From: Trichodesmium erythraeum IMS101 | GTDB lineage: Bacteria; Cyanobacteriota; Cyanobacteriia; Cyanobacteriales; Microcoleaceae | Reading direction: 5' to 3' | Length of the DNA stretch: 32,000 nt | Assembly: GCF_000014265.1 (NCBI RefSeq) | Contig: NC_008312.1 | Span: forward strand, 1,260,001-1,292,000 | Shown here: piece by piece, positions 1-32,000 of the stretch | Layout of the letters: every line of letters starts with the position of its first letter | How positions within the stretch are numbered: position 1 is the first letter of the stretch | Made by a program: the position numbers and the translations under genes | Notes under the pieces: generated by a model | What the model saw: the letters and a program-made list of their open reading frames with translations, nothing else | Databases searched by the model: none | What the model was told of the DNA's origin: nothing

Positions 1-767
1 GGGGAGGAGAATTTTTATTAGCAAATTATCACGGTTTTGAACGTTTAGGAACTTTTAAACCTGTAGCAATGATTGGAGGAGAACAGGCAATTTATCAACC
101 TTGGCGGAATACTTATGCACATTTAGTAGCTGCTTTTGGTGTAGATTTTATTAAGAATTATGAATGTTTGGAATTATTTAGTTTTTTGCAAACAAAACCT
201 CTAGCTTTGCTAAATCAAATGATAGAAAAAAAGATTAATTCTCCCCTGGCTTCTTCTTGTGGACGGTTATTTGATGCGGTAGCTGCTGCGATTGGAATTT
301 GCCAAGAATCTTGTAGTTATGAAGGCCAAGCTGCTATCAGTTTGGAGACTTTAGCAACAGAATATTTGTTAAATGATTCTGAAGAAATTGAGAGTTATCA
401 ATTGGATCTGTTACAAATGGAAAATGTAAGTAAATTCCCTCTTACTTATATAGTGCCACAGCCAATGTGGCAATCTTTACTGATAGATACAAAACAAAGT
501 GCCACTCCAGCTCTGATGGCAGCTAAATTTCATCAAGGGTTAGCGAAGGCTATTTCTAAGATGGTAGCTGAATTACATCAGAGTTGTGAGTTTAATCAGG
601 TAGCTTTGACTGGTGGAGTATTTCAAAATCAATTGTTACTTTCTCTAGTGAGCGATCGCTTAATTAAAATGGGGTTAGACGTATTGACTCATCGTCAAGT
701 TCCAGCTAATGATGGTGGTTTATCTCTAGGTCAAGTAGCGATCGCTGCGGCTAGACTGAGAATGTAA
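1..767 (+). CDS. hypF: [NiFe]-hydrogenase maturation carbamoyltransferase HypF, C-terminal part (5' end lies outside the window)
   Basis: Frame 3 is open from base 3 (GGEFLLANYHGFERLGTFKPVAMIGGEQ...) to the TAA at 765-767. The C-terminal tail ...THRQVPANDGGLSLGQVAIAA is typical of HypF. The gene sits directly upstream of hypC, hypD, hypE and hypA. Confidence 0.85.
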   Translation, partial: GGEFLLANYHGFERLGTFKPVAMIGGEQAIYQPWRNTYAHLVAAFGVDFIKNYECLELFSFLQTKPLALLNQMIEKKINSPLASSCGRLFDAVAAAIGICQESCSYEGQAAISLETLATEYLLNDSEEIESYQLDLLQMENVSKFPLTYIVPQPMWQSLLIDTKQSATPALMAAKFHQGLAKAISKMVAELHQSCEFNQVALTGGVFQNQLLLSLVSDRLIKMGLDVLTHRQVPANDGGLSLGQVAIAAARLRM

Positions 768-835
768 AATCAGAGGGACAAGACAAGGAGGAAAAAACAA
801 GGAGTCGTGGACAGATCGAGGAATTTTAAACAATT

Positions 836-1043
836 TTGATTTTAGTCAAAGTTTGATTAATTTATTTTCATAAAAATATGTTTAGGAATTCCTGGTCAAA
901 TTGTTGAAATTACCGATATTGTCAAGAAATTGGCAATAGTTGTATTAGTGGGAAAAAGAGAGGTTAATGATGAAGAAGATTCAGTTGAGTCTTGTTTTGG
1001 TGACTGGGTATCAGTTCATATGGGCAATTCCTGTGAAGCGTTA
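836..1043 (+). pseudogene. Decayed tandem duplicate of the hypC upstream region plus about the first 60 codons (pseudo-hypC)
   Basis: 836-1043 aligns with 1044-~1270 (ttgattttagt[c/a]aaagtttgattaa...tttaggaattcctggtcaaattgttgaaattaccgatattgtcaagaaattggcaat...). In the CLGIPGQIVEITDIVKKLA frame (from 879) the start codon reads ATA instead of ATG. Two internal deletions are present, and the frame ends at the TGA at 1062-1064. Confidence 0.6.
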
Positions 1044-1082
1044 TTGATTTTAGTAAAAGTTTGATTAACTTATTTAAGAAAA

Positions 1083-1331
1083 ATGTGTTTAGGAATTCCT
1101 GGTCAAATTGTTGAAATTACCGATATTGTCAAGAAATTGGCAATGGTTAGTATTAGTGGAGTCAAAAGAGAGGTTAATATTGCTTGCATTATTGATGAAG
1201 AACATCCGATAGAGTCTTGTGTTGGTGACTGGGTGTTAGTTCATGTGGGTTTTGCCATGAACCGTTTAGATGAAGAAGAAGCCACAGAAACTTTAAAATT
1301 ATTGCAGGAAGTCGCTGCAGTAATGAATTAA
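1083..1331 (+). CDS. hypC: Hydrogenase maturation chaperone HypC/HupF family
   Basis: 82 aa beginning MCLGIPGQIVEI (invariant N-terminal Cys after Met), with the motif DWVLVHVGFA. Located in hyp gene context. Confidence 0.9.
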   Translation: MCLGIPGQIVEITDIVKKLAMVSISGVKREVNIACIIDEEHPIESCVGDWVLVHVGFAMNRLDEEEATETLKLLQEVAAVMN

Positions 1332-1719
1332 AAAGTAGGTTTGTTTGAGTAAGGACACATAGGCTTTTAACTTATGGTATAGTTTCTGATCATCTGTAAT
1401 TATTTTTATTTATGCTACCAGGTTGAATTCAAAACTGAACTGGACCCAAATAACCACTCAAAAAACATTGCTACTCAAACACGAGCTCTGTCACCGGTAG
1501 TGCAAATGCAAACACTGCAATGCTCGTGAGTGAGACTTGAGTGCAGCCTTAAATTTAGCAATGGAGTTCACCCCGGGGACCTGGATAACACTCACACTGC
1601 CAGCAATAGGGAACAGAAAATTTGTCAAAAATCCAATAATTATTAGATTTTATAAGATTGTTGGAGATTTTTGGGAACGTAAACCTAACATATTATTACA
1701 TTTATTTCTGATAACTGAT

Positions 1720-2853
1720 ATGAAGTACGTTAAAGAATTTCGCGACCCCGACAAAGCACAAGGTTTAGTAAGAGAAATTGCTCAACTCAGCCAAAAGTTA
1801 GGATACACCACGGAACACCCACTAAAAATAATGGAAGTTTGTGGGGGTCACACTCACTCTATTTTTAAATATGGCATTCAAGAAGCTTTACCTAATAATA
1901 TTGAACTAATACATGGCCCTGGCTGTCCAGTTTGCATTATGCCCAGAGGTAGATTAGATGATGCGATCGCTCTGGCAGAAAAACCCAATGTCATTTTTAC
2001 AACTTTCGGTGATGGGATGCGAGTACCGGGTTCTCAAAAAAGTTTGTTACAGGCAAAAGCTCAGGGTGCAGATATTAGAATGGTTTATTCGCCCCTGGAT
2101 AGTTTGAAGATAGCTAAAGAAAACCCAGATAAAGAGATAATTTTCTTTGGTTTAGGTTTTGAAACTACTGCCCCCAGTGCAGCTTTAACTATTTTGCAGG
2201 CAGAAGCAGAAGGCGTCAAAAATTTCAGTATATTTAGTAACCATGTTTTGGTTGTACCGGCTCTAGAGGCATTACTTAGCAACCCAGATTTAGAATTACA
2301 AGGTTTTGTTGGGCCTGGTCATGTGAGTATGGTTATTGGTACTCAAGTATATCACATAATTTCGGAAAAATACCAAAAACCTGTGGTTGTATCAGGTTTT
2401 GAACCTTTGGATATTTTGCAGTCTATTTGGATGTTACTACAGCAAATATTAGAAGGTCGTTGTGAAGTTGAAAATCAATATAGTCGCATAGTAAAAGAAG
2501 AGGGTAATAGGGTAGCACTTGAAGCCATGAAACGAGTATTTGAAGTGCGAGATACGTTTGAGTGGCGTGGTTTGGGAGAAATTCCCGAGTCCGGATTAAA
2601 AATTACTGATGCTTATTCCTGTTTTGATGCTGAGGCTAAGTTTTGTCTGCCTAACAAAAAAGTTGCTGATGCTAAAGCTTGCCAATGTGGGGAAATTCTC
2701 AAAGGTGTACTGAAACCTTGGGAGTGTAAAGTCTTTGGTACTGCTTGTACTCCTGAAAACCCGATCGGCACTTGCATGGTTTCCTCTGAAGGTGCTTGTG
2801 CTGCCTATTATAAATATGGTCGGTTGTTTAAGAAGGAAAAAGTTAAGGTTTAA
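1720..2853 (+). CDS. hypD: Hydrogenase maturation Fe-S protein HypD
   Basis: The ORF is open from 1537, but recognisable HypD sequence starts at the in-frame ATG at 1720 (MKYVKEFRDPDKAQGLVREI...). Motifs present: EVCGGHTH, GPGCPVC, FETTAP, PGHVS, and the C-terminal Cys cluster CQCGEILKG...C..F...C.PENP.G.CMVSSEGAC. Confidence 0.9.
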   Translation: MKYVKEFRDPDKAQGLVREIAQLSQKLGYTTEHPLKIMEVCGGHTHSIFKYGIQEALPNNIELIHGPGCPVCIMPRGRLDDAIALAEKPNVIFTTFGDGMRVPGSQKSLLQAKAQGADIRMVYSPLDSLKIAKENPDKEIIFFGLGFETTAPSAALTILQAEAEGVKNFSIFSNHVLVVPALEALLSNPDLELQGFVGPGHVSMVIGTQVYHIISEKYQKPVVVSGFEPLDILQSIWMLLQQILEGRCEVENQYSRIVKEEGNRVALEAMKRVFEVRDTFEWRGLGEIPESGLKITDAYSCFDAEAKFCLPNKKVADAKACQCGEILKGVLKPWECKVFGTACTPENPIGTCMVSSEGACAAYYKYGRLFKKEKVKV

Positions 2854-2953
2854 TGCCAGTGGCTTAGGTTAGGGTTTATAATTGATTCCATAGTGGGACC
2901 AATGAACATAAGCCCTTTGTAGGAAATCTCACAAAAAAATCATTTCGTGACAA

Positions 2954-3012
2954 CTGATAAATGATAAATGATAACTAATAACTGATAACTAATAACTGAA
3001 ATAACTGGTAAT
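2954..3012. repeat. Low-complexity run of degenerate short tandem repeats (gataaat / ataacta / ataactg)
   Basis: ctgataaatgataaatgataactaataactgataactaataactgaaataactggtaatc is visible directly. It resembles cyanobacterial STRR-like short repeats. Confidence 0.5.
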
Positions 3013-4285
3013 CATCATTTAAAAATTTATGCCTACATTACAAGTACTAAAAAACATTAAAAAATCACCCCAAATTTTTCTAGAATAAACGAGAATATTT
3101 GGAGTTTCTTGCCCACTATAGTAGGATTATGTTTAATAATTAGTATGATATTTTTGAAGAAAAAAAATATCATTGGTTGGGCTAGTGTCATAAATTAAGT
3201 AATATTTTATTAACTGGATATGAACCAGCTAAACAGGAAAATAATGAGTAGATAGATGAGCATAAATTCTCAGGAAAAGAGGTATGAAGCCTGATAAAAT
3301 TTGACCGTTAATAAATTTAAAAAATTATAATTGAAAAAATTATAATTGAAAAAAAATTGTCTACATCGAAAATACCAATAAATATTGAATTATTCAAAAA
3401 AAAATTCGACATTAACCAGAATATTTAGAGTTTATTGCACCGATATTAGTGATGTTATTACTAAAGACAATAGCCCAGTTAAATTTTAATTTATGAACAA
3501 CAAAAACGATTCTTAACTACTAATTTTTTTTGGTTCCTTTTATACTTATTTACCATTTTTAGCTATTGCCAATATTGGAATATATTTACAGTTACAAGAT
3601 ACCACCATTTGTACTAAATTTTCTCTTCAGTTTACAACTCAAGGTACCGAAGATTGGAGTAACAAAAAAAATCGTTCTTATTTGGGTTGGTATTTTGCTA
3701 AACATCCATAAGTAGCTATTGAACCAGATAATTTCATTCGGCTAATATACAGACATCTATTAAAAACTTACTGAGAGTTCATAGAGAAATAAATAATTTC
3801 TACAATGAACCTCTATTGGATCGAAAACTCCAAAAACTTTTTAGCAATATGGGTAAGATTCCACCTCAAGTAAACCGTGAATATGTTAATTGTTTAGTAG
3901 AAGTACTTTTAACTAATGGAAATAGCGTTGCTTGGTATGCTGAAGGGATATAGAAATCTATAGTAGAAAAATTCGATTCTGAACAAGCACTTACAGCAAT
4001 ACTATCTTTCAATGAATCAAGCATTTCTGCTCGTCTACAACATAAATTATATCAAGAAAAGTTTAAACTTTATTATTGGAAATAATGACAGACTAAAGTT
4101 TATATACAGAGAATAAAAAAATGATTTCAAAGTAACAAAAATACAATCCTTCTTTCAATACAATGAAAAATGATTCAGAAATTAAACGTCAGGTTGAAAA
4201 TTTGAAAAAAATATTATCGTAAATAGATAACTAAATCTAAAAATTAGCAATCTTAATAAAATTGATATTTAAACTGATATTTAAT

Positions 4286-5392
4286 ATGACAAACTCTCTA
4301 TCCAACGAACCCAAACAACATTCTTTATTTAAAAAAATCGAACGAGCGCGACGTCGCCCTACAAAAGTTCGTGACACCAACATTACTCTCGCTTATGGTA
4401 GCGGCGGTAAAGCAATGCGTGACCTCATAGAAGATATTTTTGTCAGCAATTTTGACAACCCTATTCTATCTCAACTAGAAGACCAAGCAACATTTGACCT
4501 GGCAACCTTTACCGCTCAAGGAGACAGACTTGCTTTTACCACCGACTCCTATGTAGTTGACCCCATCTTTTTTCCTGGAGGTAATATTGGTGAACTAGCA
4601 GTCAACGGCACCGTTAACGATCTAGCTGTAAGTGGCGCAAAACCTTTATATCTCTCCTGTGGAATGATTATTGAAGAAGGTTTCCCAGTTGACTCCCTCC
4701 GAAAAATAGCAAAAAGTATGAAAGTTGCAGCAGATGTCGCTGGAGTAAAAATTGTTACAGGAGATACAAAAGTTGTTCCTCAAGGCGCTGCAGACAAATT
4801 ATTTATCAATACTGCGGGGGTGGGTGTAGTTCGCTCTGGTATTTCTATTTCTGCCCAAAATATCCAACCGGGGGATACCGTTATTGTCAATGGTTATCTT
4901 GGAGACCACGGAGCAGCTATTACAGTCGCCCGTGGAGACCTGGCCTTAGCAACGGAAGTCAAAAGCGATACTCAAGCTTTAAATGGTTTGGTCGATATTA
5001 TTCTTGATGTTTGTCTGGAAGTACGGGCGATGCGAGATGCTACCCGTGGCGGTGTAGCAACAGTATTAAATGAATTTGCCATGAGTTCTGAGGTAGGGAT
5101 ACGACTTTTTGAATCTTCTCTACCAGTGCGGGAAGAGGTGCAGGGAGTCTGTGAAATTCTCGGTCTCGACCCTTTATATTTTGCCAATGAAGGTAAGTTA
5201 GTGACAGTGGTGCCCAGAGAAAAGGGGGAAGCTGTTTTGGCAGCAATGAAATCTCATCCTGCGGGTATTGATGCTGCTATTGTGGGGGAAGTTATTGCTT
5301 CTCCCCCCGGAATTTTGTTCTTGCAAACTACATTCGGCACCGAACGCATTGTGGATATGTTGGTAGGAGAACAACTGCCAAGAATTTGTTAG
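4286..5392 (+). CDS. hypE: Hydrogenase maturation protein HypE (carbamoyl dehydratase)
   Basis: The ORF is open from 4262 (TTG); the first ATG is at 4286 (MTNSLSNEPKQ...). PurM/AIR-synthase-like fold motifs are present: AYGSGG, TTDSYVV.P.FFPGG.IG.LAV.GT.NDLA, GDTKV. The invariant C-terminal PRIC is present. Confidence 0.9.
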   Translation: MTNSLSNEPKQHSLFKKIERARRRPTKVRDTNITLAYGSGGKAMRDLIEDIFVSNFDNPILSQLEDQATFDLATFTAQGDRLAFTTDSYVVDPIFFPGGNIGELAVNGTVNDLAVSGAKPLYLSCGMIIEEGFPVDSLRKIAKSMKVAADVAGVKIVTGDTKVVPQGAADKLFINTAGVGVVRSGISISAQNIQPGDTVIVNGYLGDHGAAITVARGDLALATEVKSDTQALNGLVDIILDVCLEVRAMRDATRGGVATVLNEFAMSSEVGIRLFESSLPVREEVQGVCEILGLDPLYFANEGKLVTVVPREKGEAVLAAMKSHPAGIDAAIVGEVIASPPGILFLQTTFGTERIVDMLVGEQLPRIC

Positions 5393-5407
5393 GCAGGAGC
5401 AACACGG

Positions 5408-5600
5408 AAGTCAAAAGTCAAAATTTAGGAAGTCAAAATTTAGAAAGTTAAAAGTCAAAAGTTAGATTTTAATGGTTTAAAACTTGGGAAGTTAAAAGTC
5501 AAAAGTTAGACTTTAATGGTTCAAAATTTTGACGGTTGATCAAAAAAAACTTTTCACTTTCAACTTTTATTTCCCTTCTGCCTTCTGCCTTTCTTTCTCC
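5408..5600. repeat. Composite short-repeat block in the hypE-hypA spacer
   Basis: Iterated aagtcaaaa / agttaaaagtcaaaagtt motifs. Two ~44-bp direct copies: g(a/g)aagttaaaagtcaaaagttaga(t/c)tttaatggtt(t/c)aaaa at ~5443-5486 and ~5487-5530. An inverted partner, aacttttcactttcaactttt, lies at ~5549-5569. ccttctg occurs twice at ~5574-5590. Confidence 0.6.
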
Positions 5601-5647
5601 AAAGTGTAGGTATTTAAAAGCACAGGATATAACACCCATTATCAAAT

Positions 5648-5992
5648 ATGCATGAATTAGGAATTACTCAAAATATTGTTGCCATAGTTGCCGAAAATGC
5701 TAACAATAGATTGATAAAACGAGTCACCCTAGAAATAGGTGAACTATCTGCTATTATGCCCAATGCTATTGAATTTTGTTTTGATGTTTGCACTCAAGGT
5801 ACAGTATTGGAAGGGGCAACTTTAGAAATTATCAAAATTCCTGGTTTAGGAAAATGTCGTCAATGTGCAACAGAAATTCCCCTAGAGCAACCATTCGGCA
5901 TTTGTCATGTTTGTAATAGTGTTGAACTTGATATTATTCAAGGTCAAGAACTTAAAATTAAGGAAATGGAAGTAGAAGAATTATCTGTTTAA
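5648..5992 (+). CDS. hypA: Hydrogenase nickel-insertion metallochaperone HypA
   Basis: 114 aa beginning MHELGITQNIV (the MHE Ni-binding N-terminus). The Zn site is two CxxC pairs (CRQC ... CHVC). Confidence 0.9.
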   Translation: MHELGITQNIVAIVAENANNRLIKRVTLEIGELSAIMPNAIEFCFDVCTQGTVLEGATLEIIKIPGLGKCRQCATEIPLEQPFGICHVCNSVELDIIQGQELKIKEMEVEELSV

Positions 5993-6003
5993 TATCAAAA
6001 GAA

Positions 6004-6038
6004 TTGAAGTTAACTTAAACTTAACTACTTCAACTTTT
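6004..6038 (+). terminator. Possible intrinsic terminator after hypA
   Basis: Stem TTGAAGT (6004-6010) / ACTTCAA (6027-6033) with a 16-nt loop, followed by CTTTT. It starts 12 nt after the hypA stop. The stem is AT-rich and the U-tract is short. Confidence 0.35.
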
Positions 6039-6309
6039 CCTATTCAGTAAAGTTGACATTGTGTAATATAGTTTTCCCTTTATAACTTAAAATCTCTAAA
6101 AAGCTTATCAAAGGTTGAGATAAAGTAGAAGTAATATTATTTTTTTTGAATACCCACAGTGGGAAAATTTTCAAAGAGACATAATATTAGGATTATTTAT
6201 GGGATTAACTTTAGTAAGTACTTCTAGCATTCAAAAAATTCACCCTCCGTTTCACGAAGTCAATTTATAATTCGTTGCTTTTTTACCACTATCTAATTCT
6301 GAATAAAAG

Positions 6310-7314
6310 TCAACTTTGTCTAACATATTTTCTAATATCAATTGCCACTGCACTGACAATAATTAATCCCTTAACAATAAATTGTAAATAAGGACTTAAC
6401 TCAATAAATACCAGACCATAATTAATAATTTGGAAAATCAAGACTCCTGTGACAACTCCTGATACAGTACCAATACCTCCGGAAGTAGAAACTCCTCCCA
6501 CTACACAAGCAGCAATGGCATCTAACTCATACATATTACCAGTATTATTAGTGGCACTGCCAACACGACCTGCTTCTAATATTCCAGCAAATCCGTATAA
6601 TAAACCCGCTAAAGTATAAACAATTAATAAATACTTAATAACACTAACACCAGAGACAGTTGCTGCTTCAATATTTCCTCCTATAGCATACATATTTCTG
6701 CCCAAAATAGTTTGATTCCATAAAACCCAAATAACTCCAATTACTATGACTGCATAGATAATTAAATATGGAATTTCAAAGGAACCTAAAATCAAATCAC
6801 CTTGAACAAAAGTAGTAAAATTTTCAGCTAATCCACCAACTGGTTGTGCTCCTAAAGGAGGGCGATCAAAATAAATAGAATTTAATCCATAAATTATAAT
6901 CATTGTTCCTAATGTAGCAATAAAAGGAGGTACTTTAAACATACCTACAACCACTCCATTAATGAACCCAAAAAAAGCACAAATTATCAGAGTAAATAAC
7001 ATCGGAATTATTAAAGGTAATTCCATTAAATTTGGATACATACGGTAAGGATAATCTGCTCCTTGTAATAATGAAGCTGATAATACTGCTCCTACTCCTA
7101 CTATACGTCCTGCAGATAAATCAGTACCTTGAGTAATTAAAACTCCCCCAACACCCAAAGCAATAATAATTCGAGTCGAAGCTTGAGTTAAAATCAGACG
7201 AAAATTATTAACTGTTAAAAAATCAGGTGAAATTATAGTTATAACAATTAACAATAGGATTAACACTAAGTAGATAGCATTATTAAGAGCAAAGTTTATA
7301 ATTTGTTTAATCAT
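6310..7314 (-). CDS. mglC: Galactose/methyl-galactoside ABC transporter permease (MglC-type)
   Basis: 334 aa, multi-pass membrane protein. Long blocks match E. coli MglC as I recall it: TQGTDLSAGR, PPFIATLGTMII.YG, GSATNN.G.MYELDAIAACVVGGVS.SGG.GTV.GVVTGV.IF..INYGL. Confidence 0.85.
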   Translation of the reverse strand: MIKQIINFALNNAIYLVLILLLIVITIISPDFLTVNNFRLILTQASTRIIIALGVGGVLITQGTDLSAGRIVGVGAVLSASLLQGADYPYRMYPNLMELPLIIPMLFTLIICAFFGFINGVVVGMFKVPPFIATLGTMIIIYGLNSIYFDRPPLGAQPVGGLAENFTTFVQGDLILGSFEIPYLIIYAVIVIGVIWVLWNQTILGRNMYAIGGNIEAATVSGVSVIKYLLIVYTLAGLLYGFAGILEAGRVGSATNNTGNMYELDAIAACVVGGVSTSGGIGTVSGVVTGVLIFQIINYGLVFIELSPYLQFIVKGLIIVSAVAIDIRKYVRQS

Positions 7315-7523
7315 TGGTAAATTTAAATATAATTGTTTTTTTGTTCACACCAAAATCTCTCTCAATTTAAATAAGTAAGTCAAAAAAAAATATATTTTTA
7401 AAAGTTTAAAAATTATTTATGAATACTAATTATAATAGTAAGCACTAGTATATTTAGAAAATGAATAAACTTAGAATTACTAAAACTCTTATAGTATGAT
7501 ATTTTCTAATACCAGGACAAGCA

Positions 7524-9053
7524 TTATAAATACAACCCAGATAAACCCATAATTTCCTCTTGAATCCTATTGTTTTGAGTCATTTTTTTTGATTCAACTA
7601 TACCTGCAACTTTACCGTTACTCATAACTAAAATTCTATCAGTAACTCCCAATAATTCTGACATTTCTGAAGATACCATAATAATTCCCATACCTTCATT
7701 AGCTAAATCATTTATTAACTTATATATTTCATATTTAGCCCCCACATCTATCCCTCTTGTTGGCTCATCCAACATCAAAATTTTTGGTTTAGTTAATAAC
7801 CAACGTCCAATTATTACCTTTTGTTGATTTCCACCAGATAATTTCCCAATTAAAGTTTTTTGTGAAGGTGTTTTTACTCCCATTGAATCAATTATTTCTT
7901 GAGTGTGTTGTCGAATTTTTTTTTCGGATAGTAAACCCCAGCTATTCACATAATAATTAATATTAGCAATTGTGGCATTAAAACTTACTGATAAACTATC
8001 AAAAATACCCGTACTTCTTCTCTCTTCAGTTACTAAAGCAAATCCCTGAGAAATCACTTTATTAATTCTAGAATTATCAATTTTTTTACCCTCTAAAAGT
8101 ATTTCTCCTGAACTGACTTTTCTGATGCCAAATATTCCCTCAAGAATATCTGTTCTTTTTGCTCCTACAAGTCCAGCTATTCCTAAAATTTCTCCTGCTT
8201 TTAATTCAAAGTTAATATCCTTAATCGAAGGTTGAGTATAAGCAGTTAAATTTTTAACTTCTAAAATAACCTTACCTAGTTGACAAGTTTTATGAGGAAA
8301 TAAACTAGATAATTTTCTATTAACCATCATCTCTATAATTTCAGATTTGGTTAAATCTTGAGATGGTTTAGTTGCTATACAAAAACCATCTCTCATAATG
8401 GTTATTTCATCAGAAATATTTAAAACTTCCTCAATTTTATGAGAGATATAAATAACTCCTACATTTTGATTTTTTAATTGATTAATAATTGAAAATAAAT
8501 GCTCTACTTCTGTTACCGTTAAAGATGAAGTTGGTTCATCCATGACAATAATTTTAGAATTAGAAGAAACTGCTTTAGCAATTTCTACCAATTGCATTTC
8601 TGATATACTCAAAGAACTAACATTTCGTTTAGGGTTAAGTTCTATACTAAGTTTTTCAAACAGATTTTTAGTATCTTTAAAACACTTTATTGTATCAATA
8701 AATATTCCCTTTATAGGATATCTTCCTAGCCAAATATTATCCATAATATTCATTTGTCTGACTTGATTAAGTTCTTGGTGAACCATTGAAACACCATACC
8801 TTAATGCTTGTTGAGGGCTGAAAATTTTTACCCTTTTTCCAGACAAATAAATTTCACCTGCATCCAACTTATAAATACCAAACAAACATTTCATTAAAGT
8901 TGATTTTCCAGCACCATTCTCACCAACTAATGAATGTACTGTACCAGGTCTCACTTTTAATATTGCTCCAGATAATGCTTGTACTCCAGAAAAAGTTTTA
9001 GAGATATTAGTCATTTCTAAAGCATACTTCGTCTTGAATTCTTCTCCAACCAT
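7524..9053 (-). CDS. mglA: Galactose/methyl-galactoside ABC transporter ATP-binding protein (duplicated ATPase, MglA-type)
   Basis: The ORF is open to a TTG at 9071. The ATG at 9053 gives [21 protein letters not shown], colinear with the MglA N-terminus. Two ABC cassettes: GENGAGKST / LSISEMQ / [10 protein letters not shown] and [16 protein letters not shown] / [15 protein letters not shown]. Confidence 0.9.
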
Positions 9054-9286
9054 ATTATTCTTTTTTCTCAAGTATGTTCCACTAATAATATTTTTAGTAA
9101 TCCCACTATTCGCCCATTAACTAAATTTAAGGAATTCAAGAATAGTGAGATAAGTTTATATAAATATTTATCAGAAATTGAAGTAAATTTATTCTGATAA
9201 TTAAAACAAACAAGCAGTTAAACTTGTGTGAATTTTTTAGTAAAGTAACTACTGATAATAATCCACACTTTACCTAGAACAGAAGT

Positions 9287-10315
9287 CTAATTATAAGCAT
9301 CTTCTGCTACACCCAAATTATCTTTTGTTATAGAAACATAAGGAACTAAGACTGCTTTATTAACATCTAATTTCCATTGAGTATCTGCCAAAATATCTTT
9401 ACCTAAAGCAGCATTAAAAGCCAAATCAAATGTAGCCTTACCCTGATTCTTAGCATCATTTAAAACAGTACCAACAATTTTTCCTTCTCGAATTTTTATT
9501 AACACTTCAGGTATAGCATCAACTCCCACTATTGGAACTAATTTGTTATCTTTAAAATATCCAGCTTTTTCTAAAGATGATAAAGCTCCTAAAGCCATAG
9601 CATCATTATTAGCAATTACTAACTCAATTTTATTACCATACTTAGATATCCAGACATCCATTTTATTAGCAGCTTTTGTAGCATCCCACATAGCTGTATC
9701 AATTGCTAATTTTTCTACCTCAATACCTGCCTTTTTAACCTCATCAATAACATATTTAGTTCGTGCTTCGGCATCTGGATGTCCTGGTTCACCTTTTAAT
9801 AAAACATATTGAATTTTTCCATCTTGATTCAGATCCCATTGTTCTTTATTTTTATTCCATAAATTAGTAATTATTGTACCTTGTATAATTCCAGATTCTT
9901 GAGAATTAGTACCTACATACCAACTCTTTTCATAACTATTTAAAAGTTCTAATTCTGGCTCTTTATTGAAGAAAATCACAGGTAAATTTGCTTTTTTAGC
10001 TTTTGCTATTACTGTTATAGCTGACTTAGGATCTACTAAGTTAATTGCTAAAGCTTTGACTCCCTTAGCAATCATGGTATCAATTTGCTCAAGTTGCTTG
10101 GCTTGATTATTTTGTGAATCATTAATAAATAATCTTGCTTTAGCATTAGCACTTGATTCAATATAACGACGTACATAAGACATAAAGTTATCATCATATT
10201 TGTAAATAGTGACACCTATCTTAATTAAATTTTCCTTGTTATTACTAGTATTTGCTGTACAACCTATAAATAACAGAGATGCTAAAATTGAAGCTATGAA
10301 TAAACTCTTTTTCAT
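9287..10315 (-). CDS. mglB: Galactose/glucose-binding periplasmic protein, lipoprotein form (MglB-type)
   Basis: The ORF is open to 10363. The internal start at 10315 gives [19 protein letters not shown], a signal peptide with a lipobox Cys. Near-identical blocks to E. coli MglB as recalled: [73 protein letters not shown]. Gene order B-A-C matches the enteric operon. Confidence 0.85.
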
Positions 10316-11499
10316 CACAAAAATTCCTAAATTATAATTACTATTATTATCAATTTTTTTCATGGCTTTAAATTTTAAATTATAAAATTGACACTATTTA
10401 TTACTCCTATATATGTAGTAATATTTATAAGTAAATATTTTTTAATCTAAAAAAAAACTACAAAAATTACTGCTTTTATAACACTACTATCAAACTTTCA
10501 TAAATTCTAATTTGAGATAGTTTAGTTTTGAGCAATATCAGGAAATTGTCAGTAAAAAGCTATGCTTTTATTAATTGATCTGAATAATTAATTTTAGATA
10601 AAATAGTATAACTTTTCCTGTTTATACTTGTCAAACTTTTCTGAAGGAAAGATCAAGGTAAAATCGGAAATTAAATCCAAATTATCTGATAAAAATGCCT
10701 GAAAATTAGTTAACATCATAAATAAAAAAAATATAGTGGTTGTTGATAGTCGATATGGATGTACATCCTTAGTCAAAAAAACTGTAGATATTCCTCGCAA
10801 TTAGTTAATAGGCTATATCCTTAGATGTTTTTACGATAAGCCGATAGGTCATAATAGCTGTGGTTGTTCTAGATGATATGGGAAAAATTTTTAACTGAAT
10901 GCTCAAGAAACATCGGTAAAGAGCAAAAGTTATAAAAAAATACAAAAATAGCAATTAGCAACTGAATTGACATCAAAAAAAAATTTACATATCTTAATAT
11001 TCTATTTTTTTAATCTTTCCCTAGATTATATTTGCAACTATTTAGTCTACACTACTAATAATAAATAATAAAACAAATATTTACTATACAGTAAAACATT
11101 TATACTATCGCTAAACTATAAATAATCTGAAAAAAGATAGTATTTTCTATCAAATATTTTTGGAACTTTTCAAAATTTTCTTTTAACTAATTAACCAACC
11201 TAATACCGATTCTCAAAGTTATGAATTTACCTCTAATGAAGTCAAACAATTATCTTTTCGTTTAGACAGTTAATTTTTTCCAACTGAAAATAAATCTAAT
11301 CAAATTTTTTACCTTTTAAAGCTTAATTTCAAGCAGATTTAAGCAGATGATAATTTCTATTATCGCTTATTTACCCAATTATTTCTCTTTTTACGACAAT
11401 ATTAACCCTCTAATCCTTAACACATAATAGTTATTGTCCCAGTCGTAATATAAAAAGGAAAAAAATTAGCGCTTTGGCAACATTTTAGTCTCAAATAAA

Positions 11500-11522
11500 T
11501 TTCAACCTTAATAAGGTTGAAA
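11500..11522. promoter_or_regulatory. Perfect 10-bp inverted repeat (TTTCAACCTT-aat-AAGGTTGAAA) 30 nt upstream of the hypB start; candidate operator or 5'-UTR hairpin
   Basis: The arms are exact reverse complements (read directly). The repeat lies between the AT-rich upstream region and the hypB SD (GGAG at ~11543). Confidence 0.3.
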
Positions 11523-11552
11523 AACTAAAAATTAAATAAATGGAGAAAAATT

Positions 11553-12392
11553 ATGTGTGTAACTTGTGGTTGTTCCGGTAATAATGAAGCTACTATTACT
11601 AACTCTCAAACAGGAGAAAAAATAGCAATAAGTAACCATCATCCTCATACCCATACTCTCCCAGATGGTACTGTCATTACTCATACTCATTCTGATAATT
11701 ATACTCCCAAAAATCATAATCATAAAACGGCAGAAGATCATGCCAAAATCCACAAAAATACTATTAGTTTAGAAAAAGAAATTTTACAGAAAAATGACCT
11801 GATAGCTGCCCAAAATAGAGGTTGGTTTAAAGGCCGAAATATTTTGGCTTTAAATTTAGTTAGTTCTCCTGGTTCTGGCAAAACAACTTTATTATCTCGC
11901 ACAATTAATGATTTAAAATCTGATTTGACTTTTAGTGTGATTGAGGGTGACCAAGAAACTATTAATGATGCGGAAAAAATTCGCAAAACTGGTTGTAAAG
12001 TTGTGCAAATTAATACTGGTAAAGGCTGTCACTTGGAAGCTGCAATGGTAGAAAAAGGTTATACAGAATTAAATCCTCCTTTAAATTCAGTTTTGATGAT
12101 TGAAAATGTGGGGAATTTAGTTTGCCCTGCTTTATTTGATTTAGGAGAAAGTTGTAAGGTGGCAATTCTATCAGTTACTGAAGGAGAAGATAAACCGATT
12201 AAATATCCCTATATGTTTCGAGAAAGTCAGGTAATGATTCTGACAAAAATTGATTTATTGCCTTATTTACAGTTTGATTTAAACCGCTGTGTTGAATATG
12301 CAAAGCAGGTAAATCCTCAGATTCGTATTTTTCAGGTTTCTGCTTTTACCGGAGAGGGTTTGAATAAGTGGTATGATTGGTTAAAAAGTTAA
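11553..12392 (+). CDS. hypB: Hydrogenase nickel-incorporation GTPase HypB (with His-rich N-terminal region)
   Basis: MCVTCGCSG is the N-terminal CxxCGC Ni site. A His-rich stretch follows (HHPHTHTLPDGTVITHTHSD...HNHK..DHAKIH). G-domain motifs: SPGSGKTTLL, ENVGNLVCPA, LTKIDL. GGAG lies 9 nt upstream of the ATG. Confidence 0.9.
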   Translation: MCVTCGCSGNNEATITNSQTGEKIAISNHHPHTHTLPDGTVITHTHSDNYTPKNHNHKTAEDHAKIHKNTISLEKEILQKNDLIAAQNRGWFKGRNILALNLVSSPGSGKTTLLSRTINDLKSDLTFSVIEGDQETINDAEKIRKTGCKVVQINTGKGCHLEAAMVEKGYTELNPPLNSVLMIENVGNLVCPALFDLGESCKVAILSVTEGEDKPIKYPYMFRESQVMILTKIDLLPYLQFDLNRCVEYAKQVNPQIRIFQVSAFTGEGLNKWYDWLKS

Positions 12393-12435
12393 ATTATTCT
12401 CGAAAAATTATCAGGTAATCTAAATATTTTATCCT

Positions 12436-12500
12436 AGGGGTTTAGTGTTCATATATCAGGGCGAATGGGATTGAAATACTAAACTCCTACAGCTTTTTTT
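12436..12500 (+). terminator. Possible hypB terminator / structured 3' element
   Basis: An 11-bp stem, AGGGGTTTAGT (12436-12446) / ACTAAACTCCT (12478-12488), with one G:U pair. The loop is 31 nt. ACAGC then T7 (12494-12500) follow. The loop is larger than in a canonical terminator. Confidence 0.35.
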
Positions 12501-12829
12501 ACAAATTATTTTATGTGGTAATCGTGTCTTTAAAAATCAAATTAATGGTATTTTGTTTTGTTGATTTAATTCTAATGGTAATTTAATAAAAATAGGAGAT
12601 TAAATAATATAAGAAAAAAAATCTTTTGCCCCACAAAAAAAATGTAGAAATATCTCAAAAAAAGGCTCGGTTTTCACAGGATATATTCTTGGCAGTAGAG
12701 ATGAGATTAAAAGTTACGTTTTTATCTGAAATTTAATTAATTAATTAATTAATGATGTGAAATTTTTAGAAATAATTCTTTCTCAAATTCCCTAGATTTT
12801 TCTCAACAGATGAATTGTGAAAACTACAC

Positions 12830-15655
12830 GCTGAATAATTCAAAAATAGAATGTTGGGTTTCCATGGCTCAACTCAACCTACGTTTACTATATTTACTAC
12901 TTTTTTACTGGGGTTAATATCAAGCATCCATCTGGAGAGGAATGAGGTTAGACTACCTTTTCAGAGTTTATCTAAAATCTAATAACTATAACGTTGGAGT
13001 TTTTGAGTTAGTCAATTCTTTTCCGGAGGCGTAGAATATGATGGATGTCTCAGTTTGGTTTTCTTAGGGTTACTGAAAAATTTGGGGTTTCCATGGCTCA
13101 AACCCACCTAGGTTTTTACTGGGGTTAATATCAAGCATCCATCTAGAGAGGAATGAGGTTAGGCTACCTTTTCAAAGTTTATCTAAAATCTAATAACTAT
13201 AACGTTGGAGTTTTTGAGTTAGTCAATTCTTTTCCGGAGGCGTAGAATATGATGGATGTCTCAGTTTGGTTTTCTTAGGGTTGCTGAAAAATTTGGGGTT
13301 TCCATGGCTCAACTCAACCTACGTTTACTATATTTACTACTTTTTTACTGGGGTTAATATCAAGCATCCATCTAGAGAGGAATGAGGTTAGGCTACCTTT
13401 TCAAAGTTTATCTAAAATCTAATAACTATAACGTTGGAGTTTTTGAGTTAGTCAATTCTTTTCCGGAGGCGTAGAATATGATGGATGTCTCAGTTTGGTT
13501 TTCTTGGGGTTACTGAAAAATTAGGGGTTTCCATGGCTCAAACCCACCTAGGTTTTTACTGGGGTTAATATCAAGCATCCATCTGGAGAGGAATGAGGTT
13601 AGGCTACTTTTTCAGAGTTTATCTAAAATCTAATAACTATAACGTTGGAGTTTTTGAGTTAGTCAATTCTTTTCCGGAAGCGTAGAACATGATGGATGTC
13701 TCAGTTTGGTTTTCTTAGGGTTGCTGAAAAATTTGGGGTTTCCATGGCTCAAACCCACCTAGGTTTTTACTGGGGTTAATATCAAGCATCCATCTAGAGA
13801 GGAATGAGGTTAGGCTACCTTTTCAAAGTTTATCTAAAATCTAATAACTATAACGTTGGAGTTTTTGAGTTAGTCAATTCTTTTCCGGAGGCGTAGAATA
13901 TGATGGATGTCTCAGTTTGGTTTTCTTAGGGTTGCTGAAAAATTTGGGGTTTCCATGGCTCAACTCAACCTACGTTTACTATATTTACTACTTTTTTACT
14001 GGGGTTAATATCAAGCATCCATCTAGAGAGGAATGAGGTTAGGCTACCTTTTCAAAGTTTATCTAAAATCTAATAACTATAACGTTGGAGTTTTTGAGTT
14101 AGTCAATTCTTTTCCGGAGGCGTAGAACATGATGGATGTCTCAGTTTGGTTTTCTTAGGGTTGCTGAAAAATTTGGGGTTTCCATGGCTCAAACCCACCT
14201 AGGTTTTTACTGGGGTTAATATCAAGCATCCATCTAGAGAGGAATGAGGTTAGGCTACCTTTTCAAAGTTTATCTAAAATCTAATAACTATAACGTTGGA
14301 GTTTTTGAGTTAGTCAATTCTTTTCCGGAGGCGTAGAATATGATGGATGTCTCAGTTTGGTTTTCTTAGGGTTGCTGAAAAATTTGGGGTTTCCATGGCT
14401 CAACTCAACCTACGTTTACTATATTTACTACTTTTTTACTGGGGTTAATATCAAGCATCCATCTAGAGAGGAATGAGGTTAGGCTACCTTTTCAAAGTTT
14501 ATCTAAAATCTAATAACTATAACGTTGGAGTTTTTGAGTTAGTCAATTCTTTTCCGGAGGCGTAGAATATGATGGATGTCTCAGTTTGGTTTTCTTGGGG
14601 TTACTGAAAAATTAGGGGTTTCCATGGCTCAAACCCACCTAGGTTTTTACTGGGGTTAATATCAAGCATCCATCTAGAGAGGAATGAGGTTAGGCTACCT
14701 TTTCAAAGTTTATCTAAAATCTAATAACTATAACGTTGGAGTTTTTGAGTTAGTCAATTCTTTTCCGGAGGCGTAGAATATGATGGATGTCTCAGTTTGG
14801 TTTTCTTAGGGTTGCTGAAAAATTTGGGGTTTCCATGGCTCAACTCAACCTACGTTTACTATATTTACTACTTTTTTACTGGGGTTAATATCAAGCATCC
14901 ATCTAGAGAGGAATGAGGTTAGGCTACCTTTTCAAAGTTTATCTAAAATCTAATAACTATAACGTTGGAGTTTTTGAGTTAGTCAATTCTTTTCCGGAGG
15001 CGTAGAATATGATGGATGTCTCAGTTTGGTTTTCTTGGGGTTACTGAAAAATTAGGGGTTTCCATGGCTCAAACCCACCTAGGTTTTTACTGGGGTTAAT
15101 ATCAAGCATCCATCTGGAGAGGAATGAGGTTAGGCTACTTTTTCAAAGTTTATCTAAAATCTAATAACTATAACGTTGGAGTTTTTGAGTTAGTCAATTC
15201 TTTTCCGGAGGCGTAGAATATGATGGATGTCTCAGTTTGGTTTTCTTGGGGTTACTGAAAAATTAGGGGTTTCCATGGCTCAAACCCACCTAGGTTTTTA
15301 CTGGGGTTAATATCAAGCATCCATCTGGAGAGGAATGAGGTTAGGCTACTTTTTCAGAGTTTATCTAAAATCTAATAACTATAACGTTGGAGTTTTTGAG
15401 TTAGTCAATTCTTTTCCGGAGGCGTAGAATATCATGGATGTCTCAGTTTGGTTTTCTTAGGGTTGCTGAAAAATTTGGGGTTTCCATGGCTCAACTCAAC
15501 CTACGTTTACTCTATTTACTACTTTTTTACTGGGGTTAATATCAAGCATCCATCTGGAGAGGAATGAGGTTAGGCTACCTTTTCAAAGTTTATCTAAAAT
15601 CTAATAACTATAACGTTGGAGTTTTTGAATTGGTATAGCTGAAAAATGTTGGGTG
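12830..15655. repeat. Tandem array A: 13 copies (12 full plus 1 internally deleted) of a 211-bp (S) or 229-bp (L) non-coding unit
   Basis: The landmark TCCATGGCTC occurs at 12861, 13090, 13301, 13530, 13741, 13952, 14181, 14392, 14621, 14832, 15061, 15272 and 15483. Every spacing is exactly 229 or 211 bp. Copies are near-identical by eye. The ORF track shows no ORF of 60 aa or more on either strand. Confidence 0.95.
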
Positions 15656-15918
15656 AAGTCAGATATTAAATTGAGAACTAATTGTTCCTCTAAATTCCTC
15701 TCCCATTCCCTATCTGCTAAGCCAAGTTATTCTTCTCAATGTCTCATATTGGTTCATTCATGAAATAATTACCCTTTAATATCCGCCAACACACCGTTAA
15801 ATTAAAGAGTATAGGTATTGAAAATTGTTGCTCTTAAAATTAAGTAATTTTTCTATTGCTAAACTAGGGTATAAAATATTATTATAGTATAAGAATATAC
15901 TTTTTTGAGGTAAACATT

Positions 15919-17823
15919 ATGGATAATTTTCCGCAAATCGAACCCCCTGCTGAAGGGGAAGCAGTCCAACTTATTGGCCACAACAAGAAAGAGAGTTTTA
16001 TAAATGGATCCGACGATGCTGAGGTTCTGAAGGGTAAAAAGCGTGATGATATTCTCGCTGGCTCCGGTGGAGAAGACTGGCTCTATGGAAAACAAGGTCA
16101 AGACATCCTGCTCGGCGACAACGTACCTGACGAGACTGACTTTGACGCAGATGGCAAGGTAACGGTCAATCATACCTCAATGAATGACTACCTTTTCGGG
16201 AATATTGGTGAGGATACTCTCATTGACCAATTCGGGAGTGACGGTTTAATAGGTGGTCAAGGGAATGATTTGATTATTAGTATGAGTGACTCCAATATTC
16301 CCCAGGAAAATCAGACTATACCAGCCAACGTAGATGATGGTGATGACCTTGCTCGGCTTAATTTTTCTGATACATATATTAATCCAGACAACCTTAGCGC
16401 TAATGACACATTGAAAGGTGGAAAGGAGGCAGATACATTTTCCTTCCAATTATTGATAAATGCTTCAAAAGAAATTGTCGAGAAGCACACTAATGACCAG
16501 GGAGTTACCAACTGGGGAATGAATGGTGTCGCCGGAGAAAATGATAACTACCATGATCATTGGGTGGAAGGCATTGGGCATGATAAAATTATTGACTTTA
16601 ATGCCAAGGAAGGAGACTCAATTAAAGTTTTCGGCCATACAGTACAAAAGCGACTCCTTGAGAATGATGAACAATCTAAAATCGCTGTTATTGGTCTCTA
16701 CAGTGATCAAGGTAATGATGGACAGCGAGGTGGGGGTGCTCATGACCTAGATGTTCTCGGTAAAATTGAAGTGCATTATAAAGGCAAGTTTGACTTTGAT
16801 TCAGATGTTACTGTAGAAAATGAAGATTACGGAGCTTATGGCTTGGACAGTAATGCAATGATTGAGGAATATGATATTCCCAATAAACTGGATGAAGCTA
16901 ATACATCTGACTTTGTCGGAACTAACGGAGATGACGAAATTGAAGGTAATCTTGGCAAAAATAAGATACAAGGTCTTCAAGGTGATGATCATCTTATTGG
17001 CCAAGCGGGGAAAGACAAGTTAGAAGGTTCAGAAGGTGATGATCATCTTATTGGTGATTACATACCTACAGAAGCTGATTACGATGCTGAAGGAGTACTC
17101 GACCTTCCCGAAGATGTAGTCTACGATGACAAACTTTTTGGCGATACAGAATCTGATACTCTTGCCGATCAGTATGGGGATGATAAACTCACAGGAGGTG
17201 ATGGTAATGATAGGTTGATCAGTATTAGTGATAGTAGTATTCCTCGTGAGAACGCTAATATTCCAGCTGGTGTAGATGATGGTGACGACCTTAAGAAGCT
17301 TGATTTTTCCAATGAACTTATCAATCCATATAATACCGCCAGTAAGGATATTTTGACAGGAGGTTCCGGTGCTGATACGTTTGAATGGAATCTTCTTATC
17401 AATGCCTCAAAAGACATTGTCGAGAAGCACACTGATGACGACGAAATCATCAACTGGGGAATGAATGGTGTGGCCGGAGAAAATGATAACTACCATGATC
17501 ATTGGGTTGATGGTATTGGAAAGGATTTAATTATGGATTTCAGTGGACAGGGTGGTGAGGATGATAAGATTATCGTCCGAGGACATACGGTTAAAGTCAA
17601 GCTCTTGAGTGAAACGTCAGATAAGGCAGAGTTAGGTATCTACAGCGACCAAGGTAATGACGGAGAACGAGGTAATGGTGCCCATGATTTTGATGTTCTA
17701 GGAAAAATTGTAGTCAAACATGATGGTAACTTTAACTTTGATAATGATGTACAAGTCGTAGGGGTTGATTATGGTGCCTATGGGAATGGTGCAGAATTAT
17801 ATCAAGTGTTTGGACTTGAATAA
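15919..17823 (+). CDS. Internally duplicated RTX-like (hemolysin-type) calcium-binding repeat protein, function unknown
   Basis: 634 aa, acidic and G/D/N-rich, with no signal peptide. GAGG lies 9 nt upstream of the ATG. RTX-like nonapeptide runs: AGSGGEDWLYGKQGQDILLGD and GNLGKNKIQGLQGDDHLIGQAGKDKLEGSEGDDHLIGD. The two ~314-aa halves are offset by 942 nt. Confidence 0.8.
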   Translation: MDNFPQIEPPAEGEAVQLIGHNKKESFINGSDDAEVLKGKKRDDILAGSGGEDWLYGKQGQDILLGDNVPDETDFDADGKVTVNHTSMNDYLFGNIGEDTLIDQFGSDGLIGGQGNDLIISMSDSNIPQENQTIPANVDDGDDLARLNFSDTYINPDNLSANDTLKGGKEADTFSFQLLINASKEIVEKHTNDQGVTNWGMNGVAGENDNYHDHWVEGIGHDKIIDFNAKEGDSIKVFGHTVQKRLLENDEQSKIAVIGLYSDQGNDGQRGGGAHDLDVLGKIEVHYKGKFDFDSDVTVENEDYGAYGLDSNAMIEEYDIPNKLDEANTSDFVGTNGDDEIEGNLGKNKIQGLQGDDHLIGQAGKDKLEGSEGDDHLIGDYIPTEADYDAEGVLDLPEDVVYDDKLFGDTESDTLADQYGDDKLTGGDGNDRLISISDSSIPRENANIPAGVDDGDDLKKLDFSNELINPYNTASKDILTGGSGADTFEWNLLINASKDIVEKHTDDDEIINWGMNGVAGENDNYHDHWVDGIGKDLIMDFSGQGGEDDKIIVRGHTVKVKLLSETSDKAELGIYSDQGNDGERGNGAHDFDVLGKIVVKHDGNFNFDNDVQVVGVDYGAYGNGAELYQVFGLE

Positions 17824-17984
17824 CTGCCGGGTCGGGTTACATAGACCTGAACTTTCCCTTTGACAAAAAACTATAATATGTGCTATAAAATAGATTTATT
17901 TGGTAAAAAAATATATTTTCCACCTATGACTCTATTTTAAGCTTGATGTCTTAATAGAGAGCTTTTCTCTATGTATGTGGGAAA

Positions 17985-18850
17985 TTTCTCAGGTAGGAGC
18001 GATCGCTACTTTTTCAGAGTTTATCTAAAATCTCATAACTATAACGTTAGAGTTTTTGAGTCAGTTAATTCTGGTCGGGAAGCGTAGAATATGATGAATG
18101 TCTCAATTTGTTTTTCTTGGGGTGGCTGAAAAATGCTTGGTTTCTATGCCTCAAGCCCATCTACATTTATTATGTTTACTACTTTTTGACTGGGGTTAAT
18201 ATCAAGTATCTATCTGGAGAGGAATGAGCGATCGCTACTTTTTCAGAGTTTATCTAAAATCTCATAACTATAACGTTAGAGTTTTTGAGTCAGTCAATTC
18301 TGGTCGGGAGGCGTAGAATATGATGAATGTCTCAATTTGGTTTTCTTGGGGTGGCTGAAAAATGTTGGGTTTCTATGCCTCAAGCCCATCTACGTTTATT
18401 ATGTTTACTACTTTTTGACTGGGGTTAATATCAAGTATCTATCTGGAGAGGAATGAGGTTAGGCTACTTTTTGACTGGGGTTAATATCAAGTATTTATCT
18501 GGAGAGGAATGAGGTTAGGCTGCTTTTTCAGAGTTTATCTAAAATCTCATAACTATAACGTTAGAGTTTTTGAGTCAGTCAATTCTGGTCGGGAGGCGTA
18601 GAATATGATGGATGTCTCAATTTGGTTTTCTTGGGGTGGCTGAAAAATGTTGGGTTTCTATGCCTCAAGCCCATCTACATTTATTATGTTTACTACTTTT
18701 TGACTGGGGTTAATATCAAGTATCTATCTGGAGAGGAATGAGCGATCGCTACTTTTTCAAAGTTTATCTAAAATCTCATAACTATAACGTTAGAGTTTTT
18801 GAGTCAGTTAATTCTGGTCGGGAGGTGTAGAATATGATAGATGTCTCAAA
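17985..18850. repeat. Tandem array B: about 3.7 diverged copies (229-bp type, plus a 56-bp partial re-duplication) of the array A unit, in the same orientation
   Basis: Landmarks GCTACT/GCTGCT occur at 18005, 18234, 18519 and 18748. The units are colinear with array-A L units and roughly 80-90% identical by eye. Three copies carry HIP1 (gcgatcgc) where array A has ggttaggc. Confidence 0.9.
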
Positions 18851-19952
18851 CAGAAGCAACTCTAATTACTACTAACACTACTGCTACACTTCGTCTGAAA
18901 CGAAATTAATAGAGACCAAAACAAAAAGCCAGTAAGAAAATTATAGCTTGGTACTCAGCACCTAGAGTTGTGCTTGGCTTGGGCGTGCATTCATAAAAAC
19001 TGGAAAAAAAAATTATCACCGTTTTTACTTTTATTAGAGTTGTTAGGAATTAAGAAAAAAAAATAACCAGCACCCTTATCAGTTGAGGTTTATAGTGTTT
19101 TTGCTCTAAAATACTGAACAGCTGATATGGTAAGCCTTTAATTATTTTATATTTTCCCAAACCAAACAACTCTATTATATAAAACTTCTAGCTTTTGACT
19201 CTAGCTTTTTGACTTTGGCTTAGTGCTTTCTGTCTTTGTGTCTTCTGTCTTTGAGTTCAAATCTTTGTATTGTTAAATAATGAAAAGCACTATAATTTAA
19301 CAACTACAACCAACCGTACTAAAGACAAACCTCAGCCACACCTGCTCGAGTCATTGCTACCAGAAATAGAGAATTGAAGTCAACCTTTTAGTTAACTTCA
19401 GTAGTTCTCTCCATGCCTGATAAAATCCATATTTTTTTTCAAGTTTCTTGACAAAGGAAAGTAAAATATTTGCTGTCTAAACCTCTATACCTTGCTCCTG
19501 CTAATTAGTTTCATTCCGATCAAACAGAATCATAATTTCTAGATATTTATTACCATCAAACCATTAGAACCAATTCATAGTCCAAACTCATCTCAGTTTT
19601 TCTCCTTTTATCCTTGAAATTGAAAAGCGATCGCCTCAAAGTTTCACTAATTTATTACTATTGACCCCACAAAAACTGAAACATTCTCTGTTCATATTTA
19701 AGAATATATGTATGATTTATATATTTATACTAAAAAAAACTATTTAGGTCATGCTGCGCAAAAAAATGCATCAAAGTAATAAATTGCTAAGTTTATCTAA
19801 TCATCTGGGTTAGGGGTAGGTCCCCTAGTTCTTAAAAAAACTTTTTCAGCAAAACCAAATTACATTTTCATTTTATTTAAACAATTACTATACAGCAGAT
19901 TTAATTGAGAGTTAATTATAGTTTTCCCAACTAAGATATCAGGGTAAAAAAG

Positions 19953-20891
19953 TTAATTTCTATCCTCAAAACCCACCACTTCAGATAAAGTATAAAGAGG
20001 TCTACCTTTTACTTCTTCATAAATTCTTCCGATGTATTCTCCTAAAATTCCAATACTTACTAATTGTACTGCTCCTAAAAAGAAGATTGCCATCATAATA
20101 ATTGCCAAACCCGTTAACGGAGAATTTGGATAAAAAATCCGCCAATATAAAACCAAACAAGCCATCAATAAAGCCACACAAGCAGCAAATAATCCTACAT
20201 AAGTAGACAGTCGTAAAGGTACCTTAGAAAAAGACACCAAACCATTAATTGCTAAAGTTAAAGATTTCGCAAAAGTATATTGAATATTTCCAGCAAAACG
20301 AGGTTCCCTCTCAAACTTAATTGCTGTTTGTCGAAAACCAACCCATGCCCTTAAACCCCGAATATAACGATTAGTTTCTGGCATTTTATTTAACAGATCT
20401 ACTACACATCTATCCATCAAACAAAAATCACCCGTATCAATAGGAATTTCCACATCTGCCAAACGTTTTAAAACTCGATAATAAATAAAAGCAGGAAGTC
20501 TTTTAAACCAACTTTCTTGATGTCTTTTTGTCCGTTGAGCATAGACAACTTGATAACCCTGTCGCCACTTTTCAATTAAGTCAGGAATTAATTCCGGTGG
20601 GTCTTGCAAATCTCCATCTAAAACTACAATAACTTCCCCCCTAGCAAAATTTAAACCAGCAGTAACAGCAATTTGATGTCCGAAGTTACGAGCAAAACTT
20701 AAATAACAAATTCGAGGATCTTTTCGATGGAATTCTCGGATAATTTCGAGAGAGCGATCGCGACTCCCATCATTAATCAAAATTAATTCTACATCTCCAT
20801 CTATTCTCTCCATAACTGCACTGAGCCGCCGATATAACTCAGGCAAATTTTTTTCTTCATTATAAATAGGAATTACTAAAGAATATTTCAT
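19953..20891 (-). CDS. Family-2 glycosyltransferase, polyprenyl-phosphate sugar transferase type (GtrB/ArnC/DPM1-like)
   Basis: N-terminal [13 protein letters not shown], then INDGS.D, a DGDLQDP (DxD) motif, and two C-terminal TM helices. This is the typical architecture of the family. Confidence 0.85.
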
Positions 20892-21380
20892 AAAATCAGG
20901 AATAGGGCTTTAGTTATCTAGGATATAATAAATTATCTTCTACTATTATCTAAATCTCTAAAAATTAAGTCTTTTTGACCCATACCTATAGAGACATTTC
21001 TTAGAAAATCTCTATATTCTTTTTAAGAGATTCCTCAAAATATTAACCAAATATCATACCACTAAACCTCTACTCTAAATCATTATCAAAGAGCCACCAT
21101 TTTTTTTCAAAAAATTATGATAATATAAAAAAATAGGTAAATTATTATATTAAAATTTAATCTTATTATCAGCGCCATTATTAATGCTATTATAAATATT
21201 ATACCTTAGTCCGTAAGTATCTTCATTCTGATACAGATACCGCTTTTCATAAGTAGTGACGTAACCGAAAAAGTACTTAATTAAATAAACTACTTTGGTT
21301 TGTAAGTGAGATGCTCAGACTATTAATTAATTTTCATCAAAGATATACTCATCCTCTCATATACTCCATTAAAAAAAACT

Positions 21381-22022
21381 ATGATCTCAAAAAATCTTTG
21401 GAAAAGTAATCAGGACTTAGCAACAGCTTGTTTGTGTCATCCTTTTGTACAAGGAATTGCTAATGGTACACTACCGCAGAAAAGTTTTGCCTATTATGTA
21501 GGACAAGATGCCTTTTTCCTGAAAGCATTTGCCCGTGCTTACAGCATTGCTGCTGCTAAGTCTGACGAATGGAAAACATTTGAACTATTTCATACCCTTG
21601 CTGGTGGGGTGAAAGAAGAATTAGAATTGCATCAAACCTATGCTGCTAAATGGGGAGTAAATTTAGAAAATATTACCCCAGGGTTTGCCACACGGCGTTA
21701 CACAGATTTTTTATTAGCAACGGCTTGGGGTAATAATATTGGGGCGATCGCTACAGCCATGACTCCTTGTATGCGGCTCTATGCTTTTTTGGGGCAACAG
21801 TTAGCCACACCAAAAATTCCAGAACACCAATATTCTCAATGGATCCGTACTTACAGCACTCAGGAATTTTTACAGTTAGTGCAAAACCTAGAGAAAGTTA
21901 CAGACCGCTACGCAGAGAATATTCAAGAAACAGAATCAATTTATTGTTATGCCATGGTCTGCGAACGAGATTTCTTTCAAGCAGCTTGGGAAATGGGAAA
22001 AGGAGCATACCGTATTCATTAA
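21381..22022 (+). CDS. tenA: TenA-family aminopyrimidine aminohydrolase (thiaminase II)
   Basis: 213 aa with HPFVQGIANGTLP..F.YYV.QD.FFL and TPCMRLYAF (Cys-containing TenA_C-type motif). The length fits the family. Confidence 0.75.
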   Translation: MISKNLWKSNQDLATACLCHPFVQGIANGTLPQKSFAYYVGQDAFFLKAFARAYSIAAAKSDEWKTFELFHTLAGGVKEELELHQTYAAKWGVNLENITPGFATRRYTDFLLATAWGNNIGAIATAMTPCMRLYAFLGQQLATPKIPEHQYSQWIRTYSTQEFLQLVQNLEKVTDRYAENIQETESIYCYAMVCERDFFQAAWEMGKGAYRIH

Positions 22023-22028
22023 CCTTTC

Positions 22029-22650
22029 TTATCTATCAAAAAAATTAGCCCTCACCAAAACTTGAATGGAGTTTTCAAAATTAAAAACCCGTTCTGATGA
22101 CAACAGAGACTGCAAAACAAATTCACAGTTTGAGCAAGTTTGAGAACAAGAATTTCTTCTATAGACTTCTCCAAAAATACCAATTTGGTAACGGTGGGTT
22201 AAAGTATTGAAAACCTTTTTTGGAGATATTTTATCAACAACTATTAGTTGCGAGCCATATAGTTTGCACTTATACTTGTGCCTGGCTACGAAACTCATAG
22301 AGCCCATATAAATACTCACCTCTATTGCTCCCCTACCAGCGAGGAGATGGGGGTAGGTTATGGTTAGCTATTCTACCTGAACAGAACAGTTTTCTATTGC
22401 TATCTAGCTATAGTTAAGAGCCAAATAAGTAGTTAATTTATGTAATAGAGTTACCGCTCAAGAGAGAGATAAAATCGCTCCAAACTAGACAGAGCAATAA
22501 TTTTAAGTTTTTTTAGTCGGCAATAGCTATAATCTTTACTGAACTTGGTTTTTGGTTATTTTTTAAGTTATAAACAGACAAATCTAATGTGTTTTTTCTC
22601 ATGTCAGCTATTTTGTTGTCTACTTGATCTACGTTAAGTCGAGCTTTTTT
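22029..22650 (-). pseudogene. Relic of the C-terminal half of an IS200/IS605-family TnpB (OrfB) gene
   Basis: Minus-strand translation gives VDNKIADMRKNTLDLSVYNL...KIIAIAD*KNL (compare the TnpB blocks ..IAN.RKD.LHKL...L and ..I.IEDLNV). In the 96-aa ORF it gives FVARHKYKCKLYGSQLIVVDK and SQTCSNCEFVLQSLLSSERVFNFENS (compare YKC..YGS.LI..DR and SKTCS.CG......LS.R.F.C..CG). There are stops, frame changes and mutated Zn-finger Cys residues. The N-terminal half is absent. Confidence 0.55.
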
Positions 22651-22671
22651 CCAAAAAGATTTAAAAACAAT

Positions 22672-23964
22672 TTAACGCCCTAACTTATTTGGAATACCTC
22701 CACAACCATTTGGTATAGTTTTTCTACTTCTTTCTCCACTCCAAGCACAACAATAATAATGTTGTTCATCAGACAACCGCTTCACTTCCGTAAAGTCAAC
22801 ATTTTCTACCACAGCACCAGTATAAGCACCAGTTTGATAGTTAGGTATATGAGTACGACTGCGGGGAGTAGCATATTCAGCAGTACCATAGAAAAATCTG
22901 ACTCCCCTCAAATCAGCACCTACCAAACTTGCTTCATATAGAATAGTACGAGAGAAATTAGCCTTGACTAAATCACAGCCACTAAGATTAGCTCTCACTA
23001 AATTAGCATCACTTAACTCTGTCCACCGCAAATCTGTGTTTTTCAGGTCAGCACCTGCTAACATTACTCCTAAATCAATAACACGAGTACCATGTTCCCT
23101 ATCTTCAGCATAACCACCTTGACCATCAAATATGGGACGGCCTAGCAGTCTATCACGTTTAATTGGTGTTACCAGTCTAGACTGAGATAAAAATCTGAGA
23201 ATTTTAGCTTTCCCTTCTTCATCTACACTTTTAATAATAGCCGCTGTACGACCTTCAGCGATCGCTCGTTCCTGTGGCCAATCTTCCAAGAAACCTTTTT
23301 CATCCATTGCCAAATCAGAAACCCCTTGAAAGTAAGCATCAATAGTTTGTTGTTGAGTAATGCGGTTTTGTTGAATTGTCAAATCTTTAGAAATAACGTA
23401 TTGTCGCCAAGCTACATATACAGCAATTATTGCAATTAAAATTTGACCCAAAGCTCCAATAAGTTCACCCACCGCTCCAATAGCATCCCAGTTAATGTGG
23501 ATATTTCTACTACCAGGTTGTTGGTTTGCCCCACTTAACATCAGCAAACCAACAATAGCTGCCAGGAGACCAAAGCAGGCAATGATTAGATTACGCCAAA
23601 CTGAAGGAATCAAAGTTTTCCAGACTTTACCCCAACTAGGCCAAATCATTTTGACTGAAGATAGTATTACTATAATAGCACTGGTATAACCAAGCAGCAC
23701 ATTATCTATGGCTAAACCCAGAATCATCAATGCGATCGCTACTAGAGTAACAATAGATGCTACAGGATTTTTTGGCCCTTCAGATTTTTGATGCTCCACT
23801 AAAGTATTGGGTGTCGCAGGGGTGGGAAGCATTTGTTCTATTTCATTATCTATGAAGTTTAACTTTTTTACAGAAGTAATTGCTTCGGGGGTACCATTTG
23901 GACTTTCTAATGTAGAGTGGGAATTAGGATTATTACTTGGAGAGAAGTTAGAATAATTATTCAT
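22672..23964 (-). CDS. Membrane protein with C-terminal pentapeptide-repeat domain
   Basis: 430 aa with several TM helices in the middle. The C-terminal region has A(D/N)LxX pentapeptide repeats (GADLKNTDLRWTELSDANLVRANLSGCDLVKANFSRTILYEASLVGADLRGVRF). Confidence 0.8.
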   Translation of the reverse strand: MNNYSNFSPSNNPNSHSTLESPNGTPEAITSVKKLNFIDNEIEQMLPTPATPNTLVEHQKSEGPKNPVASIVTLVAIALMILGLAIDNVLLGYTSAIIVILSSVKMIWPSWGKVWKTLIPSVWRNLIIACFGLLAAIVGLLMLSGANQQPGSRNIHINWDAIGAVGELIGALGQILIAIIAVYVAWRQYVISKDLTIQQNRITQQQTIDAYFQGVSDLAMDEKGFLEDWPQERAIAEGRTAAIIKSVDEEGKAKILRFLSQSRLVTPIKRDRLLGRPIFDGQGGYAEDREHGTRVIDLGVMLAGADLKNTDLRWTELSDANLVRANLSGCDLVKANFSRTILYEASLVGADLRGVRFFYGTAEYATPRSRTHIPNYQTGAYTGAVVENVDFTEVKRLSDEQHYYCCAWSGERSRKTIPNGCGGIPNKLGR

Positions 23965-24062
23965 TAATTTTGATGATTTTTACTTTTTGAAAATATATAT
24001 AATAGAAGGACAGGGCTTTAGAGCCTAATTATTGGTAAACACTTTGGTATTCTTAAAATTGT

Positions 24063-24626
24063 ATGGATTCTGAAATTATAGTTAACAAAGAAAAATTAGA
24101 AAACTCGCCTTTAGAAATATATTATTTAGGCGATCGCTCTTTACGCCAGTCAGCCAAGCGAGTCGCTAAAGTAGATAGTGATATGAGGAAACTAGTGCGA
24201 GAAATGCTCCAAACTATGTATACTGCTGATGGTATTGGTCTCGCTGCACCCCAGGTTAATGTCCAAAAGCAAGTTATTGTTATAGACTGTGAGCCTACTA
24301 ATTCTGCTACTCCTCCTCTAGTTTTAATTAATCCTACAATTAAAAAGTACAGCAATGATATTTGTCTTTTCCAAGAAGGATGTCTGAGTATTCCTGGGGT
24401 TTATTTGGATGTTCAACGTCCCTCAGAGATTGAAGTTGCCTATAAAGACGAAAATGGCCGTCCTCAAACTCTTCAGGCTCAAGAATTATTATCTAGGGCA
24501 ATTCAACATGAAATGGATCATCTTCAAGGTATCCTTTTTGTAGACCGAGTAGAAAATAAATTGGCACTGAATGAAGAGTTGGCCAAGTATAAGTTTTCTG
24601 CCAAAGATGTTAGATCTATTGCTTAA
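24063..24626 (+). CDS. def: Peptide deformylase
   Basis: All three catalytic motifs are present: GIGLAAPQV, EGCLSIPG, HEMDHL. 187 aa. Confidence 0.92.
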   Translation: MDSEIIVNKEKLENSPLEIYYLGDRSLRQSAKRVAKVDSDMRKLVREMLQTMYTADGIGLAAPQVNVQKQVIVIDCEPTNSATPPLVLINPTIKKYSNDICLFQEGCLSIPGVYLDVQRPSEIEVAYKDENGRPQTLQAQELLSRAIQHEMDHLQGILFVDRVENKLALNEELAKYKFSAKDVRSIA

Positions 24627-24894
24627 ATCTTTCCACATTAGGGGAAGTCATTTTAGTGATCAGCTAGCCTATACCGGAGAAAATGAGCTTTTCCCATACG
24701 CCTAGGCAAATAGTTATCAGTTATTAATTATTAATACCTCCGGGTTAATCTAAATGATAGAAATACATAAGGCGAATATTTTTTCCCCAACCTTGAATGG
24801 CATTGTTTGAGACCTTATTTCTTGGTAAAGCAAACCGCCTAATTTATTCATTATCACAAAAAACAAAAAAAATCAATAAGTTTGGACAAAAAAT

Positions 24895-25095
24895 ATGGTA
24901 GGAACTCCTAAGTCAACCTTGTTTTTGGGTGGGTCTTGTGTAGCAGCGATCGCAGCAGTTGGCTCCATTTTTGAGTTATCCTCTGGTTCTCCAGAGCTAG
25001 GTACTGCAGTAACGGGGATAGTTCTGAGTTTAAGCATACCTCTAGCAGCTTTACTTTTTTATTTAGCAATTCAAGACGCTAAAGCTAATCAGTAA
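24895..25095 (+). CDS. Small (66 aa) two-helix membrane protein, unknown function
   Basis: Two hydrophobic segments (FLGGSCVAAIAAVGSIF; AVTGIVLSLSIPLAALLFYLAI). A strong intrinsic terminator follows 50 nt downstream. Confidence 0.5.
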   Translation: MVGTPKSTLFLGGSCVAAIAAVGSIFELSSGSPELGTAVTGIVLSLSIPLAALLFYLAIQDAKANQ

Positions 25096-25146
25096 AAGTT
25101 CAAAAATGAACAGTCTACTATTTTACCAAAAATTTGGGGCTAGAGC

Positions 25147-25185
25147 GTCGCCCGCCCATTGGGCGACTTTTTATTTGTTTTTTTT
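25147..25185 (+). terminator. Rho-independent terminator
   Basis: GC-rich 7-bp stem GTCGCCC (25147-25153) / GGGCGAC (25161-25167) with a 7-nt loop, followed immediately by TTTTTATTTGTTTTTTTT. Confidence 0.75.
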
Positions 25186-26185
25186 GAATACATCTGTTAT
25201 CATAGTTGGTAAATTAGTTAGTTCTGATCGGGTATTCTGAGACTAGACTTGGACGTATAAAGCAAGGGTAAGACTAGGGTCAAGTTTCGCCCTCGCTCCG
25301 AAGAAATTGTAGCAGGGTCAGAAACGTCAACCCGCATCAGAGTTTTGGCTCTCAAGAACTCCTTCCTCTGTAGCTAACAGTCGGGGATAATTTAAAGTTG
25401 ATAATTGTTCTCAGTTGAGTTTAAAATATATTTTTTAGGGAATTCTTGAGTTCTCAATATTATGTATTTAGCTCGGTCCTATTTTTTGAGGAAACTCACT
25501 ATGGCGACTCATTCTTTCTAAAAGCTTCCTACTTTCTCAAGTCAAGTTTCTAACAAATCTTAGAATTTCATAAATATAGCAATTTGCCAATTGGTTGTGG
25601 CAAAACTATATACTGAAAAAGTTTGGCAAAAAAGTTTAGCAAAATCGAATATTTTATCCTCAGGAAAAAACTTAAATAGCCACTTAACTATTTGAAAATA
25701 ACTGCACAAGTTATAAAATTGTCTTATGAAATATTTGCCTGCCAGCCAAATATCTTCATATGGTTTTTTTCGGGGGCATTCGGAGCAAGTTTTGTACAAT
25801 TAATCAACCATTCCTCTTATGATAAATCTTGATTAATTCTCATCAAATATTATCCCAATTCTATCAAATTATAATAATGTCTTCCATCCCCAAATATTGC
25901 CAATCTTTTTCCTGGTATTTGTTGTTGTAAATATTTAATAAATTCATTGAACCAGTTTCATAGTATTTTCAATATTTCCAGTTTCATACTCTTGAAATAT
26001 AAATTCCAGGAATTAAATTTTACCCTCTAATTTTACTGATAAAATATGTGGAATTAATTTTGTATAACTACTTGTCTATATTTATGATTAGTATTTTTGT
26101 TGTTAATAGTAATAGAGGACTATACCATAATAATTATAGTAAGCATTCAGATATTAAATAGTTACAAATTATAACTTAATTATAA

Positions 26186-27082
26186 CTAATTAAGTGTAAC
26201 AACATCTATTGACCAATTTTTATTTGCAGAATCCCATACTAAAAATAACTTCAGAGACTGAGTAATATTTTCTCCTGATTTTTTTGTATATTTTACCTGT
26301 ACATTTACTGTAGCTGTACCTGTACTTATATTAATTTTTTGAATATCTTGAGTCAGAACATTACTGATTCCTGACCACCATTTATAATAGGAATTATAAC
26401 CCTCTGGATGTAATCTTTGATTATTCTGAAAACTTGCTGATAGTTGATTCCAAGCTTGCTGATATTTACCTTCATTCAGATTTGAATAATAATTTTTTAT
26501 TGCTTCTTCAGCAGAATTTTTGGTTTGAGTATTTTCTAGCTTTGATATTGACTGAGAAGTTAATGTTGTGTTTTTTGAACTAACCATAGAAGATTCTGAT
26601 TTTTCCAGATACCCTAAACTCATTTCCAAGTTAAATTCTGCCGGTTCATTAGGACTAGACACTTGCACTATATATTCTCCAGTTAAAGGTAAATCAATCA
26701 ACATTTGTTCTCCAATTAGGGGAGAATCTTTCTGTGCAGCTATGATTAATTCCCGCCGTTGTAATAATTTGGTATCTGGGGCAAATATCCAAATACAAAC
26801 ATTGCTTGTAATTCTATAGTGAAAATCTTTGCCTGTTCTAGCATAAAATTTATATCCAATGTGTTTTTCAGAGTTAACACTATCAGATATCTTAATCAGA
26901 CTTTCAGTTAAAGATAAAGACTTAGTTTCTGTTTTATCCAGACGAATTACTGGTTTTTTTGGGCATTCAATAAAGGTCGGAGTGGGAGATGTAATAGGTA
27001 AATATAACTGATTTTCTGTAGTAGAAAAGTTACTACACCCAAAGATAATTGAGATAGTGACATATAGTGGTAATTTCTTCAT
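26186..27082 (-). CDS. Hypothetical lipoprotein
   Basis: N-terminus MKKLPLYVTISIIFGCSN is a signal peptide with a lipobox Cys. The C-terminal ~110 aa (AEEAIKNYYSNLNEGKYQQAWNQLS...) resembles NTF2/SnoaL-like modules common in cyanobacterial exported proteins. That assignment is by eye only. Confidence 0.55.
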   Translation of the reverse strand: MKKLPLYVTISIIFGCSNFSTTENQLYLPITSPTPTFIECPKKPVIRLDKTETKSLSLTESLIKISDSVNSEKHIGYKFYARTGKDFHYRITSNVCIWIFAPDTKLLQRRELIIAAQKDSPLIGEQMLIDLPLTGEYIVQVSSPNEPAEFNLEMSLGYLEKSESSMVSSKNTTLTSQSISKLENTQTKNSAEEAIKNYYSNLNEGKYQQAWNQLSASFQNNQRLHPEGYNSYYKWWSGISNVLTQDIQKINISTGTATVNVQVKYTKKSGENITQSLKLFLVWDSANKNWSIDVVTLN

Positions 27083-27238
27083 AACAGGGGGAGGACATCA
27101 CCTCTGTCAAAACTGCGGTTATGGCCCATATTGTTGCCTAAAGACAAAGTTAGGAGTATGTCAAAATATATGATAATATTATACAGTTTTTAATACAATA
27201 TGCCCCAAATATAAAATTAATTCTGTACAGGTACCTAT

Positions 27239-29170
27239 ATGGCAAGACTTCAGAAATATAAGTTGAGATTTGCCCTTGTAGTTAGCATCAGTTTACTATT
27301 AGTATTTCTACTCTTTCCTGTCCAAGCTAAAGATACAACCAGTGTCAAAGTTCCAGTAGTATTAGATGGTCGAGAATTGTTAGAAGTTGGTGCTTTAGGA
27401 AAACTGACAGCTCAGGAGAGAGCTAAATTTACGACATCAATTCTCAAGTCAGCCTTAGCAGATAGTATTGAACGAGGAACACCTCCAGATGTGAAAGTGG
27501 TTCGCTCTAATCAAAATGTGCTATTGAAAGTCGATAGTCGCCCCTTAGTGGAGATAGCAGAAGATACCTTCAACTCCATGTACTCCGAAATGCAGGTGCA
27601 AATGTGGCAGAAACAACTGCAGCAGGGTTTGGAAAAAAGTTGGCGGGAACGCACACCAGCTTATACCCGTTGGGCAGTCAAAATGCTGACTATTGCGTTT
27701 TTAATTACTCTGTTGCTTCAGGGGGGACTCGTATTGCTGTTTCGTTATGTTCTACGCCAGAAGATAAAAAATCCTCACAGACGCGGGGGTTCTTTACGAC
27801 TATTAGGTTTGGTATTATTGCAAATAGCAATATGGGCGATATTTATCAATTATGGAGTTCAATTATTTCCCATCACTAGAGGCTGGTTTTACGAGATTTT
27901 TCAACTTTTAGACAATACATTTAATGCCAGAATGTTTCAGTTGGGAGAAGAAACCATTTCTCTCAACCGAATATTAACTATCGCCCTCACTATCGCTGCA
28001 CTTTGGATCGGAGTAGGTTGGCTTGTTAGTATCCTCAAATCTCGCTTGCTTCCCCTCACAGGAGCAGAAACCAGTCACCAAGATACAATTGCTTTTTTTC
28101 TTCAATACGGACTGCTATCCGTAGGAGCACTCCTAATTCTCAATGCTGGAGGGGTAGATTTTCAATCTCTAGCTCTCTTACTGGGAGCCCTTGGAGTTGG
28201 TATTGGTTTTGGATTACAAAATATTGTTAAAGACTTCATTTGTGGGTTAATTTTAATTGTTGCCCGTCCGATAAAAGTTGGAGAGTTGGTTCAGGTAGGA
28301 AATTTTCAAGGTTTAGTTCAACGCATCGGTGCTAGAACTACTGATATTTCTAATGTCGAACGCTATATTATTACTATTCCTAATTCTCGCTTTATTGAAG
28401 GGGAAGTTCTCAACTGGAACCGCAGTGGTATAACTAGAGTAAAAGCTTATGTGAAAATTCCTTATGGAACAGATATTGATTTTGTCTACAAAGTTCTACT
28501 TGCTGCGGCACAAGTGGAACATCCAGATATTCTCCGCCATCCTCCACCCAAAGTAAAATTTCGGGAATATGTAGAGAATGGGTTGCAGTTTCGGATGGTG
28601 GCTTTTATCCGCGATCCTCTTAAGCAACTAGAGGTGAGAACCCACCTGTACAAACAAATAGAAAAATATTTACGAAAGTATGGAGTTGAAGTTGCTCGCC
28701 GCCGACAAGATATACATCTCAAAGACCTCGATCCTGAAATCTATGGTGGAGAGCGATCGCAAACTTCTGCAGAAGATCGACTTCTTTCTCAAGAGATGCT
28801 ATCTATTGAACCACCATCTATTAAAGAAGAGTACGACTGGGAGGCGATATCTACTGCCATGGGTGGAGAGAATGGAGTTTCTATCAAAGATAGACGGTTT
28901 CACTTTAAGATCTTCAAAAATGTCTTTTTAGGTTCGGAGGCAGTAGAGTGGTTAATGATTAATGAACGAGCTACTAGGGAAGAAGCTATTCTGATGGGGG
29001 AGTTAATGTTGCAACAGGGGATAATTCACCACGTTTTGGATGAACATAATTTTAAGGATGAGCCTCTTTTTTATCGCTTTTATAATCATGAAGTTGAAGC
29101 CAATATTAATACTAATGCTAATGGCTCGGAGCATGGAATTGATTCAAAGTTACAAGATGATGCTGAATAA
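27239..29170 (+). CDS. MscS-family mechanosensitive channel with N-terminal exported domain and C-terminal DEP domain
   Basis: Signal-like N-terminus, multiple TM helices, and an MscS pore/beta-domain signature (LGALGVGIGFGLQNIVKDFICGLILIVARPIKVGELVQV...G.V..I..R.T). The C-terminus IKDRRFHFKIFKNVFLGSEAVEWLMINERATREEAILMGELMLQQGIIHHVLDEHNFKDEPLFYRFY fits the DEP consensus. Confidence 0.85.
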   Translation: MARLQKYKLRFALVVSISLLLVFLLFPVQAKDTTSVKVPVVLDGRELLEVGALGKLTAQERAKFTTSILKSALADSIERGTPPDVKVVRSNQNVLLKVDSRPLVEIAEDTFNSMYSEMQVQMWQKQLQQGLEKSWRERTPAYTRWAVKMLTIAFLITLLLQGGLVLLFRYVLRQKIKNPHRRGGSLRLLGLVLLQIAIWAIFINYGVQLFPITRGWFYEIFQLLDNTFNARMFQLGEETISLNRILTIALTIAALWIGVGWLVSILKSRLLPLTGAETSHQDTIAFFLQYGLLSVGALLILNAGGVDFQSLALLLGALGVGIGFGLQNIVKDFICGLILIVARPIKVGELVQVGNFQGLVQRIGARTTDISNVERYIITIPNSRFIEGEVLNWNRSGITRVKAYVKIPYGTDIDFVYKVLLAAAQVEHPDILRHPPPKVKFREYVENGLQFRMVAFIRDPLKQLEVRTHLYKQIEKYLRKYGVEVARRRQDIHLKDLDPEIYGGERSQTSAEDRLLSQEMLSIEPPSIKEEYDWEAISTAMGGENGVSIKDRRFHFKIFKNVFLGSEAVEWLMINERATREEAILMGELMLQQGIIHHVLDEHNFKDEPLFYRFYNHEVEANINTNANGSEHGIDSKLQDDAE

Positions 29171-29780
29171 TAATTTTTTTTCTGGTTCTATTCTTTGATC
29201 AAGAGTAAGATCATGTCCGGATAATGAGTTATCAAAAAGTATATGGTTTGTAGTAGGGCTTTAGCTCTAGGAGTGTCACGTTGGCATACTTTTCTGTATA
29301 TGGCGTGTGCAGTAGAGATACATGGAATAAGAGTGTATTTTAGCTCAAAATTAAGTCCGATAAGTGAATTAAAAATGCCTTTACAAATGTGAAAGTAGAA
29401 TCTTCAAACTGTAGTGAATAAATTGATTATTTTAGTCAGAGGAGGTAGTAGACTAAATTTTATTGATCCCAACTTCTTTTTGGTATTTCTGGAATTACCG
29501 AAAAAAGCGATCGCTCATAAAGCAAAGACAATTTTTCGGACTAATTCAGTTTCTAGTTTATCCCTAATACTTACTAAACCAGAACAATAATCAAATAGTT
29601 TTTTCCCTGATTCTGTTGAAAGGTCTCAAAATACTCCCAGTGCCGCGTTCCACAACTAAAATAATAACAATGTAACAGCACCTCAGCCCATTTCAGTCGG
29701 GTACATTAATGAAATGTAATACACCGCAGTATCAGTAGCGTTTGTCAAGAGAATATCACCCACCGCCATCCCAATAACAA

Positions 29781-31256
29781 TCAATTCAAAGCTCCCATAA
29801 AAAACGGACGAAATAACTCACAAGAGAGACTTGCAAGATTACCTTTGAGGCGAACTAATCCCATCTTTTGCAACTGATAACCAAGAGATAGTTGGATTTT
29901 TATCGGTTTGGGGTTGTTGACAATTTTAGTAAAAATCGGCAATAATTCGTGGTAGTGTTGCAGGTTCCACCATTGTTGTTGTAAATGTTCTGCATAAAGA
30001 ACAGTTAGACTATCAGAATTTTCTAAAATTGCTTCTAGGGTTATAGTCTGTTGGTATAGAGAATAAAATGCTAACTGCAAACGATAGGGATGTCCGCCAA
30101 GAATAGTAATTAATTGCTGGATTTGTGATTCGGTTATTTCTTGTTGGTAGCGCTGTGCTAGCTCCTGCACTTGAGCTGGGGTAAATTCAGGTAAATTGAT
30201 GAGTGTTCCAGTATTCAATAGGGAGGGATTAATTGAGGAAGGCATCATAATTTCTGTAGAATAAATTGTCAGCAGTCGTAGTTTTTGCCAAGGATGACTT
30301 TCTGTTTCCCCTGCTTGAGTTCTCCCAGACCAAGCTCGCAGAAGTTGGAGAAATTCACAAGCAATATCGGGGTAAGTAAAAAGCTGATTGAGTTCATCAA
30401 TAGCTATTACTAGAGGGCGATCGCTTTGGGTTAAGATGATATCATTTAAATAGTCAGTAGCGATTGATTTGTTACCCAAAGAATTCTGCCAAAAAGCGGT
30501 TATCTGCTCATGGTAAATTGCTTGATTTGAGTGGGCTTGAGACAATTTTAACTCCTGAGTAACTCTAGCACAGAACCATTGCAGGAAGCTTTCTAGGTTC
30601 TGTAAAATTTTGAGGTCAACGAGTTGCAAATTCAGATAAAAGGTTTGATACCCCAGGGATTTAGCGAAAGCAATGATGCGGCTCATTAGGGAGGTTTTAC
30701 CCATTTGCTTGGGGGCGCAGATGTTCAAAAGTGTACCTGGTTGCTGGATGCTTTTGTTACAAAGGGATTGGATTATAGGACGGTCAATGTAAAAGACAGA
30801 ATCAATAGGCATCTGTCCTCCCGGTGTTTTTGGCAGATGAGATTGTAGCTTTTGTTGTGGTTTAACCATGTTTTTGCCTTGGGGGCTATTGTTCTGATAG
30901 GGCAGCAGATGCAAAGAAGAGCTGTAGGTTAGTTTTGGGAAGAAGCAGGTTTTGGCTAGTGGTATGGGGTTAATCTCCTCTAAATTCTCTTGATTGGACT
31001 GTAGGTAAACATAGTCTTCTCTTGTTAAGGTTAGATTAAAAGCCTGGAAGCAGCACTTCAAGGTACGTTTATCAACTCCTGATGAGCAGGTAAAGACTTT
31101 GCTGATGGTATTGGGGGTTAAGCCGATTTTTTCACTAAGAGATTCAAGAGTATATCGCTGATTTTGCTGAACTTCTAAGTCTGATTTAGTCTTAATAAGT
31201 TTTCTACAACCTTGAGAACTAAGGATGACACCTCTTCGACGTATAGATTTTGTCAT
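29781..31256 (-). CDS. AAA_35-like (STAND-type) ATPase with N-terminal helix-turn-helix
   Basis: N-terminal HTH-like region (YTLESLSEKIGLTPNTISKVF), Walker A APKQMGKTSL, Walker B LVIAIDELN. This architecture is common in filamentous cyanobacteria. Confidence 0.7.
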   Translation of the reverse strand: MTKSIRRRGVILSSQGCRKLIKTKSDLEVQQNQRYTLESLSEKIGLTPNTISKVFTCSSGVDKRTLKCCFQAFNLTLTREDYVYLQSNQENLEEINPIPLAKTCFFPKLTYSSSLHLLPYQNNSPQGKNMVKPQQKLQSHLPKTPGGQMPIDSVFYIDRPIIQSLCNKSIQQPGTLLNICAPKQMGKTSLMSRIIAFAKSLGYQTFYLNLQLVDLKILQNLESFLQWFCARVTQELKLSQAHSNQAIYHEQITAFWQNSLGNKSIATDYLNDIILTQSDRPLVIAIDELNQLFTYPDIACEFLQLLRAWSGRTQAGETESHPWQKLRLLTIYSTEIMMPSSINPSLLNTGTLINLPEFTPAQVQELAQRYQQEITESQIQQLITILGGHPYRLQLAFYSLYQQTITLEAILENSDSLTVLYAEHLQQQWWNLQHYHELLPIFTKIVNNPKPIKIQLSLGYQLQKMGLVRLKGNLASLSCELFRPFFMGALN

Positions 31257-31541
31257 TGTTGTTATATTCAGGATGTAATATAGTTATAATTTTAGTAAAA
31301 GTAAAATACACCCTAGTATTCATGCTTGATTTATACTTACATAATACTACTATATGTCAATAAATTTATTATCCTTATCAAGAATAAGTCAAACAATGGA
31401 TAGTGTAGCAGAGGTATACAAAGTAATAGTCGAAAAAATTTTCAGGTAACTATTTCAGAAAATGATTGTCAACTTCCGGAATAAATTAATTAATTTTTTT
31501 CTGACTTCTAATTATAGCCATGAGCGCTCACATATTTACAT

Positions 31542-31929
31542 CAGGACTTACGCAGGTAAGCTATTACTATTATACATATTACACTAGTAGCACTTTGTAA
31601 CATGTAAATATACCAGCGCACGTTGCTATATGAAGCGGGAAGTAAAGTGCTTAACTTTTTAACTTGGGAAAATTATCAAGTTAAGCAATTTCCTCTCCCA
31701 TTGGTGATATTATTAAGTTTTCGATAGTCTGAAATTTATACTGGGAGATACTCTGGGGAATTGATAGTACTAAGTTCTTAACTTTTTTCTTAAATTGGTA
31801 AACTTTGGTTGTGTTTACGGTAGAACGCCAACTAATGTATGAAGCATAGCCTATAAGAAGCTAAATCGCTAAATCGCTAAATAGATAAATCTTTATGGGT
31901 GTATATATAGTGTCTTTGCGTAAGTCCTG
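31542..31929. repeat. 13-bp inverted-repeat pair bounding a ~390-bp non-coding segment (MITE-like candidate)
   Basis: CAGGACTTACGCA (31542-31554) and its exact reverse complement TGCGTAAGTCCTG (31917-31929). The interior has no ORF and contains the short direct repeat ctaaatcgctaaatcgctaaat. Confidence 0.25.
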
Positions 31930-31959
31930 TTTATAAGATAAGGAGAAACAAATATTATT

Positions 31960-32000
31960 ATGGATAAGAATACACCAATCTATATAGCTATTTCTGGGGG
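31960..32000 (+). CDS. Possible 5' end of a CDS running off the window (MDKNTPIYIAISGG...)
   Basis: ATG at 31960 preceded by AGGAG (31941-31945; the 14-nt spacing is rather long). Only 13 codons are visible. Confidence 0.25.
   Translation, partial: MDKNTPIYIAISG

Follow-up and report, generated by a model that had tools for sequence, protein, structure and literature searches.

A tandem array of 211/229-bp non-coding units downstream of hypB in Trichodesmium erythraeum IMS101 shares a conserved core with the 5' flank of an HTH gene family

Downstream of hypB in Trichodesmium erythraeum IMS101, a non-coding unit of 211 or 229 bp is repeated head to tail, recombines with its neighbours, differs in arrangement between strains, and carries a core that is conserved across genera and linked to a family of HTH genes. 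Tentatively, and at somewhat short of an even chance, this array is best explained as a tandem-amplified, promoter- or operator-bearing non-coding module that would act as a multi-copy transcription or regulator-binding locus, its copy number being changed by unequal crossing-over. The strongest argument for a function is the core itself, which other genera conserve and which also occurs in the 5' flank of HTH genes; neither fact was visible to the preliminary description of this DNA. Protein binding, transcription, its strand and any link to hydrogenase maturation are presumptive parts of this reading. The window, meaning the whole stretch of 32,000 nucleotides analysed, contains among its larger ORFs hypF/D/E/A/B, mglBAC-like genes, the RTX protein, GT2 and others. 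The arrays and their neighbours are arranged as follows:

11553-12392, + strand: hypB (Tery_0802)
12844-12864, + strand: left-flank copy AAAAAT(AGA)ATGTTGGGT, which with 15641-15654 forms a direct repeat bracketing array 1
12850-15662, + strand: array 1, consisting of a leading partial unit, 12 full units, a final internally deleted unit and a junction piece GCTGAAAAATGTTGGGT/GAAGTCAG
13119-13347, + strand: reference L unit, 229 bp, with column 1 phased from CTGGGGTTAATATCAAG
13348-13558, + strand: reference S unit, 211 bp
15919-17823, + strand: RTX-type calcium-binding protein gene (Tery_0803), between the two arrays
17991-18849, + strand: array 2, about 3.5 type-2 units of 229 bp plus a 56-bp sub-repeat

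The head-to-tail, non-coding nature of array 1 is confirmed, the longest ORF within it being 43 aa. All 13 copies of the landmark TCCATGGCTC were recovered at the exact positions first reported (12861, 13090, 13301, 13530, 13741, 13952, 14181, 14392, 14621, 14832, 15061, 15272 and 15483), with the same spacings of 229, 211, 229, 211, 211, 229, 211, 229, 211, 229, 211 and 211 bp, and the internal deletion proposed for the final unit was borne out. The full units follow the order L-S-L-S-S-L-S-L-S-L-S-S. The Tandem Repeats Finder check, which had been proposed, was run and returned 12902-15628 with a period of 211 (12.5 copies, 91% matches); it also gives a period of 440 (6.2 copies, 95% matches), so the L+S dimer constitutes a higher-order repeat. 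Copies judged near-identical by eye are indeed so: identity among the 12 full units ranges from 94.3 to 100% (mean 97.3%), and they fall into 7 distinct sequences. The 18-bp indel said to separate L from S units is present, but it is not their sole difference, since four linked substitutions are found besides. Similarly, the array had been placed immediately downstream of hypB, yet it begins about 450 nt past the hypB stop codon. Homology extends from about 12850 to about 15637, followed by the short junction piece to about 15662, and the + strand was assigned from the orientation of hypB and of the conserved arm described below. The bracketing direct repeat is about 14 bp long, and lineages without array 1 hold a single copy of it at that site.

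Array 2, past the next gene (Tery_0803), is absent from the preliminary description. It is 85-88% identical to array 1 (about 12% diverged), begins at unit column 37 (GAGCGATCGCTAC) and stops after TAGAATATGATAGATGTCTCAA, with a left boundary that is identical in the related genomes L025 and L033. Beyond the two arrays, no unit copies were found elsewhere in the 32-kb window; separate STRR-like heptamer runs also occur elsewhere in it. A search of the literature on Tery_0802 to Tery_0804 and on repeats of the Trichodesmium hyp region found no description of the array. Searching the unit 18-mer against species-representative genomes gave 5 chance matches in unrelated bacteria and returned no Trichodesmium record, which makes that search uninformative on spread, while plasmid and phage collections gave zero matches.

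Each unit is composed of several modules, given here for the reference units:

13152-13215, + strand: conserved core block of 64 nt (unit columns 34-97), recurring in all 17 units
13178-13191, + strand: arm TTTATCTAAAATCT with a -10-like TAAAAT, in all 17 units
13195-13212, unstranded: 18-bp near-palindrome AACTATAAC/GTTGGAGTT (type 2: GTTAGAGTT), in all 17 units
13220-13248, + strand: sigma-70-like promoter candidate TAGTCA-17 nt-TAGAAT (TAGGAT in the more distant lineage)
13249-13278, + strand: mini-ORF ATGATGGATGTCTCAGTTTGGTTTTCTTAG with GGAGG before it, 9 codons (12 in the other variant)
13284-13319, unstranded: conserved CTGAAAAAT run followed by hairpin H1, L form
13324-13341, + strand: 18-bp segment specific to L units (TTTACTATATTTACTACT)

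At the heart of the core lies the 18-bp near-palindrome, AACTATAACGTTGGAGTT, whose minus strand contains TATAGT. The arm starts at 12967, 13178, 13407, 13618, 13829, 14058, 14269, 14498 and 14709 in the first nine units and at 14938, 15149, 15360, 15589, 18020, 18249, 18534 and 18763 in the other eight, and the near-palindrome correspondingly at 12984, 13195, 13424, 13635, 13846, 14075, 14286, 14515 and 14726, then at 14955, 15166, 15377, 15606, 18037, 18266, 18551 and 18780. Hairpin H1 takes the S form GGGTTT-9 nt-AAACCC (for example at 13513-13545), and its stem is kept with differing sequences, namely TTGGGTT/AACCCAA in L025 and the metagenome-assembled genome MAG_R01 and TGGGTT/AGCCCA in type 2; on the minus strand it reads as a terminator-like hairpin followed by U5. 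Within Trichodesmium-like lineages, the TAGAAT region, the hairpin and the A5 run are conserved as well.

The shuffling of variants among units, suspected earlier, is real, with 41 of 66 informative-site pairs displaying all four combinations in the four-gamete test. Array layout and copy number vary between strains, and together with the shuffling this variation fits unequal crossing-over or gene conversion. The short-read assemblies of the same or sister strains contain an N-gap inside the array (L001, L016) or a contig end (L002), the L018 contig crosses the locus without any full unit (a possible zero-unit allele), and a more distant lineage is without array 1 altogether. MAG_R01 possesses a 12-unit hybrid array and a duplicated RTX gene; compared with the window its flanks are 98.2% identical but its units only about 93%, and its unit-fixed changes all lie outside the core. 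Among close strains, units diverge about four times faster than flanks, in line with weak constraint beyond the core.

The figure of exactly 13 copies comes from a single finished assembly, short-read assemblies are unable to bridge the locus, and L018 is without a full unit, all of which would suit an assembly artefact in which the true locus has one or two copies. Such an artefact is nevertheless very improbable, since 7 distinct, ordered variants in an L/S pattern are not creatable by collapse or misjoining, the array recurs in independent assemblies, these break or gap exactly where a true multi-copy repeat would make them, and the second array of MAG_R01 has its 12 units contiguous.

A serious rival, if on the whole an unlikely one, is a neutral or selfish satellite, in which a decayed 5' fragment of an HTH gene became fused to neighbouring sequence and was amplified by slippage and unequal crossing-over without any function. 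Satellite-type structure is evident in the head-to-tail units, their homogenisation, the 440-bp higher-order period and the variation in copy number, and the recombination among units, the strain differences (including the possible zero-unit allele, the hybrid array and the lineage lacking array 1) and the faster divergence of units than flanks all agree with this explanation. The genome is 40% non-coding and repeat-rich, and persistence could result from poor purging of non-coding DNA by Trichodesmium. That Trichodesmium tolerates very large amounts of repeated non-coding DNA was also counted against the regulatory module. The preliminary verdict that both a functional locus and a satellite would be unusual is too strong for IMS101, given its approximately 40% non-coding DNA and a different 7-copy array that is already known to be expressed (PMC4143802).

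Conservation of the core across genera speaks against a satellite. In L028, which belongs to another genus and whose hypB DNA is 84% identical to that of IMS101, only unit columns 34-97 align, at 90.6% (92-95% in core sub-blocks), with unalignable surroundings; the core is thus at least as well conserved between the genera as coding DNA. The core copies of L028 also lie downstream of hypB, in tandem units of 157 nt and 110 nt, and L026 carries one core copy 93 nt after hypB; arrays thus occupy the same site downstream of hypB in at least two genera. A 33-base pattern gave no match when metagenomes were first scanned, and a search with the 21-mer AACTATAACGTTGGRGTTTTT identified 7 contigs, including 3 with a 96-nt tandem array of 1 to at least 4 copies depending on the sample and 4 with single copies, each at the 5' end of an HTH_17 gene or of what is left of one. 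Tandem units of 96, 110, 157 and 211/229 nt therefore all retain the core, counting further against a satellite, and this retention across unit lengths and two genera suggests either that the core is under selection or that a mechanism of amplification is built in. Two other explanations for the shared motif were rejected: a shared downstream target gene, given that L036 and L038 have, 3' of the motif, a gene with no relation to Tery_0803, and a TnpB-type IS end, given that in L038 and L040 an IS disrupted the HTH gene and the motif is part of that gene's 5' flank.

At four of five distinct HTH paralog loci the palindrome abuts the ATG, and at the fifth a degenerate copy lies 10 nt upstream. 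A perfect palindrome, AACTATAACGTTATAGTT, stands against the ATG of the HTH gene in L058/L060, while the arm precedes the palindrome, in gene orientation, at the HTH gene in L037 and is also found by the disrupted HTH gene start in L038. The encoded Xis/MerR-like family comprises 111 clusters, all from Okeania, Hydrocoleum, Trichodesmium, Dapis and other Microcoleaceae, and its IMS101 member is Tery_0028. In a model of the HTH protein, the N-terminal 40 residues superpose on the winged helices of Xis, RdfS and BldC, although a fold search with this model gave no significant full-length match, and no HTH gene was found near either array. Because the palindrome-bearing conserved block abuts the HTH gene start codon in relatives, a multi-copy regulatory or small-RNA locus is probable, and the palindrome may be the operator of the Tery_0028-type family. 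A fuller proposal combines this operator with arrays that would be regulator-controlled, copy-number-variable sRNA genes, also soaking up the regulator; this combination is doubtful.

Candidate RNAs from both strands do not fold better than their shuffles (z = -0.3 to +1.6), and RNAalifold produces scattered pairs only, an absence of thermodynamic signal that would also suit a satellite. The core is weakly folded as RNA (-0.4 to -4.6 kcal/mol). This suggests a site that acts as DNA, and the idea of an intrinsic terminator or of a structured RNA was dropped. A helix pairing the distant unit columns 17-25 and 133-141 was likewise rejected, with supportive and disruptive changes about equally frequent per independent event on both strands; the chance expectation of an 8-9-bp inverted repeat in 211 bp is about 0.3.

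An alternative is a DNA-level site array, whose 17 palindromes would serve as a sink or nucleoprotein platform for Xis/BldC-like HTH proteins, with no RNA product that matters. Xis and BldC bind arrays of repeated sites cooperatively, and sopC of plasmid F consists of 12 x 43 bp, each with an inverted repeat. The arrays resemble these systems in having one short symmetric site per tandem unit and a candidate protein with an Xis/BldC-like winged helix; they differ from sopC in that the units are five times longer and chromosomal, with no partition genes nearby and with binding that is putative. Every unit keeps the two-fold symmetric 18-mer, its perfect form abuts an HTH gene start, the core forms only weak RNA structure, the N-terminal domain looks like those of Xis and BldC, and IMS101 encodes a member of the regulator family. 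Compared with known centromere or iteron arrays, however, 211-229 bp is a long spacing, the 64-nt block with its -10-like hexamers exceeds the needs of a binding site, and other parts of the unit are also conserved within Trichodesmium-like lineages, leaving this alternative improbable.

For the preferred multi-copy module, promoter-like elements are available in every unit, including TAGTCA-17-TAGAAT on the + strand, the TAAAAT of the arm and, on the minus strand, TATAGT. The indications of strand conflict, with promoter-like and terminator-like elements on both strands: the + strand is favoured by the arm orientation, the G-U wobbles of the hairpin and TAGAAT, and the minus strand by TATAGT, by the U5 that follows the hairpin and by the clean boundaries of the arrays. 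The hairpin with differing stems adjoins the conserved A5/U5 run. The study of transcription start sites in IMS101 left out RNAs <300 nt (PMC4143802).

The mini-ORF raises the further idea of a micro-peptide gene array, with each unit encoding MMDVSVWFS (or MMDVSVWFSWGY) behind a GGAGG ribosome-binding site. GGAGG is indeed located 8 nt upstream of the ATG in every array-1 unit, and the ORF start is conserved across lineages. The variants nevertheless differ non-synonymously (S/P, D/N, V/I, Y/C/G) and include a stop/Trp polymorphism, so the mini-ORF is probably not a peptide gene. Its length ranges from 9 to 12 codons, the first ATG is replaced by ATC in one unit, and 10 of 12 positions of the segment ATGGATGTCTCA agree with the HTH gene start ATGAGTGTCTCA, which is more simply explained by a gene remnant. 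A micro-peptide array is accordingly very hard to credit, and the HTH-start-like piece suggests the pseudogene origin that the satellite explanation involves.

Among characterised loci, the closest in appearance is NsiR1, a heterocyst-specific sRNA of roughly 60 nt that Nostocales encode upstream of hetF in some 12 tandem copies, each possessing a DIF (TCCGGA) promoter (Ionescu et al. 2010; PMC9045159, PMC4030482). Both loci contain about a dozen head-to-tail non-coding units with promoter-like elements in a filamentous diazotrophic cyanobacterium, and in both the central copies are identical and the peripheral copies diverged. The NsiR1 unit is about 130 bp (estimated from construct sequences), in contrast to the 211/229 bp of this array. 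TCCGGA is present at 13233-13238, inside the spacer of the promoter candidate, and in every array-1 unit, which would favour homology to NsiR1. It lies, however, 4 nt upstream of TAGAAT, where a DIF promoter would have 17 nt between the motif and its -10 element, the minus strand is without TAnnnT 16-18 nt after it, and it is not conserved, being replaced by TCGGGA or GTCGGG in type 2 (array 2) and in other lineages such as MAG_R01 and L025. When NsiR1.1 and NsiR1.4, taken from Tables S3-S5 of PMC9045159, were aligned by the Smith-Waterman method with both strands of both arrays, at best 62 of 500 dinucleotide shuffles scored as high. NsiR1 RNAs fold at -16 to -18 kcal/mol, and a strong NsiR1-type terminator is not evident in the units, which have the 6-8-bp hairpin followed by U5 on the minus strand. 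The host Trichodesmium is without heterocysts, and no hetF was found among the scanned window ORFs of >=80 aa. Identity with NsiR1 was therefore rejected on its shuffle-level similarity, promoter geometry, context and non-heterocystous host, and an NsiR1-type locus is scarcely credible.

IMS101 itself contains a 7-copy tandem array of 736-973 bp repeats at 103-110 kb, the source of its most abundant ncRNA, with a separate TSS for each repeat and with demonstrated transcription (PMC4143802). The two arrays, compared by description only, share a genome and a tandem non-coding arrangement next to a gene, and differ in locus, unit size and copy number; the array at 103-110 kb holds a duplicated gene 3' end, while the hypB array holds a promoter/operator-like module. 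NsiR1 and this expressed array were counted as precedents for the regulatory module.

Other classes of repeats had been set aside in the preliminary description, and these exclusions are supported. The array is not a CRISPR, which it resembles in the regular spacing of repeated sequence: unique spacers are lacking, the repetition takes in the whole 211/229-bp period at 94-100% identity, and the scanned window ORFs include no cas genes. It is probably not an insertion sequence or MITE either, since neither a transposase nor terminal inverted repeats are present; array 1 is, however, bracketed by the direct repeat described above. Elsewhere in related genomes the core forms part of the HTH gene 5' flank rather than a mobile unit. 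Cyanobacterial STRR heptamers, HIP1 and LTRR (37 bp) are likewise repeated non-coding DNA in filamentous cyanobacteria, and HIP1 (GCGATCGC) is present inside type-2 units; the 211/229-bp unit with its internal modules is distinct from such short dispersed motifs. A check against Rfam was run, and no family reaches its gathering score anywhere in the window. The only matches were weak ones to RAGATH-27, scoring 24 bits where the threshold is 76 (E about 6); they were dismissed as chance, being absent from the homologous L028 array.

Under the preferred regulatory module, each unit would present a 64-nt block in which an A/T-rich arm with TAAAAT is joined to the 18-bp near-palindrome, a putative operator of the lineage-restricted Xis/MerR-like HTH family. 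Each unit would constitute a small, separately started transcription unit, from which a non-coding RNA some 100-130 nt long would arise. Recombination between units, by unequal crossing-over and gene conversion, would change the copy number while keeping the units alike, and the copy number would in turn set both the RNA dosage and the number of regulator-binding sites.

Trichodesmium provides a large share of new nitrogen for tropical oceans, and this locus offers a concrete, testable case for why 40% of its genome is non-coding. If the units are inert, they would represent a well-documented example of promoter fragments seeding bacterial satellites. If they are transcribed or bound by a regulator, they would illustrate copy-number-variable repeats as regulatory devices and provide a cis element for an uncharacterised protein family. 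Should the fuller proposal of regulator-controlled sRNA arrays be true, it would reveal a new regulatory arrangement kept beside the hydrogenase-maturation genes of marine filamentous diazotrophs, and a previously uncharacterised Xis/BldC-like regulator family of the Trichodesmium, Okeania, Hydrocoleum and Dapis group would gain its operator.

The tandem array between hypB (Tery_0802) and Tery_0803, array 1 (12850-15662), is genuine. The landmark TCCATGGCTC occurs 13 times, exactly where the preliminary description placed it, and these positions bear out unit spacings of 229 (L) or 211 bp (S) in the order L-S-L-S-S-L-S-L-S-L-S-S, while Tandem Repeats Finder delimits the array at 12902-15628 with a period of 211 bp, 12.5 copies and 91% matches. 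A second period of 440 bp for the same interval (6.2 copies, 95% matches) identifies the L+S dimer as a higher-order repeat. The last unit is internally deleted and no sizeable open reading frame is present (longest at most 43 amino acids), both as described. The 18-bp indel said to distinguish L from S is real but is not the only difference, four linked substitutions existing besides. The 12 full units, 94.3-100% identical, comprise seven distinct sequences, and all four combinations occur at 41 of 66 pairs of informative sites; together with differences between strains, this supports the proposal that unequal crossing-over or gene conversion is still under way. That account of the repeats overlooked array 2, which lies beyond Tery_0803.

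The proteins encoded in the flanks show full identity to those of Trichodesmium erythraeum IMS101, namely HypB (Tery_0802), an RTX-type calcium-binding protein (Tery_0803) and a GT2 (Tery_0804). The hyp cluster in the window comprises hypF, D, E, A and B, with an mglBAC-like transporter interposed between hypA and hypB, where Okeania and the lineage of contigs L026 and L028 carry a pentapeptide-repeat gene or other genes instead. Tery_0803 is itself internally duplicated, its halves (16251-16808 and 17203-17750) cross-matching at about 69% DNA identity in a comparison with contig L032.

Features of the window
17991-18849, array 2: about 3.5 units of 229 bp and a 56-bp sub-repeat, 85-88% identical to array 1
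6310-10363, minus strand, mglC/mglA/mglB-like sugar ABC transporter operon between hypA and hypB
2948-2999 and 5406-5526, STRR-like heptamer runs in hyp-cluster intergenic spacers: TGATAAC x 7.4, and AAGTCAA x 7.6 with a 22-nt period
29781-31256, minus strand, 491-aa protein with an AAA_35 domain (Pfam E = 4e-113), without an NCBIfam name

The 56-bp sub-repeat of array 2 reflects a direct repeat, CTAC(T)TTTT.A, internal to the unit; two array-2 units and the left boundary of array 2 carry the HIP1 site GAGCGATCGCTAC in place of the GAGGTTAGGCTAC of array 1.

Known element classes probably do not account for the array. Having no spacers, it is not a CRISPR, and it carries neither a transposase nor terminal inverted repeats, in agreement with the earlier assessment. 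Rfam gives no match that attains a family's gathering score, plasmid and phage collections contain no match, and weak RAGATH-27 matches (E about 6), which do not recur in another genus's homologous array, are therefore attributed to chance. NsiR1, an sRNA of Nostocales whose 12 tandem copies precede hetF, was also rejected: NsiR1.1 and NsiR1.4 align to either strand no better than shuffled sequences. The Trichodesmium host forms no heterocysts, and the TCCGGA of array-1 units is wrongly positioned for a DIF promoter and not conserved. In the IMS101 primary transcriptome, the most abundant ncRNA derives from a different array, of seven repeats of 736-973 bp at 103-110 kb; the main text of that study does not mention the hypB-Tery_0803 locus, and its libraries excluded RNAs below 300 nt (PMC4143802). 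Literature searches on the locus tags and on hyp-region repeats turned up no account of array 1.

Comparison across genera isolates a conserved core of 64 nt, unit columns 34-97 of the phased L unit (13119-13347), consisting of the arm TTTATCTAAAATCT and an 18-bp near-palindrome. Downstream of hypB, the MAG L028, which belongs to another genus and whose hypB DNA is 84% identical, carries a pair of 110-nt elements and a tandem series of at least five 157-nt units, alignable with the Trichodesmium unit only at these columns (90.6% identity; sub-blocks 92-95%), and L026 has one core copy 93 nt after hypB, at the contig end. A metagenome scan with AACTATAACGTTGGRGTTTTT recovered seven contigs, three holding a 96-nt tandem array of one to at least four copies depending on the sample and four a single copy abutting the start codon of a gene for an HTH_17 protein of about 185 aa. 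The core palindrome block is the sole part shared by the 110-, 157- and 96-nt arrays. The 96-nt array, sample-dependent in copy number, is flanked by a 761-aa P-loop gene and a YdjM-like gene. As RNA the core folds weakly, and a candidate promoter/operator module is its most economical reading.

Features of related contigs
L028 7128-8180, L035 1-330, L039 1180-1332 and L034 780-900, core-sharing tandem arrays of other Microcoleaceae, units of 110, 157 and 96 nt
L036 3224-3802, L037 942-1604, L041 2480-3031 and L058 1480-2061, HTH family loci, the 18-bp palindrome abutting the start codon
L038 4131-5099, also in L040, TnpB-like IS (Cas12f1-like TNB domain) in the 5' end of the HTH gene
L016 (Trichodesmium MAG_R01) 14552-17838, hybrid array of six type-2 (array-2 kind) then six type-1 (array-1 kind) units, followed by a partial second RTX copy

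One exact 18-mer of the unit occurs 17 times in the window and many times in other Trichodesmium assemblies; a species-representative genome collection returned no Trichodesmium record, a zero that is uninformative because the region is masked or absent there. Of five distinct HTH paralog loci, four carry the 18-bp near-palindrome directly before the ATG, in one case in the fully symmetric form AACTATAACGTTATAGTT; at the fifth the copy is degenerate. The family is restricted to the Trichodesmium/Okeania group, its 111 clusters all belonging to Okeania, Hydrocoleum, Trichodesmium, Dapis and other Microcoleaceae, and a single genome holds many paralogs. In IMS101 the family is represented by Tery_0028, whose ortholog in L041 adjoins topA. 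These proteins of about 170-190 aa combine an Xis/MerR-like HTH, a beta-rich domain without a structural match and a Lys-rich tail. In the predicted model, similarity to the winged helices of Xis, RdfS and BldC is confined to the N-terminal 40 residues, and no solved structure matches the remainder. In two of the four single-copy contigs (L038, L040) the HTH gene is disrupted by the TnpB-like IS; the roughly 300 nt that separate the end of this TnpB-like gene from the motif look structured and are a possible omega-RNA scaffold.

Unit columns 134-146 (ATGGATGTCTCA) resemble the HTH gene start (ATGAGTGTCTCA), a similarity hinting that the unit descended from the 5' region of an HTH-type gene. 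The main rival to a functional array starts from such a gene 5' fragment, which would have seeded a neutral satellite; this is judged only somewhat less likely than the functional reading. The changes fixed in MAG_R01 units all lie outside the core.

The flanks of MAG_R01 are 98.2% identical to the window, its units only about 93% to those of IMS101. There hypB is followed by at least four units, then by the RTX gene, the hybrid array of 12 units and another RTX copy, so that an 'array plus RTX gene' module has been duplicated there. In assemblies of this strain or sister strains built from short reads, array 1 is interrupted by a break or a gap (L001, L002), and another contig (L018) runs through the site with no full unit. 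In a more distant lineage (L025, L032, L033; hypB DNA 89% identical) array 2 has 1.7 to at least three units, array 1 is absent, and only a 27-nt junction piece occupies its site. Because this piece is single there and its direct repeat brackets array 1 in IMS101, the comparison suggests that array 1 arose by recombination at the shared GCTGAAAAATGTTGGGT, which placed copies of array-2-type units at the site.

The plus strand is favoured by the arm (-10-like TAAAAT), upstream of the palindrome in the orientation found at HTH loci, by TAGTCA-17-TAGAAT in every unit, by a hairpin near 13284-13319 (H1) that G-U wobbles keep paired in type-2 and L units on this strand only, and by an orientation shared with hypB and Tery_0803. 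Favouring the minus strand are TATAGT or TACAGT in all core variants and a conserved U5 directly after H1 on that strand only, clearest in L025 (8-bp stem, then AUUUUU); array 1 so read starts with the core and finishes with hairpin and U-run, and thus consists of complete units. None of the candidate RNAs folds better than shuffled sequences.

By sequence the array belongs to a new family among the tandem non-coding arrays of filamentous cyanobacteria, and a promoter/operator-like module, its conserved core, connects it with an HTH family not yet characterised. On the favoured reading, held at somewhat less than even odds, the array may be a multi-copy locus of non-coding transcription or of regulator binding. 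The cross-genus core and its connection to HTH genes are new and testable, but the IMS101 genome is already known to carry such repeats and the function of this array is putative.

Follow-up and report, generated by a model that had tools for sequence, protein, structure and literature searches.

Large non-coding tandem arrays are rare in bacteria, and Trichodesmium is the outstanding exception. Several kinds of repeated DNA are relevant for comparison. STRR and LTRR repeats are dispersed genome-wide, and the units of NsiR1, each comprising a promoter, an sRNA of ~60 nt and a terminator, are much shorter than those described here. In heterocystous cyanobacteria NsiR1 reportedly forms a tandem array upstream of hetF (Ionescu et al. 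2010, cited in PMC6596454). Flanking direct repeats such as rrn operons or IS copies allow genes to be amplified or deleted by RecA-dependent unequal recombination, and in eukaryotes non-allelic homologous recombination acts between segmental duplications or satellites. In Trichodesmium erythraeum IMS101, an array at Tery_0080 extends over >6 kb, consists of seven tandem repeats of 736-973 bp and is highly expressed (Pfreundt et al. 2014, PMC4143802). The genome of this strain is 40% non-coding, and other large tandem arrays are present in it (PMC4143802).

We have analyzed a window of 32,000 nucleotides from T. erythraeum IMS101 that contains two blocks of one repeat family, arrays A and B, located on either side of Tery_0803, a gene coding for a 634-aa RTX-type protein. 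The left flank is hypB (Tery_0802) and the right flank is a gene for a family-2 glycosyltransferase (GT2; Tery_0804). Neither Tery_0802 nor Tery_0803 was mentioned in the literature searched. Coordinates of all features are given in Table 1. We consider it likely that A and B constitute a bacterial macrosatellite: a lineage-specific tandem repeat without coding capacity that is located in long intergenic DNA of T. erythraeum, is split around Tery_0803, evolves by unequal recombination and acts as a substrate for duplicating this gene.

Table 1. Features of the hypB-GT2 locus; positions are those of the window.
Feature	Position	Strand	Evidence
hypB (Tery_0802), left flank	11553-12392	+	ABG50219 exact match; Pfam cobW/HypB
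Array A	12850-15654	+	TRF; unit alignment
AATGTTGGGT, left copy of 10-bp direct repeat bounding A	12850-12859	+	read from sequence
AATGTTGGGT, right copy of 10-bp direct repeat bounding A	15645-15654	+	read from sequence
Unique spacer 5' of Tery_0803	15655-15918	+	BLAST of L016-L019 against the window; boundary alignment
Block common with the paralogous RTX locus "locus 2" (L016-L019)	15840-17840	+	94-95% identity
Tery_0803, 634-aa RTX-type calcium-binding protein	15919-17823	+	ABG50220 exact match; Pfam; homologues
Terminator-like hairpin directly 3' of the Tery_0803 stop	17832-17850	+	consensus scan only
Array B	17987-18849	+	TRF; alignment; right edge set against L012, L037, L038
HIP1 octamer GCGATCGC where A units have GGTTAGGC	17999-18006, 18228-18235, 18742-18749	.	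sequence; alignment
Extra 56-bp copy, partial duplication inside B unit 2	18465-18520	+	TRF; alignment; L006
Tery_0804, family-2 glycosyltransferase, right flank	19953-20891	-	ABG50221 exact match; Pfam

The locus resembles the Tery_0080 array of the same genome: both extend over kilobases of a long intergenic region as non-coding units in head-to-tail order, with near-identical interior units, a divergent edge (repeat 0 of the Tery_0080 array is ~87% identical) and a sequence found nowhere else. It differs from it in that the Tery_0080 units have no sequence relationship to the present ones and are 3-4 times as long, and no gene splits them. Unlike NsiR1, the present units have no terminator, structure signal or Rfam match. 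They share with STRR and LTRR the character of non-coding tandem repeats typical of filamentous cyanobacteria, but those units are short (periods of 7-22 bp in the window), whereas the present family has units of 211 and 229 bp, and full units were found at the hypB-GT2 locus only. STRR-like heptamer arrays were also detected by TRF elsewhere in the window. As in amplification between direct repeats, kilobase-scale direct repeats surround a gene, and the predicted product, two gene copies with a hybrid repeat between them, is present in the scaffold of a relative (L015, see below). In contrast to the rrn and IS cases, the flanking repeats are tandem arrays in their own right, show a higher-order period and are just 86% identical, which is low for efficient RecA exchange; the crossover event is one that we infer from the relative's scaffold. 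In this respect the locus is a tidy but unsurprising case of repeat-driven genome rearrangement. Its wider interest lies in eukaryote-style satellite behavior in a bacterium (a higher-order period, within-array concerted evolution and poorly homogenized edges). According to one scaffold, this behavior may be tied to changes, in natural populations, in the copy number of a gene for a putatively secreted calcium-binding protein.

Array A opens with a partial unit, continues with 12 full units and closes with a unit that is both truncated and internally deleted. Seven of the full units are of 211 bp and five of 229 bp, and together they form a higher-order period of 440 bp (211+229). Analysis with TRF revealed, between 12902 and 15628, a period of 211 (12.5 copies, 91% matches) and one of 440 (6.2 copies, 95% matches); the TRF scores were 4371-4401 in A and 880-1070 in B. 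Identity was thus better at the 440-bp period than at the monomer, and an exact run of 501 bp was found at offset 440. Four of the five long units were identical, and exact repeats reached 501-512 bp. The landmark TTTATCTAAAATCT occurs 13 times in A, at spacings of 211/229/211/211/229/211/229/211/229/211/211/229, and all its copies in both arrays are on the + strand, the strand of Tery_0803. Interior A units carry derived versions, AATTTGGGGT or AATTAGGGGT, of the decamer AATGTTGGGT that bounds the array, which is retained in B and in A', the array upstream of the gene in that relative.

Array B comprises about 3.7 units. Its start is degenerate; three units of the long type follow, with lengths of 229, 285 and 229 bp, and the last unit is cut off after GATGTCTCAA. 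TRF detected periods of 229 and 285 between 17997 and 18757, and the landmark TTTATCTAAAATCT occurs four times (18020, 18249, 18534 and 18763). The earlier note, made from the sequence alone, had already described a second block of the same unit and orientation behind the gene; its landmarks were set 15 bp upstream of ours, with identical spacings, and all details of the note that were checked proved right. Its other observations on B also held up in the unit alignment: all B units are of the long type, since each contains the 18-nt segment that defines it; GCGATCGC replaces GGTTAGGC in three copies, at the positions listed in Table 1; and the 285-bp unit contains an internal duplication of 56 bp (TRF 18408-18528, period 56, 2.2 copies), which recurs in an independent contig (L006, spacing 285).

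Identities were 97.3% between A units, 96.2% between B units and 86.4% between A and B, and 16 columns were fixed differently in the two arrays, which agrees with the proposal of the note that each block is homogenized separately. A and B differ at 29 positions in 229 columns, evenly spread, with no constrained segment. The A' array of the relative (Trichodesmium MAG_R01) has variants of its own. An 18-mer common to both arrays occurs 17 times in the window and was absent from 100 shuffles. The longest open frame in the units was of 55 codons, against 94 +/- 19 in shuffles, and neither unit length is a multiple of 3. The arrays therefore show what is expected of a satellite: a head-to-tail arrangement in one orientation, a higher-order period, private fixed variants indicative of concerted evolution, and absence of coding capacity. 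A scan for the 18-mer in genome contigs (one genome for each of 185,579 species) gave only five single chance matches, in MAGs of Firmicutes and Chloroflexi, the source genome evidently lying outside the searchable set, and searches of viral, plasmid and phage collections were empty or gave chance matches. A first metagenome scan gave no match and a second yielded one contig (L020), with the core of the unit only.

Several other types of element were considered and rejected. The 211/229-bp units abut without spacers, as opposed to those of a CRISPR array. Comparison of one A unit with one B unit gave 37 differences that involve every base (A 7, C 9, G 11, T 10) and are not adenine-specific, as opposed to the TR/VR pair of a diversity-generating retroelement. 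Regarding a transposon or mobile cassette, no meaningful inverted repeats were found in 12300-19500, and no ORF in the interval from hypB to the GT2 gene codes for a transposase.

The arrays gain and lose units and are homogenized through unequal homologous recombination, or slippage, between their units. This accounts for the 440-bp period, the identity of long units, the fixed variants private to each array and the lesser homogenization of the edge units. As direct repeats with 86% identity over 0.85-2.8 kb, A and B also act, to judge by the scaffold of one relative, as substrates on which non-allelic homologous recombination can rearrange the 2.3-kb gene segment between them. A crossover between B and A duplicates the gene and leaves a B-to-A hybrid array between the two copies. 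In scaffold L015, from MAG_R01, hypB is followed by A' and a first gene copy (copy 1); next come six units of the B type, then six full units of the A type with a truncated terminal one, and finally a second gene copy (copy 2). The hybrid array has a single sharp switch from B to A, the flanks are ~98% identical to those of IMS101, and copy 2 and Tery_0803 are 98.2% identical, which equals the similarity of the flanks. This arrangement, read from one short-read MAG scaffold with a 100-N gap in A', seems to be the duplication product of an unequal B x A crossover. The coding sequence of copy 1 is 98-100% identical to that of the locus-2 paralogue, within flanks of the hypB-locus type; this near-identity would fit gene conversion, and some chimerism is possible.

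The earlier note had predicted that the gene would be a substrate for RecA-type deletion or amplification. The amplification part is supported by this one scaffold; the deletion part is not, as no deletion allele was found among ~22 hypB-bearing contigs or among the contigs with the GT2 gene. A completely fixed structure, which would have spoken against the proposal, is excluded: three alleles of the right edge of B were found among contigs with an identical GT2 protein, and an element of the IS630 family is inserted within the gene in one strain. Both junctions of the gene segment, with the end of A and with the start of B, are 99.7-100% identical in three independent metagenome contigs. Judged by the alleles recovered, the hypB-GT2 locus is structurally unstable. 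In assemblies from short reads the arrays are either reduced to one or two units or interrupted by a contig end, so that array copy numbers in relatives are unreadable and copy-number variation of the RTX gene is invisible in most Trichodesmium MAGs.

It could be argued that the second gene copy in MAG_R01 is an artifact of assembly or scaffolding, in which sequence from, for example, two co-occurring strains or both paralogous loci was joined into a chimera, and that the locus is stable but for small indels. Misassembly is common in tandem arrays, the 100-N gap lies in this very scaffold, and the resemblance of copy 1 to the locus-2 paralogue points in the same direction. However, the scaffold is free of N over the whole stretch that begins with copy 1, crosses 13 distinguishable units and ends with copy 2. 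A and B share just 18 identical bases at the B-to-A switch, so that reads must span it. In addition, the flanks of copy 1 are not those expected from locus 2, and the other structural alleles at the same locus are independent of this scaffold. We therefore regard a chimera as unlikely, and duplication by unequal crossover as the better account of L015.

A second alternative concerns the units themselves, which could be ncRNA genes or promoters, one per unit as in NsiR1 or the Tery_0080 array, or a multi-copy binding or promoter module feeding transcription of Tery_0803. Their common orientation with this gene would be in agreement with such a role, and many intergenic repeats are transcribed in T. 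erythraeum (PMC4143802; PMC6596454). The A units contain a TAGTCA-17-TAGAAT pair, and TAAAAT is found in the most conserved core of every unit. Nevertheless, the pair is restricted to A, the TAGTCA box not being conserved in B and two A units reading TAGAAC, and promoter-like sites in the arrays were no more common than in shuffles (22 versus 21 +/- 5 expected). No terminator-like site was detected inside either array. Folding of the units on either strand gave MFE z-scores between -1.4 and +1.5, and when 10 distinct units were folded jointly with alifold the covariation term was -1.06, with compensatory pairs at 1/60. Rfam searches of the full window gave nothing at the gathering threshold, and those of the array and L020 at E <= 10 gave no useful match, the best ones reaching 15-22 bits against cut-offs of 60-76; tRNA and tmRNA genes were also absent. 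The even spread of the A/B substitutions is not that of a conserved functional segment, and the locus does not appear among the 20 top TSS and three additional ncRNA TSS that have been published as a list (PMC4143802). It is doubtful, then, that the units work as RNA genes or promoters. A DIF+ motif (TCCGGA) lies in the A units just 4 nt from the nearest -10-like box and is absent from B; it was treated as coincidence.

One element of the unit deserves separate consideration. A core of 33-35 nt, ATCTAAAATCTAATAACTATAACGTTGGAGTT, is 100% conserved, in two tandem copies, at another locus of a contig of the Okeania/Trichodesmium clade (L020), which also favors a function of the units. Neutral descent would hardly account for such conservation, which hints at a module that is functional or mobile. 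The unit might accordingly be built on a functional 33-nt module (a promoter with the 5' end of a transcript, or a protein-binding site) that is conserved in Trichodesmium and Okeania and prone to tandem amplification, a proposal drawn from sequence comparison that we hold to be decidedly unlikely. If it were true, the arrays would be a multi-copy regulatory or ncRNA locus in which recombination makes the copy number of both array and RTX gene variable between strains, that is, a repeat-number "rheostat" for a secreted surface protein. Based on the absence of the other signals, it is most likely that the units serve no sequence-specific function in the cell, and they would persist because the genome tolerates so much non-coding DNA.

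The earlier note had also offered insertion of a gene cassette into a pre-existing continuous array, splitting A from B, and the presence of one repeat family in equal orientation on both sides would be in keeping with it. The 2.0-kb block common with locus 2 occurs elsewhere too, which indicates that the gene was moved or copied at some time. This proposal was not supported by the comparison of the borders. A ends at about unit column 135 and B resumes at about column 220 (in L036, at column 22 of the next unit), so that the phases do not join. Neither inverted repeats nor a target duplication or transposase were found, and the common block ends inside the unique spacers, 185 and 153 bp short of A and B, respectively. 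Furthermore, a more distant Trichodesmium (L034 lineage) already has the gene at this site between unit-derived sequences, with only a 32-nt unit fragment upstream and without array A or the segment 12528-12849. Insertion of a cassette is thus very unlikely. Still less credible, and close to dismissal, is that each unit encodes a micro-peptide (MMDVSVWFS...) behind a GGAGG Shine-Dalgarno motif: GGAGG does lie 9 nt 5' of this start in every unit, but ATC stands for ATG in one unit, the stop is polymorphic (9 or 12 codons) and all 7 of 7 substitutions in the first nine codons, including the ATG-to-ATC change, are nonsynonymous.

The gene enclosed by the macrosatellite was further characterized. 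Tery_0803 matched Pfam HemolysinCabind (PF00353, E = 4e-22) in five stretches, and hence contains the RTX nonapeptide (GGxGxDxUx); its matches to RTX and serralysin repeat regions in NCBIfam were partial and all far under the family cut-offs. The protein consists of two halves of 317 aa each, with 58% identity between them. The distance from the end of A (15654) to the ATG (15919) is 264 bp and that from the stop codon (17823) to the start of B (~17987) is ~163 bp. Within the upstream spacer, 15655-15839 is private to the hypB-GT2 locus, while 15840-15918 is common with the paralogous locus and probably holds the promoter and 5' UTR of Tery_0803. Locus 2 has no arrays, and comparison of the hypB-locus gene with its paralogues revealed a mosaic pattern of identity, a further sign of instability. 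None of the six ORFs scanned against Pfam coded for a T1SS component, and the remaining ORFs of the window were assessed from their translations; the ABC transporter at 6310-10363 is of the sugar-uptake type.

The two arrays A and B, blocks of one 211/229-bp tandem unit on either side of the RTX-type gene Tery_0803, form a real locus, and the main interpretation of the earlier note stands. They are best described as a lineage-specific T. erythraeum macrosatellite split around Tery_0803, which changes by unequal recombination and favours copy-number change of the gene it encloses; a duplication product is known from one scaffold (L015, see below). Tery_0803 (Pfam HemolysinCabind, E = 4e-22) is built from two 317-aa halves, 58% identical to each other, and has homologues in other cyanobacteria and in marine Rhodobacteraceae. 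The other genes of the window (hypF/D/E/A, sugar ABC transporter, tenA, pentapeptide protein and def) and its GC content of ~35% fit the assignment to T. erythraeum IMS101, whose genome is one finished chromosome of 7,750,108 nt, 40% of it non-coding (PMC4143802).

Main features of the locus (window positions)
Feature	Position	Strand	Basis	Composition
HypB, Tery_0802 (ABG50219)	11553-12392		exact GenBank match, T. erythraeum IMS101	
Array A	12850-15654		unit alignment	partial first unit, then seven of 211 bp and five of 229 bp, last unit with internal deletion
634-aa protein, Tery_0803 (ABG50220)	15919-17823		exact GenBank match, T. erythraeum IMS101	
Array B	~17987 to 18849		unit alignment	
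Family-2 glycosyltransferase (GT2), Tery_0804 (ABG50221)	19953-20891	minus	exact GenBank match	

All elements described in the earlier note from the sequence alone were confirmed. TRF delimited array A at 12902-15628, with 12.5 copies at period 211 (91% matches) or 6.2 copies at period 440 (95% matches), and array B at 17997-18757, with periods 229 and 285. Array A contains 13 copies of the landmark TTTATCTAAAATCT, spaced 211 or 229 bp, and array B contains four, with the spacing already reported (229/285/229); every copy lies on the + strand, as expected from the claimed common orientation. An 18-mer common to A and B occurs 17 times, versus 0 in 100 shuffles. The 56-bp internal duplication proposed for B was recovered by TRF (18408-18528) and is also present in metagenome contig L006, and the junctions between the end of A and the gene and between the gene and the start of B are reproduced in three metagenome contigs (L006-L008) at 99.7-100% identity. 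Unit alignment confirmed that B is composed of long-type units throughout. The estimate by eye of 80-90% identity between arrays that are each more uniform internally agreed with the calculated means (86.4% between arrays, 97.3% in A and 96.2% in B), and 16 alignment columns are fixed for different bases in A and B. The HIP1 octamer GCGATCGC replaces GGTTAGGC in three B copies (17999-18006, 18228-18235 and 18742-18749), as had been noticed.

Four of the five long units in array A have exactly the same sequence, the short units are 0-8 substitutions apart, and the longest exact repeats measure 501 bp (offset 440) and 512 bp (offset 1091). The identical long units and the long exact repeats point to very recent block duplications in dimer register. 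A 10-bp direct repeat, AATGTTGGGT, bounds the array (12850-12859 and 15645-15654); at the same position the interior units of A have the derived AATTTGGGGT or AATTAGGGGT, and AATGTTGGGT is retained in B units and in A', the counterpart of array A in a relative. It is a well-known feature of satellite arrays that copies at the edges escape homogenisation.

This relative is Trichodesmium sp. MAG_R01, whose scaffold JAKQYD010000084 (L015) has flanks 98.2% identical to the window. Its order is hypB, A' (which contains a 100-N gap and variants of its own), RTX copy 1, thirteen N-free units and RTX copy 2, which is ended by the contig end. Units 1-6 of the thirteen are B-type at the 16 diagnostic sites and 229 bp each; units 7-12 are full and purely A-type (211-212 bp, the final one 230 bp), and unit 13 is the truncated unit found at the end of IMS101 array A. 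The single switch from B to A lies within the unit starting at L015:13230, and the B-type and A-type parts are 95.0% and 97.3% identical to IMS101 B and A, respectively. Such an arrangement is expected from recombination between array B on one copy of the chromosome and array A on a second copy. Of the recombination substrate proposed earlier, amplification is supported by the duplication in this one scaffold, and a gene-less deletion allele was not found among about 22 hypB-bearing contigs. Copy 2 is the Tery_0803 orthologue; over the first 281 nt it is 98.2% identical to Tery_0803, and copy 1 only 87%. The coding sequence of copy 1 is 98-100% identical to the paralogue at locus 2, a second RTX locus without arrays (L016-L019), but copy 1 is flanked by sequence of hypB-locus type. 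The three versions of the gene are clear mosaics of one another in 100-bp windows (15840-17840 against L016-L019 and L015 10001-11899), so that gene conversion between paralogues is the likeliest explanation for the coding sequence of copy 1; it is conceivable that the scaffold is partly chimeric.

Contigs of the T. erythraeum clade (L009-L014, L024-L033 and L043) have flanks 99.1-99.8% identical to those of IMS101 and match IMS101 at the left and right boundaries of A and the left boundary of B. Each contig either shows A as one or two units or breaks off inside it; short-read assemblers collapse or break such arrays, so that real copy numbers cannot be read from these contigs. Contigs that encode an identical GT2 protein differ at the right edge of B. 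In L012, L043 and L037 the last B unit extends to ...TTCAACCCAACCT, followed by a 545-bp unique segment missing in IMS101; L038 retains only its last 290 bp, and the segment is entirely missing from IMS101 and L039-L041, the unit being cut between GATGTCTCAA and ACAGAAGC. This non-coding segment (L012 8380-8925) separates array B from the right flank. In one strain (contigs of St11_bin5 type; L032 and L033), an IS630-family element inserted in the RTX gene from ~4135 on, equivalent to window 16372, cuts it after 162 codons, which suggests that the gene is dispensable. The RTX gene region also diverges more between strains (98.4-98.9%) than its flanks (99.3-99.8%).

A more distant Trichodesmium lineage (L034-L036, ~89-93% identical at the DNA level) encodes P0041, 88% identical to Tery_0803. 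Here the RTX gene lies 580 bp past hypB without array A: the left flank, to ~window 12528, is directly joined to a 32-nt unit piece, CTTTCTTAGGGTTGCTGAAAAATATTGGGT, and then to the post-array spacer. Downstream, L036 has unit-like sequence (TAATCTAATAACTGTAACGTTGGAGTTTTTGAGTAGG...) immediately after the post-gene spacer, a position occupied in L034 and L035 by a MITE-like inverted-repeat element. Because unit pieces occur both upstream and downstream of the gene in this lineage, the RTX gene was already flanked by unit-derived sequences before the lineages split, and the 32-nt fragment, fuller than the last truncated unit of IMS101, means that the ancestor had at least one complete unit upstream. 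Array A may have expanded in T. erythraeum or been deleted in the more distant lineage. The MITE-like element (~95 nt, terminal inverted repeats AGGACTTACGCAGT...ACGTAAGTCCT) is found on both sides of the RTX gene in L034 (1838-1935 and 4046-4132). A Nextera adapter (CTGTCTCTTATACACATCT...) at the ends of public contigs (L035 2922-2949, L036 1-45) is an assembly artefact with no biology.

The earlier note had alternatively proposed that the gene cassette inserted into a pre-existing array. Simple insertion into a continuous array is not supported, since the block common to the window and locus 2 (15840-17840 only) leaves 185 and 153 bp between its ends and the arrays, the unit phases across the gene do not match (A ends at ~column 135 and B starts again at ~column 220), and there is no target duplication. 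A transposon was rejected for lack of inverted repeats flanking gene or arrays, and a DGR pair because A/B differences hit all four bases.

The 29 differences in 229 columns between the A-long and B consensus are roughly evenly distributed and the longest identical run (28 nt) is at about chance level, so no segment stands out as constrained in this comparison. Protein-coding units were discarded: the longest open frame is 55 codons in either array, versus 94 +/- 19 in shuffles, and neither unit length (211 or 229 bp) is divisible by three. A micro-ORF (MMDVSVWFS...) downstream of a GGAGG motif was likewise rejected as a peptide gene, given its polymorphic stop, ATC for ATG in one unit, and seven of seven substitutions in the first nine codons (ATG-to-ATC counted) changing the residue. 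No structured RNA was indicated by MFE z-scores (-1.4 to +1.5, both strands), by RNAalifold on ten distinct units (covariation term -1.06 kcal/mol; 1/60 compensatory pairs) or by Rfam (no match at gathering thresholds, noise only at E <= 10). Terminator-like sites were absent inside the arrays and promoter-like sites were not in excess (22 vs 21 +/- 5 expected); a per-unit TAGTCA-17-TAGAAT pair occurs in A only. The defining features of arrays like that of NsiR1, the textbook cyanobacterial sRNA from a tandem array (PMC6596454), were mostly absent from A and B.

Searching one genome for each of 185,579 species with the 18-mer common to all units returned five isolated chance matches, none cyanobacterial, the source genome evidently being outside the searched set; plasmid, phage and viral collections contained nothing relevant to the repeat family. 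In JGI metagenomes one contig, L020 (CAJICP010000120.1), carried only the unit core ATCTAAAATCTAATAACTATAACGTTGGAGTT, in two 100% identical, intergenic copies (33-35 nt; 1092-1124 and 1173-1207) 81 bp apart at a different locus; the remainder of the unit is not shared. L020 was assigned to the Okeania/Trichodesmium clade by a mannose-1-phosphate guanylyltransferase fragment that shares 91-94% identity with Okeania and Trichodesmium proteins. Neutral sequence at such divergence is not expected to keep 33 nt unchanged in two copies, suggesting that part of the unit may be functional or mobile; this core is the sole observation pointing that way.

Expressed repeats are common in the IMS101 genome, and the highly transcribed array near Tery_0080, with seven repeats of 736-973 bp, is different from A/B (Pfreundt et al., 2014; PMC4143802). 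The Tery_0802-0804 locus is absent from the 20 top TSS and three further ncRNA TSS published there. The literature searched contained no mention of Tery_0802 or Tery_0803; the sole locus-tag match was Tery_0804, mentioned once in a 2007 comparative paper on envelope-related genes.

Elsewhere in the window, a three-gene sugar ABC transporter operon (6310-10363, minus strand; GC 28-29% vs 36-38% in its neighbours) lies between hypA and hypB on the opposite strand, splitting the hyp cluster, an arrangement kept in all related contigs. STRR-type heptamer tandem repeats (TGATAAC; AAGTCAA and derivatives) occur between hyp genes at 2948-2999 and 5406-5526. A 96-aa ORF at 22029-22319 (minus strand) is probably an IS605-family remnant, as the corresponding 92-aa ORF of related contigs gives a faint match to a Cas12f1-like/TnpB zinc finger. 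Kilobase AT-rich stretches devoid of any ORF of at least 80 aa (18850-19950 and 3000-4260) are typical for a genome with an unusually large non-coding fraction.
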